From an uncultured Spirochaetota bacterium (GTDB taxonomy: Bacteria > Spirochaetota > Brevinematia > Brevinematales > JAOACQ01): a stretch of DNA of 64,000 bases. The notes beneath the pieces are model-generated. The model was not told where the DNA came from and did no database searches. It worked only from the letters and a program-made list of their open reading frames with translations. Shown here in pieces: positions 1-64,000 of the stretch. Where the stretch lies: positions 256,001 through 320,000 of the forward strand of contig CAWIGG010000002.1 in NCBI GenBank assembly GCA_963835575.1, read 5' to 3'. The position numbers were made by a program, and so were the translations under genes. Positions within the stretch are counted from its first letter, which is position 1. The number at the start of each line of letters is the position of its first letter.

Positions 1-1
1 T

Positions 2-853
2 CCGGGTTCTTTCCTGTTTCCCTGGACAGACGGCGGTCATAAACTCGTCGGCTATATCGCCGGGGAGTATTTGAGTGCTGCCGCGTGCAGCAATATCTAC
101 AAATTTATCAAGAACGATCTTACCGCTGGTTCCAATTCACTGGAACAGCAGGTCAAGGCATGGATCATTCAGATAGCCCCGGATGCCGATTATATTTCAA
201 ATAAGGTGGGCGCCTGGCACTATATTGATTTACCGGAAGCCTCGAATTGGACGAGAAATGATATCTCAGCCTATATAGCTGCCAATACCGATAATGTCGT
301 TTCTCAATTATCAAACGAAACGGCTTTCTTTGCAAAAGGTAAAAATAAGCCCGATTCCAAGGCTTACACCAATTTAATGCTTTTGATCCATTTTGCAGGC
401 GATATCGCTCAGCCGATGCATAATATCGACTTTAACGGCGACAGCGGCGGTAATGACCGGGTATTCACCAATCTGTACGAATTTTATCAAGGGCACAACA
501 AAAGAGTCAGTCTGCATCTTCTGTGGGATTTGGAGGCAAATACCAATGATGTAACGGATATTGACGGAAAAGGGAAAGAATTGGCGTCGGATATTTCAAA
601 CATGATATTGACTAACGCCGGTTTGATAGCCAATTGGACGAACGGCTCGTTAATCGACTGGTCTTATGAGAGTTATTTGATCGGGAGAAATATTTATTCC
701 AATCTTTCGATAACCAATGGGACTAAATCAATGTTGGCAATGACTAATTTCTCTGAATACAGGTCAAATAATCAAGAGACAGCGTTTATGCAGATTAAAA
801 AAGGCGGATTCAGATTAGCCTATTTGCTGAATACCCTATTCGGGAAAAAGTGA
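2..853 (+). CDS. S1/P1 nuclease family protein (5' end outside window)
   Basis: Frame open from position 2: W-T-D-G-G-H N-terminal motif, WHYID, LIHFAGDIAQPMH, D-x-GGN, LHLLWD. Confidence 0.9.
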   Translation, partial: PGSFLFPWTDGGHKLVGYIAGEYLSAAACSNIYKFIKNDLTAGSNSLEQQVKAWIIQIAPDADYISNKVGAWHYIDLPEASNWTRNDISAYIAANTDNVVSQLSNETAFFAKGKNKPDSKAYTNLMLLIHFAGDIAQPMHNIDFNGDSGGNDRVFTNLYEFYQGHNKRVSLHLLWDLEANTNDVTDIDGKGKELASDISNMILTNAGLIANWTNGSLIDWSYESYLIGRNIYSNLSITNGTKSMLAMTNFSEYRSNNQETAFMQIKKGGFRLAYLLNTLFGKK

Positions 854-996
854 CCCGGATGACACGGATGGGAACTGCTTAAAGTTAAATTAAAAATTGG
901 GGGATAAAAAATTTCCCCAAAATTTATCGTAAGGATGGCAAAATGGCCCGGAAGAAGACGGAGGAGGAGATTAAGGTGGTGGAGGGGAACGGTTAA

Positions 997-1719
997 ATGA
1001 TAGAAAGCCGGGAAAATATTTTATTCCGCGGGAAATACCGCGCAAAAACCACACGGCTGCCGAATTGGGATTACGGTGCGAACGGTTTTTATTTCGTAAC
1101 CATCTGTCTTAAAAACCGGGAATGTGTTTTCGGCAATGTGATTGACGGCAAAATGGTCCTGTCCGAAACCGGAAAAATTGCCGGTCAATTTTGGAAGGCC
1201 ATACCGGAACATTTTCCGTTTGTAATCCCGGATGAATATATTATCATGCCGGACCATATCCATGGGATAATTGTAATTAATAAAAATGATGACAATGATA
1301 ATGCCGTAATACCTGCACCCGTAACCGTAACCGAATCCGAAACCGCGGTAGTAGAGACAAGGCAATGCCTTGTCTCTACGAATACGAATACGACGAATAC
1401 GAAAATGAATACGAATACCGGTAATATGGGTATTACGAATACGGGTATTATGGATAATACAATATCGGAAACAACGGATTCGGGAACGAATAATATTAAA
1501 TCCCGGTTTCAGGACCAGGGTTCGAGAACATTATCATCAATCATCGGTTCGTATAAATCGGTATGTAAAAAAACAATCAATAGAATACAAAACGCCATTG
1601 ATTTTCAATGGCAATCCCGTTTCCATGACCATATCATCAGGGATGAACGGGCATTGATAAATATCAGGAATTATATTATCAATAATCCCGCAAATTGGGA
1701 AACGGATGAGGAACGATAA
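997..1719 (+). CDS. REP-associated tyrosine transposase (RAYT / Y1 HUH family) with internal low-complexity insertion
   Basis: RLPNWDY...YFVTIC, HUH motif MPDHIH, WQSRFHDHIIR, YIINNPANW. Confidence 0.88.
   Translation: MIESRENILFRGKYRAKTTRLPNWDYGANGFYFVTICLKNRECVFGNVIDGKMVLSETGKIAGQFWKAIPEHFPFVIPDEYIIMPDHIHGIIVINKNDDNDNAVIPAPVTVTESETAVVETRQCLVSTNTNTTNTKMNTNTGNMGITNTGIMDNTISETTDSGTNNIKSRFQDQGSRTLSSIIGSYKSVCKKTINRIQNAIDFQWQSRFHDHIIRDERALINIRNYIINNPANWETDEER
1351..1379. repeat. GTAG-type REP-like palindrome inside the RAYT gene
   Basis: GTAGAGACAAGGCA-A-TGCCTTGTCTCTAC, perfect 14-bp arms. Confidence 0.8.
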
Positions 1720-1737
1720 ATATCTAGGGAGAAACTC

Positions 1738-2775
1738 ATGAGAAAAAAGAAGAATCAAATGGTACCCGACAATACCTATACCGAGTTTTTGCTTTATACC
1801 ACGCCGAACGGCAAGGTAAAAGTAGAGATATTTCTGCATGATGAAAACATCTGGCTTACACAGGATAAAATCGCGCTTTTATTCGGGGTGCAAAGGCCTG
1901 CAATTACTAAGCATTTAAAAAATATTTTCGAAAGCAAAGAACTTATTGAAAAATCAGTTAGTTCCATTTTGGAACATACTGCCGGAGACGGCAAAACTTA
2001 TAAAACAAAATTTTACAATCTCGACGCCATTATTTCCGTGGGCTATCGTGTTAATTCCGCGCAGGCGACTCATTTTCGTATCTGGGCGACCGAACGGCTG
2101 AAAGAGTATATCATCAAAGGTTTTACCATGGATGACGAGCGGCTTAAAAATCCGCAAAATATCTTCGGGCAGGATTATTTTGAGGAACAATTAGCCCGCA
2201 TTCGGGATATTCGATCGAGCGAACGCCGTTTTTATCAAAAAATTACCGATATCTATGCAGAGTGTAGCGCCGATTATGACAGTGAGAGCGAAGAAACCAA
2301 AGTCTTTTTCGCGACCGTGCAGAATAAATTACATTGGGCTATCAGCAGGCAGACTGCCGCCGAAATAATTTATTCCCGTGCCGATAGTCAAAGACAGAAT
2401 ATGGGGCTGACCAACTGGAAAAACGCTCCCGATGGACAAATACGAAAAACAGATGCGGGTATTGCTAAAAATTATTTAAATGAAAAAGAGCTGGACCGGC
2501 TTAATCGCGTTGTTTCGATGTATCTGGATTATGCCGAATTGCAGGCAAATAATCGTAAAATAATGAACATGAAAGATTGGATCGCTAAATTAGACGCTTT
2601 CTTACAATTCAATGAAAAAGAGATTTTAACCAATCCCGGGAAAGTAACCGCTGAAATTGCCAAAGTTTTCGCCGAAAATGAACATGAAAAGTATCGTGTC
2701 ATTCAAGACAAATTGCTGGAGTCTGATTTTGATAAAGCAATAAAGCGGCTTGAGGGTAGGAATAAATCTCATTAG
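1738..2775 (+). CDS. RhuM family (virulence RhuM / DNA-binding) protein
   Basis: WLTQ..IA.LF, YNLDAIISVGYRVNS..AT.FR.WAT, RIRDIRSSERRFYQKITDIYA, FFATVQNKLHWA. Confidence 0.9.
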   Translation: MRKKKNQMVPDNTYTEFLLYTTPNGKVKVEIFLHDENIWLTQDKIALLFGVQRPAITKHLKNIFESKELIEKSVSSILEHTAGDGKTYKTKFYNLDAIISVGYRVNSAQATHFRIWATERLKEYIIKGFTMDDERLKNPQNIFGQDYFEEQLARIRDIRSSERRFYQKITDIYAECSADYDSESEETKVFFATVQNKLHWAISRQTAAEIIYSRADSQRQNMGLTNWKNAPDGQIRKTDAGIAKNYLNEKELDRLNRVVSMYLDYAELQANNRKIMNMKDWIAKLDAFLQFNEKEILTNPGKVTAEIAKVFAENEHEKYRVIQDKLLESDFDKAIKRLEGRNKSH

Positions 2776-2785
2776 TCCCAAAAAC

Positions 2786-2827
2786 ATCCGCGTGGGACTT
2801 GTGGTGAGCTTGCCGAATCCATTGGGG
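2786..2827. repeat. REP-like arm ATCCGCGTG..CCATTGGGG carrying an inserted CTTGTGGTGAGCTTGCCGAAT module
   Basis: Uninterrupted arm at 51265-51282; the module's reverse complement is at 18738-18762. Confidence 0.7.
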
Positions 2828-3052
2828 TTCAATAATCATTTTCAATAAAATAAAAAAGGTTCTGAAACAAAATCCTTTTATCTGCCGGGCGTAGCCCACC
2901 CCAAAAATCCCCCATCGTCCTATGTTATGGTATGCATCGAGAAAAGCATCCAGGCGGCTTTAATAAAACTAAATCCTATTAATCCGCATTAATCCGTGCA
3001 AATCTGTGTGAGAAATCGGATATTATAAAAAAGAATCTCTGCAAATCCCCGC

Positions 3053-4501
3053 TTAAATCAGTGTCAACGCCGTAATAACGCCAAAGATCAAAAACAAAAA
3101 GACAAACGCCAGTTTTATTGCCGGAACATTCCCGGCAAGCGCTTCCCCGATCTTTTTGCTGGAAACGCCGAAATAGACCAGGATGAAGATCAATACCAGC
3201 GGGATGATAAACGCGATGTTGTAGATCAAAAGATAGATCAGGCCGGGAAACCGCTCGTCCGAATTCTGGACCATATAGCCGATCACCGGCAGGTAAACCT
3301 GCCCGGTGCAGACTAGTGTGAATAGTGAAACAATGAATCCCAGTAAGAGCGAGCTGAGAAAAATACTGTAGTCTTTCATCTGCATGCGGATGTTATGCCG
3401 GACGGCTTTCTGAAAGAAGTCGGGCAGTTTGAGGATCATCTCGTTATTTTTCCCCTGCCGGGCTTTGATGAAATCGAAAAAGCTCAGCACGGCCAGGACC
3501 GCGAGAACGGCGATCAAAATGTATTTAATGGTTATCGAGACGGCAGGGTAGAACGAAATGGTTTTGACGAATTGGAACAGCCCCAGCCCGATGAGGAAGT
3601 ACGTCAGGAAGACGGAGAAGATGTAAATGATCCCCGAAAGGAGAATGCTCCTGGCCGATTTCAACTGGAGCGTCAGGTAGGAGATCAGCAGGATGATCAC
3701 GGTAAAGGCGCAGGGATTAATGCCGTCCAGAAGGCCGGCGGAAAAAACGGCGATAACGCTGATTCCCTTATTGAGGTTATTCATGCCGGAACCGGAATCA
3801 TTTCCCTCGGTCAATTTTATGATCGCGTCCTTTCCGAAATAGTTTTTCCCCTTGTAAACCAGGATCGGCAAGTCGGGATAGAACCCCATCTTTTTAACGA
3901 ATTTATCCGCGCTCTCTTTGTTTTCATTTATTTCCAGATTATAGTAATTGATGATGATGCCGCTGTCCCGGCCTATTATCCATCCGAGCAGTTTATTAAT
4001 GACCGGAATACAGCTCTCGCAGTGTATGTTGTTCATGATCGTCGCAATATTATTGGATTCAAGAGTGCTCATATCAAGGTTTGTCAGGTAGTTGATTCTT
4101 CTGTCGTAATCCTTGTGCGGGCCGGCCGCGGGATTATTGATGATCCCGATGACGGTTAGAATAATATCCGGGGTGTCTTTATCGTTTGATTTAACGGCGA
4201 TATGCCTGGAAAGGACTCCGTCAAAACTCTTTTCTATTTTGACTGTAAAGCCGATGACAACCGACCTGTTTTTTTCGAGGGAATACGCTTTATCATTGGT
4301 CAGGACTAATCCTTCATCGGGAGTTATGGATAGATTTAAAACAGTATTCCCGGCGTTCGAAACGGTAAAGCCGCCCTCGATGCTCCGGCCGCTCTCAATG
4401 AAGCCGAAATTATATTCGGAAGGCTCTATGCTTAATTTCGGACTTGCGAATAGATATGCCGAATAAAAAATAAAGGTCATGATAATAAAAATTCTTAACA
4501 T
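3053..4501 (-). CDS. CcdA/DsbD-type membrane redox protein with N-terminal Ig-like (DUF1573-like) and CxxC thioredoxin-like domains
   Basis: YNFG.I...F.VSNAG..L; CESC; GLLDGINPCAF and LVCTGQVYLP; multiple TM helices. Confidence 0.75.
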   Translation of the reverse strand: MLRIFIIMTFIFYSAYLFASPKLSIEPSEYNFGFIESGRSIEGGFTVSNAGNTVLNLSITPDEGLVLTNDKAYSLEKNRSVVIGFTVKIEKSFDGVLSRHIAVKSNDKDTPDIILTVIGIINNPAAGPHKDYDRRINYLTNLDMSTLESNNIATIMNNIHCESCIPVINKLLGWIIGRDSGIIINYYNLEINENKESADKFVKKMGFYPDLPILVYKGKNYFGKDAIIKLTEGNDSGSGMNNLNKGISVIAVFSAGLLDGINPCAFTVIILLISYLTLQLKSARSILLSGIIYIFSVFLTYFLIGLGLFQFVKTISFYPAVSITIKYILIAVLAVLAVLSFFDFIKARQGKNNEMILKLPDFFQKAVRHNIRMQMKDYSIFLSSLLLGFIVSLFTLVCTGQVYLPVIGYMVQNSDERFPGLIYLLIYNIAFIIPLVLIFILVYFGVSSKKIGEALAGNVPAIKLAFVFLFLIFGVITALTLI

Positions 4502-4679
4502 TTTTCACGTCCTTATGATGCATTGAAGCATGTTTACCCTTTGTTTTACAGGCTTCAAGGCCCGTTTTGTTGACTGTTATTATAACTCTTTTTATACTTA
4601 ATGTACATGAAAAAGGCTGGTTTTTCAAAGAGGCTTTAATTCATAAACCCGATATTCATTATGCTGGAGGAATAGCGTT

Positions 4680-6005
4680 ATGAAAAGAAAAAATATTTTG
4701 ATAAATTTTCCGGCGGTCATTTTGATTCTCTCCGTCCTGGCTTTAGCAGGATGCGCCGTTAAGAAGAAACCTCTCGGCTTTCATGCCCTGAAGATAAACG
4801 GGCAGTTCGTGGATGCCGTAATTTTTCAGGAAGAATATAACAAGTATTTTGAAAATTTCAGCAAAAATTCCAGGATAATGAGGATGACTGATGATGAACG
4901 AGAGGCAGAGGTTCTCCAGAAAGTTATAGATAGGGAGATTACTGAAAATTACATCACAAACCGCAAGGATATCGTTGTCACGGATCAGGAAGCGGCTGAT
5001 TTTTTGAACCATTATATCAAGCCGGGCATGTATATGGATATTGATGAGGATGAGCCGGTTCCCCTGAGCTACAGGGATGTCGTTGTCAGCCAGGCAATTT
5101 TTTACTCCGTCAAACCCTATCTGATGAGGATGAAGATCATCCCTGAACTGGCCGGAAAGTATCATATTACCGTCAGTCAGAAAGAGATAAAGGATGAATA
5201 CAATCGGCAGCTTAAAAATAATTATCTTGTCATCGGGAGGCATATAGTTTTGCCGAATGGGCAGATGGAGCTCGCCAATGAACTCGCGGAAAAAATGAAA
5301 AAAGAGTCCGATGTCGCCGATCTGGTCCAGAAATATTCCATAGACGCCGACGCGAAGGATAAAGGCGGGGTGATGGGGAATATCGCCAATGCCCCGATTA
5401 CGCCCGATTTTCCAAAAAAAATGCTGAATGTCAGGCCAAGGGAAATCATCAAGCCTATCCAGCTTAAATACGGGATCGAGATCATCAGGATAGATGATGT
5501 CCTCCAGTTTAATCATACAGAGGATGAGATCGGGAAAAGCATCCTGATGAATAAATTCTATACTTCACCGGCCTATCATGACTGGGTGGAAACTCTGAAA
5601 TCCGGCAATAATATAGAAGTTGTCGATCCGGTATTCAAGGCATACGATCTTTATAAAACCGGCAAATACGCGGAAGCCGCGCCTCTCTTCATAAAATTAT
5701 ACCAGACCGGGAAAGCTCGTGATAAACTGGACATGGCAGTGGACAGTTTTAAAAAATCGGGTGATGGAATTGATGTTGTCCATTGGAGTGAGGAAGGCGT
5801 AAAAGCTTTTCCCGCTTTCAGGTGGAATTATTATCTGTCCCAGGCCGTTGGGTTCATGATGCAGCAGAAAACAAATGACTGTCTCCTGGCCATGAAGAAC
5901 GCTGAAAAAGCGGCCGGCGATGAAATCTTAAAAGAAATAACCGATCAGTATTTTGCATTGGGTTTGACCAACGAGGGCAGCAGATATAGCAGCGGCGGAA
6001 AATAA
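4680..6005 (+). CDS. PpiC/PrsA-like peptidyl-prolyl isomerase lipoprotein with C-terminal TPR-like region
   Basis: Lipobox LAGC; RHIV..., KYSID...KDKGGVMG, PIQLKYGIEII parvulin-like motifs. Confidence 0.65.
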   Translation: MKRKNILINFPAVILILSVLALAGCAVKKKPLGFHALKINGQFVDAVIFQEEYNKYFENFSKNSRIMRMTDDEREAEVLQKVIDREITENYITNRKDIVVTDQEAADFLNHYIKPGMYMDIDEDEPVPLSYRDVVVSQAIFYSVKPYLMRMKIIPELAGKYHITVSQKEIKDEYNRQLKNNYLVIGRHIVLPNGQMELANELAEKMKKESDVADLVQKYSIDADAKDKGGVMGNIANAPITPDFPKKMLNVRPREIIKPIQLKYGIEIIRIDDVLQFNHTEDEIGKSILMNKFYTSPAYHDWVETLKSGNNIEVVDPVFKAYDLYKTGKYAEAAPLFIKLYQTGKARDKLDMAVDSFKKSGDGIDVVHWSEEGVKAFPAFRWNYYLSQAVGFMMQQKTNDCLLAMKNAEKAAGDEILKEITDQYFALGLTNEGSRYSSGGK

Positions 6006-6101
6006 CCGGATTCCATTAATTCCTTCATTAAATCATACCTGATAATTCTTAAACAATTCAACAGACATATTCATGTCGCTTATCACAATAAAGTTTAATC
6101 A

Positions 6102-6189
6102 TACTTATAGTCGGACAAAAACAGTACTTTTCGTACGGACAAATCCATACCTCATGGTCTGGTAAATTTATTTTAATATTTGATATAAT
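6102..6189 (+). promoter_or_regulatory. Triple 23-bp-periodic direct repeat plus -10 box upstream of first GH9 gene
   Basis: TAC-starting units at 6102, 6125, 6148; TATAAT at 6184-6189; same layout at 9186-9272. Confidence 0.6.
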
Positions 6190-6277
6190 ATTTATGTTTC
6201 AATTTGTTAATGATAAGGTCAAGCATTATTTAATAGAGTAAATTATTTATAGAAAATATAAAAGTAAGGAGGAAAAA

Positions 6278-8116
6278 ATGAAAACAAGTGGAAAAATCCT
6301 GGTAAGATTATCGATTGTTGCCGCGGTTGTTTTGAGCTTTATTGTTTTTACAGCCTGCTCTCTTCAAAATCCCGACAACAACGGCAGTACAACTGTCCAG
6401 AACAGTACAACACAGACAAGGGCTTTTGCCGGGATGACGGAAGCGCTTACATTCTTTCACGCCAATTATTGCGGCTCAGGCCAGACCGTTTCCTGGAGAA
6501 GCAACTGTCATATGGGCGACAATCCCACCGGCGGTTACCATGACGCCGGCGACCACGTGAAGTTCAATCTTCCCGCGGCTTTCATGGCATCGATGCTCTG
6601 CTGGGCCGATTATGAATACGGCGGATTTTCAGCAGACGCGGAAATTTCAAGGGCCCTCAGCTATCTGAGCGCATGCTGGAACGGCAGCACTTATATCTAT
6701 CAGGTGGGCGACGGCGGTACAGACCATGCCTACTGGGGTTCTCCCGAACTTCAGACCGGTGCAAGGCCGTCATACAGCACGACCCAGGCTTCAGCCGCAA
6801 TGGCGCAGGCCGCCGCTGCTTTCGCGCTGGCCTCTATTACCGGCCATACAGGCGGCAATATCAATACTGCAAAATCCCTTTTTACAGCCGCTGACAACGC
6901 AAAGAGTGATGCCGGGTATGCAGCAGCCGCTAATGGTTATTATACATCAGGCGGATTCTATGACGATTTGATGTGGGCCGCTGTATGGCTCTATATTGCC
7001 ACAAGCGATTCGTCTTATCTGACAAAGGCTGAAGGCTATTACAGCAATCTGAATGCCGATATCATCTGGACACATTGCTGGGATGATTCTCGCTACGGCG
7101 CCATCCTGAAGCTCGCCCAGCTGACCGGCAAATCGGTCTATATCAACCGGGTCGAAACCAACCTTGACTGGTGGCAGAAAGGCACCAGCGGCGGTATTAC
7201 CTATACGCCCGGCGGACTGCCCTATCTGAACAACTGGGGATGCCTGCGCTATGCTTCTGCCGAAGCTTTCCTGGCCAAGATATGGGCCGATTATACATCA
7301 TTGGGCACTGCCAGCAAGAAAGCCGGCTATAAGACTTTTGCCAACAATGTGCTCAATTATATTGAAGGATCCAATCCTCAGAGTGAATGCTACATTATCG
7401 GTGTTGGAAGCAAATACCCTCAGTGTCCTCACCACCGTGCGGCAAATCCGGGCAAGACTTGCCCTTCATTGCATGTGCTCACAGGAGCCATGCCCGGCGG
7501 GCCTGATTCAGGTGATAACTTTGTCGATGATCCGAATCAGTACCAGTATACTGAACCTGCTATCGACTACAACGCATGTCTTGTTGCCGCTCTCGCGGCC
7601 GCAAACGGCACGCTGAAATCCCATAATTATTCCTCAGCCAGCAGTTCTTCGACAGCTTCGAGCCAGGCTAGCGTCGCTTCTTCAGCGGCAGTTAGCTCCA
7701 GCCGTTCGAGTGTTGCTTCTTCTGCTGCTGTAAGTTCCAGCCGTTCAAGTGTTGCATCCAGTGCGGCGGCTTCCAGTACAGCTGCCTCATCAGGCGGTTA
7801 CGCTGTGAATTATACTGTTAATAATGACTGGGGTGCGGGCGCAACATGCACAGTGACCATCAAGAACAACAGCGCTACAGCAGTGAATGGATGGACATTA
7901 GTCTGGACATTCGCCGGCAATCAGACGCTGACGCAGATTTGGAACGCGACATATACTGCGAGCGGCGCAACAATTACTGTTAAGAATGCAAGCTTTAACA
8001 ATATCATCGGCGCGAGCGGCGGAACGCAGAGCTTCGGCTTCAATCTGAGCTACAGCGGTTCGAACGCCAAACCGGCTTCGTTCACATTGAACGGAACGGC
8101 ATGCACAACATATTGA
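6278..8116 (+). CDS. GH9 endoglucanase lipoprotein with Ser-rich linker and C-terminal CBM2
   Basis: GGYHDAGDHVKF, PHHR, TEPAIDYNA; CBM2 NDWGAG...WTLVW...QIWNA...SFGF...NGTAC; lipobox FTAC; SD AAGGAGG. Confidence 0.93.
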   Translation: MKTSGKILVRLSIVAAVVLSFIVFTACSLQNPDNNGSTTVQNSTTQTRAFAGMTEALTFFHANYCGSGQTVSWRSNCHMGDNPTGGYHDAGDHVKFNLPAAFMASMLCWADYEYGGFSADAEISRALSYLSACWNGSTYIYQVGDGGTDHAYWGSPELQTGARPSYSTTQASAAMAQAAAAFALASITGHTGGNINTAKSLFTAADNAKSDAGYAAAANGYYTSGGFYDDLMWAAVWLYIATSDSSYLTKAEGYYSNLNADIIWTHCWDDSRYGAILKLAQLTGKSVYINRVETNLDWWQKGTSGGITYTPGGLPYLNNWGCLRYASAEAFLAKIWADYTSLGTASKKAGYKTFANNVLNYIEGSNPQSECYIIGVGSKYPQCPHHRAANPGKTCPSLHVLTGAMPGGPDSGDNFVDDPNQYQYTEPAIDYNACLVAALAAANGTLKSHNYSSASSSSTASSQASVASSAAVSSSRSSVASSAAVSSSRSSVASSAAASSTAASSGGYAVNYTVNNDWGAGATCTVTIKNNSATAVNGWTLVWTFAGNQTLTQIWNATYTASGATITVKNASFNNIIGASGGTQSFGFNLSYSGSNAKPASFTLNGTACTTY

Positions 8117-8159
8117 TAACAATTTTCTTCCTGCTCTATTAGATGCAGGTCTTATTATG

Positions 8160-8196
8160 AAAAAAGGCCTCCCTATAATGAGGGAGGCCTTTTTTT
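8160..8196 (+). terminator. Rho-independent terminator (intron target)
   Basis: AGGCCTCCCT-ATAATG-AGGGAGGCCT followed by a T tract. Confidence 0.9.
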
Positions 8197-8199
8197 ATT

Positions 8200-9077
8200 G
8201 TGCGCCCGGCAGGGCGCACGTTCTTGCGGGTGAAAGTCCCGTATGCACCCGGTAAGGGGAATCCCTCACCAGTTTGTGAACTTCTCCGGGCAGCCGGACA
8301 AACTGGTGAGGGACAGACGGCAAGGGTGTCCGCCGTGAGGCGGAATCTGAAGGAAGCTGCAGGCAAAGCACTGGTCTGACGAACAGAAACCGCATAGAGG
8401 CGGCACTGCTGGGTGAGACGGCAATTATCGTTAAAGCCCGATACTTACACAGAAAGCAATGACGTAGATGCGGCAGACATAAGTGTGAAGGAACGAGCGC
8501 ATTACCCGGGGAGGTCTGACAGCCTGCCACATATTGGCTATTGTCATCGAAAGGTGATAAGAGGGGTTTTCAGAAGTCAGCAGAAGCCATAGTAACCTCT
8601 TGACCGGAGGCGAAGGGCAGAACCAAACTATAGGAGTACCGCTATGAATCCTGACACGGTAACTTACGCAGAAGCGGAAGGAAACTTTCCGGCTTTGACA
8701 AAGGATAGGGACGGAATTCCGAAGAATAGCCAAAGCGCGTGTATCCGTGCAGAGAGTCAAAGAAGGAGTACACCGGATGAAACAAATTTAATAGAGCGTC
8801 TGGTCAAACGCGAGAACATGCTGGAAGCTTATCACAGGGTGGTAAGCAATAAGGGGGCGGCGGGAGTTGACGGAGTCACTGTAAAACAGCTAAAAGGCTT
8901 CATCAACAAACATATGAACATCGCCTTTCCTAAGAAATTATTCGACAGTATGGGACTCGTATCGATGCTGAACAAGATTTGTATTTATCAGAAATTATAT
9001 TTTGGAACCGCCGTATACGGAACCGTACGTACGGTGGTGTGAGAGGTCGGCGGGTGTAAACCCGCCTCCTACTCAAT
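8200..9077 (+). mobile_element. Class IIC group II intron, copy 1, with internally deleted RT/maturase ORF
   Basis: 5' GTGCGCCCGGCA; domain I motifs GGGTGAAAGTCCC, GCAAGGGTGTCC, GGAATCTGAAGGAAGC; TTACCCGGGGAGGTCT; domain V GAACCGCCGTATACGGAACCGTACGTACGGTGGTGT (CGC triad); domain VI ending CCTACTCAAT; directly after a terminator. Confidence 0.93.
8644..9042 (+). pseudogene. Intron-encoded protein remnant: RT0 region fused in frame to maturase (X) C-terminal tail
   Basis: ENMLEAYHRVVSNKGAAGVDGVTV joined to HMNIAFPKKLFDSMGLVSM; no PQG or YADD motif. Confidence 0.85.
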
Positions 9078-9185
9078 TACAGGGATTTATTTTTAGATAA
9101 TCATATTAATTTCTTTTATAATAACGAGTTACCATTATTATGTTTAATAATCTTTTGAACTGAACAATTTTTAATATTCCTGTCT

Positions 9186-9272
9186 TACCTTAGGTCGGAT
9201 AAAAACCATACCTAAGGTACGGTTAAAACCATACCTTATGTTCTGACATATTTTTTTAATATTTTTTATACT
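9186..9272 (+). promoter_or_regulatory. Triple 23-bp-periodic direct repeat plus -10 box upstream of second GH9 gene
   Basis: TACC units at 9186, 9209, 9232; TATACT at 9267-9272. Confidence 0.6.
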
Positions 9273-9475
9273 AACGCTGGCGAATTGTCATTTTTTGATT
9301 GGGATAAATCCCTGATTATATCTCGTTTTTAATTATATATAAATTTAATATAAAAAGGAGGAAATGATGGGAAAAACTTAAAAAAATAACAGGTCTGAAT
9401 AAAAAAGTTTAAAGTGTTAGTAAGAGCTTTATGAAAAGGTTATTACCTTTCATGAAGAAAAGTAAGGAGGAAAAG

Positions 9476-11869
9476 ATGAAGTCAAAAGTAAGAATCGGAT
9501 TAAAACTTCTGGCTGTTGTTTCCATTGTTTTGAGCGTTATTATTTTTGCCGCCTGTGCGCTTCAGAATCTTGACAACTCTAACGGCAGTACAACTGTCCA
9601 GAACAGTACAACACAGACAAGGGCTTTTGCCGGGATGACGGAAGCGCTTACATTCTTTCACGCCAATTATTGCGGCTCAGGCCAGACCGTTTCCTGGAGA
9701 AGCAACTGTCATATGGGCGACAATCCCACCGGCGGTTACCATGACGCCGGCGACCACGTGAAGTTCAATCTTCCCGCGGCTTTCATGGCATCGATGCTCT
9801 GCTGGGCCGATTATGAATACGGCGGATTTTCAGCAGACGCGGAAATTTCAAGGGCCCTCAGCTATCTGAGCGCATGCTGGAACGGCAGCACTTATATCTA
9901 TCAGGTGGGCGACGGCGGTACAGACCATGCCTACTGGGGTTCTCCCGAACTTCAGACCGGTGCAAGGCCGTCATACAGCACGACCCAGGCTTCAGCCGCA
10001 ATGGCGCAGGCCGCCGCTGCTTTCGCGCTGGCCTCTATTACCGGCCATACCGGCGGCAATATCAATACTGCAAAATCCCTTTTTACAGCCGCTGACAACG
10101 CAAAGAGTGATGCCGGGTATGCAGCAGCCGCCAATGGTTATTATACATCAGGCGGATTCTATGATGATCTGATGTGGGCCGCAATATGGATTTATCTTGC
10201 CACAAGCGACACCAACTACCTGAACAAAGCAGAATCTTATTATACTAATTTGAACTCCGATATCATCTGGACACATTGCTGGGATGATTCCCGCTACGGC
10301 GCCATCCTGAAGCTTGCCCAGATTACCGGAAAGAAAGTCTATATCAACCGGGTCGAAACCAACCTTGACTGGTGGCAGAAAGGCACCAGCGGCGGTATTA
10401 CCTATACGCCCGGCGGACTGCCCTATCTGAACAACTGGGGATGCCTGCGCTATGCTTCTGCCGAAGCTTTCCTGGCCAAGATATGGGCCGATTATACATC
10501 ATTGGGCACTGCCAGCAAGAAAGCCGGCTATAAGACTTTTGCCAACAATGTGCTCAATTATATTGAAGGATCCAATCCTCAGAGTGAATGCTACATTATC
10601 GGTGTTGGAAGCAAATACCCTCAGTGTCCTCACCACCGTGCGGCAAATCCGGGCAAGACTTGCCCTTCATTGCATGTGCTCACAGGAGCCATGCCCGGCG
10701 GGCCTGATTCAGGTGATAACTTTGTCGATGATCCGAATCAGTACCAGTATACTGAACCTGCTATCGACTACAACGCATGTCTTGTTGCCGCTCTCGCGGC
10801 CGCAAACGGCACGCTGAAATCCCCTGTTTATCCGACACCCACTCCGCCCCCGGTAAGTGCGGTTGGGACTGGAACTGGATTAACAGGCACATATTATGCT
10901 AATATGAATTTAACTGCTCCTGCTGCTTATTCTGAATTAGACACAAACATTAACTTTAACTGGAATGGCTCTGCACCCGCTACCAATATGCCTGCAACAT
11001 CATGGTCGGCTAAGTGGACCGGTTATATTCAGGCCAGAATGTCGACAACATATACTTTCCATCTTCTGTCTGATGACGGATCTACGCTGACTATTAACAA
11101 CGTTTCAGTCATTTCCGACTGGACAGATCATGCCAATGATGCGCAGTATAAAACTTCTGGAACAATTGCTATGACTGCAGGTACGCTTTATCCAATCACC
11201 GTAACTTACTATCAGGACGGTGGTTCGTCGGCTATTACCTTGAGCTGGGAAAATGGATGGCTGGCTGAAGAAGTTGTTCCGACAACCCAGCTGTATCCTT
11301 CAACGAATGGTACTAGCAGCAGTTCCAGTGTTGCTTCTTCAGTTGCAGCAAGCTCCAGCCGGGCAAGCAGTGTAGCTTCTTCTGTTGCAGTATCCAGTGT
11401 TGCTTCTTCAGTTGCGGTGAGCTCCAGCCGGTCGAGTGTAGCTTCTTCTGTTGCAGTATCCAGTGTTGCATCCTCAGTTGCGGTGAGCTCCAGCCGGTCG
11501 AGCGCCGCTTCAAGCGCGGCGGCTTCCAGCACAGCTGCCTCATCAGGCGGTTACGCTGTGAATTATACTGTTAATAATGACTGGGGTGCGGGCGCAACAT
11601 GCACAGTGACGATTAAGAACAACAGCGCGACAGCCCTCAGCAGCTGGTCTCTTGTCTGGACTTTTGCAGGCAACCAGGCTATAACCCAGATATGGAGCGC
11701 CAGTCAGACTACCAGCGGTGAAACAGTGACTGCCGTGAATTTAAGCTACAACGGTACGATCGGCGCTAACGGCGGTACGCAAGCTTTCGGCTTTAATCTG
11801 AGCTACAGCGGCGCGAACGCCAAGCCGGCCGCATTTACTTTGAACGGAACGGCATGCACACTCTATTAG
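9476..11869 (+). CDS. GH9 endoglucanase lipoprotein with PA14 domain, Ser-rich linker and CBM2
   Basis: Same GH9 motifs as 6278-8116; PA14 GTGLTGTYY...INFNW...WSAKWTGYI...SDDGS; SD AAGGAGG before ATG 9476; lipobox FAAC. Confidence 0.92.
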   Translation: MKSKVRIGLKLLAVVSIVLSVIIFAACALQNLDNSNGSTTVQNSTTQTRAFAGMTEALTFFHANYCGSGQTVSWRSNCHMGDNPTGGYHDAGDHVKFNLPAAFMASMLCWADYEYGGFSADAEISRALSYLSACWNGSTYIYQVGDGGTDHAYWGSPELQTGARPSYSTTQASAAMAQAAAAFALASITGHTGGNINTAKSLFTAADNAKSDAGYAAAANGYYTSGGFYDDLMWAAIWIYLATSDTNYLNKAESYYTNLNSDIIWTHCWDDSRYGAILKLAQITGKKVYINRVETNLDWWQKGTSGGITYTPGGLPYLNNWGCLRYASAEAFLAKIWADYTSLGTASKKAGYKTFANNVLNYIEGSNPQSECYIIGVGSKYPQCPHHRAANPGKTCPSLHVLTGAMPGGPDSGDNFVDDPNQYQYTEPAIDYNACLVAALAAANGTLKSPVYPTPTPPPVSAVGTGTGLTGTYYANMNLTAPAAYSELDTNINFNWNGSAPATNMPATSWSAKWTGYIQARMSTTYTFHLLSDDGSTLTINNVSVISDWTDHANDAQYKTSGTIAMTAGTLYPITVTYYQDGGSSAITLSWENGWLAEEVVPTTQLYPSTNGTSSSSSVASSVAASSSRASSVASSVAVSSVASSVAVSSSRSSVASSVAVSSVASSVAVSSSRSSAASSAAASSTAASSGGYAVNYTVNNDWGAGATCTVTIKNNSATALSSWSLVWTFAGNQAITQIWSASQTTSGETVTAVNLSYNGTIGANGGTQAFGFNLSYSGANAKPAAFTLNGTACTLY
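11320..11540 (+). repeat. Imperfect ~60-bp tandem repeats encoding Ser/Ala/Val linker
   Basis: Repeated SSVASSVAVSSSRSSVASSVAV units. Confidence 0.8.
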
Positions 11870-11936
11870 TAAGAGCAAGTCATAAAGTTTGTTTGAACTG
11901 AGTGTGACATTCAAGGTTTAATTCTGATCTTTAATA

Positions 11937-11971
11937 GAAACAGGGTTGGACATAGTGTCCAACCCTGTTTC
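11937..11971. terminator. Perfect hairpin between convergent genes (probable bidirectional terminator)
   Basis: GAAACAGGGTTGGACA-TAG-TGTCCAACCCTGTTTC. Confidence 0.7.
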
Positions 11972-11988
11972 GTTATAATGAATATTTT

Positions 11989-14900
11989 TTAAAACCGGAT
12001 AGCCGTCACCGAATGTTTGGGTAATATCAGCTTCAGGTATTTAGTACCCTGTTCTGTGATGACCTTTGTATACATTTTGTAGTTTTTATCTTCTGTCCTG
12101 TTAATCAGCATGAGATAATGATAATTATTGTCTTTGGAAGCGTAAATGGAGTAATTATCCGTTTGATTATTGGTAATATCGACAAATTTATCGCCGCAAG
12201 CGTATTTATGGAACATCCTGATATAATACTGGGGCCTGACGGCCATGGTATTATAATCGTTTGTATTAACGGCTATTAATGCCGGTCTGAACAAAGTCCA
12301 TTCCAGAGGGTCCGACAGGCCGAAATACTGCATGGAATCAAACCCGAGCTTTTTGCCGTATTCAAAAACCTCTGCGGTAAATATGGCCGTGGCCAGGCAA
12401 TCCTGCATTATTGCGGTTTCCAGCCTCGTGCTCCCGCCGGTGTTCCATTCTCCGATAATAAGCTTGCTGCCCGGAATATATTGATCGGCTTTCTGTTTCA
12501 TCGTATTATAAAAATTGGAGAGAGAAGTGATTTCACAGCCGTAATTATTCCGGATCACAATATGTTCAATGGAAGGATAAGACGGATCAGAAGGACTTTG
12601 CCCCGAATCGAACCACTTATACCAGTGGACTGAAAGAGCTCCCGGATTATTGCCGTTCAACTGGACAAGCATATCGTCCAGGATGTATTGCGGGTCATTG
12701 GCGCCGGTTTCAATTAAAGCGAATGAGACACCCGGCTTGACGGCCCTTATGGCCCGGCAGTAGTTCGTATATCTAATTATATAATTAGAGAGTACCTGTT
12801 CCCCGGTGTCGCCCTGGAAAAAGTACCAGTTGGAATAAATGTTATTTTCAGGTTCGTTCCCGGCGGAAATATATTTAAGATCATAACCCAGTTCGTTCAC
12901 GATCTGGTCGATCATATTGCTTTCCATGTCAACATTATCATTATAAAGATTGACTTCCGGTTCGGCCTGAATATTCAATTCGCGGCATAAGGCGATATAA
13001 TTGGATACATCTCCCCCCGTCATTTTATACTGGTACGGATCGTACATCCCGAATGAATCATTGTCCGAGGATGGATCGTTCCTGTCGTAGCGGACCCTTT
13101 CCTGGCCGCCGGGGAAGCGGGCAATATCCACTTTGATGTTCCTGATCAGTTCCTTATACTTCGGCAGGGCGAAAAACCTGTGGCTGTCGATCTGTATATT
13201 GACGCCGTAATAAATATCGGAAACCTGTTTCGCCGGGGCGGTATAGTCGATGACATAGTCGGGGGACGGCGAGTAAGTCTCGGATACCACCGTCAATGTG
13301 TTTTTGGAATTGAGGATATTCTGGACGGATGCCGATATCGATCCGACGGTTGATGTATCGACGGCGAGGTTGTTCACCGTAACGGATTCATTAGAAAGGG
13401 AATCCCCTGTTAATATATAGACATTATAATTATTCGGGTTCCCGTTATGAACCAGTTGATCATCAGGTATGTCCGGCAGTGTTGAGTCGGAACCGTTGGT
13501 AGTAACAGGCCCGCCCCATAATTTAGCGATCTCGCTGGAATTAAGGGCGCGGTTATAAAACCGGATATCGTCCAGAATGCCCTTCAAATACTGATTGTAG
13601 ATTCTCCCTATATAGTTGTCAGAGCAGTTCCCCAGATCCGCGGGCGAATGATCGAGTATCCAGTGACTGGAAGCGTCCAGCATTCCATTGATATATAAAG
13701 AGTCTATCTTTGCCTGGGAATCCACGACCAGTACAATATGGTACCACTGGTTCGTTTGCATTACGGTCGAACTGATAACGCTTGAGGCGAGGTTATTATT
13801 ATAACTATACCAGTACTGCAGATGAGCGCCTCCGTCATTCCGGATATGCAGACTGATGTCATTGGTGGAATCCTTTCCGAAATAGAGAAGCCTGTCCCAG
13901 TTCCCGGTATTGGAGACATAGTAATACCAGCAGCTATATGTAAAGGATGCCGTATTTCTCAAGTCAGGAATAGTGATATAATCGCTGACGCCGTTAAGAT
14001 AACAGGCGTTTTTCGGATTATTATTTCTATCATTGGTTAAAACGGTCCCGCTTACGGTAACGGGCTGATTAAATCCGCTTGTATCGGCGATATAGCCATT
14101 AAACAATAGTTCCAGCGTCAGGCTTCCGGTCGGCGCGATGGAAGTCATTGCCTCAATAGTCCCAGTCCAGTACTGTACATCTGAGGCAAGCTGTTGACAG
14201 CATTGAAGGACCAGGCCGTCGGAGCCCCAGCCGGCCGCCAGGAGGGCTGCCCAGCCGGCGGCATCCATATTCATATGCGCTATATAGAGCGTCGATCCGT
14301 CGGGCGAGATATCGCAGACAAAGTTGACGCCTCCGCGGTTGATGCTTGAAGGAAGCTGCCGGACGTTCGTCAGGGTGCCGTCATCCAGTATGTCCGCCGA
14401 ACAGACATATGTCCGGATCATCCGCGGGTCAAACATATCGGATATTCCCGAACCGGCCAGATCATTGGCATTCGGCAGAGGGGGAATAAAAGGCGAAGTC
14501 TGCTTCATGACGGTATTATCCCCGTTAAGGTTCATGCAGTTGAAATAAGCCTTTTTACCGTCCTGGGTCACATACATCCTGCCGACCCACCAGAGTCCGC
14601 CCCGTCCGCTGAAGTCATTTTCGCTGTGCCACTGTCCGTTCAGGTAATGAATGGGATGGAAGGGGTTAATTGTACCCCTTAGTTCTGAGGCCGGTCCGAA
14701 AGCGGAGCCCTGGAGCTTTGACTCATATGTTCTGATCTTGATATAATCCCCTTTAACTGTATTATGCACCCAATAGCAGAGCGTGAAATAGAGCGTTTTT
14801 CTTGCGTCATTGTATGTCGGGCATAATATCCAGGGTGTCTGCATACTATTATAAGGAGCCGAATTGATGATATTGCTGACCTGGGAAAAATCCCAGAGAG

Positions 14901-15345
14901 AACTGGATGTAAAGTAAACATTTGTATCATCCTCACTGGAGTATTTATAGAGTTTAAAGATACCCTGGCTGTATCCGAAGAGCATATAATAATCGCTGTT
15001 GTATTCAAAAGCGCAGGAGTAGCCGGGGGGTGTGGAGTTGGTCCCGTCAAAAAGAAGATTTTTAGCCCCATTCTGCAGGTCTCTGGAAGCTTTGCTTTTT
15101 ATTCCGCTCAAAACGGATATGGAAGCGTATTTGTCCATTCCGATGTTGACGCCCGCCGAATAATTTCCATCCACACGCGTCATGACGGTCTTACTCCCGG
15201 TCTTGCCGGTGATAAAGTTCCAGCTGGTGGTTGTGTCGACAATATTACCATTATTGTTCCGGCTGTTATTGCCGGACGGCATCAGTACACAGCCGGTTAG
15301 TAATATAACAGCTAATACCGGAACAAAAAATATCAGCTTCTTCAT
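11989..15345 (-). CDS. Large lipoprotein: propeller-like N-terminus, LamG/ConA-like domain, C-terminal clan GH-A-like glycoside hydrolase
   Basis: Lipobox LTGC; LamG WYHIVLV...LYING...GILDDIRFYNRAL; RFPGG, AGNEP, LSVHWY, IGEWN. Confidence 0.7.
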   Translation of the reverse strand: MKKLIFFVPVLAVILLTGCVLMPSGNNSRNNNGNIVDTTTSWNFITGKTGSKTVMTRVDGNYSAGVNIGMDKYASISVLSGIKSKASRDLQNGAKNLLFDGTNSTPPGYSCAFEYNSDYYMLFGYSQGIFKLYKYSSEDDTNVYFTSSSLWDFSQVSNIINSAPYNSMQTPWILCPTYNDARKTLYFTLCYWVHNTVKGDYIKIRTYESKLQGSAFGPASELRGTINPFHPIHYLNGQWHSENDFSGRGGLWWVGRMYVTQDGKKAYFNCMNLNGDNTVMKQTSPFIPPLPNANDLAGSGISDMFDPRMIRTYVCSADILDDGTLTNVRQLPSSINRGGVNFVCDISPDGSTLYIAHMNMDAAGWAALLAAGWGSDGLVLQCCQQLASDVQYWTGTIEAMTSIAPTGSLTLELLFNGYIADTSGFNQPVTVSGTVLTNDRNNNPKNACYLNGVSDYITIPDLRNTASFTYSCWYYYVSNTGNWDRLLYFGKDSTNDISLHIRNDGGAHLQYWYSYNNNLASSVISSTVMQTNQWYHIVLVVDSQAKIDSLYINGMLDASSHWILDHSPADLGNCSDNYIGRIYNQYLKGILDDIRFYNRALNSSEIAKLWGGPVTTNGSDSTLPDIPDDQLVHNGNPNNYNVYILTGDSLSNESVTVNNLAVDTSTVGSISASVQNILNSKNTLTVVSETYSPSPDYVIDYTAPAKQVSDIYYGVNIQIDSHRFFALPKYKELIRNIKVDIARFPGGQERVRYDRNDPSSDNDSFGMYDPYQYKMTGGDVSNYIALCRELNIQAEPEVNLYNDNVDMESNMIDQIVNELGYDLKYISAGNEPENNIYSNWYFFQGDTGEQVLSNYIIRYTNYCRAIRAVKPGVSFALIETGANDPQYILDDMLVQLNGNNPGALSVHWYKWFDSGQSPSDPSYPSIEHIVIRNNYGCEITSLSNFYNTMKQKADQYIPGSKLIIGEWNTGGSTRLETAIMQDCLATAIFTAEVFEYGKKLGFDSMQYFGLSDPLEWTLFRPALIAVNTNDYNTMAVRPQYYIRMFHKYACGDKFVDITNNQTDNYSIYASKDNNYHYLMLINRTEDKNYKMYTKVITEQGTKYLKLILPKHSVTAIRF

Positions 15346-15567
15346 TTGAAATCCTCCTGTTAATGCTTCTGTATATAATACGATTCAAATATGTGATTTT
15401 TGAAATAGCTTTGAAAAATATTTTTTATTAATTAAAAACAGGCATAGTGCAGAAATAATATTACTCGTCTTTTTGACAATAATTATGAATTTAAAAGACA
15501 ATAATCATAAATGAGTATAAAGTTTAGAACATAGTTATTGTTTAATGGATAGGAGACAATGGGGCGT

Positions 15568-15916
15568 AACCACTTCCCAGATTAGATCGGGGATCACAGA
15601 ATTCACAGATTATAATCTTGGAAGAATAGATTCGGTTGCAGACAATTTGAAAACTTAATAAAAAACCCTTTCCACATATTTTAAAAATTTATAATTCATC
15701 TCATAGATACAGAGATCGCAGAAATTTATTATAATTAACTATAAATATAAGAATATATTTCGGCTCTTTGCCTCCACTTCGGCAGGCTTGGTCCCCGAGC
15801 CGGGTCGAGGGACAGTGCAGCGCTCAGCACCTTTGCGGTGAATATGCCAGGCATAAAGAATGTTTTTAACTTTTCATATAGCCTTAAAGTTGGATCCATC
15901 TGTGTAATCTGTGGTT
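15568..15916. repeat. Nested REP-like inverted-repeat cluster
   Basis: Outer AACCAC..CACAGAATTCACAGAT / ATCTGTGTAATCTGTGGTT; inner degenerate arms; CTTCGGCAGGCT..CAGTGCA interrupted by TCCCCGAGCCGGGTCGAGGGA. Confidence 0.65.
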
Positions 15917-15922
15917 CCAGTT

Positions 15923-16528
15923 CTATCTGAAATATTCTTTTAAATCGTTGATATCATGATAATGTATGGCATGAAATCCAAGCTTTCGCGCGGCGGTAAT
16001 ATTCCCGATGGTATCATCTATAAAAAGGCATTCTTCCGGTTTACAACCCAGATTTTTGGCGCATAATAAATAAATTTCTTTTTCAGGTTTTATAATCTTG
16101 TGTTCGCTGGAAAAAGTCAGAATATCAAAGATTTTAAAGATGTCCGTATTTTTATTGAGGTAATCCAGGCAGCTTTTGATCATATTGGATAATACGGCGG
16201 TTTTTATACGGTATTTGATTTTAATTTCTTTGATAAATTCCAGTAAATGAGCGTCAATATCCGTCCAGCTTTTAACATCAAGACGGGACAATTGGGCGGC
16301 TGTCTTTTTATTGAATGAAATGGAAAGATTGTCCATAATCATGCGCCAGTATTCAATATCAGATATTACGCCTCTATCCAGATCCGGCCTGAATTTCAGA
16401 TAGACTTCTGTAAAAACTTCAACATCCGATTTCAAAAGGTTTGCCATTTTCCACACAAGTTCATCCGGCTGTTTTTTAGTGATAACGCCGCCGTAGTCAA
16501 ACAGGGCGGCTCTGATTTTTTTATTCAT
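15923..16528 (-). CDS. HAD family phosphatase
   Basis: FDYGGV, LSN, KPEKEIY, FIDDT..N motifs. Confidence 0.9.
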   Translation of the reverse strand: MNKKIRAALFDYGGVITKKQPDELVWKMANLLKSDVEVFTEVYLKFRPDLDRGVISDIEYWRMIMDNLSISFNKKTAAQLSRLDVKSWTDIDAHLLEFIKEIKIKYRIKTAVLSNMIKSCLDYLNKNTDIFKIFDILTFSSEHKIIKPEKEIYLLCAKNLGCKPEECLFIDDTIGNITAARKLGFHAIHYHDINDLKEYFR

Positions 16529-16895
16529 ATTAGTCCTTTTTGGCAGTCCTACCCGGCTTCAAGCCAATAAAGCAATAATGTATTCTTAAATAAGAGCGGG
16601 GTGAAACTGCCCGGTAATATATGGCATAAAGTTCAGGAAACTTTAAATTGTGATAAATATTTTTTTAAATTTTATGGATACAATTATCCTTTTATATGTT
16701 ATAATAAAGGCGTTCAATTCAGTATTATAGACTCAAATAAATGAAAAAATCAAATCAAACTTGAACAGTGATTTTTAAAATCTCAGTTTAAAGTTAACGA
16801 AAACCATATTCAAATTATGGTATCAAGCAGACTTTTACCGGATTGCTTTAATTTTTATTATATAGGTTGTCATGGTCGGGGGAAAAGGAGGCGCA

Positions 16896-18695
16896 ATGGC
16901 CCCGGAAATTTCTCCAGATAAATTTTTAACTCATGAGGCTGAGATCTATCTTCAAATCGGCCGTCTGCTTAAAAAAGAAAGGCCCCAGGAAATCCAGGAC
17001 AAAGTTATGCAGATGCTCAATCTGGACATCAGCCTGGAAGAAATAATAAAGAAAATCAAAGAAATGGATAATATTGAAGGATTAAAAGCCAGGGTGTCCG
17101 GGCCTGCAAATGAAGGCGGCACGGAAACGTTTCAAAGGAAAAAATATATTGTGCAGGCCGCGACAGTTCAAAAAAATATACGCGGAATAAAAGTCCCCCG
17201 GAAAAAACTGAATTTTTTTAAATATCTTTTCACTGAATGGCTGAACATCCGCAGGTTTAGTCTTAAAACTCCCATCATAAGGTCCGGTTTTTTTAAGTTT
17301 AAAATCGATATGAAAAGAGCTCAGTGGGAATCGATACAGAAGGACGCCTCCCTGATCCTGCATTATCTCAGATTTATTCTGGAGAACGGGTGGATGATAC
17401 TGAGTAAGCATGAATACAACCGCCTGGTCCTGCTGAAAAAACTGTGCGATGAAATTTCAGCGTGTAATATGACTTATTTTCATGATGATGAATATGTCCT
17501 GGGAAAAATCGCTCCCGTTGAGATGTATTTTCTGGCCTGCCACTACCGGCAGGATTATTCGAATAAGATTCTGGACTCGCTTATTTTCGTCTTGAAATAC
17601 TTTAAAAGATCCGAGGATAAAATTCACAGTGTTTCTTTTTTTGTAAATAAGCTTCTTTTCCAGACCAGGGATGTTTATTCGCTTTACAACCTTATCCTTG
17701 CGGTCAATATGGTAAATTACAGGAAATATATAGGCCTATATGATCTTATACAGGAATTGCCGGGGGGCGTTATTTCGAATTATGATTTTGACTGCGACGG
17801 CAATACCAGGCCGAAAATCGCCGCCTTCATCAGCGAAAAAGAAATGAGGCTTGAACAGCTGATGGAAGAGAAAAGGGAAATGAATAAAGTCGGGCTGCTT
17901 ATAAAGCAGAACGCGGATCAAAAAACAGAGGGACGGGGTTTTGAGGAATATGATGCGCTGATCCGGTTTTATGAGGCGGAAACAGGCATGGACAAACCGA
18001 AGTTCCTTATCGATAAAGACAATCTGTATCTGTTCGGGGGAAATTTCATCAAGCGCTTTCTCGGTGAATTTGAAATATTTCTGAACGGGAGGTTCAAAAT
18101 TGAAAAGTGGGGCGAGATCCAGCCGTTTACAGTTGAGTTTTTTGCGGGCGATATCGGCAGGATGCAGAGCCTTTTAAAAGCATTTAATGGGAAGAATCTC
18201 GCTTTTTTGCGCTTTAATCATGCCCGTCTGGCTGAAATAAAAAGGAGTCAGAATTTCGGGACAGCTTCCAGTGAGGAAATTGAAATTGTCAGGTTTATTG
18301 ACGAGATTTCAGCATTGATCCTTGAAATAGGGAAAAAAATCGGCCATCTCAGCATTGCCTGCCGGACTGACCCTTTCGGTCCGGACCAGGAAAAAGTATT
18401 TAAACCTATGGACCTTTCCTATTTATCAAAAAGTCCTATAACTATTCCCTTCTGCGATAAGAACATTCTGCTGCCCGGGTTTCTGTATGAAAAGAAGTTT
18501 AGTGAAGCGCTTTTGACTATTACCGCTCTCTGCTACGACGCCGGAAGATTTCTGCAGAATGAAGAGATTGTCTCATACAGGCAGAAAGAATTGAAAATGG
18601 ACGAGGAAATTTTAAAAATCAAGCAGACTCTGGAAAGAGTGGCGGATCCGGTGGTATTTGAGAGGATCAGGAAAGTCTATCGGCTCTGGCAGTAA
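16896..18695 (+). CDS. Hypothetical protein (predicted mostly helical)
   Basis: ~600-codon ORF with SD GGAGG; no recognised motif. Confidence 0.7.
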   Translation: MAPEISPDKFLTHEAEIYLQIGRLLKKERPQEIQDKVMQMLNLDISLEEIIKKIKEMDNIEGLKARVSGPANEGGTETFQRKKYIVQAATVQKNIRGIKVPRKKLNFFKYLFTEWLNIRRFSLKTPIIRSGFFKFKIDMKRAQWESIQKDASLILHYLRFILENGWMILSKHEYNRLVLLKKLCDEISACNMTYFHDDEYVLGKIAPVEMYFLACHYRQDYSNKILDSLIFVLKYFKRSEDKIHSVSFFVNKLLFQTRDVYSLYNLILAVNMVNYRKYIGLYDLIQELPGGVISNYDFDCDGNTRPKIAAFISEKEMRLEQLMEEKREMNKVGLLIKQNADQKTEGRGFEEYDALIRFYEAETGMDKPKFLIDKDNLYLFGGNFIKRFLGEFEIFLNGRFKIEKWGEIQPFTVEFFAGDIGRMQSLLKAFNGKNLAFLRFNHARLAEIKRSQNFGTASSEEIEIVRFIDEISALILEIGKKIGHLSIACRTDPFGPDQEKVFKPMDLSYLSKSPITIPFCDKNILLPGFLYEKKFSEALLTITALCYDAGRFLQNEEIVSYRQKELKMDEEILKIKQTLERVADPVVFERIRKVYRLWQ

Positions 18696-18727
18696 ATGGA
18701 ATAGTTTGATTATATATTGGCATCACC

Positions 18728-18875
18728 AGCCACAGAATGGATTCGACAGGCTCACCACAAGTGACACAGAATATCACGGAATTCTAGTATATTGGTAGTG
18801 TCAGAAACAATATTCTGCATTTTGCTTTTCCTAATGTTGATTTTTTTCAGTGGACTTCTGTGAAATTCTGCGGCT
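18728..18875. repeat. 9-bp-periodic inverted-repeat element with inserted 25-bp module
   Basis: AGCCACAGAA[TGGATTCGACAGGCTCACCACAAGT]GACACAGAATATCACGGAA ... TTCAGTGGACTTCTGTGAAATTCTGCGGCT. Confidence 0.75.
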
Positions 18876-18901
18876 TATTAGTTACTTTTAAAACATCAAT
18901 T

Positions 18902-20524
18902 TTAAAATCTTTTAAACAGGATTTTTTCCAGAATGAGAGCCTCGTAAGGCTGAAGACCGGCGGTATTCTTTATCACGCTTTCCTTTCTGATATGGGTGGA
19001 GAAAATCAATTTCCATCTTTCGCCGTCGTTGATTTTAAAGAACCGCTTCTTATTGGAAAGATTGACAGCTATAATCATTTTCTGCACGCCGGATGATCTG
19101 AAATATGCAATGATGGCGGGTCCTGTCTTGATCTGTTCCCAATCGCCGGAATGAAGGGCCGGATTCTGCTTCCTGAGCGCGATCAGCTTTTTATATACGT
19201 TTAACAGGGAAGAGGGATTTTTCTCCTCACTACCGGCATTTGTCTCAGGATATTCCGGATTGACTTTCAGCCAGGGCTTTGCTTCCGAAAACCCCGCGTT
19301 CTTTTTATTGGACCACTGCATCGGCGTCCGTTCCCCGTCACGGCCCTTGTTGACAGGCCAGTAATGCAGGCCGATCGGGTCTTCAATCTCATGTCTTTTT
19401 ATTATGCCGTTCCTCATGCCGATTTCCTCGCCGTAGTAGATAAAAGGCGTGCCTCTCAGGGTTAAAAGCAGTACGGCTGCGGCCTTCGCGCGGCTTATGG
19501 AATCCTTCCCTTTTGAGAACCGGCTGAAGCTCCTCGGCTGGTCATGGCTCGAAAAGGCCAGTGCGGGCCAGCCCCCGGCAGGCGTCGCATCATACCAGGT
19601 CCTGATCGTATTGAGGATTTTCCGCGCGTTCCATTTCATGAATACCTGCGAAAAATCAAAGCTCATATGGAGCTTGTCGGAACCCTTGCCCAGATAGCCG
19701 GCCGCCATCGCGGGATCTCCCGGCGATTCAGCCATAACCTCGCCGACCAGCACTCTATCTTTGTATGAATTGATGAGCTTTCTTAATTCCTTTAATAAAG
19801 GGTGCATTTCCGGCCGGTCTCTTTCATAGAGATGCTTCTGCAGGTCGTAAGGCCGGAGGTTCGGGCCCAAACCGAAGGGATTATTCCTGAATTGCGCGTC
19901 TTTAAAATAGCAGTTGACGACATCCAGCCGGAATCCGTCCACGCCTTTGTCCAGCCAGAATTTGATTCCCTTAAAGACGGCGGCCTTCACGGCCGGGTTT
20001 CTCCAGTTCAGATCCGGCTGTTCCTTCAGAAAGGAATGAAGATAAAACTGTTTTGTCTTCCTGTCCCATTCCCATGCCCTTCCGCCGAAAACCCCCTGCC
20101 AGTTGTTAGGGGGTTTACCGTTAATGCCGCTATGCCAGATATACCAGTCCCGCCTGGGATTATTCCGTGAAAGGCGCGATTCAATAAACCATGGGTGCAG
20201 ATTGGATGTGTGGTTGATAACAAGGTCCATGATGATCTTTATTTTCTTTTTATGGGCTTCTTTTAAAAGGAGGTCAAAATCCTTCATTGTCCCGAAAAAA
20301 GGATCGATCGACCTGTAGTCGCTGATGTCATAGCCCGCGTCGGCCATCGGCGATTGGTATACAGGCGAGAGCCAGATACAGTCGATGCCGAGCCCGGCAA
20401 GATAGTCCAGCTTTTCGATGATGCCGTTCAGGTCCCCGATACCATCGCCGTTCGAGTCTTTAAAGCTCTGCGGGTAAATCTGATAGAACACACCGCTTTT
20501 CCACCATAAGGGCTTTTCTTTCAT
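18902..20524 (-). CDS. GH13 alpha-glucosidase / oligo-1,6-glucosidase
   Basis: YQIYPQSFKDSNGDGIGDL, DLVINH, QPDLNW, GVDGFRLD, HDQPR, YYGEEIGM, RTPMQW. Confidence 0.93.
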   Translation of the reverse strand: MKEKPLWWKSGVFYQIYPQSFKDSNGDGIGDLNGIIEKLDYLAGLGIDCIWLSPVYQSPMADAGYDISDYRSIDPFFGTMKDFDLLLKEAHKKKIKIIMDLVINHTSNLHPWFIESRLSRNNPRRDWYIWHSGINGKPPNNWQGVFGGRAWEWDRKTKQFYLHSFLKEQPDLNWRNPAVKAAVFKGIKFWLDKGVDGFRLDVVNCYFKDAQFRNNPFGLGPNLRPYDLQKHLYERDRPEMHPLLKELRKLINSYKDRVLVGEVMAESPGDPAMAAGYLGKGSDKLHMSFDFSQVFMKWNARKILNTIRTWYDATPAGGWPALAFSSHDQPRSFSRFSKGKDSISRAKAAAVLLLTLRGTPFIYYGEEIGMRNGIIKRHEIEDPIGLHYWPVNKGRDGERTPMQWSNKKNAGFSEAKPWLKVNPEYPETNAGSEEKNPSSLLNVYKKLIALRKQNPALHSGDWEQIKTGPAIIAYFRSSGVQKMIIAVNLSNKKRFFKINDGERWKLIFSTHIRKESVIKNTAGLQPYEALILEKILFKRF

Positions 20525-21807
20525 TTTTTCATCTCCTTCGCCACGGACATCAGCTTTTTATGCTGTAAGTCAATGTCCTTCTGAAAGAAGAACGCGGCAA
20601 TCCAGAGCAGAATCGCGCATGGGATCCAGAAAGCGGCGGAGAAATTCATCGCGAAAGTCAGGCCGAAAGAGACGGATAGAATGCCGCCGATGAACTTGCC
20701 GACGCCGGTCCCTACGGAGTCCGTCAGGTTAAAGATGGAAAATATGGCGCCTCGGTTCTCAGGCACATTTGTGTCCAGAAGCATCGCCCTGATATTCGGG
20801 CCCGCGATCCCGACCAGGAATGCCCCGACGAATCCGCATAGCAGCATCAGGGGCAGGTTGCCGGAAGGGATTAAGGAAAACATGGCGATGACAACCAGCG
20901 AGCCGGCGAATGTTGTGATGGAACAGAGTAGGGGCATGTAAATGGATTTTTTCCTGAAAAGCATGCCGCCGAATATCCCTCCCAGTATCACGCCGGCCGT
21001 CATGCCGACGCCGAAGAGAAGAAAGACCGTTGTGGCCTGTTCTATTGAGAGCCCCTTGTTTTCGTTAAAGAACTTGACCAGGAAAAGCGGTATGGCGCCC
21101 CAGGGTATTGTTCCGAGAAGGCCCTGAACAAAAAGGAATATATTTGTTTTAATTTTGATCAGGTTCAGATAATCCCCGAGCTTGATTTTTTTCGGGTAAA
21201 GCAGGCCTTCCGCTATCAGTTTATTCAGGGCCTCTTCAGAAGCGCCATGCTGAGGTTCCTGAACAAGGAAATAAAACAGGATGATGAAAAGGAAATTGGG
21301 CGCGGAAGCGAGAATGAAAGGGAGCCTCCAGCCGTATGTCGGGCCGACATAGCCGCCGATAAGAAGGCCGACAATCTGGCCGATGCTGATGGCCGCCGTC
21401 ATGTAGGCTGTGGCGGAAGCCCTCTTCTTTTCCTCATAGAGGTCCCCGATAAGGGAAAAGATGATCGGGAATGAGGCCCCGACCCCGAACCCGGTCAGTA
21501 TTCTCAGAGTAAAAAACTGCGCGTAATTCATGGAAAAAGCCGTTAAGAGACAGGGGATCTGACCTATGAGGACAGAATAGATAAAAAGCATCTTCCGGCT
21601 GCCCTTGTCTGCAAAGTAGCCCCAGAGAAGGCTGATGACGGCGCCCAGCAGCGTAAAAAGGCCGCTCATCAGGCCGATGTCCGCGTCGTTGACATGAAAC
21701 TCCTTTTCTATCGCGGAAAGGGTGGCGTTCATCAGGTTCTGATCGGCATTGAGCATCACGGCTATCAGGATCATAAGAACAAGGGTGAGATTTCTGTTTT
21801 TAATCAT
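20521..21807 (-). CDS. MFS transporter (overlaps GH13 start; probable operon)
   Basis: WGYFADKGSRK motif A, ~12 TM helices. Confidence 0.88.
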   Translation of the reverse strand: MIKNRNLTLVLMILIAVMLNADQNLMNATLSAIEKEFHVNDADIGLMSGLFTLLGAVISLLWGYFADKGSRKMLFIYSVLIGQIPCLLTAFSMNYAQFFTLRILTGFGVGASFPIIFSLIGDLYEEKKRASATAYMTAAISIGQIVGLLIGGYVGPTYGWRLPFILASAPNFLFIILFYFLVQEPQHGASEEALNKLIAEGLLYPKKIKLGDYLNLIKIKTNIFLFVQGLLGTIPWGAIPLFLVKFFNENKGLSIEQATTVFLLFGVGMTAGVILGGIFGGMLFRKKSIYMPLLCSITTFAGSLVVIAMFSLIPSGNLPLMLLCGFVGAFLVGIAGPNIRAMLLDTNVPENRGAIFSIFNLTDSVGTGVGKFIGGILSVSFGLTFAMNFSAAFWIPCAILLWIAAFFFQKDIDLQHKKLMSVAKEMKK

Positions 21808-21933
21808 GACAGGCTCCTTATAAAATAAGCTTATGATAGTTTTATAATCATAAATTCTTTCTAATACAAAAATTCTGGCCTGATTTCCGAAAAAAAATAG
21901 AAAATGATCCCTTAAATGATAATATAATGGAAG

Positions 21934-22400
21934 TTACATATCAAGATAATGGGCCAAAGTTTCTCGTCCTTTAGACTTTATCCGGCAGCCGTACCATTCA
22001 TCATAAATGGCCCATTCGGTGATTTCCCGGACTTTTGACAGGATTTCATTGATGATTTTCTTGTCAGATTCGCGCAGTCCCGGTTTGCCCGGGAGCGGCA
22101 GAATGAAATTTTATCCTCATAAATATCAATTGAATTGCATTTTGTGCCGCGGCTGATGGCGCTGACTTTTCCGGAATAAAAGTCCTCCGGCAGATCATGA
22201 TATTTTTTATCAATATAAGAACAGATAGGATGTCTGTCTTCCGAATAAGGGCCTGTGTATAGCTGATAATGAGGCAAATCCAGACTTTTTATCCATTCCT
22301 GATAATGCTTTTGGTCTTCAAAAGATTTAAATTTGATGCAGAAATCAAGGACCGGCCCGGCTCCTCCGAATCTGTTTTCTTCCCGGCTCCAGTCTTTCAT
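21934..22400 (-). pseudogene. Small hypothetical gene with apparent single-base frameshift near 22105
   Basis: SD GAGGAGG before ATG 22400; -1 frame continues FILPLPGKPGLRESDKKIINEIL...AHYLDM*. Confidence 0.45.
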
Positions 22401-22578
22401 AATAAAACTAAGCCTCCTCTTTTTTGATACGCTGTTCTTATATATAATACGCCTTTTACAATTAAATTTTGCAATAATTTTAAAATATTTTAATTCTTTT
22501 TTATGCAGACTTAAAAGATTTTTTGTTATATAATAATTCTCCTCAAATTTATTTTTAATAATAATCAAGAGGAAAATT

Positions 22579-23850
22579 ATGGCAGAGATTAATTATCAAT
22601 CAAAAAAGCTTCATTACGGCTGGATTATTCTCATACTGGCTGTGGCGACCGTCATGGGCGCGCTGGGGTTCGGCCGCTTCGGATACACAATGCTCCTGCC
22701 ATCCATGAAAACCGGCCTCTCTTTAAATGAAATTCAGGCGGGAGACCTTGCCGCCGGCAATATGCTGGGATACCTCGTGCTGGCGCTGACATGCGGAATA
22801 CTGGCATCGCGCTTCGGGCCGAGGCTGGTCATCGGGATGTCCATGATTGTCAGCGCTTTTTCTCTTTTCCTGACAGGTTTATCATGGAATTATTATTCCG
22901 CCCTGATCGCCAGGACTTTGACCGGAATGGGCGGCGGCGGGTCGAATGTGCCGGTTATGGGGCTGGTATCATCCTGGTTCGGAAAACGGAGGCGCGGGCT
23001 TGCCGCCGGCATAGCCGTCAGCGGCTCCAGCTTCGGGCTTTTATTCGCCGGCAGTATTCTTCCTTTTGTACTGGAAGCCGGAGGCGGAAACGGCTGGCGG
23101 TATTCATGGTACTGCCTGGCCGGAGCGGTATTGATTATCGCGGTCCTCGGTTTTATTTTTCTTAAAAACTCTCCGAAAGCCGCGGGCCTCTCAGCCGTCG
23201 GGGCTTCGGAGGATGAGAAAACAGAGGCCGGCAAACAGTCTTCATCACTGAAGTGGGGATTGATCGTTAAAACGCCCGCCGTCTGGCACCTGGCGCTGAT
23301 ATACATCATGTTCGGCTTTTCCTATATTATCTACGCCACGTTTTTTGTCCGTTATCTCAGCGGCGAGGGTGGATTTTCGACTAAGGAAGCCGGCGGGCTC
23401 TGGGCGCTGATCGGCGGCTTCAGCATAGCGAGCGGGTTTATCTGGGGCGCCTTTTCCGACAGGACCGGCAGAAAATACGGCCTGGCCGTCGTGTTCTTTA
23501 TCCAGTTTCTGAGTTTTACTCTGTTCGGCGCCTGGAAGGCGATGCCGGGTTATATTATTTCCTCTGTCTTATTCGCGCTGACAGCCTGGAGCATTCCGGC
23601 CATCATGGCGGCGGCCGTCAGCGACATATCGGGACCGAGGCTGGCGCCGGCGGCTTTGGGTTTTATCACTTTCTTTTTCGGGATCGGGCAGGTGCTCGGG
23701 CCTATGCTGGCTGGAAGGATTTCCGCCGCCGGCGGATCTTATTCCCCGGCATTCATCGCGGCCGGCATTGCCGCACTTGCGGGCGCGGTTTTGTCGCTAT
23801 TTTTAAAAAAGGCCCATGGAGCGCCGGCGGAAAGAACTAAAATTGAGTGA
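22579..23850 (+). CDS. MFS transporter (YbfB/YjiJ-like)
   Basis: GFGRFGYTMLLPSM, GAFSDRTGRK, ~12 TM helices. Confidence 0.88.
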   Translation: MAEINYQSKKLHYGWIILILAVATVMGALGFGRFGYTMLLPSMKTGLSLNEIQAGDLAAGNMLGYLVLALTCGILASRFGPRLVIGMSMIVSAFSLFLTGLSWNYYSALIARTLTGMGGGGSNVPVMGLVSSWFGKRRRGLAAGIAVSGSSFGLLFAGSILPFVLEAGGGNGWRYSWYCLAGAVLIIAVLGFIFLKNSPKAAGLSAVGASEDEKTEAGKQSSSLKWGLIVKTPAVWHLALIYIMFGFSYIIYATFFVRYLSGEGGFSTKEAGGLWALIGGFSIASGFIWGAFSDRTGRKYGLAVVFFIQFLSFTLFGAWKAMPGYIISSVLFALTAWSIPAIMAAAVSDISGPRLAPAALGFITFFFGIGQVLGPMLAGRISAAGGSYSPAFIAAGIAALAGAVLSLFLKKAHGAPAERTKIE

Positions 23851-23878
23851 TAATTATAGAAGGAGCAAAAAAGATTTT

Positions 23879-25393
23879 ATGAAATATTATATTATGTTTA
23901 TACTGCTTTGTTTTATTCCATTTACAGGATTTACCAAAGACAAAAAAGTTATATCGATATTATACTTTGATAATACGACAAAGAATAAGGAATATAAATG
24001 GCTCTGCAAAGGCTTGGCCGATATGCTGATAACGGATGTGGCCCAGTCCAGTTCCGTCATTGTCGTGGAGAGGGAACAGCTGAATAAAGTTCTCTCCGAA
24101 CAGAAGCTTGCGCTCACCGGCCTGGTTGACGAAAAGAACGCGCTGAAAATAGGGGAGCTCCTGAACGCGGACAACCTCATAACAGGCAGTTTTATCATTC
24201 AGAACGATACGGTCAGGATAGACGCGAAAATAGTGGACACGCAGACCGGTAAAATAACAGGGATTAAGAGTACGGGAAAGATCGCCTCCATTCTGGATAT
24301 AGCGGAAGAACTTGCCGGCAATATTTTTTCCCGGCTGGTCCTTACGGCTCCTCTGCAGACGCAGACCGGCGGCGCCTCGCTTGACGCGATGAGATATTAT
24401 TATGAAGGCGTTGATAATCTGGACGCGGGCGACTTCCAGAACGCGCTTTCGAATTTCAACCAGTCGGCCAGGATTGATCCCCTCTATGACAGGCCGCAGA
24501 AGGGGCTGGAAAAAGCCTATGAATTCCTTAAGGATTTCAAGATGCGCCGCTATCAAAGGGAGGTGAACCAGCTTTATGAAAGGCTGGCAAAATTAAAAAA
24601 GGTCCTCGATATGAAGCCCTATAAAAATTACGCTAATATGGTCACGAACGAAGGCTGGCTGAAAATGACGCCGGAAGAAAGGGAAGCCTTTAATAGGGAG
24701 AATGAAATTTACATCAGTTATTCCACTCCGTCCCTCTGCACGCTGGAACTGCAGAATACCCTGATGCAGGTCGCCGATAAAAAGGAATCGTTCATTTCTG
24801 AGAAATGGGACGAAATGGAGAGTGATTTTAATAAAAAGAAAGACAGTATTCAAAAGGATCTGCGAGAAGAAAATAATAAGCAGAGGGAGAAGGAAAAGGC
24901 CTTTGACAAGGAATACAGGGAAAAGTCGGATGAGATTGATAAGATGGAAGATAAAGATTTAAAGGAGAAGAAAAGTGATGAATTGAAGGGATGGAGAAAT
25001 ACAGGGAGAGACCGGCTGAAAAAGGAATGGGATGAACTGCAGAAAAAGCATGATGACGAGGAAAAAGCCCTGGACCAGGAAGAGGATTCGAACAGCCGGA
25101 ATAAAGAGCAGGATGAAAAATCCATAAAAGATAAAAACTTTGTTATCCTGAAAGAGATCACAAGGATTTCCGAAAATTCGCGCCACGAGTACGCGAAAGA
25201 TAAATTCCTGCCTAATATCCTTTATATGGAGCTTTTAGCGCTGAACCAGCTGAAGGATTATAAAGCCCTTAAGGAAAACTGCGAAGCCTTCCTGACGGAT
25301 TATCCCGATTACCAGGCGAACTGGGCCGTGGAGGATTTTTATAAAAGATCGCTGGATGAATTGAAAAAGCAGGAAAGCGGGGCAAAAGAATAA
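23879..25393 (+). CDS. Exported CsgG/HfaB(FlgO)-like domain protein with TPR and charged coiled coil
   Basis: ILYFDN...GLADMLITD...VVERE..KVLSEQ...KIGELLNAD..ITGSF...RIDAKIVD..TG. Confidence 0.75.
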   Translation: MKYYIMFILLCFIPFTGFTKDKKVISILYFDNTTKNKEYKWLCKGLADMLITDVAQSSSVIVVEREQLNKVLSEQKLALTGLVDEKNALKIGELLNADNLITGSFIIQNDTVRIDAKIVDTQTGKITGIKSTGKIASILDIAEELAGNIFSRLVLTAPLQTQTGGASLDAMRYYYEGVDNLDAGDFQNALSNFNQSARIDPLYDRPQKGLEKAYEFLKDFKMRRYQREVNQLYERLAKLKKVLDMKPYKNYANMVTNEGWLKMTPEEREAFNRENEIYISYSTPSLCTLELQNTLMQVADKKESFISEKWDEMESDFNKKKDSIQKDLREENNKQREKEKAFDKEYREKSDEIDKMEDKDLKEKKSDELKGWRNTGRDRLKKEWDELQKKHDDEEKALDQEEDSNSRNKEQDEKSIKDKNFVILKEITRISENSRHEYAKDKFLPNILYMELLALNQLKDYKALKENCEAFLTDYPDYQANWAVEDFYKRSLDELKKQESGAKE

Positions 25394-25418
25394 TAACGGG
25401 GGCGGCGGGGAAGAAAGC

Positions 25419-25495
25419 CCGCTAATAACCCTAATGATCGCGAATATTCAGGGAATATTGGTGTTTATTTGCGTTAATTCGCGTGATTCGCGGGA
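25419..25495. repeat. 9-bp-periodic inverted-repeat element (CGCGAAT type)
   Basis: CCGCTAATAACCCTAATGATCGCGAATA ... TATTTGCGTTAATTCGCGTGATTCGCGG. Confidence 0.6.
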
Positions 25496-25503
25496 AAGCT
25501 CCA

Positions 25504-26565
25504 TCACCGGTCCTTCATCTGGTCCCTGACGAATTTCCCCGATTCGGACAGCTTATCGTCCGTCCATCCGCCTCCCGACACGGCATCCGGCTTGAGCGCC
25601 GCAGAGGTTTCCTGTTTGTCCGAGAGCGACCAGTTGCACCAGCTGATCTTGTTATCGTTCATAAAATCAACCCATTTCTTCGCTTCAGCAAGGAAGGGCC
25701 CGTTGTTGCCGCTGGAATCGCTTGTGCCCCATTCCGTGCAGAAAACAGCGATCTTCGGCAAAACATCTTTAACACGGTCTCTCAGCCATTGTGTATGGGA
25801 ACCCGCGTAAAAATGAAAGGTATACATAATGTTATCATATTTCAAAGGATCGGCGGCGGCATCCTGCACATCCTGGCTCCATGAACCTGTTCCGACGATA
25901 ATGACCGCGTTGCTGTCTCCCGCCCTGATGACAGGAATGACGGTTTCCGCGTAAGGTTTGATTTTATCGCTCCAATGCACTTCTGCACCGTTAGGTTCAT
26001 TGCAGATTTCATACATGACGTGTTTTTTTGCGCCGTACTGAAAGGCCATTCTCTTGAAGAAGTCCATCGATTTCTTTATGAAGATGTTCGGGTCCTTGTC
26101 TCCCAGGACATGCCAGTCGATGATGCAGTAAATACCGTTGGTTTCTGTATACCTGACAGCATCCTTAACAAAATATTCCAGGGCCGGATCGATTATATAT
26201 CCCTTATCAAGGGTATAGAGAGCGACGCGCAGGACATCCATTTTCCAATTTTTAACAAGCCAGGCTATTCCGTCCTTATTGATAAAACGCCCGTACCACT
26301 GTACGCCATGCGTGGAAAAGCCGCGGAGCTGTAGGGGCGCCCCTTTTTCATCGCAGAGCTGTGTGCCGATGACTCTCAGTTTGCCATGTACGGCGGCCGG
26401 CGATAGAGCGGGATATTTCCCGGAAATTCCTGAATTTGTATAGGCCAGTTTTTCCTGCGGTTCAACCGGCGCGGTTGTTTTTACCGTACCGGAAGAAGCG
26501 TAGGCGGAAATGAAACATGATACTATAATCGATATTAAAATAAACCTGATTAATTTCATAAACAT
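25504..26565 (-). CDS. GH5 endoglucanase (subfamily 2-like)
   Basis: LRGFSTHGVQWY, IIDWH, YEICNEP, HFYAGSH, TEWG, ISWCNW. Confidence 0.93.
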   Translation of the reverse strand: MFMKLIRFILISIIVSCFISAYASSGTVKTTAPVEPQEKLAYTNSGISGKYPALSPAAVHGKLRVIGTQLCDEKGAPLQLRGFSTHGVQWYGRFINKDGIAWLVKNWKMDVLRVALYTLDKGYIIDPALEYFVKDAVRYTETNGIYCIIDWHVLGDKDPNIFIKKSMDFFKRMAFQYGAKKHVMYEICNEPNGAEVHWSDKIKPYAETVIPVIRAGDSNAVIIVGTGSWSQDVQDAAADPLKYDNIMYTFHFYAGSHTQWLRDRVKDVLPKIAVFCTEWGTSDSSGNNGPFLAEAKKWVDFMNDNKISWCNWSLSDKQETSAALKPDAVSGGGWTDDKLSESGKFVRDQMKDR

Positions 26566-26610
26566 CCTCCTATTAATTATAAATAAAATTCTATTTTAAT
26601 ACAGACAAAA

Positions 26611-27672
26611 TTACCGGTTTGTCATTTGATCCCTGACAAACCTGCCGGACAGCGACAGATTATCATCTGACCAGCCGCCGGATGCCCGGGTACTCGGCTT
26701 AAGAAAAGCAGACACTTCCTGTTTGTCTGAAAATGACCAGTTGCACCAGCTGATCTTTTTACTGTTCAGGAAATCCATCCAGAGTTTGGATTCTTCGAGG
26801 AAGGGCCCGTTGTTTCCGCTGGAATCGCTGGTGCCCCACTCTGTGCAGAAAATTGGGATTTTTGACGAGGCCTGATTGACCCGGTCCCTCAGCCGCTGTG
26901 TATGCGTCCCCGCGTAAAAATGAACGGTATAGAGGACATTATCAAATTTCAAAGGATCGGCTGCGGCGTCCTGTACATCCTGGCTCCAGGTGCCCGTGCC
27001 GACAATGATGACGGCGTTGGAATCCCCCGAGCGGATTACCGGTATGATATATTCCGCATATGGTTTAATTTTACTTTCCCAGGTAACGCTTTTTCCATTC
27101 GGTTCATTGCAGATCTCATAGATGACATGTTTTTTTGCGCCGTAAAGGAAAGACATCTTCTTAAAAAAATCCTTTGCGTACTTTTTATAAAGATTCGGGT
27201 CCCGGTCGTTCAAAACATGCCAGTCGATGACGCAGTAAATCCCGCTTTCCTCTGCATACTCCACTGCGTATTTAACATAACTGACCAGGGACGGGTCCAT
27301 CATGAACCCCTGTTCGACAGTGTAAAGGGCCACTCTGAAAACATCCATTTTCCAGTTTTTCGCCAGCCAGTCAATCCCTTCCTTGTTTACAAACTGCCCG
27401 AACCATTGAACGCCATGCGTGGAAAGGCCCCGGAGCTGTACGGGATCGCCCTTTTCATCGCAAAGCTGTGTGCCGATTACTTTCAGCTTGCCATGTATGG
27501 CGACAGGGGAGTGATCGGGATATACTCCTGAAATACCTGAATTGGTATAGATATAAATTTCCGCCGGTTCGTTTGTCTTAACGGCATCGGTATTTGAGCA
27601 TGCCGTTAATAAAAAGGAAAATGCAAAGGGAAGAAAAATCATTCTTTTAATATAAATATAAATGATATTCAT
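26611..27672 (-). CDS. GH5 endoglucanase lipoprotein, tandem paralogue
   Basis: Same GH5 motifs; lipobox LTAC; SD GGAGG before ATG 27672. Confidence 0.9.
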   Translation of the reverse strand: MNIIYIYIKRMIFLPFAFSFLLTACSNTDAVKTNEPAEIYIYTNSGISGVYPDHSPVAIHGKLKVIGTQLCDEKGDPVQLRGLSTHGVQWFGQFVNKEGIDWLAKNWKMDVFRVALYTVEQGFMMDPSLVSYVKYAVEYAEESGIYCVIDWHVLNDRDPNLYKKYAKDFFKKMSFLYGAKKHVIYEICNEPNGKSVTWESKIKPYAEYIIPVIRSGDSNAVIIVGTGTWSQDVQDAAADPLKFDNVLYTVHFYAGTHTQRLRDRVNQASSKIPIFCTEWGTSDSSGNNGPFLEESKLWMDFLNSKKISWCNWSFSDKQEVSAFLKPSTRASGGWSDDNLSLSGRFVRDQMTNR

Positions 27673-27746
27673 TAAAAGCCTCCGGTTCAAACTACTAAGG
27701 ATAACAATTAAAAACTTTCTTGTCAAAACTGCGTGTAAATAAGCCG

Positions 27747-27785
27747 AGGGCAGTCCCAAAAAACTAAAGTATTTGGAACTGTCCT
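27747..27785. repeat. GGGCAGTTCCAAAA-type hairpin element
   Basis: AGGGCAGTCCCAAA...TTTGGAACTGTCCT; relatives at 31827, 52888, 56571. Confidence 0.65.
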
Positions 27786-27806
27786 TAATTTTTTTCAATA
27801 ATAAAG

Positions 27807-27829
27807 AAAGGCTGCCTTGACAGCAGCCC
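27807..27829 (-). terminator. Probable intrinsic terminator of the DUF4412-like gene
   Basis: Minus strand GGGCTGC-TGTCAAG-GCAGCCT-TTCTTT. Confidence 0.6.
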
Positions 27830-27836
27830 ATGTTTT

Positions 27837-28709
27837 TTATTTAAATAATCCCTTGATTAAATCCTCTGCTTTGACATCTTCATTCTTTTTACTGCTTCCG
27901 CTGCCGTCCTTCTTCTCTTTTGTTTCATTTCCATCGGTGGTTTTCATTTCTTCCTTTTTATAACCCGCGGGGATTTTGAACAAATCATCGCCGAGATTCT
28001 TTACATTGATTTCATCAACAGTCATGGTGCTGACGCTTTCCTGCGTCTTTTTATCTTCTCCGGTCGACTTCTGGGTGGTGACGGATTTCAGGACAAAACC
28101 GAGATTTTTTAGTGTTTCCGTCTGTTTTTGGATCAGGTTGTCCAGGTCTTTAAATGAAGTTTTAAAAGATCTGGATTTGTAGATATCCGAGAATTCCTTT
28201 GCCGCGACAGCGTCGCTTCCCCAGAGTTCCTGTGTCTGGTCGATATGGGATTTGGCGGTAATAAAGGCAATTTTGGTTTCCAGGTCGTACGAGCTTGAAA
28301 TGGAGATATGCCGGCAGTTGTAGGACAAAATCGCCTCAGGGGTTAATTTTTGAACATCAACTTTGGGATTGGATATTTTCATCTGTATCACAGCACCCAG
28401 AGTCTGCGAAAGGCTTTCAATAGACATTTCAGTATAAGTTTTATCCTCCGTGTTAACGATATAAACGATATTGGTGTTGGCTTTATACAGGAAATAGCTC
28501 CCCTTTTTATACATCGGGTTTTTAGCGCCGGTGCTTTTAACAAAATCTTCCCGGATATTCCCTTTCTGGGCATATCCATGAGTGACTACTGTTGATTCCT
28601 TCCCGTTTGATTTGGAAGCCGTTGTCGATTGCCATTCCACTCCGGCAAAAACAAATGCGGGAACAATCACTAATGATAGAATCAATGGAATAAAAAATCT
28701 TCTCTTCAT
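27837..28709 (-). CDS. Exported DUF4412-like protein
   Basis: Signal peptide; IVN..DKTY.EM, E.ILSYNC, DDLFKIPAGYK. Confidence 0.65.
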   Translation of the reverse strand: MKRRFFIPLILSLVIVPAFVFAGVEWQSTTASKSNGKESTVVTHGYAQKGNIREDFVKSTGAKNPMYKKGSYFLYKANTNIVYIVNTEDKTYTEMSIESLSQTLGAVIQMKISNPKVDVQKLTPEAILSYNCRHISISSSYDLETKIAFITAKSHIDQTQELWGSDAVAAKEFSDIYKSRSFKTSFKDLDNLIQKQTETLKNLGFVLKSVTTQKSTGEDKKTQESVSTMTVDEINVKNLGDDLFKIPAGYKKEEMKTTDGNETKEKKDGSGSSKKNEDVKAEDLIKGLFK

Positions 28710-28842
28710 ATATAATCCTCCTCATAATATTTTATATTTTGATAAACTATTAAAAATTGAGGCAGGCTTAGAAAAACGCCTGTTTTTACAGCCGCTCTAA
28801 TTATAATTCAGTCTGGGATGTAATTCAAATCCGAAGTTATTA

Positions 28843-29931
28843 TTAATAATTGACCCGGTTTTTCCCCTGGCGCTTTCCTGTCAGCAGGGCCTGATCGGCT
28901 TTAATGACGCATTCTTCTATACCGGCCGACCCGTCAAATACCGCCAGTCCGAAGGTCATGGTCAATTTATATTTCATACGCTTATAAACATATTTGGTTT
29001 CGGCGATCTTCGCCCTCATTCTGTCCGCTATGGCGGCGGCATTTTCCAGCGAGGTCTCAGCCAGAAGTATCATGAATTCCTCGCCTCCCCAGCGTGCCAG
29101 GCTGTCCTGGTCCCTCAGTGATTTTTTCATAAAATCGGAAAGGCTTTTTAAGATATAATCGCCGCAGTCATGGCCGTATGAATCGTTGAAAATTTTAAAA
29201 TCATCAATATCGCAGATAACCAGAGAGAACGGCCGCATGGATCTTTTAGAGCGCTTTACTTCGTCATCTATCTTCTCCAGCATAAAACGTCTGTTGTAAA
29301 GGCCTGTCAGGTGATCGATCTTCGCCAGTAATTCGAGGTTCCGGTTTAAAAGCCTCATCCTCTCTTCCGCGCGGACAACGGTCCGGCTGTAATAGAAAGA
29401 AATAAACGCGATTATGGCAGCAGAGCCAGTCATATTCATGATATTAAGGCCGTGGGCCAGATGAATGTCGGGCGGGTTGAGAGGCTTAATGAGAAAACTG
29501 TAAACGAAAAGGGCGATATAAGACAACCCGTATATTCCGGTAATACTGAATTTCAACTTGGGGCTTTGCTTCGATGCGAAAAAAGCTATGGGGATAATGC
29601 AGATGATATAATAATGAAAGCCGCTTTCCCAGCCGAGGAATGTAACCGCCAGGAATGCATGGATGAGGACCTCCAGCGAGCAGACAGCCTGCGACAGGAA
29701 GTGTTTTTTATGCTGGTTCATTATGAATCCGAATATATAGAGAAGCATGCTTCCTATATTGAGAAATGAAAGAAACGGGATATTTATGATCCAGAATATA
29801 AAAAAGAATATAAAATGGCCCGCGAGGCCGACCAGTGTTCCGAAATTGAGGATCGTATAAAAGTAAACAAAATCGGGATGGATATCCCTTGTTTTAAAAA
29901 AAGACAATAGAAAACGCTTGAGCCCGCCCAT
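28843..29931 (-). CDS. Membrane-bound GGDEF diguanylate cyclase
   Basis: DHLTGLYNRR, DIDDFK..ND.YGH..GD, RWGGEEF; N-terminal TM helices. Confidence 0.92.
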   Translation of the reverse strand: MGGLKRFLLSFFKTRDIHPDFVYFYTILNFGTLVGLAGHFIFFFIFWIINIPFLSFLNIGSMLLYIFGFIMNQHKKHFLSQAVCSLEVLIHAFLAVTFLGWESGFHYYIICIIPIAFFASKQSPKLKFSITGIYGLSYIALFVYSFLIKPLNPPDIHLAHGLNIMNMTGSAAIIAFISFYYSRTVVRAEERMRLLNRNLELLAKIDHLTGLYNRRFMLEKIDDEVKRSKRSMRPFSLVICDIDDFKIFNDSYGHDCGDYILKSLSDFMKKSLRDQDSLARWGGEEFMILLAETSLENAAAIADRMRAKIAETKYVYKRMKYKLTMTFGLAVFDGSAGIEECVIKADQALLTGKRQGKNRVNY

Positions 29932-30170
29932 CCTCCCCCCTAAACTCTATACATTAGATTCAAGCATTCATTATATATTTAAAAATAATTTTGTCAATGA
30001 TGTTAATTATCTTTAATAGGAATGAGTTTTTTTGACAATTTATAAGAATATAAGCTGCCGGTTAAACGGCGGCTTTCTTATTTTACTGGACATTTATTGC
30101 TGAATCTGTATAATATTATTTGTAATAAAAAATGGCTGCTTCCCGTGAAAATTACCGGGGAGGGATTAAA

Positions 30171-30818
30171 ATGGACCGAGTTCAGTTGAACAATTATCTA
30201 TCCGGTTTAAAAACTGCAATATTTGTTATTTTTCTCATCTCTTTTTTTCTGCCGTTTCTAGGCCTGCTGAGCTTTTTTTCCTCATTTTCGGATTCCCTGA
30301 ATTTGTTTTTATTATCAAGGGTTGTCATAAAATCCGTTTTTGTCAGGGAGGATATGGCCCTGTTATTATCCGGCTCGATTTTTCTTCTGAGCCTGTACCT
30401 GACGCCCCTTCTGTATATTATTTTTTATATTATAAAGAAATATCTGAAGTTTAAACCAGTTAACACAAAAAAGGTCCTTATTGTTTTATTTTCCGTTATT
30501 TATGTTGTTTTTTTATTTAACTGCTATCTGGTTATGCCTCCCTCTTCCGTATTGATCCCTTTCGCGGCATTGTTTATTGTTCCTGCGGCGGCATTGTTTT
30601 ATCTGACAATCAGGTATTATAATCAGGCTTATTTATTGATAGAAAACAGCATGATCTGCTTTATGCACCCGGCGGTTTTCCTGCTTTTCTGGAATTATTT
30701 CACAACCAGAGGAAAGGATTATTTATTCGGCGCCTCAGTCTATTTTTTCAGCTACGCCGCGCTTTTCATTATCGCGTTAGTAGAAGTATATTTATCGAAA
30801 AATAAAAGGACACATTGA
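30171..30818 (+). CDS. Hypothetical membrane protein
   Basis: Strongly hydrophobic ORF with SD GGAGGG. Confidence 0.6.
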   Translation: MDRVQLNNYLSGLKTAIFVIFLISFFLPFLGLLSFFSSFSDSLNLFLLSRVVIKSVFVREDMALLLSGSIFLLSLYLTPLLYIIFYIIKKYLKFKPVNTKKVLIVLFSVIYVVFLFNCYLVMPPSSVLIPFAALFIVPAAALFYLTIRYYNQAYLLIENSMICFMHPAVFLLFWNYFTTRGKDYLFGASVYFFSYAALFIIALVEVYLSKNKRTH

Positions 30819-30917
30819 TCCGGAACTTTATTTCATCCTGCCGGACAAAAATAAAAGAGTCATTTACAAGGATACAGGCAGAAGAGGCGGGCTGGAAATA
30901 AACGGGAATATCGGATG

Positions 30918-30992
30918 ATCCGCTAATGCATGCGAATAATAATCTGACATCTCCAAATTTTCCAGTCTTTGCGATCTCTGCGACTTTGCGTG
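30918..30992. repeat. Half-arms of periodic REP-like elements
   Basis: TCCGCTAATGCATGCGAATA (inverted near-copy at ~60705-60724) and CTTTGCGATCTCTGCGACTTTGCGTG. Confidence 0.55.
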
Positions 30993-31114
30993 ATTAAAAC
31001 CTGATTTAACAGTCTTATTTATTCATCTAAATATGTTCAAAACCAAAAATTTACTTATTATATCTCCGTTCTTATAATAATTTTGAATTATTTTTTAAAA
31101 AGAGGAGAAGAAAG

Positions 31115-31825
31115 GTGTATTCTCTCAGGGTCAAGATCTGCGGAATAAAGGATAAAGAAATCGCCGGATGCGCTGTGGAAAGCGGGACTGACGCTCTGGG
31201 CTTTGTTTTTTATGATAAAAGCCCGCGGTTTATAGAGCCTTCAGCCGCCGGGGATATTATTAAAGGTCTCCCGCCTTTTGTGAATAAAACCGGCGTTTTT
31301 GTCGACAAAACAATGGAAGAAATACTCGCGGTTGTCGAAAAAAGCGGCATTGATACCATTCAGCTCCATGGCGAATCAGAGATTTATGATGGTCCTTTTA
31401 TACAAAAATTATCCCTGGCTTCCAGGCTACCTGTAATACTGGCAAGGAGAGTGGAAGAAATTAACGGGGAAACCCTATCGGGAATCAGAAAGGAATGGGG
31501 AGATAATAAAATCAGCGCCTTTCTGATTGATAGACTGGACAGGGCCGAATACGGCGGGACAGGCAGGCCGGCTGTCTGGCAGGAGATTACAGACAAAGGT
31601 TTAAAAAAATTTATCAGGGAGAGAATTATCATAGCCGGAGGCATTAATAGCGGCAATATCAGCGGCCTGCTGAATAAAATTAATCCTTATGGAGTAGACG
31701 TCTCAAGCGGTGTGGAAAAAGAAAAAGGCGTTAAAGATAAAATACTCATTCAGAAATTTATGGCTAAAGTAAAACATGCAATGAGCAATTGCCAGCAGGA
31801 AGATGAAGTGATCGGACTGTATTAA
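31115..31825 (+). CDS. trpF: Phosphoribosylanthranilate isomerase
   Basis: VKICGI, GFVFYDKSPR, QLHGE, GGTG, AGGI, GVDVSSGVE. Confidence 0.92.
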   Translation: MYSLRVKICGIKDKEIAGCAVESGTDALGFVFYDKSPRFIEPSAAGDIIKGLPPFVNKTGVFVDKTMEEILAVVEKSGIDTIQLHGESEIYDGPFIQKLSLASRLPVILARRVEEINGETLSGIRKEWGDNKISAFLIDRLDRAEYGGTGRPAVWQEITDKGLKKFIRERIIIAGGINSGNISGLLNKINPYGVDVSSGVEKEKGVKDKILIQKFMAKVKHAMSNCQQEDEVIGLY

Positions 31826-31826
31826 T

Positions 31827-32078
31827 GAGCAGTTCCAAAACTTGTGGTGAGTTTACAGACTGTGTGAAAAGTCAAAATTTCACCACGAAGACCACGAAGA
31901 GCACGAAGAAATAAATGGGTTAGTCAAAAATAATTGTTATTGATTGTTCAATTTTTACTGTTTCAAATATGATAAACATTAATAAAAAAGAAAGATTTAA
32001 AACTTCGTGTTCTTCGTGAACTTCGTGGTTATCACATAATCTGTTATCAAACCAGCCGCAGGTTTTGAAGAATAGCCT
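31827..32078. repeat. Four-layer nested inverted-repeat element
   Basis: Innermost CACCACGAAGACCACGAAGAGCACGAAG / CTTCGTGTTCTTCGTGAACTTCGTGGT; outer layers described in findings. Confidence 0.75.
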
Positions 32079-32112
32079 GTGGTAATTATTTTCTCTTATT
32101 GGAGGTATTTTA

Positions 32113-32535
32113 ATGAAAAAATTATTTATAGTTTTTTCCTTTATCATAATATTATCAGTCATCGGATGCGCGCCTGTTGTAAAAAAAACAATTTCCGGGA
32201 GCCGGAAAATACAGACAATTGAAGCTGAAAAGGCTTTTGATATTGTCATGAGCAACCGGAATAATCCGGATTTTATCATCATTGATGTCCGGACGCCTGC
32301 CGAATACAGCGAAGAACACTTAGCCGGGGCTATCAATATAGATTATTCATCGCCGCAATTTGAAAAAGACATTTCTTCTCTGGACAGGAGCAAAATCTAT
32401 CTTCTTTACTGCAAATCCAGCCGCCGGAGCGAGAACGCGATCAAATTATTCAGGGAAATGGGTTTTCTTGAGGCATACCATATTTTCGGCGGGTTAAACG
32501 AATGGGCCAGGAAAGGCTATCCTGTTGTAAAATAA
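32113..32535 (+). CDS. Rhodanese-like domain lipoprotein
   Basis: IIDVRTPAEY..EHLAGAINI, YCKSSRRS, GGLNEW; lipobox VIGC. Confidence 0.88.
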   Translation: MKKLFIVFSFIIILSVIGCAPVVKKTISGSRKIQTIEAEKAFDIVMSNRNNPDFIIIDVRTPAEYSEEHLAGAINIDYSSPQFEKDISSLDRSKIYLLYCKSSRRSENAIKLFREMGFLEAYHIFGGLNEWARKGYPVVK

Positions 32536-32672
32536 TGAATTAACCGCCAATCTTTTCCATTATTATTTGTCCTTTTTTGTTTAACTTTTCTGTAAAAATA
32601 TGTTATAATATAAGCGATTAAAAGCTTGTTTTTGCAGCGGTATGTTTATTAAGTCAATAAGAGGGAGGGGAC

Positions 32673-34643
32673 ATGAATAGAGAAGTGAATTATACTGCCC
32701 AATCCATAGCCGCGTTGAATTATCCGGATGGGATCAGAAAAAGGCCGGATATGTACATCGGCGACAGGGGTGCGGACGGCTTTCACCATCTGGCCTATGA
32801 AATTATTGACAATTCCGTTGATGAACATCTGGCTGGTTATGCCAAAAATATCCGTGTTTCCCTGCTGGAGTCCTGCCTGCTTGAGGTGGAAGACGACGGA
32901 CGGGGCATACCGGTCGACCTTCATCCCACCGAAAAAGTTTCGGCCATAGAAGTCGTATTAACAAAGCTCCATTCCGGCGGTAAGTTTGACAGGAATTCAT
33001 ACCGGGTTTCCGGCGGTCTGCATGGCGTCGGACTGTCTGTCGTTAACGCGCTTTCCGAGTACCTTGAAGTGGAAGTCTTCCGCGACGGCCAGCAGTATAT
33101 GATCCGTTATGAAAAAGGATTGAAAGCATACAATCTTAAGGTTTTAGGAACTTCGAAGAAAATCGGGACAATCGTCCGTTTTCAGCCCGATCCATCCATT
33201 TTTCAGACGCAAAAGTTTTCCTCCAGCGCTCTCGCATCGCGTCTTCGTGAAATAGCTTTTTTAAATCCCGGCCTTTGCATTCTTTTTGAAGACCGCCTCA
33301 CTGAGGACCCGGACAAGCCGGATACTTTTTTAACACAGAAATATCAATATGAAAGCGGTATTATTCAATTCATTAAAAATGAGCTGAACAAGGATTTTGA
33401 AGTGATTTTTCCCGAGCCGATCCGAATAGAGGGCTCGCAGGAAGGGATAGATGCGGAGGTCGTTTTCCAGTACAGGAACAGCGGCGACGAACCCGAGATC
33501 TACAGCTATGTCAACAGTATTCACACAAAAAGCCATGGCATCCATGTGGACGCGTTCTGGATGGCGTATGAAAAAGTAATGCAGAAATTCGCAGTCAGGC
33601 TCAATCTGGACAAAAGGGCAGAAAAGGTTGATAAAAAGACGCTGGCCTTCGGCTTGACATGCGTCATTAATACGAAAATCCCGAATGCCGAGTTTAAAGG
33701 GCAGACAAAGGATAAGCTGACCGAGCCGGTTGAGGCCAGGACCATTATCCGGGATATACTGGAAAAAAGTTTTTCCATCTTTTTTGAGAAAAATATCGAA
33801 CTAGCGGAAGAGATTGTAAAAAAAGCCATTCTCGAGCTGAAGGCTCTCCAGGAAGCGGAAAAGGCGCGGGAAGGCGTCAGAACAGGCCTGGGCAGGGGAA
33901 AGCGCGGCACAGCCGCTATTATCGCGGGCAAACTGGCCGACTGTTCGACGAAAAAGCGGGAACTCAGGGAGCTCTTTATCGTGGAAGGCGATTCCGCCGG
34001 CGGTTCGGCAAAACAGGGCAGGGACAGGGAAATTCAGGCGATTCTGCCTCTCAGGGGTAAAATCCTTAATGTTGAAAAGAAACTGGAAAAAAGCGCCCTT
34101 AATTTAATATTGGCCAATGAGGAAATCAAGACGATGATCGCTGTCCTAGGCACGGGTTATTATACAAATTTCGATATAGAAAAGCTCAATTATCATAAGA
34201 TCATCATAATGACGGATGCGGATGTCGACGGGGAACATATCAAGACGCTCCTATTGACATTCCTGTACCGCTTTATGCGGCAGCTGATCGAGAACGGCAA
34301 TGTTTTTATCGCCCAGCCGCCCCTCTACAGGATTTCCGCTGGAAAAACCGTTGATTACGCCTACAGCGACACGGAAAGGGATACCATGATGAATAATAAA
34401 TTTAAAGGCATGAAATACGATATTCAGCGGTATAAAGGATTGGGCGAGATGAATCCCGACCAGCTCTGGGAAACAACGATGAATCCCCTGTCCAGAAAAA
34501 TGGTCCGCGTTTCAATAACCGACTTTGATGAGGCCGAAAATATGATCAAGATACTGATGGGCGATGATGCCAACAGCGGCGATAGAAAACGCTTTATCCT
34601 TTCGAACGTGAATTTTGTCACGAATGTGGATGATATCGGGTAG
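32673..34643 (+). CDS. gyrB: Type IIA topoisomerase B subunit (GyrB or ParE)
   Basis: EIIDNSVDE, DDGRGIP, GGLHGVG, VEGDSAGGSAK, PLRGKILN, MTDADVDG, RYKGLGEM; gyrB vs parE not resolved. Confidence 0.8.
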   Translation: MNREVNYTAQSIAALNYPDGIRKRPDMYIGDRGADGFHHLAYEIIDNSVDEHLAGYAKNIRVSLLESCLLEVEDDGRGIPVDLHPTEKVSAIEVVLTKLHSGGKFDRNSYRVSGGLHGVGLSVVNALSEYLEVEVFRDGQQYMIRYEKGLKAYNLKVLGTSKKIGTIVRFQPDPSIFQTQKFSSSALASRLREIAFLNPGLCILFEDRLTEDPDKPDTFLTQKYQYESGIIQFIKNELNKDFEVIFPEPIRIEGSQEGIDAEVVFQYRNSGDEPEIYSYVNSIHTKSHGIHVDAFWMAYEKVMQKFAVRLNLDKRAEKVDKKTLAFGLTCVINTKIPNAEFKGQTKDKLTEPVEARTIIRDILEKSFSIFFEKNIELAEEIVKKAILELKALQEAEKAREGVRTGLGRGKRGTAAIIAGKLADCSTKKRELRELFIVEGDSAGGSAKQGRDREIQAILPLRGKILNVEKKLEKSALNLILANEEIKTMIAVLGTGYYTNFDIEKLNYHKIIIMTDADVDGEHIKTLLLTFLYRFMRQLIENGNVFIAQPPLYRISAGKTVDYAYSDTERDTMMNNKFKGMKYDIQRYKGLGEMNPDQLWETTMNPLSRKMVRVSITDFDEAENMIKILMGDDANSGDRKRFILSNVNFVTNVDDIG

Positions 34644-34653
34644 GGGAATAACG

Positions 34654-34770
34654 GCCACGGAATTTCACAGAATGACGCAGAATTCGGAGCTATTGGAAAG
34701 CATCATGGCTTCCTTTTATAGCTCTTTATCAGGCGAATTATTTCAGTATATTTCCGTGAAATTCTGTGGC
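34654..34770. repeat. 9-bp-periodic inverted-repeat element (CACAGAA type)
   Basis: GCCACGGAATTTCACAGAATGACGCAGAA ... TTTCAGTATATTTCCGTGAAATTCTGTGGC. Confidence 0.8.
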
Positions 34771-34843
34771 TGAATTATTTGATTATTTTTAACGCCTGTC
34801 TTATAATATTGACCTTAAATACCGGATTGAAACGGAGGATTCT

Positions 34844-35035
34844 ATGTCCAGAAAATGTGATGTATGCGGAAAGGGGCCTTTATACGGAAATAACGTTTCT
34901 CACTCACATAGAAAAACCAGAACGCGCTGGGAGCCGAACCTGAAAAAGGTTAAAGCCATTGTAGACGGTAATGTCAAGCGCATGAAGATCTGCATGGATT
35001 GCCTTCATGCCGGCAAGGTTAATATTACTTTCTAA
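34844..35035 (+). CDS. rpmB: 50S ribosomal protein L28
   Basis: [10 protein letters not shown]...[16 protein letters not shown]. Confidence 0.96.
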
Positions 35036-35064
35036 AAGAGTTTTTGATATCAATCCAATATGAT

Positions 35065-35097
35065 AAAAAGGCGGCGATTTGTATCGCCGCCTTTTTT

Positions 35098-35099
<2 letters not shown>
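35065..35099. terminator. Bidirectional intrinsic terminator between rpmB and purA
   Basis: AAAAAGGCGGCGAT-TTGT-ATCGCCGCCTTTTTTTT. Confidence 0.9.
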
Positions 35100-37400
<2,301 letters not shown>

Positions 37401-37411
37401 AATGGGATCCT

Positions 37412-39007
37412 TTAATTCTTATCTTTTTTAAAAACAACATAAGAAAACGCGCCGAAGGAGATCAAAGATAATAAATAGGGAAATAAAAAGCCGAACTTGA
37501 CATATATGGTTTCAATATTGTCATTAATTAAGGGAACATCACCGACATATAAGCCCCTCTGGTAATCGCCGATATTGCCGGAAAAGCCTCCCGTGACATC
37601 AATAATCCCGGTTACCCCGGTATTGGCGGCGCGTGCTATGGGTCTCCTGACAGATATGGCGGTGAGGGTGGCCCCGGCAAGGTGCTGCCACATAGGATGC
37701 CGGAAACCCTCGAGATACGCCCAGCCGTCATTTGTGGAATTAATAAAGTAATTGACCCTTTTCCTGATAAATTTTCTGGCTAATTGCGCATAAAGGTCCT
37801 CATAGCAGATCAGGACGCGGAAGCGTGATTTTCTGCCCTGTATGACATTATAGTTTGTTGAAGGCGTGTAGGATCCGGCGCCTTCGATATTCATGATGTC
37901 TTTTACAATCGGGAGTTTGTCATAAACCGGCATCCATTCCCCGAACGGCACAAGGTGGATTTTCGCGTTTCGCTGGCGGGTATTGGCGGCGGGATCCAGG
38001 TAATCCGCTGTATTGTAGTTTTTTTCATTGACCTGGTCCGGGCTGGTAAATAAAATAGGAATATTGAATTCCCCGGGCATTCTGACATAACGGAGGTTCA
38101 GTATGTTCACTTCCTCGTCCGGGCTTAATTTATTCAGGTAATACCAGACATAATGCTTGACCATGGTTTCGCTCCAGACGATCATGTCCGGGTTCTGGAT
38201 GGCTGCTTCCGCGTTAAGTTTCCACATAATGCCGTAGTTTTTCCAGCGGTCTCTCCAGTAATCCGGGTCCCTGGAAGGGCTGTTCGGCTGAATAAGGGCC
38301 AGTTTTTCCTTGGGAGAAATATGGGATAAATACTGGTAAGAACGGTATTGGATTAAGCCGTATATTAAATTCAAAATAAAAAGACCTGAAAACACTCCGA
38401 TCTTGACCGCGTTTTTTTTAAAAGCTTTGCTCACACTGCCCTTTTCAAAAAGAGCGCAGAAAACGTCCGCTATGACAGAATTAGCCAGAAGAATGAGAAA
38501 GCTGATGCCCCACACGCCGAAAAGGTCCGCGCTTTGTATCAGAACTGAATATTTCCATTGGGAATCCCCTAAAAAATTCCAGATAAGACCATGAAAACCC
38601 GCGGACCTGAGAAGTTCGCTGGAAACCCAGATCATCGGGACTAAAAGATAGCGCCATTTTTTCAGTTTTTTTCCTATTAATGCAATGCACATAAAAAAGA
38701 AGGCATAATAAACGGCATAAAGAGGGATGATCAGGAATAAAGACGGGAACCAGAAACCGTAAATCCAGAAAAAAGTCAGACTGAAAAACAGGATGCCGTA
38801 AAAAAATGAATAAGCCACGGTCAGATAAACCGGCCGTAAATAGGCGAAAGCGAGAACAGGAATAAAAATAAACCAGACGGTAAATGAAAGATTATAAGTG
38901 GGATAAGCAAAAGCGTAGAAAAAAGCCCAGAGAAGCCAGAGGACATTGTCTAATATCAGTCCGTAAACCGACCTTTTTATTTTAATATTCACCCAAGAGC
39001 ACCTCAT
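37412..39007 (-). CDS. lnt: Apolipoprotein N-acyltransferase
   Basis: IQPN, VWSE, KIHLVPFGEW, LICYED, TNDGW, RAANTG. Confidence 0.92.
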   Translation of the reverse strand: MRCSWVNIKIKRSVYGLILDNVLWLLWAFFYAFAYPTYNLSFTVWFIFIPVLAFAYLRPVYLTVAYSFFYGILFFSLTFFWIYGFWFPSLFLIIPLYAVYYAFFFMCIALIGKKLKKWRYLLVPMIWVSSELLRSAGFHGLIWNFLGDSQWKYSVLIQSADLFGVWGISFLILLANSVIADVFCALFEKGSVSKAFKKNAVKIGVFSGLFILNLIYGLIQYRSYQYLSHISPKEKLALIQPNSPSRDPDYWRDRWKNYGIMWKLNAEAAIQNPDMIVWSETMVKHYVWYYLNKLSPDEEVNILNLRYVRMPGEFNIPILFTSPDQVNEKNYNTADYLDPAANTRQRNAKIHLVPFGEWMPVYDKLPIVKDIMNIEGAGSYTPSTNYNVIQGRKSRFRVLICYEDLYAQLARKFIRKRVNYFINSTNDGWAYLEGFRHPMWQHLAGATLTAISVRRPIARAANTGVTGIIDVTGGFSGNIGDYQRGLYVGDVPLINDNIETIYVKFGFLFPYLLSLISFGAFSYVVFKKDKN

Positions 39008-39131
39008 TTTTCATATTATACAATTAAACCGGATTTTACTCAATCGGAAAAAAGTTGTTTTATAAAAATGATTTTTGCATAGTCGGCTGGCCCGGGAAAA
39101 CGGACAGGGACTAAATTCTATATAATATATT

Positions 39132-40760
39132 TTAAGATTTTACACGGTTTCTCCTGCGGAGGATTATAACTATTCCCGGCACTATATAGGCTATAAATAT
39201 AATTATGGCAATAAACGAAAGTAATCTTCGTTCGGAAGTTGTAAGCAGGAAACTTGTATTCTCTGTTGTTTTCGGGCGTATGGTAATATCCGCTTCCCTT
39301 TTCAGCAGATAATTTATTGAATTAAGAAATAAATCGGAATCGGCGCCGACGTCGTAGTTCGCGTTATTGATAAAATCGCTGTCGCCGAAAACAACCATTC
39401 TCGATTCGATGACATTGGTATCTTCCCCGGTCCTGGTCACGGAAATATTGGTCTGGATCTTTCTTACAGCGTAGGCTAAAACAAGCGGGCCTTTTAAATC
39501 GTTTTTATCCTGACTGACAGAGTTTTCTTTGATTTCCTTCAATGATACTTCGCCGTAAGAATTTTTTGAGGTTTTAAGTAAAGGCGAAATCATATAGCTG
39601 TCCTTAGATACCCTGTCGTTTTCCGGCAATTCAAGGATCCCAACCGCTGTAGGCATTGTGACGCCGATGTTATTCCTGATAATGGGCATGGTGATTTCAT
39701 GGGGAATAATTTGAGGGACGATCTTTGTTTTCCCGTATTCCGGCATATAATCTTCGTCTTCGACAGCGAGGTTCTGGATATAGAACAGGCCCATCTGCCG
39801 CAATATATCATTGATAGTTATATGACTTTCAAATTCCAGAAGGACAAGAACGCTGCCGCCCTGCCGGATATAATTGTCGACTTTGTCCAGTTCATCAACG
39901 GAAAAAGAATGCGTCGGGTTGCCGATGATGAGAAGGCTGCAGTCAGCCGGTATGAGGGGCGTTTTCAGCAGATTCAGATAGCCGACCTTGAAATTTTCCT
40001 CCGACATCTTTTCTGTTATTCCTGAAAATCCCCTGTCGCCTGAATCGGAGGGATTAATTTCACCATGGCCCTGAAGGATATAAATATTTTGAGGCTTGCT
40101 CAGAATAAGGTTTTTAATAGCGCCGGTGTATGCCGCTTCTCCTTTATAAGTGATCTTGCCTGATTGAGGATCGCTCGAATAGATCTTTTTTATGCCGACA
40201 TAGGCCCTGTTGCCCTGGTATTCAAAAACCACCGTGCCGTTCTCTTTAATATTATACTCATTGGCAAGCGCCCTGTTCTGATTAGGATCGGCTGTTGTGA
40301 TCTGGATCCGGCCGTTTTTTTCCGAGTATGTTTTCAGCATGTTGCCCTGGTAGTCAAGAATGAAATCGTTCCTGTCGGAGGGTTTGAAATAAAAGACTTT
40401 CATCTCGTTTGTGACGCTTTTTAAGACATTAATTGTTTCTTCCGAAAGGCTGTAAAGGCGCGAGGCTGTCAGGTCAATTTTCCAGGAAAGTGAATTGGAT
40501 AATAAATAAATGAAAATCAGTATTCCGATGATGATGATCAGCTGGACAATTTTATAAATGCCTGTCAGGGTTCCTGTTTTATGTAATAGTGCCAATAATT
40601 CTTTGTAATTTAATGCGGTATATCCGAGAATGACTGCCGCGGTCACTCCGAAAAGAATCCGGGTCACAACGGCATAAAAACCCATAATGATGTAAAGAAT
40701 AATTGACGCCGATAAAAAGCCGAGAATCAGGAAGAGTACTAAGGCCTTCCATTTTTTCAT
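39132..40760 (-). CDS. GldG-like ABC transporter auxiliary component
   Basis: DLT....YSLS.ET, GHGE, VVFGDSDF, FLNSINYL. Confidence 0.85.
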   Translation of the reverse strand: MKKWKALVLFLILGFLSASIILYIIMGFYAVVTRILFGVTAAVILGYTALNYKELLALLHKTGTLTGIYKIVQLIIIIGILIFIYLLSNSLSWKIDLTASRLYSLSEETINVLKSVTNEMKVFYFKPSDRNDFILDYQGNMLKTYSEKNGRIQITTADPNQNRALANEYNIKENGTVVFEYQGNRAYVGIKKIYSSDPQSGKITYKGEAAYTGAIKNLILSKPQNIYILQGHGEINPSDSGDRGFSGITEKMSEENFKVGYLNLLKTPLIPADCSLLIIGNPTHSFSVDELDKVDNYIRQGGSVLVLLEFESHITINDILRQMGLFYIQNLAVEDEDYMPEYGKTKIVPQIIPHEITMPIIRNNIGVTMPTAVGILELPENDRVSKDSYMISPLLKTSKNSYGEVSLKEIKENSVSQDKNDLKGPLVLAYAVRKIQTNISVTRTGEDTNVIESRMVVFGDSDFINNANYDVGADSDLFLNSINYLLKREADITIRPKTTENTSFLLTTSERRLLSFIAIIIFIAYIVPGIVIILRRRNRVKS

Positions 40761-40772
40761 AGTCGCTGCACC

Positions 40773-41477
40773 TCATTTCCATGTTTTGGATTCTATTATA
40801 GTCTTGGCGGTAAAAAGGCAGGCAAAAGAGCCGATCAGAAAGTACAGGATATCTTTTAATTTTATAAGCCCGGTGGCGAACTGGTAATAATGATTGGAAT
40901 AAGACAATTCTTTTAGAAAATTGGAAAGCGGGTTGTCAGCGGAATTGGCGAAAAATGAAACAATCATAAAAAGGAGAATGAAAAGCAGAGACATCAGGGC
41001 GGCCACGACATAGTTGTCCGTCAGGGAAGAGGCGATCATACCCAGGGAAGCGAAAAGGATAGTTGAGAAAAGTATTCCCAGGTAGCCTGAAATAACAGAG
41101 CCCCACTCGATAGTTGTGTAAAAGACAAGTATGAGAGGGTATAAAAGCAGTATTGTATTAGCGATGAGGGTGAAAGTAAAAACGCTCAGGAATTTACCGA
41201 AGACAATCTGCCATGATGACACAGGGGAAGTGAGAAGAAGCTCATATGTTCCCAGTTTTTTGTCTTCCGCCAGAAGCCGGATGGTCAGTATGGGTATAAT
41301 GAAAAGGGAAACTGTGTTCATATCGGAAAAAAACGAGGAAAAATCGCTTGAGTTCCTGTCGCCCAGGAAGTATCCATGGAACAGGATTACAGAAAGGACC
41401 AGGTAAACGCCCATGACCATATATCCCATCCAGGAAGTGAAGTAAACCTTTAATTCCTTCTTAAAGATCGCAATCAT
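40773..41477 (-). CDS. ABC-2 permease (GldF-like)
   Basis: IFKKELK.YF, LLAEDKKLGTYELLLTSP, GKFL. Confidence 0.88.
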   Translation of the reverse strand: MIAIFKKELKVYFTSWMGYMVMGVYLVLSVILFHGYFLGDRNSSDFSSFFSDMNTVSLFIIPILTIRLLAEDKKLGTYELLLTSPVSSWQIVFGKFLSVFTFTLIANTILLLYPLILVFYTTIEWGSVISGYLGILFSTILFASLGMIASSLTDNYVVAALMSLLFILLFMIVSFFANSADNPLSNFLKELSYSNHYYQFATGLIKLKDILYFLIGSFACLFTAKTIIESKTWK

Positions 41478-41498
41478 ATCAAATTCTCCATAATGTTG

Positions 41499-42410
41499 TT
41501 ATTTAACTAATTTAATGAATATATCTTCCAGGGAACTGTCCTTCTGGATCAATTCCAGTAAACCGCAGTTGTTTTCCACAATCATCTTTGCGATTTTCTC
41601 GCGCATATCCTGCCCGGTATTTATAAGCACTTCTTCACCCACGGCAGTAACGGAAATGACCCCTTTTTCCTTTTTTAAAAGGGGGATAAGCCCGGCTTGA
41701 TTTTTACGCACTTTTACCGATAGCATCATTCCCATTTTTTCTTTTTGTTTGAGATGTTCAATAGTATCGACAGCCATTATACTGCCGTTGTGAATAATGA
41801 TCGCTTTTTCACAGATTTCCTGCGCTTCCGCCAGTAGATGGGTGGAAAGGATGACAGTCCTGTCCTCTTCCTTGGCAAGACGTTTTATGAGATTGCGGAT
41901 TTCAACAACCTGGATTGGATCCAGGCCGACCGTCGGTTCATCAAGAATGATAACCTTGGGGGAATTAACAATACTCTGCGCTATTCCCACTCTCTGTTTC
42001 AAGCCCTTGGAAAGTAGGCTGATCATTGTATTTTTTCTATCTGTCAGGTCGGTCTGAATGATGACTTTTTCAACGCTTTTCATAATATCGGTTTTATTAA
42101 CGCCTTTCAATTCCGCGACAAAAGAGAGGTATTCTTTTACCGTCAATTCGGGATAAAGAGGCGGATTTTCAGGGAGATAGCCGGTCATGGTTTTAACTTT
42201 TTTTGATTCCTCAAAAACATCCAGGCCGTCGATATGCACTTCCCCGCTGGTCGGGGACAAAAAGCCGGTGATAATGCGCATGGTCGTTGTTTTACCGGCG
42301 CCGTTAGGGCCTAAAAAAGCGGCGATATCGCCTTTTTTAACATCAAAGCTGACATTGTTCAGCGCCAGAAAACTGCCGTATTTTTTGGAAAGGTTTTTGA
42401 CTTGAATCAT
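41499..42410 (-). CDS. ABC transporter ATP-binding protein (GldA-like)
   Basis: GPNGAGKTT, LSKGLKQRVG, ILDEPT. Confidence 0.92.
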   Translation of the reverse strand: MIQVKNLSKKYGSFLALNNVSFDVKKGDIAAFLGPNGAGKTTTMRIITGFLSPTSGEVHIDGLDVFEESKKVKTMTGYLPENPPLYPELTVKEYLSFVAELKGVNKTDIMKSVEKVIIQTDLTDRKNTMISLLSKGLKQRVGIAQSIVNSPKVIILDEPTVGLDPIQVVEIRNLIKRLAKEEDRTVILSTHLLAEAQEICEKAIIIHNGSIMAVDTIEHLKQKEKMGMMLSVKVRKNQAGLIPLLKKEKGVISVTAVGEEVLINTGQDMREKIAKMIVENNCGLLELIQKDSSLEDIFIKLVK

Positions 42411-42525
42411 TGTCTTCTCCTGGGGCCGCTTATTTGAAACCGCCATCAATCAGAATAACATGTATTTTACTTTATTCCTTCATTTTTTAAAAGAAAACGA
42501 CAGGATGAATAATAAGAAACTGAAT

Positions 42526-42990
42526 TTAGGGGGTATTGGCGAAGACAATATTGGTGTAATTACTCGGGTCTCCGTAGGTATTATACTGCTCGCTGTATGC
42601 TTTGACCATAAACCAGTACGTCGTTTCAGGTATTAAATTCTGGTTGTTTGTATATTTGGAAACAAAATAAGTGAAACTCTGGACCGATGACATTGGGGGC
42701 ACATTAAAGATGGTGGGTTTATTTGTAGTGCCGTCGGAGTTTGGAACTATAAAACCCGCGTTGGGAAAATCGGCTAATAAGATATCCATATAGATATAAT
42801 AACCGGTAAAATAATCTTCATTATTCAACGCGTAGAATTGAAGAAAAATGCTGTTATTGGAATTAACGGCTGTCAGCCCCATCGGAGCGGCCAGATTTAT
42901 GATAGGCTGATATGTCTCAATGCCGCAGGAAAGGAGAAGAACTGTAAAAACAAACGGAATGGATAATAGTTTAAGTATTATATTTCTCAA
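42526..42990 (-). CDS. Lipoprotein, FN3-like (paralogue of neighbour)
   Basis: Lipobox LLSC; LQFY..N.E.YF.GY.IY; Y.F.V.AYS.QYN..PSN.TNIV. Confidence 0.7.
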   Translation of the reverse strand: MRNIILKLLSIPFVFTVLLLSCGIETYQPIINLAAPMGLTAVNSNNSIFLQFYALNNEDYFTGYYIYMDILLADFPNAGFIVPNSDGTTNKPTIFNVPPMSSVQSFTYFVSKYTNNQNLIPETTYWFMVKAYSEQYNTYGDPSNYTNIVFANTP

Positions 42991-43007
42991 ATTTTATCCC
43001 CTGCTTG

Positions 43008-43463
43008 TCATAAATTTGTATCATAAACAATATTTGTTATATTGCTCGGCAAGCTGTACACATTATATTGGGCGCTGTAAGCCGCGACATAAAAGTAGTA
43101 ATTTGCCCCCTGTCCGAGTATAACAGGATCAACAATATTGGATTGGATCCAGTAGGTAAAAAGATTAACGGCGGTCATAGTGACGAGCGGCATAGTTATT
43201 GTAGTGGAATCGCCGGGGGCATTTTTGACATTAGTCCAGCCAGAATTTGCATTTGTTGATATGTATATCACATAACCGGAAAAATAATTTTCTTTATTGT
43301 CGCCGTAAAATTGAAGGAGAATCATCTGATTGGAATTATAAGCTATAAGAGGGTATGGAGCGACTAATTTAATAGGCGGTTCAAATTGCTCAACGCTGCA
43401 TGCATTATAAATCAATAAGAGAATAAAAAAAGAAAAAAGAAATAAGAAGATTTTCTTTTTCAT
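43008..43463 (-). CDS. Lipoprotein, FN3-like (paralogue of neighbour)
   Basis: Lipobox-like YNAC; same motifs as 42526-42990. Confidence 0.7.
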   Translation of the reverse strand: MKKKIFLFLFSFFILLLIYNACSVEQFEPPIKLVAPYPLIAYNSNQMILLQFYGDNKENYFSGYVIYISTNANSGWTNVKNAPGDSTTITMPLVTMTAVNLFTYWIQSNIVDPVILGQGANYYFYVAAYSAQYNVYSLPSNITNIVYDTNL

Positions 43464-43478
43464 TTGGACCTTCTTCTT

Positions 43479-45557
43479 CTACTTCGCTTCTGCAATAGAA
43501 ATCCTCTTCTTCTCATCTATGTCTATGACTCTTGTTTTGACAACATCGCCTAACTTATAAGCTTCTCTCGGATTTTTCCGTTCCAGGAAGTTGGATTTAT
43601 GGATAAGCCCGGTCTGTCCGGGTACCAGTTCAACAAAAATCCCGTAGTCTTCAATACGGGTTACATGCCCTTCCACAACTTCGCCTTTCGCGAAACCGTT
43701 GACAATATGCTCGACAATATAAACAGCCCTGCTGATCCTGCTTTCATCCTTGGAAGAGATCATTACCTTGCCGTTATCCTCGATGTTTATAGTAACTTCC
43801 GTTTCAGCCATAATCTTCTTAATGACCCGGCCGCCGCCTCCGATTACAGAACCTATCTCGTTTTCAGGTATTGTTATGGTTTTGATCTTGGGGGCATTTT
43901 CCGAGAGGACCGGACGCGGGCTTGAAATCGCTTCATTCATTTTGGAAAGAATAAATTCCTTCCCTTCCCAGGCCTGTCCAAGGGCCTTTTCCATTATTTC
44001 AAACGAAATGCCGATTGTTTTGACATCCATTTGAAATGCTGTAACCCCGGCGGAAGTGCCGGCGACTTTAAAATCCATATCCCCGTAATGGTCTTCGACG
44101 CCCTGGATATCTGAAAGGACCTGATATTTCCCGCTTTCCTTATCCCATACCAATCCCATGGCAATACCCGCTATGGCCTTTTTCAGCGGAACGCCGGTAG
44201 CCATCAGGGCAAGGCTTGAACTGCATACTGTCGCCATTGAAGAGGAGCCGTTGGATTCGAGAATTTCTGAAACAAGCCGTATAGTATACGGGAACTCGTC
44301 CTCATTCGGCAGCATAGTCTCGATCGCCCTTTTAGCCAGATTCCCATGACCGATTTCCCTGCGGGAGGTCATTAGGGATTTTTTTACTTCTCCGGTGCTG
44401 AACGGCGGAAAATTGTAATGCAGCATAAAGCGCTTGGCTTCATCATCTTCCAGTCCGTCAACATACTGCACATCGCTTGAAGAACCCAGCGTGACTATGC
44501 CGAGGCTCTGTGTCTGGCCCCGCGTAAAAAGGGCAGAACCATGAACATTTTCCAGTATATCGAGATCAATTGTGATCGGCCGGATTTCTTCGGGTTTACG
44601 CCCGTCAGGCCTCAATCCTTTCTCAAGAATCTGGTTCCTGATTATAGCCACTTCGATTTCTTCAAGATACTTTCCGGCTTCTTTATAGCATTCGCTTTCT
44701 TTATTTATTTCGAATTTCTCCAGAACCGCTTCAAAGGCTTTATCAATGTTTTTAGACCTTTCTTTCTTATTTGGATTGACGCTCGCGTCTTTGATCAGAT
44801 TAAACCCGAACTCTTTCATTTTCTTTTTCGTATCTTCGTCGATAAGGCATTTGATTTCGTCCAGAGGGACTTTTTGAGGATTAACCTTTTTAACAAGCTC
44901 TTCAATCATCTCAATTTCTTCGTTGATATGCTTCTGGGCAATTTCAAGGGCCTGCAGAAGAATGGCTTTATCCACCTCTTTGGCCCCGCCTTCCACCATT
45001 GTTATGCCTTCCTTTGTGCCTGCCGCCACAATATCAAGTTCGGAAGCGTCTACATCAGCGATCGAAGGATTGACAATAAATTTACCTTCTTTATATATAA
45101 CACGTACGCCGCCGACAGGTCCCAGAAATGGTATGGGCGAAATTGCCAGCGCGGCCGAAGCGCCTATGATACCAAGCATGTCGGTCGAATACATCTGGTC
45201 CGCTGAAAGCGTTGTAGCGATAATCTGCACTTCATTAAAGAAATTTTTGGGGAAAAGCGGCCTGATCGGGCGGTCGATCAAACGGGAAACCAGGACCTCT
45301 TTTTCGCTTGGTCTTCCTTCCCGCTTAATATATCCGCCGGGAATTTTCCCGGCCGCGTAATATTTTTCGACATAATTAACAGTGAGCGGAAAAAAATCAA
45401 TGCCTTCCGGGCATTCTTTCGACATACAGGCTGAAACAAGCACGGCATTGCCGCCGTATTTGACAACAACAGCCCCGTCGGCCAGTTTGGCCATTTTCCC
45501 GGTCTCAATTATAATTTCTTTATCTCCGATCTTCCTGCTCACATTAATAAAACTCAT
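43479..45557 (-). CDS. pnp: Polyribonucleotide nucleotidyltransferase
   Basis: DFFPLTV.Y, RLIDRPIRPLF, FTRGQTQ, RREIGHG, ESNGSSSMA, GDMDFKVAG; KH and S1 domains. Confidence 0.97.
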   Translation of the reverse strand: MSFINVSRKIGDKEIIIETGKMAKLADGAVVVKYGGNAVLVSACMSKECPEGIDFFPLTVNYVEKYYAAGKIPGGYIKREGRPSEKEVLVSRLIDRPIRPLFPKNFFNEVQIIATTLSADQMYSTDMLGIIGASAALAISPIPFLGPVGGVRVIYKEGKFIVNPSIADVDASELDIVAAGTKEGITMVEGGAKEVDKAILLQALEIAQKHINEEIEMIEELVKKVNPQKVPLDEIKCLIDEDTKKKMKEFGFNLIKDASVNPNKKERSKNIDKAFEAVLEKFEINKESECYKEAGKYLEEIEVAIIRNQILEKGLRPDGRKPEEIRPITIDLDILENVHGSALFTRGQTQSLGIVTLGSSSDVQYVDGLEDDEAKRFMLHYNFPPFSTGEVKKSLMTSRREIGHGNLAKRAIETMLPNEDEFPYTIRLVSEILESNGSSSMATVCSSSLALMATGVPLKKAIAGIAMGLVWDKESGKYQVLSDIQGVEDHYGDMDFKVAGTSAGVTAFQMDVKTIGISFEIMEKALGQAWEGKEFILSKMNEAISSPRPVLSENAPKIKTITIPENEIGSVIGGGGRVIKKIMAETEVTINIEDNGKVMISSKDESRISRAVYIVEHIVNGFAKGEVVEGHVTRIEDYGIFVELVPGQTGLIHKSNFLERKNPREAYKLGDVVKTRVIDIDEKKRISIAEAK

Positions 45558-45607
45558 ACTATCTCCTTTCCTTCTTTTACTTATTGGTTAAATAGCGATG
45601 AGGGAAA

Positions 45608-45874
45608 CTATTTTAACTTTAGTTTTGTTAAAACTGTGTGGTAGATTTCCGGATTGGTCGCCTGGAGATAGCGCATAAGCCTTTTTCTCCTTCCAATCAG
45701 ACGGAGCAAACCTCTTTTGGAATTATTGTCTTTCTTAAACTGCTTAAAATGCTCGGTTAAGTTGTTGATTTTCTGCGTGATCACAGCGATCTGGACTTCT
45801 GCTGATCCCGTATCTTTTTCATGTTTCGCGAACTTACCCATCATTGTCTTCTTTTCAGTACTGGTAATAGGCAT
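45608..45874 (-). CDS. rpsO: 30S ribosomal protein S15
   Basis: DTGSAEVQIA, KD..SKRGL; SD GGAGG; between ribF and pnp. Confidence 0.95.
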   Translation of the reverse strand: MPITSTEKKTMMGKFAKHEKDTGSAEVQIAVITQKINNLTEHFKQFKKDNNSKRGLLRLIGRRKRLMRYLQATNPEIYHTVLTKLKLK

Positions 45875-45907
45875 AACTTTTTCCTCCAAAAAGTATATTC
45901 TAAAATG

Positions 45908-45956
45908 AAGCCGGTTTCTCTGCCGCGCCTTCAGTGCGGAATGGAAATAATGGCTT
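45908..45956 (-). promoter_or_regulatory. Candidate rpsO leader RNA structure
   Basis: Minus strand AAGCC..TTTC..CCGC-loop-GCGG..GAAA..GGCTT just upstream of the SD. Confidence 0.4.
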
Positions 45957-45960
45957 TAAA

Positions 45961-46929
45961 TTACATAAATAAACCCGTATCCGGGAAATCAGGCTTTTTT
46001 TTATACTCCTGATATAACTCTAAAACCTGCCGTCTATCATTATAAAGGTTTTTTTCTAATTCTTCAAGATTATTGAATTTTTTTTCATTCCGGATCTTTT
46101 TTATAAAAAGCACCGTTTGTTTTTCGCCTGTCTTGATTTCGCCGTAATCCCCGTCAAAATCGAGTATATTGGTTTCATTCCGCATTTCATGATGCGTCAT
46201 TGTCGGGCGGTTTCCTATGTATGACATGGAAGGATATAATTTCTTTTTAAAATAAAAAAGAGAGAAATATACGCCGATCTGCGGAAGGACCTGCTGGTTG
46301 ATTTCAATATTGATTGTAGGAAAACCGATTTTTTTCCCTGCGCCGTCGCCGGCGATTTTATTTGAGACAATAAAATACGGTCTGCCCAGCATAGCTTGGG
46401 CCGCTTCCAGATCGCCGTGCTTGATTTTCTCCCTGATTGAGCTTGAGCTGATGGTCGAAAAATGGTATTTCATTTTCTCCATGACATTCAGGATAAAGGT
46501 TTTGTCTGAAGCATGTCTCTGAAGAGTGTGGATATTGCCGGAGTTTCCTTTGCCGAATTTAAAATCATAGCCGACATAAAAATGGACTTTTTTTATTTTA
46601 TTCTTCAGAACTCTTATGAAATCAATCGAATCCAGGTCTGCTATCTCCTCAAAACGGAGGGATATGATATTCTGAATTCCCATTAAAGACAGCGCTTTTT
46701 GTTTATAATCTTCAGGGAACAGGTAGCCTTTAAATTCATGGGGATTTATATAAAGGGATGTGGCTTCTTCAAAGGTCATGGCAATTGTGGGTTTTTTACC
46801 GGCGTCGCTCTGCATGGCGGTAATAATTCTCTGATGGCCCCGGTGGAGGCCGTCAAAGTTGCCGACAGTAACATAAGCCTCTTCAAAGACGGGAATAGAA
46901 TCCAGATTATGATAAAAATGTATGCTCAT
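45961..46929 (-). CDS. ribF: Riboflavin kinase / FAD synthetase
   Basis: GNFDGLHRGH, VGYDFKFG, ISSSSIR, IGFPTIN, G.RPT. Confidence 0.93.
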   Translation of the reverse strand: MSIHFYHNLDSIPVFEEAYVTVGNFDGLHRGHQRIITAMQSDAGKKPTIAMTFEEATSLYINPHEFKGYLFPEDYKQKALSLMGIQNIISLRFEEIADLDSIDFIRVLKNKIKKVHFYVGYDFKFGKGNSGNIHTLQRHASDKTFILNVMEKMKYHFSTISSSSIREKIKHGDLEAAQAMLGRPYFIVSNKIAGDGAGKKIGFPTINIEINQQVLPQIGVYFSLFYFKKKLYPSMSYIGNRPTMTHHEMRNETNILDFDGDYGEIKTGEKQTVLFIKKIRNEKKFNNLEELEKNLYNDRRQVLELYQEYKKKPDFPDTGLFM

Positions 46930-48485
46930 CGCTTTAAATCCATTCTAAATATTCTTGTTAAAATATAATAAAAAGTGCCGAAGAGAGCAAACTCAAGCGC
47001 GGCAATGCAAAGTGCCGGAAGCGCGTTCTGAACGCCCAGATAGATAAACCGGTGCAGAGGGTAAACCGCCCCGCAGGCAATGAGCGAGAGAACAATCAAG
47101 ACGGCTGTTTTTGTAAAAAGGCCCGAATTTTTTATATTGATCTTGCCCGATTTTTTCAGTTTAAAGACATAGTACAGCAGCATCATCCAGCTGGCGATCA
47201 TATCCGCCGCGAATACTCCGTAAAACGCGATCCCGGGCAGGAAAGAGCTGAAATAGAGGCCGAAGCTCATGACGAAGATGATAATATTGGCCCTGAGAGG
47301 CGTTCCGGCGTCATGCAGAGAATAAAAAATCTTATCGAGAATGAGGGCGCATCCCATCGGCAGAAGAGCCAGCGCGTATATCCTGACGGCAGTATAAGTC
47401 TGGCGGAGGAATTCGTCGGTGAACTTTCCGGTATTTCCGGTTAAAAGCTTCGTGATATCGCGGAATACGGTATTAGCGACGGTATCGGGAAAAACGATAA
47501 AGAAAAAAGCGAATGGTATCATCAGGTACAGTATCATATAGAAGCCTTCAATGATCGAACGGTTGAACTTTTCCATGTCGCCTTCCGCATGGAACCTTGA
47601 AAGAAGCGGCATCATAACGCTTCCGATTGCCGTGCCGACAATGCCGAGAGGGGCCTGGATGATCAGAAAAGCGTTCATATAAATCATGGCGCTTCCGAGG
47701 TAAAGAGAAAGAAAAATCGAATTCGCGTAATATTTAACCGTTACGACGATCATATTGACCGCCGTCGGGAAGTAAAGCTTGAAAAATTCCTTCAGATTTT
47801 TGTCTTTGAAGTCAAGGACGAAACTGTACTTAAATCCGATCTGTCTGAGTTCGAAAAGCTGTGTCAGGACCATAAAGACTGCTCCGGCGATGACAGCTAT
47901 GCCCAGGGAATAAATCCCAAGGTTCTTATAGAATAAAAGCGGTATGACCATAAAGGCCAGGTTTGATACGACCGGGGCAAACGCGGATGCCGTGAATTTC
48001 TTATGTGAATTGAGAATGCCCATGATCATCGCGTAAAAGGATATGAAAATGAGATAGGGCATCATGATCATTGTCAGGAAGATGTTCTGCGTCAATTGAG
48101 GACTGCCTTTCTTGTAGCCGGGGACAAGAAGCGGCGCGTACAGGGGAGCTAAAAGCATTCCCAGAACGACTATGGCCAGATTGATGAGAAAAAAGATGTT
48201 CATGACATTGCTGGCGAACCGGAAAGCCTCCTTTTTCCCTGAGGCGTCGCCGCCGGCATGAAGCTTTTTCTGAAAAGAGGGAATGAATGCGGATGTCAGG
48301 GCCCCGCCGTCGCCGACATAGCGCCAGAATGAGTTGACAAAACGGAATGCCATTAAAAACGGGTCCTGCCCGGCCCCGAAAAGAAAATTGGAAACATTCT
48401 GTTTCAGGACGCCTGTTAAGCGGGAAAAGAAAGCTCCAAGGGAATTGATCATTGTATGCCGGTAGGAAACAAGCCTTTTTGCCAT
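46926..48485 (-). CDS. murJ: Lipid II flippase MurJ (MviN)
   Basis: SRLTG, G.LTSAFIP.F, Q.PLGI.G.AI..V..P.LS, FYS..D..TP. Confidence 0.85.
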   Translation of the reverse strand: MAKRLVSYRHTMINSLGAFFSRLTGVLKQNVSNFLFGAGQDPFLMAFRFVNSFWRYVGDGGALTSAFIPSFQKKLHAGGDASGKKEAFRFASNVMNIFFLINLAIVVLGMLLAPLYAPLLVPGYKKGSPQLTQNIFLTMIMMPYLIFISFYAMIMGILNSHKKFTASAFAPVVSNLAFMVIPLLFYKNLGIYSLGIAVIAGAVFMVLTQLFELRQIGFKYSFVLDFKDKNLKEFFKLYFPTAVNMIVVTVKYYANSIFLSLYLGSAMIYMNAFLIIQAPLGIVGTAIGSVMMPLLSRFHAEGDMEKFNRSIIEGFYMILYLMIPFAFFFIVFPDTVANTVFRDITKLLTGNTGKFTDEFLRQTYTAVRIYALALLPMGCALILDKIFYSLHDAGTPLRANIIIFVMSFGLYFSSFLPGIAFYGVFAADMIASWMMLLYYVFKLKKSGKINIKNSGLFTKTAVLIVLSLIACGAVYPLHRFIYLGVQNALPALCIAALEFALFGTFYYILTRIFRMDLKR

Positions 48486-48490
48486 AAATA

Positions 48491-49369
48491 TTATTTAAGA
48501 AGCCCTTTGGTCTTGAGGGTGTTTTTCAATTTATCCTCGTTTTCCTTTTTCATCGGACAGAGGGGCAGCCTGAATTCGAGACATCCGATAAGTCCCATGA
48601 GGTAAGCCGCTGTTTTAACGGGAATGGGGTTTGTCTCAATAAACATGGCGCGGTGCAGGGCCATTAATCCGATATGGATATTTTTCGCTTTTTCCAGGTC
48701 TCCGCTTTCATAACTTCTAAAGAGATTGCTGAGGAGGATCGGGGCAATGTTTGCCGTAACGGAAATAGCGCCGACGCTTCCTATCGACAGAAGAGGCAGA
48801 TTGACAAAATCGTCTCCTGAAAGAAGGAGAAAGCCGGATTTGACATTTTCCATCACTTCGGCGGCCTGCTGAAGGCTTCCAGTGGCTTCCTTAATGCCGA
48901 TGATCTCTTTGATCTGCGAAAGCCTGCCGACGGTTTCCGGGAGCAAATTAACGCCGGTCCGGCCCGGTACATTATAAAGAATCATTGGTAATTCCACGGC
49001 ATCGGCAATCGCTTTGAAATGCTGATAAAGGCCTTCCTGTGTGGGCTTGTTGTAATAGGGCGTGATGGAAAGATGGGCATCGGCCCCGGCCTTTTTAGCG
49101 CCTTCGGCGAGCTCGACGGCCTCGCTTGTCGAGTTCGAGCCGGTACCCGCGATGACCCTGATACGGCCCTTCACTTTCTTCACAACAAAATTAATCACAT
49201 CCACATGTTCTTTATGGGTCAATGTCGCGGATTCGCCCGTTGTACCGCAGGGTACGATCCCGCTGGTCCCGTTTTTTATATGGTATTCGATCAGCTTTTC
49301 CAGGCTGTCATAATCAACTTCCCCGTTTTTAAACGGCGTAATTATAGCTACTATTGAGCCCTTGACCAT
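48491..49369 (-). CDS. dapA: 4-hydroxy-tetrahydrodipicolinate synthase
   Basis: GTTGES.TL, PYYNKP, LYNVPGRT, GIKEA, SGDD, ETNPIPVK. Confidence 0.97.
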   Translation of the reverse strand: MVKGSIVAIITPFKNGEVDYDSLEKLIEYHIKNGTSGIVPCGTTGESATLTHKEHVDVINFVVKKVKGRIRVIAGTGSNSTSEAVELAEGAKKAGADAHLSITPYYNKPTQEGLYQHFKAIADAVELPMILYNVPGRTGVNLLPETVGRLSQIKEIIGIKEATGSLQQAAEVMENVKSGFLLLSGDDFVNLPLLSIGSVGAISVTANIAPILLSNLFRSYESGDLEKAKNIHIGLMALHRAMFIETNPIPVKTAAYLMGLIGCLEFRLPLCPMKKENEDKLKNTLKTKGLLK

Positions 49370-49456
49370 ATGGTCCTCCGGTTTTTTATTGAGTATAAGA
49401 TAATAAAATTAGCTGAAGGATTAGTCAAATTATCAATAGAGACTGTTTAAAAGAAA

Positions 49457-49493
49457 AAGCGCTTCCAAAAAAAAGTATTTTCGGGAAGCGCTT
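49457..49493 (-). terminator. Probable terminator hairpin downstream of OMP gene
   Basis: AAGCGCTTCC...GGAAGCGCTT with T tract on minus strand. Confidence 0.6.
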
Positions 49494-49517
49494 ATATTTG
49501 TTTGAAGATAGAAAAAC

Positions 49518-50144
49518 CTAGAAAGTTAAGCCGACGCCAACTCTAAAATTAATCTGGGAAAATAGTATTATGTCGGCAAATGCATTGCTGTATCCGCCGA
49601 GTAGTCCGAAATCCCCGAATGGCAGATAAAAAGCAAGTCCGGCATCAATTGAGAATAATTCACTCAGCTTGAAATTTAAGCCTATACCGACTTTACCGAT
49701 AAAGGCCGGTGAAGGTGCTGAAAAATTAGTGAACGCTGAATTTATAGAAGTACTGGCGTTGATGAAAGCCATTCCCAGACCAAGATCGGTATAAAAGACA
49801 CTTGTATTAAAGACAACATCTGCTGTTAAAGGTATGAAATTGATTGAAAAGCTGTCTCCTCCGGCAGAAGCCGAGAATGCCGGCAGATAAGCCGCTTCTA
49901 TCCCGAATTGAATGCCTCTTCTGTTCCCGAACAAAAAATCACCGCCGAAAGAAAATCCTCCTGTACTGATATTTGTTACTGCTCCGAGCTTTAATGCTGA
50001 TGCAAGAACCCAGAAGTTATAACCGCCGTATAGTTTTACAGTTATAAACGAATTAGTTTCCGAAGATTCGGCTGAATCGGCAAACGAAGAAGAGAAAAAA
50101 GCAGTCAGCAGGAACAGGACCAAAATGATTGAAAGCTTTTTCAT
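49518..50144 (-). CDS. Outer-membrane beta-barrel protein
   Basis: Signal peptide, alternating beta-strand pattern, C-terminal Phe. Confidence 0.7.
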   Translation of the reverse strand: MKKLSIILVLFLLTAFFSSSFADSAESSETNSFITVKLYGGYNFWVLASALKLGAVTNISTGGFSFGGDFLFGNRRGIQFGIEAAYLPAFSASAGGDSFSINFIPLTADVVFNTSVFYTDLGLGMAFINASTSINSAFTNFSAPSPAFIGKVGIGLNFKLSELFSIDAGLAFYLPFGDFGLLGGYSNAFADIILFSQINFRVGVGLTF

Positions 50145-50334
50145 AATATAACCCTCCTTATAATATAAACAAGAAACATCTTTCGTCCCTTTTTAATATA
50201 CATTCATATTAATGGAATATCAATTTTTGTCAATTAACATGGTGTTTGAAACATTAACAAATATTCATAAAAGAAGGCTTTCTCATTAACAGGTAAATCC
50301 GGCCCCGGATGTTTTGTTATTTCTCAATAAAATA

Positions 50335-50958
50335 TTATAGGTAGAAGCAGATGCCCAGCCTTATATTTAACTGGCAAAATAGTATCATATTGAGGTATGC
50401 ACTGGTGCGGCCACCCAGCAAACCGAAATCCCCGAATGGCAGATAAAAGCTCAGTCCGGTATCAATACCAAAAAAATCGCTGAGCTTGAAATTCAAACCT
50501 AAGCCGATTTTAAAAAAAACAGACGGCTTGGGAGCGGTAAAATTTGTATATATAGAATTTACAGTAGTGCTGGCGTCGAGGAAAGCCATGCCGATGCCGA
50601 TATCGGTGTAAAAGATTCTCCTGTTAAAAACAATGTCGGCTGAAACCGGTATGAGGGTAATTGCTGAAGGGTTGCCTGAAATTAAGGCGCTGAATATCGG
50701 AAGATAAGTCCCTTCAATTCCAAATTGAAATGAGTACAGATCTCCAAATAATAAATCCCCGCCGAAAGATAAACCTGCCAAATTAATATCTTTTATTTCT
50801 TGGGATGTGAGGCCGTAAGGGCTGGAAGCAAAAAACCACATATTATAACCGCCGTATAGCTTGACAGTAAAGGCATACTCATCATTTGTTTCAGAAAATG
50901 AATAAGAAATAAGAGCCGTTAATAACCCCACAATTAGAAAAATCGATTTTCTTATCAT
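50335..50958 (-). CDS. Outer-membrane beta-barrel protein, tandem paralogue
   Basis: Shares TVKLYGGYN, SFGGD.LFG, FYTD.G.GMAF, FYLPFGDFGLLGG with neighbour. Confidence 0.7.
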   Translation of the reverse strand: MIRKSIFLIVGLLTALISYSFSETNDEYAFTVKLYGGYNMWFFASSPYGLTSQEIKDINLAGLSFGGDLLFGDLYSFQFGIEGTYLPIFSALISGNPSAITLIPVSADIVFNRRIFYTDIGIGMAFLDASTTVNSIYTNFTAPKPSVFFKIGLGLNFKLSDFFGIDTGLSFYLPFGDFGLLGGRTSAYLNMILFCQLNIRLGICFYL

Positions 50959-51132
50959 AAATTTAAAAAGCTCCTTAAAATAATATTTCTAAATATAATA
51001 CGATTGAGAAGGTTTGTTTTTGATAAAATAATTAAAAATTATTAACAATCATTGCTGTCCAAATAAGAATTAATAAAAAAAGGAATTAGTAATTTGTAAG
51101 CTTTAAAACTTTTCAAAAAGCTTTATGTATAG

Positions 51133-51283
51133 ACCCCAATTTCTCCCGGATTGACACGGAAGAAGCGGATTATCGCGGAGTAGAAAGAATTAATCGCTTT
51201 ATGATCAATACAATCCGCGTAAATCCGCAAAACCTGTGCTGAGCCAGCCGAAGCATTCCGTTTTATCCGCGTGCCATTGGGGT
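51133..51283. repeat. Periodic inverted-repeat element (CGGAT type) with inserted CCTGTGCTGAGCCAGCCGAAGC module
   Basis: ACCCCAAT..CCCGGATTGACACGGAAGAAGCGGATTATCGCGGA ... TCCGCGTAAATCCGC..TTCCGTTTTATCCGCGTGCCATTGGGGT. Confidence 0.7.
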
Positions 51284-51615
51284 AAGTTTATATAGCACAC
51301 TTAAAACTATATTTTAGTCTGAATTATTTAAGCATCGTAATTATTATTAAAAATTAATTCATGCTGTCCAAATTACGAATTCAAATCTCAATTTTTTAAT
51401 TAGCATATATTTTCATTATTATTAATGAATTATCAATATTTTTATTAATCTTATTTGGACAAAAGTGATTCTTCATCTAAATTTAAGTATATATTTGTAT
51501 CAATAAAACATCAATTTTTTCAATAACCAGGATGTTTGAACCTGGAGCGTTAAAAGTCTTGACAGAATATTCGGGATTGAATAAAATAATGTCTTAAAAC
51601 TCAGGGGGATAAGGT

Positions 51616-52878
51616 ATGCGGGCTTATGAAGTAAAACAGAATGAAATCACAATCGGCGGCATTACGGCAAAGGAGCTGGTCCGGGAATTCGGCAGTCCGC
51701 TCTATGTTTATAATGAAGCGGTCATAAAAAATAGATACGAAAAGCTTTTCGAATCGGTCAACTATGAAAAGAAACGGATCCATTACGCGATGAAAGCGAA
51801 TAATAACCTCAGGGTCCTTCAGATACTGGAAAAAGAAGGCGCCTCTATAGACGCTGTTTCAAAAGAAGAGGTGATGCTCGCGCTTAAAGCGAATTATTCC
51901 CCTCAAAAGATCCTTTTCACCGGAATCAATTTAAAAGATGAAGACATGGATTTCGCCCTAAAGAACGGAATACTTGTCAACATTGGTTCCCTTGCCGGCT
52001 TAAAAAAATACGGCGAAAAATACCCCGGTACGTCCGTATCTATACGCATCAATCCTGACATGGGCGCGGGCCATCATGACCACTGCGTGACGGGCGGCAG
52101 GGAGAGCAAATTCGGTATTTTTTATACCGCGAAAGGCAAATCGGATCTGGATGAAGTGCCTGAAATATTGAAAAAATATAAACTCAGGCTGACAGGGATC
52201 CATGCGCATATAGGTTCCGGCATTCTGGAAGAAAAAAAATATGTCCAGCTGATGCAGATCATACTGAATATCGCGAAAAGGTTCCCTAATCTTGAGTTTA
52301 TTGATATCGGAGGCGGCATCGGCGTGCCATACCGCCCTGAGGAAAAGGACTTTAATTTAAAAACTTTCGGAAAGCATGTTGATGAGATGATGAAGGAATT
52401 CACTGTCAGTTACGGCAGTTCTCCTTTTTTAGCCATAGAGCCGGGAAGGTTTCTGGTCGCGGAATCCGGCATTCTGCTCTGTACTGTGATGGAGATTAAA
52501 AAAACGCCGTTGTTTCAGTTTGCCGGCGTGGATACCGGCTTTAATCATCTACTCAGGCCGATGGCCTACGGCAGCTACCACCCGGTGCTGAACGCTTCTC
52601 GGTTTGAGGGCGAAAAAGAGGATTTTGCCGTCAGCGGCTATCTCTGCGAAAGCGGCGATGTTTTTACACGCAGCGAAGAGGGGATAGAGCCTCAGCTGAT
52701 TGTCAGGCCGGAAGCAGGGGATATACTGGCCGTATTGAATACGGGCGCATACGGTTTTTCAATGGCTTCCAATTATAACGCGCGCCCTCGTCCGGCGGAA
52801 GTCCTTGCTACAAACGGCGAGGCGAGGCTTGTCAGAAAGAGGGAAAGTTTCGAGGATCTGATCAGAACGCAGGTATAA
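51616..52878 (+). CDS. lysA: Diaminopimelate decarboxylase
   Basis: YAMKAN, SKFG, HAHIGS, IGGG, EPGRF, CESGD, GAYGFSMASNYN. Confidence 0.95.
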   Translation: MRAYEVKQNEITIGGITAKELVREFGSPLYVYNEAVIKNRYEKLFESVNYEKKRIHYAMKANNNLRVLQILEKEGASIDAVSKEEVMLALKANYSPQKILFTGINLKDEDMDFALKNGILVNIGSLAGLKKYGEKYPGTSVSIRINPDMGAGHHDHCVTGGRESKFGIFYTAKGKSDLDEVPEILKKYKLRLTGIHAHIGSGILEEKKYVQLMQIILNIAKRFPNLEFIDIGGGIGVPYRPEEKDFNLKTFGKHVDEMMKEFTVSYGSSPFLAIEPGRFLVAESGILLCTVMEIKKTPLFQFAGVDTGFNHLLRPMAYGSYHPVLNASRFEGEKEDFAVSGYLCESGDVFTRSEEGIEPQLIVRPEAGDILAVLNTGAYGFSMASNYNARPRPAEVLATNGEARLVRKRESFEDLIRTQV

Positions 52879-52887
52879 TAGACTTAT

Positions 52888-52924
52888 GGGCAGTTCCAAA
52901 AACATCAGGTTTTTGGAACTGCCT
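52888..52924. repeat. GGGCAGTTCCAAAAA hairpin element (may act as lysA terminator)
   Basis: GGGCAGTTCCAAAAAC-ATCAG-GTTTTTGGAACTGCCT. Confidence 0.75.
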
Positions 52925-52993
52925 TTATTACCTTTCAATCAGTATTCACTTTAATTTTCAAAAAACTTTTTTTAAAAAAAACTTGAAAAATAT

Positions 52994-53052
52994 TTGCAAA
53001 ACGACAAGTGTAGTATTATAATATTACTGAGTGATATTATAGAGTAATATTA
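52994..53052 (+). promoter_or_regulatory. Sigma70-type promoter with overlapping palindromic operator (candidate FapR site)
   Basis: TTGCAA-17-TATAAT; T(A/G)ATATTA octamers at 53019, 53032, 53045. Confidence 0.6.
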
Positions 53053-53064
53053 CGGGGTTGTAAG

Positions 53065-53685
53065 ATGAATAAGGTTCCGCAGTCAGTTCAGGACCGGTAT
53101 AACCATATCCGTGAAGAACTGGATAAAAATCCGTTCATCCTGGATGAGGAACTGGCCAATATCTTAAACGTCAGTATCCATACGATAAGGGCGGACCGGC
53201 GGAAGATCGGTATTCCGGAAGTCCGGCGCAGGGGTAAAGATACAACAGATACTATGTTTGCTCAGGCCAGGACGCTCACACAGCATGAAATTGTCGGGGA
53301 TATCCTGGAGATTGACCTGGATAAAGAAGGGCTTTCCCTGCTTGATACGGATGAATCCATGGCCTTGAAAAAGTCAAGCATCATCCGCGGCCATATACTT
53401 TTTGCCCAGGCCAATACTTTGGCGAACGCGATTCTGGACGCGGAAGTGGCCCTGACGGCGGAATCTGTAGTGAAGTTTATAGAGCCTGTTCGCGCGAATG
53501 AAAGGGTTCTGGCCAAAGCCCATGTTGTTTCATCAAAAAAGCATAAAAAAGTAGTGCAGGTGATCATGAAAACAAAGAAGAAAGTGGTTTTTGAAGGAAC
53601 GTTTACTATCTATTGCATGGATGCTGAAATGGCGTCCCACCTTCGCTTATTAAATGATGAAGAAATTTATGGAGGAGATAAATGA
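53065..53685 (+). CDS. fapR: Fatty acid biosynthesis transcriptional repressor FapR
   Basis: NPF..DEELA....VSI.TIR.DR...GIPE.R; RGH.LFAQAN.LA hot-dog domain; upstream of fabH. Confidence 0.9.
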   Translation: MNKVPQSVQDRYNHIREELDKNPFILDEELANILNVSIHTIRADRRKIGIPEVRRRGKDTTDTMFAQARTLTQHEIVGDILEIDLDKEGLSLLDTDESMALKKSSIIRGHILFAQANTLANAILDAEVALTAESVVKFIEPVRANERVLAKAHVVSSKKHKKVVQVIMKTKKKVVFEGTFTIYCMDAEMASHLRLLNDEEIYGGDK

Positions 53686-54617
53686 AGAAAATCGGAATAT
53701 TATCCATTGGAAAATATGTCCCTGAGAATAAGCTCACTAACGCCGATCTGGAAAAAATGGTTGATACGACAGATGAGTGGATTGTCAGCCGGACGGGGAT
53801 CCGTGAAAGAAGGATTGCCCTGAAAAATGTGCATGCGTCAACAATGGCCGTAAAAGCGGCGCAAGAATGCCTTTCCCGTGTTAATGTCAAACCGGACCTT
53901 GTGATATCTACGTCTGGAACAACCGAAACTAGTTTTCCGTACCAGGCAAGCGTTGTCGCCCATAAGCTCGGATTGACTGATATAGCGGGTTTTGATATGA
54001 ACGCCGCGTGCTCGGGATTGATCTATGCAATGGCAATCGGCAGCAGCATGATGCGGAGCATGGATTATAAAAATGTGCTTATTACGGCCAGTGAAAAAAT
54101 GTCGTCTTTTACGGATTATAAGGACAGGGCCAGCTGTATCCTTTTTGGGGACGGCGGAGCTTCTGTAATGATTTCAGACAAGGGCTTTGAGCATGAAATA
54201 GTTGCGTTCGAACTGGGGCTGGACGGAAGCGGAAGCAATCTGGTTACTATGGGTGCGCGGGAAGGGAGCAGCTTTTTCTGGCAGGACGGGCAGAAAGTAT
54301 TCCGGTTTGCCGTGACAAAGGTTGTGGAATTGATTGAGAATTTAAAAAAGAAAGTCGGTTTTAAAGAAAAGGACCGTCTGCATATCATACCGCATCAGGC
54401 CAACAGCCGTATTATCGAATCGGTATCCCAGCGCACCGGTCTGCCCATGGAAAGTTTTGTCATGAATATCGATAGATTTGGAAACACATCATCCGCTTCA
54501 ATCGGATTGGCTTTGGAAGAAGAATGGACCGGGAAGCGTTTTAAAAAAGGCGATTATATCTTCCTTATCGGTTTCGGGGCCGGTTTGAGCTGGGCAGCCG
54601 CGGCCATCCGCTGGTAA
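53682..54617 (+). CDS. fabH: 3-oxoacyl-ACP synthase III
   Basis: DTTDEWI..RTGI.ERR, AACSG, LFGDG, PHQAN, GNTSSAS, FGAGL.W. Confidence 0.95.
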   Translation: MKKIGILSIGKYVPENKLTNADLEKMVDTTDEWIVSRTGIRERRIALKNVHASTMAVKAAQECLSRVNVKPDLVISTSGTTETSFPYQASVVAHKLGLTDIAGFDMNAACSGLIYAMAIGSSMMRSMDYKNVLITASEKMSSFTDYKDRASCILFGDGGASVMISDKGFEHEIVAFELGLDGSGSNLVTMGAREGSSFFWQDGQKVFRFAVTKVVELIENLKKKVGFKEKDRLHIIPHQANSRIIESVSQRTGLPMESFVMNIDRFGNTSSASIGLALEEEWTGKRFKKGDYIFLIGFGAGLSWAAAAIRW

Positions 54618-54638
54618 AAAATATTTTTTCACATACAA

Positions 54639-54667
54639 AGGGCTGCATGTAATTGCAGCCCTATTTT
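54639..54667. terminator. Intrinsic terminator after fabH (intron target)
   Basis: AGGGCTGCA-TGTAAT-TGCAGCCCT-ATTTT. Confidence 0.85.
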
Positions 54668-54670
54668 ATT

Positions 54671-55548
54671 GTGCGCCCGGCAGGGCGCACGTTCTTGCGG
54701 GTGAAAGTCCCGTATGCACCCGGTAAGGGGAATCCCTCACCAGTTTGTGAACTTCTCCGGGCAGCCGGACAAACTGGTGAGGGACAGACGGCAAGGGTGT
54801 CCGCCGTGAGGCGGAATCTGAAGGAAGCTGCAGGCAAAGCACTGGTCTGACGAACAGAAACCGCATAGAGGCGGCACTGCTGGGTGAGACGGCAATTATC
54901 GTTAAAGCCCGATACTTACACAGAAAGCAATGACGTAGATGCGGCAGACATAAGTGTGAAGGAACGAGCGCATTACCCGGGGAGGTCTGACAGCCTGCCA
55001 CATATTGGCTATTGTCATCGAAAGGTGATAAGAGGGGTTTTCAGAAGTCAGCAGAAGCCATAGTAACCTCTTGACCGGAGGCGAAGGGCAGAACCAAACT
55101 ATAGGAGTACCGCTATGAATCCTGACACGGTAACTTACGCAGAAGCGGAAGGAAACTTTCCGGCTTTGACAAAGGATAGGGACGGAATTCCGAAGAATAG
55201 CCAAAGCGCGTGTATCCGTGCAGAGAGTCAAAGAAGGAGTACACCGGATGAAACAAATTTAATAGAGCGTCTGGTCAAACGCGAGAACATGCTGGAAGCT
55301 TATCACAGGGTGGTAAGCAATAAGGGGGCGGCGGGAGTTGACGGAGTCACTGTAAAACAGCTAAAAGGCTTCATCAACAAACATATGAACATCGCCTTTC
55401 CTAAGAAATTATTCGACAGTATGGGACTCGTATCGATGCTGAACAAGATTTGTATTTATCAGAAATTATATTTTGGAACCGCCGTATACGGAACCGTACG
55501 TACGGTGGTGTGAGAGGTCGGCGGGTGTAAACCCGCCTCCTACTCAAT
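54671..55548 (+). mobile_element. Class IIC group II intron, copy 2 (apparently identical to copy 1)
   Basis: Same sequence as 8200-9077 at offset 46471; three overlapping ORF translations are identical. Confidence 0.93.
55115..55513 (+). pseudogene. Intron-encoded protein remnant (RT0 + X tail), copy 2
   Basis: Identical 132-aa translation to 8644-9042. Confidence 0.85.
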
Positions 55549-56497
55549 TATTAGCCAGTACTTTCCGGTTAATGGAAGATAATATGATTATTAAAAGAAA
55601 AATGAAATAGGAAGCCGCCGCGCCCATCCCGAATTTCATGTATTGAAAAGCGTAAATGTAAAGATAGACGGCAAGAGTTCTTCCGGTCGCCGCGCCTCCC
55701 CCAAGCTGATTGGACCCGCCGAAAAGGACCATCGGGTCATCAAATAATTGAAGCTGGCCGATGATGGTCATTGTTGTAGCAACCAGTATGACAGGCTTGA
55801 GCAGCGGCAATGTGATTTTAAAAAATATATCGCCCCAATTAGCTCCGTCAATCCGCGCGGCCTCATAGAGCTCGCCGGGAATGGCCTGAAGCCCGGCAAG
55901 GTAAATAATGGCGTTCCAGCCGGTCCACTTCCAGACGGCCAGGGAAGCTATGGAAAACCAGGCCATGGTGCGCCTGAGCCATTCCACAGGTAATTCCATG
56001 GGGATCAGACCTCCGGATCCTATCAGATGCAGTTTTTCCAGTTCGGACAGCCAGAAGTTTAAGAGGCCGTACCTGTACCCGAATAAAATGCCGGCCACCA
56101 GAGCGATGGCCACTGATGAAGTGAGATAGGGTAAAAATAAAACGGATTTAAAAAACTCCTTGAATCTTACCAAGCCCAGATTAAGTACGAAGGCGAAGAA
56201 AAGAGCCAGCAGATGCTGAGGAATGGCCGTTATTATGCCGATTGCGAAGGTATTCAGCATGGACTGCCAGAACAAATTATCGATGATGATATTGAAGTAA
56301 TTCCTCAATCCGACAAACCGCATCGGCGTAACGGCATCCCAGCTGTTGAAACTGAGCATGAGAGAGTACATAATCGGAAAAATGGCGAAAACGGCAAAGG
56401 AAATGAAAAATGGCGATACAAACAGATAGGGCGTTGACTTGAATTTAAAGAAATTCCATTTATCTTTTTTATTATCGAAAACTCTTTTTTGAGGCAT
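55544..56497 (-). CDS. Carbohydrate ABC transporter permease
   Basis: FVGLRNY, YLAGLQAIPGELYEAARIDGA (EAA motif), ITLPLLKP. Confidence 0.92.
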   Translation of the reverse strand: MPQKRVFDNKKDKWNFFKFKSTPYLFVSPFFISFAVFAIFPIMYSLMLSFNSWDAVTPMRFVGLRNYFNIIIDNLFWQSMLNTFAIGIITAIPQHLLALFFAFVLNLGLVRFKEFFKSVLFLPYLTSSVAIALVAGILFGYRYGLLNFWLSELEKLHLIGSGGLIPMELPVEWLRRTMAWFSIASLAVWKWTGWNAIIYLAGLQAIPGELYEAARIDGANWGDIFFKITLPLLKPVILVATTMTIIGQLQLFDDPMVLFGGSNQLGGGAATGRTLAVYLYIYAFQYMKFGMGAAASYFIFLLIIILSSINRKVLANN

Positions 56498-56570
56498 TTT
56501 ACTCTCCCTTCAGTGTAATACGGGGGATTTGAGCAAAATATGCTTTAAAATAAAAAAAGTTTGTTTTACT

Positions 56571-56604
56571 GACAGTTCCAAAAAGCAATATTTATGGAAA
56601 TGCC
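56571..56604. repeat. Degenerate CAGTTCCAAAAA hairpin element
   Basis: GACAGTTCCAAAAA...TTTATGGAAATGCC. Confidence 0.5.
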
Positions 56605-56758
56605 TGAATATTATTTTAGAACACTTTTTACTAATAAACAATAGATGTTTTTTAAATTAATGCCCTCGGGAAAAATCAAGTTTGGAATTTAATGCCCGGT
56701 TTGACTTTTCCTCTTCATGCCTTTAACATAATTGTTTTTTTTTCAGGAGCCGTCTATT

Positions 56759-57973
56759 ATGCTGAGTAATATGATTTCCATGCCGAAGAGGATCCCGCGG
56801 GATTTTCTATTATTTTTAATAGCTGTTTCTTTTGCCGGTTTTTCGCAAAGCATGGTTGACACGACGTTTAATAATTTTTTGAAAGATGTTTTTTCCATTA
56901 CGGACTGGCAGAGGGCGTTTCTTGAATTTCCCAGAGAAATACCGGGCCTTCTTGTCGCTTTTATCGGCGCGGCTTTCTTTTTTATATCGAACAGGCGCCT
57001 TGCTGTTCTGGCAAATTTTCTGTGCGGACTGGGGATATTTCTCATCGGTCTTTTTTCTTTTAAATATTCGGTTATGCTGATGTGGCTTTTTATTTACAGC
57101 CTGGGCGTTCATATATTTCTTCCTCTGAACTCAAGCATCGGGATGGAACTGGCCAGGGAAGGCAGAACAGGGAAAAGGCTCGGGGAGCTGTCGGGGATGG
57201 CCAACGCGGCGGCTATTATCGGAAGTTTTATCGTATTTATGGGCTTCAGGTATCTTCATTTTAATTTTACGATAATATTTATAATTTCTGCCGCCGGTTA
57301 TATGGCGGCAACAAGCCTTATGTTCTTGATGAAAAAAGATAAGGCGGTTTCTTTAAAAGAGAAGATCAGGTTCCGTAAAAAATACGGCCTTTTTTACTGG
57401 CTTAATATTCTTTACGGCACGCGTAAACAGCTTTTTCTCACATTTGCGCCATGGGTACTGGTGCAGATATTCTCAAAAAAGATTGAATATGTCGCCATGA
57501 TTTTTACAATCGGCGGAATAGTCGGGATCCTTTTCAAGCCGCTTCTCGGCAGGGCGATCGATAAATTCGGCGAGAGAACCATTCTTATGGCCGAAGCCGC
57601 CGTTCTCATTTTTGTCTGCATCGGCTACGGATTTTCCAGGAATATATTTTCCGAAAGCATTGCTCTGATTATAGCTTCAACCTGTTATATTATAGACCAG
57701 CTCCTAATGGCTGTCGGTATGGCCAGGGCGACCTATCTTAAAAAAATAGCCGTTAAGGCTGAAGAAATCGCTCCGACTCTTTCAATCGGAGTTTCCATAG
57801 ATCATGTTTTTTCTATCTCCATCGCTTTATTGGGCGGTCTTGTCTGGAAGTTTTTCGGCTATCAGTATGTTTTTCTGATGGGCGGGATTATCGCCGCCGT
57901 GAATCTCTTTTCAGCCTCAAGAATAAGGATCAAGGCGCAAGCCGCCGAAGGTTTAATATCCGGTACTACTTGA
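56759..57973 (+). CDS. MFS transporter
   Basis: LEFPREIPG, GRAIDKFGER, ~12 TM helices. Confidence 0.85.
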   Translation: MLSNMISMPKRIPRDFLLFLIAVSFAGFSQSMVDTTFNNFLKDVFSITDWQRAFLEFPREIPGLLVAFIGAAFFFISNRRLAVLANFLCGLGIFLIGLFSFKYSVMLMWLFIYSLGVHIFLPLNSSIGMELAREGRTGKRLGELSGMANAAAIIGSFIVFMGFRYLHFNFTIIFIISAAGYMAATSLMFLMKKDKAVSLKEKIRFRKKYGLFYWLNILYGTRKQLFLTFAPWVLVQIFSKKIEYVAMIFTIGGIVGILFKPLLGRAIDKFGERTILMAEAAVLIFVCIGYGFSRNIFSESIALIIASTCYIIDQLLMAVGMARATYLKKIAVKAEEIAPTLSIGVSIDHVFSISIALLGGLVWKFFGYQYVFLMGGIIAAVNLFSASRIRIKAQAAEGLISGTT

Positions 57974-58008
57974 CCGATATTTTTTTATAATAAGAATAAG
58001 AGGAAGAT

Positions 58009-58512
58009 ATGGATTTGACCAAGTTTAATGACCTTGATATCGTAGTAGTCTGCGGTCTGCCGGGCGCCGGGAAATCCCACTTTTCAAAGGCTTATTTTGA
58101 AAAAACAAACAGGCAGAGGGTGTCCAGGTCTGAAATCCGGCGTTTTCTTTATGAGATGACCCATTTCGGGGCGGCATGGCAGACGGAATTATTCAAGGAA
58201 GAAAGTGAATTTCTGGTCAAGCATACCGAGAGGAAAATACTGGAACAATTGCTTCAGGAAAAACAGAAGGTACTTATCGACAATACCAGCGTGACAGTCG
58301 ATTCCCGCAAGCGTTATCTGGAATTGGCCAGAACATTGAAGAAAAGCATCGGGGCGCTGTTTATTCATAATCCCGTGCAGGTATGCCTGAAAAGAAACAA
58401 GCAGAATAAATTCGGGGTTCCGGATATCGTCATTTCCAATCTTTCAACGCATATTGAACTGCCTTCTACAAAAGAAGGCTTTAAAGAAGTGATGATCATA
58501 AAAGATTATTAA
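58009..58512 (+). CDS. P-loop kinase (AAA_33 / polynucleotide-kinase-like)
   Basis: GLPGAGKS, IDNT, C.KRN, P.TKEGF. Confidence 0.8.
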   Translation: MDLTKFNDLDIVVVCGLPGAGKSHFSKAYFEKTNRQRVSRSEIRRFLYEMTHFGAAWQTELFKEESEFLVKHTERKILEQLLQEKQKVLIDNTSVTVDSRKRYLELARTLKKSIGALFIHNPVQVCLKRNKQNKFGVPDIVISNLSTHIELPSTKEGFKEVMIIKDY

Positions 58513-58529
58513 TTGATCAGGAGTTTTTC

Positions 58530-60506
58530 ATGAAGATTTTTTTTGCTGCTTTTATTATGCTATGCCTGATTTTCAGTTTGTCCTTCCCTGTTTATACTAA
58601 ATATCTGAGCGATTTTAAATTCGATGCCGTGGAAAATTACGAATTCAGCAACATCAGTTTCATAGAGAACGGGGGGATTGAACTGGCCCGTGATTATAAA
58701 GAGGTATATTCCAGCCCCTTTCCCGTATGGTCTCTGGCGCAGTGGAAAGACGGCTTTCTGATCGGCGCCGGCGATACTGCCCAGCTCATTTATCTTAATA
58801 AAGAAAAAAACAGAACGATTTTTTCCAGTTCAAACCGCGTTCTTGTCAGCGACATAGAAATTATGAATGGGGATATTTATCTTGCGGTAATTCCCAAGGC
58901 CCAAATCCTCATCTTGGACAATGATTTTAAATTGAAGAAAACCATATCCCTTTCCAATGAATATATCTGGAATATTGTTCCGGCCGAAAAAGGGTTTTAT
59001 GTGTTGACAGGCAATCCGGCGGTCCTTTATTATTTTAATGAACAGGATAAAATGGAATTTTCCGTAAGCCTGGCAGGTGAGGATAATCTCCTCAAGGGCC
59101 TGATGGTTGGTAAGGAACTCTATTTTACAGCTGACGGGAACGTCCTTTATAAATTCGACAGTAAAAACAGGAAAATCAAGGGTGTTTATTCTTTTGATAA
59201 TTCGATACTCGATTTTATATCTGTCAAGCATAAGATTTATCTGATTACATCCCTGTCTGATTTAAAAAAACCTGCCCAGACCCAATCCAGCGAGCCTTCG
59301 ACAAGCGATGACGATATTTCAACCCCTATCAAGCAGACAAGCGATAAAAAAGGGACCCGCCCCGCGGTAGGAAAAAGCGCTCTCTATTCATACAATCCGG
59401 ACGGCACAATAGAGAAAATATTTGAGAAAAACAATATGAAGTTTATCTCCCTTTCCTACTGGGACAATTCACTCATAGTCGGCACGGATAAAAACGCTTC
59501 ATATTATCAGGTTTCATTACAGGGGAATGTCAGGAAGCTGTCAAGCCTGGGGATGGGTAAATTCGCCCGTTTTTTCACTTTGAAAGGCGAGAATTACGCG
59601 CTGTTGCTTGAACCATCCAGGATTTTGAAAATACTCCCCTCATTTTCTCCGCAGGGCTTTGTTACTTCAAGCGCATTTGATACCGGCAATATATCGCGCT
59701 GGGGAAAGCCTTTTATAGGGCAGACAGTTCAGCCGAAAACGGATATAAAAATATATACGCGCAGCGGGGCCCTTTCAAGCGATGATCTCTGGGATGATTG
59801 GGAACTCTATAATAATAAGATCGATTCGGCCCCCAACCGTTATCTTCAGTACAAGGTTGAGCTTTCTTCCGACGGGTCAAAATCGCCCTTGTTCCGCAAT
59901 ATGATTATTCCTTATATCCAGAATAACAGCGCTCCGAAGGTTGAGAAAGTGACTATCACTTTTAATAATAACAGCCTGTACAAGATCAGCTGGGACGCTC
60001 AGGATGATGATAAGGATACTCTCATTTACAATCTTTATTTATCCCAGGCGGATGATGATTGGATTAAAATAAACGATAAGCCCTTGGAAGATAATAATTT
60101 TGACCTGAATACGGCCAATTACCCCGAAGGTCAGTACCGGATCAAGGTGACTGCGTCCGATGAAAGGTCCAATTCAAAAGAGGAAGCAAAGGAAGGTTAT
60201 AAAATAAGCGATCAATTTGTAATAGACAATAACCCGCCTTTTATCGGGGATATTTCAATTAAAAAAAGCGGACAGCTCTTTGAACTGGAATGGAAGGTCG
60301 CCGACAGCCTTTCTCCGATATTCGATGTGTCTTACAGCATCAACGGCCTAAAATGGATCAAGCTTTTACCGGTCGATGGAATTTACGATTCACTATCGGA
60401 ATCATTCAATCTAAAAATCGAAATCAATCAGCCTTCTTCATTTGAAATTAAAGCTGTGGATATTTACGGCAATGCCTCGACAAAAGGGATTTTTATCAGG
60501 AAATAG
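58530..60506 (+). CDS. Exported beta-propeller / FN3-like protein
   Basis: Signal peptide; TRSG....W..W, RYLQYK, ISWDA.D.D.D.L.Y, G.YRIKV.ASD, DN.PP. Confidence 0.65.
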   Translation: MKIFFAAFIMLCLIFSLSFPVYTKYLSDFKFDAVENYEFSNISFIENGGIELARDYKEVYSSPFPVWSLAQWKDGFLIGAGDTAQLIYLNKEKNRTIFSSSNRVLVSDIEIMNGDIYLAVIPKAQILILDNDFKLKKTISLSNEYIWNIVPAEKGFYVLTGNPAVLYYFNEQDKMEFSVSLAGEDNLLKGLMVGKELYFTADGNVLYKFDSKNRKIKGVYSFDNSILDFISVKHKIYLITSLSDLKKPAQTQSSEPSTSDDDISTPIKQTSDKKGTRPAVGKSALYSYNPDGTIEKIFEKNNMKFISLSYWDNSLIVGTDKNASYYQVSLQGNVRKLSSLGMGKFARFFTLKGENYALLLEPSRILKILPSFSPQGFVTSSAFDTGNISRWGKPFIGQTVQPKTDIKIYTRSGALSSDDLWDDWELYNNKIDSAPNRYLQYKVELSSDGSKSPLFRNMIIPYIQNNSAPKVEKVTITFNNNSLYKISWDAQDDDKDTLIYNLYLSQADDDWIKINDKPLEDNNFDLNTANYPEGQYRIKVTASDERSNSKEEAKEGYKISDQFVIDNNPPFIGDISIKKSGQLFELEWKVADSLSPIFDVSYSINGLKWIKLLPVDGIYDSLSESFNLKIEINQPSSFEIKAVDIYGNASTKGIFIRK

Positions 60507-60557
60507 TTTTCTTTTAAATTTGCCACAGACATAGAGGGAATAAAAAGGTTCATGAAC

Positions 60558-60638
60558 AGCCACAGAATTTCACAGAAACACACAGAAATAAATAAATTTA
60601 AAAAACGGTTCCGTGTCCTTCGGTGTCATTCTGTGGCT
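60558..60638. repeat. 9-bp-periodic inverted-repeat element (CACAGAA type), followed by further half-arms to ~60726
   Basis: AGCCACAGAATTTCACAGAAACACACAGAA ... TTCCGTGTCCTTCGGTGTCATTCTGTGGCT. Confidence 0.8.
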
Positions 60639-60757
60639 AACCCCGTTCTTTCGCACTCCTTCCTGTCTTCCTGTTAATTCTCACCGCTCTTCCTAATTCG
60701 TGCCTATTCGCGTGCATTAGCGGATTACCCCGTCTTCCATCGCAGGAAAAAATTATT

Positions 60758-63700
60758 TTATTTATAATACTCAACGCCGGCGTCGAAGATGCGCTGGAAT
60801 TTATTCCCCGGGATATTGACCGCCACATGAAACCCGGTCCTTTCAGAATGGGCCATCTTGCCGAGCACACGCCCGTCCGGGCTTGTGATCCCTTCAATCG
60901 CGAAAATCGAGCCGTTCGGATTATACGGCATGTCAGGCGAGGGCTTACCATCATCGTCCACATACTGCGTCGCGATCCGGCCGTTCTTTTTCAGTCCTTC
61001 AAGAACTTCATCATTCGCAATAAAGCGTCCTTCTCCATGAGAAACCGGCAGGGTATGAATTTCCCCGATGATGGAATTATAAAACCAGGGCGAAAGGCGC
61101 GATACGACCTTCGTCCTTACCATTGTGGACATATGCCGGCCGATTGTGTTATAGGTAAGGGTCGGCGAGTTTTCATCGAGGTCACGGATTTCTCCATAGG
61201 GAACCAGGCCGAGCTTTATCAGCGCCTGAAAACCGTTGCAGATACCAAGCATCAGCCCGTCGCGGTTCTTCAGGAGTTCCATAACGGCGTCTTTGATCCG
61301 GCCGCTGCGGAACACATTGGCGATGAACTTGCCTGAGCCCTCCGGCTCGTCGCCCGCCGAAAAACCTCCCGGCAGCATAATGATCTGCGCTTTCTGTATT
61401 GCCTGCGCCATTTCCCTGATCGAGATTTCTATATCGGAAGGGTTTCTGTTCCTGAATATAAAGATATTAGTCTGCGCGCCGGCTTTCTCAAAAGCGCGGG
61501 CGGAATCGTACTCGCAGTTTGTGCCGGGAAAAACCGGGATCAGCACCAGAGGTTTTACAGCGGGCTTGGACCGTTTCAGACTGCCCGGCGTTTTAAAGGA
61601 ATAGTTCTCCAGGGCTTTTTTTGAATCCTCGGTTTTATGAGGAAATATTTCAGAAAAAGGTGCAAGCCATTCTTTGATGATGAGCGAAAGACTAAAAGCC
61701 GTATTTTCGATACGGATTTCCGGTTCGGGAATTGTGTTGCCGAGGAATTTATAATCCAGGCCTTTTAAATCCGCTTCGGAAGCGTTTCCCTTGAGCTCAA
61801 TGACAAAAGATCCGTAACCGGGGCCGAACAACATCTCTCTTTTGACCGGTGTTTTGAATTCAAAGCCGATCAGGTTGCCGAAACTCATTTTGCTGATTGC
61901 TTCGGCAATGCCGGAACCGCGGACCGTATGAATGGAAGAGATTTTTCCGGCCTTAATCAATTCAAAAAGCCCTGAGTAAAGCTTGTGAAAATATTCCCAA
62001 TCGGGAATAAAAGATCCATCTGTTTTTAATGGAAGAAAATAAACCGGACTGCCCGGCTTTTTGAATTCGGGTGTTATAATGAGAGAAACATCTGCGGGAG
62101 CTACCGCGAAACTGACAAGGGTCGGGGGCACATCCAGCGAATTAAATGAGCCGGACATGCTGTCCTTTCCGCCGATGGCCGGGATTCTCAGCTCCATCTG
62201 CGCCGTAAAGGCGCCGAGAAGGGCTGTAAAAGGCTTGCCCCATCTTTCCGGTATTTTATAGGGCTTTTCGAAATATTCCTGCATGGAGAGGCGGATATTC
62301 CTGTAATCAATACCGGCCGCGGCCGCTTTTGAAACCGAATCTATCACCGAGTAAATCGCGCCATGATAAGGGCTCCAGCGGGATATTTCCGGGTCAAAAC
62401 CCCAGCTCATCACGGTCCCTGTGGACGTTTCAAACCCCGGTACCGGGATTTTGGCCGCCATACTCTGGGCTGGCGTGAGTTGTGTTCTGCCTCCGAACGG
62501 CATTGTGACGCTTCCGGCGCCGATAGAGCCGTCAAAGCGCTCGACCAGGCCTTTCTGGGAGGCCGCGTTCGGCTGCGATAAATTAAATTTCCAGGCTTCA
62601 AGGATAGGTTTTTTCATTAATTCACTTTTGATATTGATAAAAGGAGAATGATGTTCAGTCGGCGAGAGCGTTTTGATATGAGTGTGTTTTTTAGCGCCGT
62701 TTGAATTCAGGAAATCGCGGTCGATATCCACTATTGTTTTTCCCCGCCAGTTCATTTTCACTCTTTTTTCGTCTGTGACTTCTGCTACAACTGTCGCTTC
62801 CAGGTTTTCTTCGGCCGCGGATTCTATAAAACTGGAGGCATCCAGGGCATCCAGAAGGACGGCCATTCTTTCCTGAGATTCCGATATGGCAAGCTCTGTC
62901 CCGTCCAGTCCGTCGTATTTTTTAGGTATCGCGTCCAGGTTTATAATAAGGCCGTCTGCCAGCTCTCCGATGGCGACAGAAACACCGCCGGCGCCGAAGT
63001 CATTGCATTTTTTTATCAGCCGGGCCGTGTCCGGGTCCCGGAAAAGGCGCTGGATTTTTCTTTCTTCGGGAGCGTTTCCTTTCTGAACTTCGGCGCCGGC
63101 CTTAGCGATTGATTCTTCCGTGTGACTTTTTGAAGAACCGGTCGCTCCGCCGCAGCCGTCGCGCCCTGTTCTGCCGCCGACAAGTATAACTTTATCTCCT
63201 TTTTCCGGATGAGAACGGCGGACATTTTGCCTGGGCGCGGCCCCGATGACGGCGCCGATTTCCATCCGCTTGGCGATATATCCTTCATCATAGATCTCTG
63301 CCACATGCCCGGTGGCCAGGCCGATCTGGTTGCCGTATGAGCTGTAGCCATGAGCCGCTTCTATCGTTATTTTCCTCTGGGGTAGCTTACCGGGGAGCGT
63401 ATCTTTCACCGGTTTTCTGGGATCGCCGCTTCCTGTGACACGCATGGCCTGATAGACATAAGAACGGCCTGACAGGGGATCTCTGATAGCCCCTCCGATG
63501 CAAGTCGCGGCGCCGCCGAACGGCTCTATTTCAGTCGGGTGATTGTGCGTCTCGTTCTTGAACATTACCAGCCATTCTTCTTTTTTCCCTTCAATATCGA
63601 CAGGAACAATAATACTGCAGGCATTGATCTCGTCAGATTCATCCAGATCGCCGAGATAACCCGCTGCCTTCAGTTTTTTCATGGCGATGGTAGCCATGTC

Positions 63701-64000
63701 CATCAGGCAAAGCGTGTTAGCGGTTTTATGTTTATAAACTGATTTTCTTGTTTCAAGATAATTTTCATAAGCATTTTCCAGAACGCTTTTATAAGGGCCG
63801 TCCTCAAATTGTACACTGCCGATCTCTGTCAGGAAAGTCGTGTGCCTGCAATGGTCCGACCAGTATGTGTCGATGATCCGGACTTCCGTCAGGGTAGGGT
63901 CGCGTTTTTCCTCATTTTTAAAATGGGATTGAAGAAAAAAAAGGTCTTCCATGTCCATGGCAAGTCCCAGGCTTGAACTTAATTCCTTCAGGCCGGCTTC
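60758..64000 (-). CDS. purL: Phosphoribosylformylglycinamidine synthase, fused PurL-PurQ type (5' end outside window)
   Basis: YWSDHCRH, ETHNHPTEIEPFGGAAT, DFGAGG, SESQERM, PGTNC, LGICNGFQ, HGEGR, M.HSER. Confidence 0.95.
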   Translation of the reverse strand, partial: EAGLKELSSSLGLAMDMEDLFFLQSHFKNEEKRDPTLTEVRIIDTYWSDHCRHTTFLTEIGSVQFEDGPYKSVLENAYENYLETRKSVYKHKTANTLCLMDMATIAMKKLKAAGYLGDLDESDEINACSIIVPVDIEGKKEEWLVMFKNETHNHPTEIEPFGGAATCIGGAIRDPLSGRSYVYQAMRVTGSGDPRKPVKDTLPGKLPQRKITIEAAHGYSSYGNQIGLATGHVAEIYDEGYIAKRMEIGAVIGAAPRQNVRRSHPEKGDKVILVGGRTGRDGCGGATGSSKSHTEESIAKAGAEVQKGNAPEERKIQRLFRDPDTARLIKKCNDFGAGGVSVAIGELADGLIINLDAIPKKYDGLDGTELAISESQERMAVLLDALDASSFIESAAEENLEATVVAEVTDEKRVKMNWRGKTIVDIDRDFLNSNGAKKHTHIKTLSPTEHHSPFINIKSELMKKPILEAWKFNLSQPNAASQKGLVERFDGSIGAGSVTMPFGGRTQLTPAQSMAAKIPVPGFETSTGTVMSWGFDPEISRWSPYHGAIYSVIDSVSKAAAAGIDYRNIRLSMQEYFEKPYKIPERWGKPFTALLGAFTAQMELRIPAIGGKDSMSGSFNSLDVPPTLVSFAVAPADVSLIITPEFKKPGSPVYFLPLKTDGSFIPDWEYFHKLYSGLFELIKAGKISSIHTVRGSGIAEAISKMSFGNLIGFEFKTPVKREMLFGPGYGSFVIELKGNASEADLKGLDYKFLGNTIPEPEIRIENTAFSLSLIIKEWLAPFSEIFPHKTEDSKKALENYSFKTPGSLKRSKPAVKPLVLIPVFPGTNCEYDSARAFEKAGAQTNIFIFRNRNPSDIEISIREMAQAIQKAQIIMLPGGFSAGDEPEGSGKFIANVFRSGRIKDAVMELLKNRDGLMLGICNGFQALIKLGLVPYGEIRDLDENSPTLTYNTIGRHMSTMVRTKVVSRLSPWFYNSIIGEIHTLPVSHGEGRFIANDEVLEGLKKNGRIATQYVDDDGKPSPDMPYNPNGSIFAIEGITSPDGRVLGKMAHSERTGFHVAVNIPGNKFQRIFDAGVEYYK

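Follow-up and report, generated by a model that had tools for sequence, protein, structure and literature searches.

Class IIC group II introns without a reverse transcriptase core, and their probable spread in trans, in an uncultured Spirochaetota bacterium

How does an intron that lacks the catalytic core of its reverse transcriptase (RT) come to stand, without a single difference, at two places in one genome? The question is raised by a window of 64,000 nucleotides from an uncultured Spirochaetota bacterium (assembly GCA_963835575.1, contig CAWIGG010000002.1, positions 256,001 to 320,000), in which an 878-nt element occurs twice. The original prediction for this DNA held that both elements are class IIC group II introns with the same deletion, mobilized in trans by a full-length relative. 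We regard spread in trans by the protein of an intact parent as the best explanation, at a probability of about 0.7; it draws on the observed anatomy of the copies, their single deletion junction, their independent terminator sites and the presence of the parent, together with precedent. The two copies, m2 and m3, and their parts are located in the window as follows.

8160..8199, plus strand: terminator-like hairpin, T-run and IBS1 (ATT), target of m2; 45-mer at -28.3 kcal/mol; 83 nt past the GH9-CBM2 stop
8200..9077, plus strand: m2, mini class IIC group II intron, 878 nt; Rfam RF02001, RF01998 and RF00029; identical to m3; parent minus nt 709-1755
8262..8316, plus strand: host palindromic repeat of 55 nt in m2, standing in for 11 ancestral nt of domain I
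8423..8425, plus strand: EBS1 (AAU) in the Id3 loop; pairs with the final bases of the 5' flank (IBS1)
8644..9042, plus strand: remnant open reading frame (ORF) of 132 aa, in frame; parent residues 1-88 fused to 438-481; no RT core
8907..8908, plus strand: deletion junction; 1047 nt removed; near-microhomology of 4/5 nt
9007..9038, plus strand: domain V (Rfam), CGC triad at 9009-9011
9040..9077, plus strand: domain VI and 3' end, bulged A at 9071
54639..54670, plus strand: terminator-like hairpin and IBS1 (ATT), target of m3; -18.1 kcal/mol; 53 nt past the fabH-like stop
54671..55548, plus strand: m3, mini class IIC group II intron, 878 nt; same Rfam matches; parent minus nt 709-1755
54733..54787, plus strand: palindrome in m3, identical by comparison with m2

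Alignment of m2 with m3 reveals no difference over 878 nt, and identity continues beyond the intron for 7 nt upstream and 2 nt downstream. The genes 5' of the introns are unrelated, one encoding a GH9-CBM2 glycosidase (m2) and the other being fabH-like (m3), in agreement with the prediction of identical copies with precise ends in unrelated flanks. Assignment to class IIC, also predicted, is borne out as well: RF02001, RF01998 and RF00029 each exceed the gathering score in both copies, which start with GTGCG (the GUGYG of class IIC), end with AAT, and carry the CGC triad of domain V and, seven bases before the end, the bulged A of domain VI. Retained in the mini RNA are the ends, EBS1, domains II, III, V and VI, and the first part of domain IV. 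The 132-aa remnant matches TIGR04416 weakly, over residues 57-92 only.

The assembly (4.39 Mb in 7 contigs, 94% complete) was searched with BLASTN, TBLASTN and motif scans for class IIC copies with both ends, and 11 were found, comprising seven minis, one full-length parent (FL_A), two full-length copies of a second lineage (B) and one ORF-less mosaic on contig C3. Five minis therefore lie beyond the window, and both the additional copies and the full-length parent with YADD that the original prediction led one to look for are present. Four minis (m1-m4) are identical; m5 departs from them at nt 263; m6 is one C short in a CCC run, possibly through a sequencing error; and m7, of 834 nt, differs by one substitution and in the segment 63-117. 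All seven lack parent nt 709-1755 (1047 nt, 349 codons) with one common junction, which lies at window 8907/8908 in m2 and 55378/55379 in m3, so the shared RT-core deletion noted in the two window copies extends to the whole family. It is in frame, leaving a 132-codon fusion ORF without the catalytic core, and its two edges are alike at 4 of 5 nt. Template switching by the RT is unproven as the cause, and DNA slippage fits as well; the GsI-IIC enzyme is described as switching templates end to end, with one base pair (10.1101/792986).

Outside the deletion, 1 nt separates FL_A (C5:157091-155167, 1925 nt) from the window copy. The 481-aa protein of FL_A has an intact YADD, scores above the TIGR04416 cut-off and finds its best match among solved structures in the GsI-IIC RT (E 5.9e-141). 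By tblastn it is the sole intact IIC protein in the assembled genome, and the RT with YADD and thumb that defines a class C protein is encoded by FL_A alone, the minis having no RT core; at 94% completeness, another driver could be missing from the assembly. The lineage B copies (C2:1738240-1736319 and C5:216722-218643) are 80% identical to FL_A and 2 nt apart from each other, and share a 4-nt frameshift that truncates the protein at 409 aa, which makes them a second instance in which a defective copy occupies more than a single site. The C3 element (C3:142173-141459) is a 715-nt ORF-less mosaic that joins a B-type domain I to a non-coding domain IV and is 3 nt short in domain V. In domain IV it shows 83% likeness to a degenerate 632-nt ORF-less intron in G006, a genome of another genus (C14:230285-230916). 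Judged from their sequences, these two are a second ORF-less lineage.

The genome also holds four near-identical group II introns with 37% identity to the IIC protein (C5:88982, C2:94982, C4:454181 and C6:410689), three of which occupy one same point of another repeated element. Their RT was considered as a driver and judged unlikely, apparently belonging to another intron class. Nine of the 11 IIC copies appear co-oriented with replication by cumulative GC skew, in which placement of the origin is uncertain. Elsewhere, a related IIC intron is found at seven contig ends of a KSB1 genome (L024, L028, L031, L051, L060, L061 and L067), which implies that many copies are unassembled there.

Class IIC introns are reported to insert after terminator hairpins (PMC4424553, PMC8643678), and this rule, which the original prediction cites for the class, holds throughout: all 11 copies follow hairpins. 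The 45 nt 5' of each copy fold at -15.4 to -28.6 kcal/mol, and 1.8% of 5000 random 45-mers reach -15.4 kcal/mol. A consensus terminator scan missed the hairpin at 8160-8199. The distance from a same-strand stop is 49-209 nt for ten copies and 633 nt for m7. The base 3' of the intron is T at 11/11 sites. The register of EBS1 was set from relatives, in which the -1 base, read by eye, is complementary in 11/12. The lineage A EBS1 is AAU, and the sites end in ATT (five), GTT (two) or TTT (one), with pairing of -1 and -2 at 8/8 sites and of -3 at 7/8; at the mini sites a terminal TT is followed by T in 7/7, and -3 pairs in 6/7. At all three sites of copies with a lineage B domain I the site is TTTA, where EBS1 predicts G at -1, so that -1 is mismatched; one relative in which this loop is the same has the site ATTG. 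This mismatch hints at homogenization after insertion. That the introns target terminators and require a protein follows from the established biology of the class.

The 1-kb flanks of the copies produce two paralogy matches, neither adjoining an insertion; copies with flanks so nearly devoid of mutual matches are not segmental duplications, and that origin is ruled out. The region orthologous to the GH9 site is absent from 4 congeners. After fabH, an intron match is found in none of the 4 congeners, in which the downstream gene order differs, so that this comparison shows absence of a match only. In G002 (C1:1208038-1208063) a terminator hairpin is followed immediately by a 19-nt stub from the 5' end of the intron, the rest of which is absent.

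Domain I departs from the class in an unexpected way. Nucleotides 63-117 of the mini belong to a family of host palindromes for which a two-mismatch pattern gives 71 copies in the genome, 10 within introns and 61 elsewhere (59 of them distinct). None of the 61 lies inside an ORF of at least 150 aa, and such ORFs make up 80% of the genome; of 12 genomes of the taxonomic family, 5 contain these palindromes. Ten of the 11 IIC copies carry the palindrome, which replaces 11 nt of domain I, and m7 has in its place 11 other nt, as do related introns of G004 and G006. A pattern admitting both states, which requires AGCC and may exclude near genomes, gave 50 matches in GTDB, 47 of them of a 12-13-nt short form; the three long ones were discounted as chance matches in unrelated DNA. 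In metagenomes the pattern for a long domain I insert had three matches, none intron-like.

The ancestral segment contributes to two conserved helices. The alignment comprised 15 short-form introns; of the 47 loci, 13 offered a distinct and complete 5' part, and the counts leave one intron out. A covarying 4-bp helix, paired in 13-14 of 14 introns, takes its 3' strand from the segment, and an invariant 3-bp helix (14/14) takes its 5' strand from it; we take these to be outer Ib and basal Ic in IIC nomenclature. Palindrome-bearing copies, m2 and m3 included, lack one strand of each. The m7 strand is complementary to the 44-47 strand common to all copies and matches the outgroups, so m7 retains the ancestral state; these two features rule out m7 as a plain deletion of the palindrome. 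In a folding model, native-like helices in the palindrome-bearing RNA cost about 27 kcal/mol. The orphaned strands 45-47 and 164-166 can pair, in a predicted 3-bp helix that would close the junction around the palindrome. Other hairpin insertions in domain I occur in 4 of 13 related IIC introns (L045, L050, L055 and L062), that of L055 presumably resembling a REP-type repeat. A large domain I insertion is reported to help mobility in a IIB1 clade (PMC12584367).

Copies of the intron have also exchanged pieces. Between lineages A and B, nt 43-158 show no difference, against 5 differences in the 42 nt before this tract and 44 in the 262 after it. The piece with the palindrome has therefore passed from one lineage to the other, probably out of A into B. 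The palindrome is identical in two lineages that are only 80% alike, and the 61 nt flanking the segment differ in 91/91 pairs of other introns (median, 10 differences). All three copies with a lineage B domain I have the same tract limits. Within lineage A, no single outgroup-rooted tree accommodates the palindrome, nt 263 and the deletion without recombination: m7 is without palindrome, A263 and deleted, m5 is G263 and deleted, and five copies share one haplotype.

Since the haplotypes require recombination, conversion could also have spread the deletion, and this is the main rival to spread in trans. Full-length introns would then have inserted independently and one copy's deletion been copied in place onto the others, perhaps favored by removal of an active RT, and the minis would never have moved. 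Acting on older full-length insertions, conversion leaves the same pattern, so identical copies alone do not show movement; the m7 and m5 haplotypes are the leftovers expected of tracts with differing left ends, the lineage B mismatch at 3/3 sites fits a change after insertion, and group II intron copies of a single bacterial chromosome are reported to have undergone a conversion of about 700 bp (c-Ha.de.I1; PMC3522654). We nevertheless consider this account unlikely: up to six separate events would be needed, each losing a 1047-nt heterology and leaving no rearrangement, five copies have one haplotype in common, and natural ORF-deleted introns with one breakpoint were mobilized in assays in Thermosynechococcus elongatus (PMC2882425). 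It is much less probable again that the copies are dead, movement having preceded a palindrome that disabled domain I and later swept 10 of the 11 copies by conversion. Loss of strands from two such conserved helices and the modeled cost of refolding speak for it, but the uniform tract limits in lineage B, the complementarity of the orphaned strands and the hairpin insertions present in related introns all speak against it.

That identity or deletion arose from repeat collapse in assembly, the test by which the original prediction might have failed, is the least credible alternative. Read contigs without differences span the junction in run X1 (8802-9003) and run X2 (8802-8989), while that of X3 ends one base short of spanning it and X3 separately contains a parent-type continuation; parent and minis are moreover assembled apart, the contigs measuring 0.5-2 Mb, and individual copies have private differences. 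For the junction, which is real DNA, the artefact is largely refuted, but at 8200 no contig of the three runs joins the flank to the intron, and for occupancy of the individual sites the assembly is the source. The runs are from one study and may include the source sample. No empty-site joints are present among the read contigs, whose depth is too low for this absence to count, and at 8462 the X1 and X2 contigs carry the parent allele G instead of the window's A. The junction pattern had 0 matches in JGI metagenomes, a search from which near records may be excluded.

Spread in trans by the parent's protein thus has in its favor one junction in 7/7 minis, four of them identical and 1 nt from the parent outside the deletion; independent hairpin sites with good EBS1 pairing; a single intact IIC protein, that of the parent; and precedent supported by a mobility assay (PMC2882425). 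Against it stand the recombinant haplotypes, the broken domain I helices, the lineage B EBS1 mismatch and the read allele at 8462. On this explanation, a single event would have removed 1047 nt from the RT gene of a full-length lineage A intron. Read-through of the terminator upstream would produce the shortened RNA, which, bound by protein from the single intact parent copy, would reverse-splice into DNA just past other terminator hairpins, followed by cDNA copying. Most of the seven copies would have arisen by such retro-mobility, with recombination between copies also shuffling them. The palindrome-bearing domain I would then be active. A bolder and more tentative proposal, which we think rather doubtful as it stands though worth stating, is that the host palindrome destroyed two helices while a new helix of orphaned strands re-closed the fold, that the intron stayed mobile, perhaps more so, and that the rewired domain may have passed by recombination into A, B and the ORF-less lineage, all of which would now depend on one intact protein. 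If true, nature would here have run a domain swap on the IIC core, and m7, which has no palindrome, would serve as its built-in control.

The closest known counterpart is in T. elongatus, in which 17 ORF-less TeI3 introns with one deletion are mobilized by driver proteins in assays (PMC2882425). As in the TeI3/TeI4 system of that paper, the breakpoints are the same in all copies, ORF remnants persist on both sides, deleted copies outnumber intact ones, EBS/IBS pairing is good and an intact relative is in the genome. TeI3 differs in belonging to class CL/IIB1, in having several diverged target families and in its broken remnant frame; the minis belong to class IIC, target terminators, are very recent, being 0-1 nt away from their parent, and have an in-frame 132-codon remnant. 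With GsI-IIC, O.i.I1 and B.h.I1 they share GUGYG, the CGC triad, a short EBS1-IBS1 pairing and post-terminator insertion (PMC4424553, PMC8643678, PMC4748821), and they are set apart by deletion of the RT core in 7 of 8 lineage A copies and by the palindrome in 10 of 11 IIC copies.

HYERs are natural ORF-less IIC introns (Liu et al. 2024, cited via PMC11754743), and the minis resemble them as class IIC ribozymes without a working RT gene. Unlike HYERs they are multi-copy, have an almost identical parent and measure 878 nt, against 0.4-0.6 kb quoted for ORF-less introns; they also keep a protein remnant, the in-frame 132 codons, and so are not introns lacking an ORF, as HYERs are defined. Nearer to the HYER type are the 715-nt C3 element and the 632-nt G006 element. 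According to a review, ORF-less introns are uncommon in bacteria and almost always occur together with a related protein, and a genome survey includes classes of ORF-less and short-ORF introns (PMC8919778). We found no report of a same-junction IIC family in the literature covered, which is weak evidence of absence. The original label of a MITE/SINE-like element stands loosely for the SINE part; the MITE analogy fails on mechanism, with no inverted-repeat pair joining the ends and no target duplication in the 12-nt flanks of the 11 sites. The mini is an element that works like TeI3, belongs to class IIC and is not a MITE.

The palindrome is like the REP-like repeats of the GTAG and CGTC families (PMC3733652) in being short and present in tens of copies outside genes, and unlike them in its longer arms of about 15-19 bp around a 20-nt loop and in having one copy inside a ribozyme core. 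The genome has two PF01797 matches (Y1 transposase), the closest listed palindrome copies lying more than 15 kb away; no RAYT driver of the palindrome was found, the repeat not flanking either match among the copies listed. A REP-like repeat replacing part of domain I was likewise not found in the literature covered, again weak evidence of absence.

Spread of an ORF-deleted intron in trans is already known from TeI3 (PMC2882425), and the family described here would add a clean and very young IIC example with its parent present (7 to 1). What appears unusual is a host palindrome in place of a conserved piece of the RNA core, the rest being of known kind. This swap matters more: since versions with and without the palindrome occur in one genome, the need of a IIC intron for particular domain I helices can readily be tested. 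The trading of domain I pieces between intron lineages, in turn, weakens any case for mobility made from identical copies alone.

Several smaller observations concern the surroundings of these elements. Two close pairs of palindrome copies enclose, respectively, non-coding DNA and a flagellin-like ORF, by eye of spirochaete type (C3:130831-131712). Tandem GH9-CBM2 paralogues bracket m2 (window 6278-8116 and 9431-11869), the second with an additional PA14 domain; they share at least 300 identical nt (6380-6679 and 9581-9880), which suggests recent conversion between them. Other short palindromic repeat families lie in the window at 2792-2823/18736-18767, 18837-18875, 34650-34772, 60555-60596 and 30905-30938/60705-60738.
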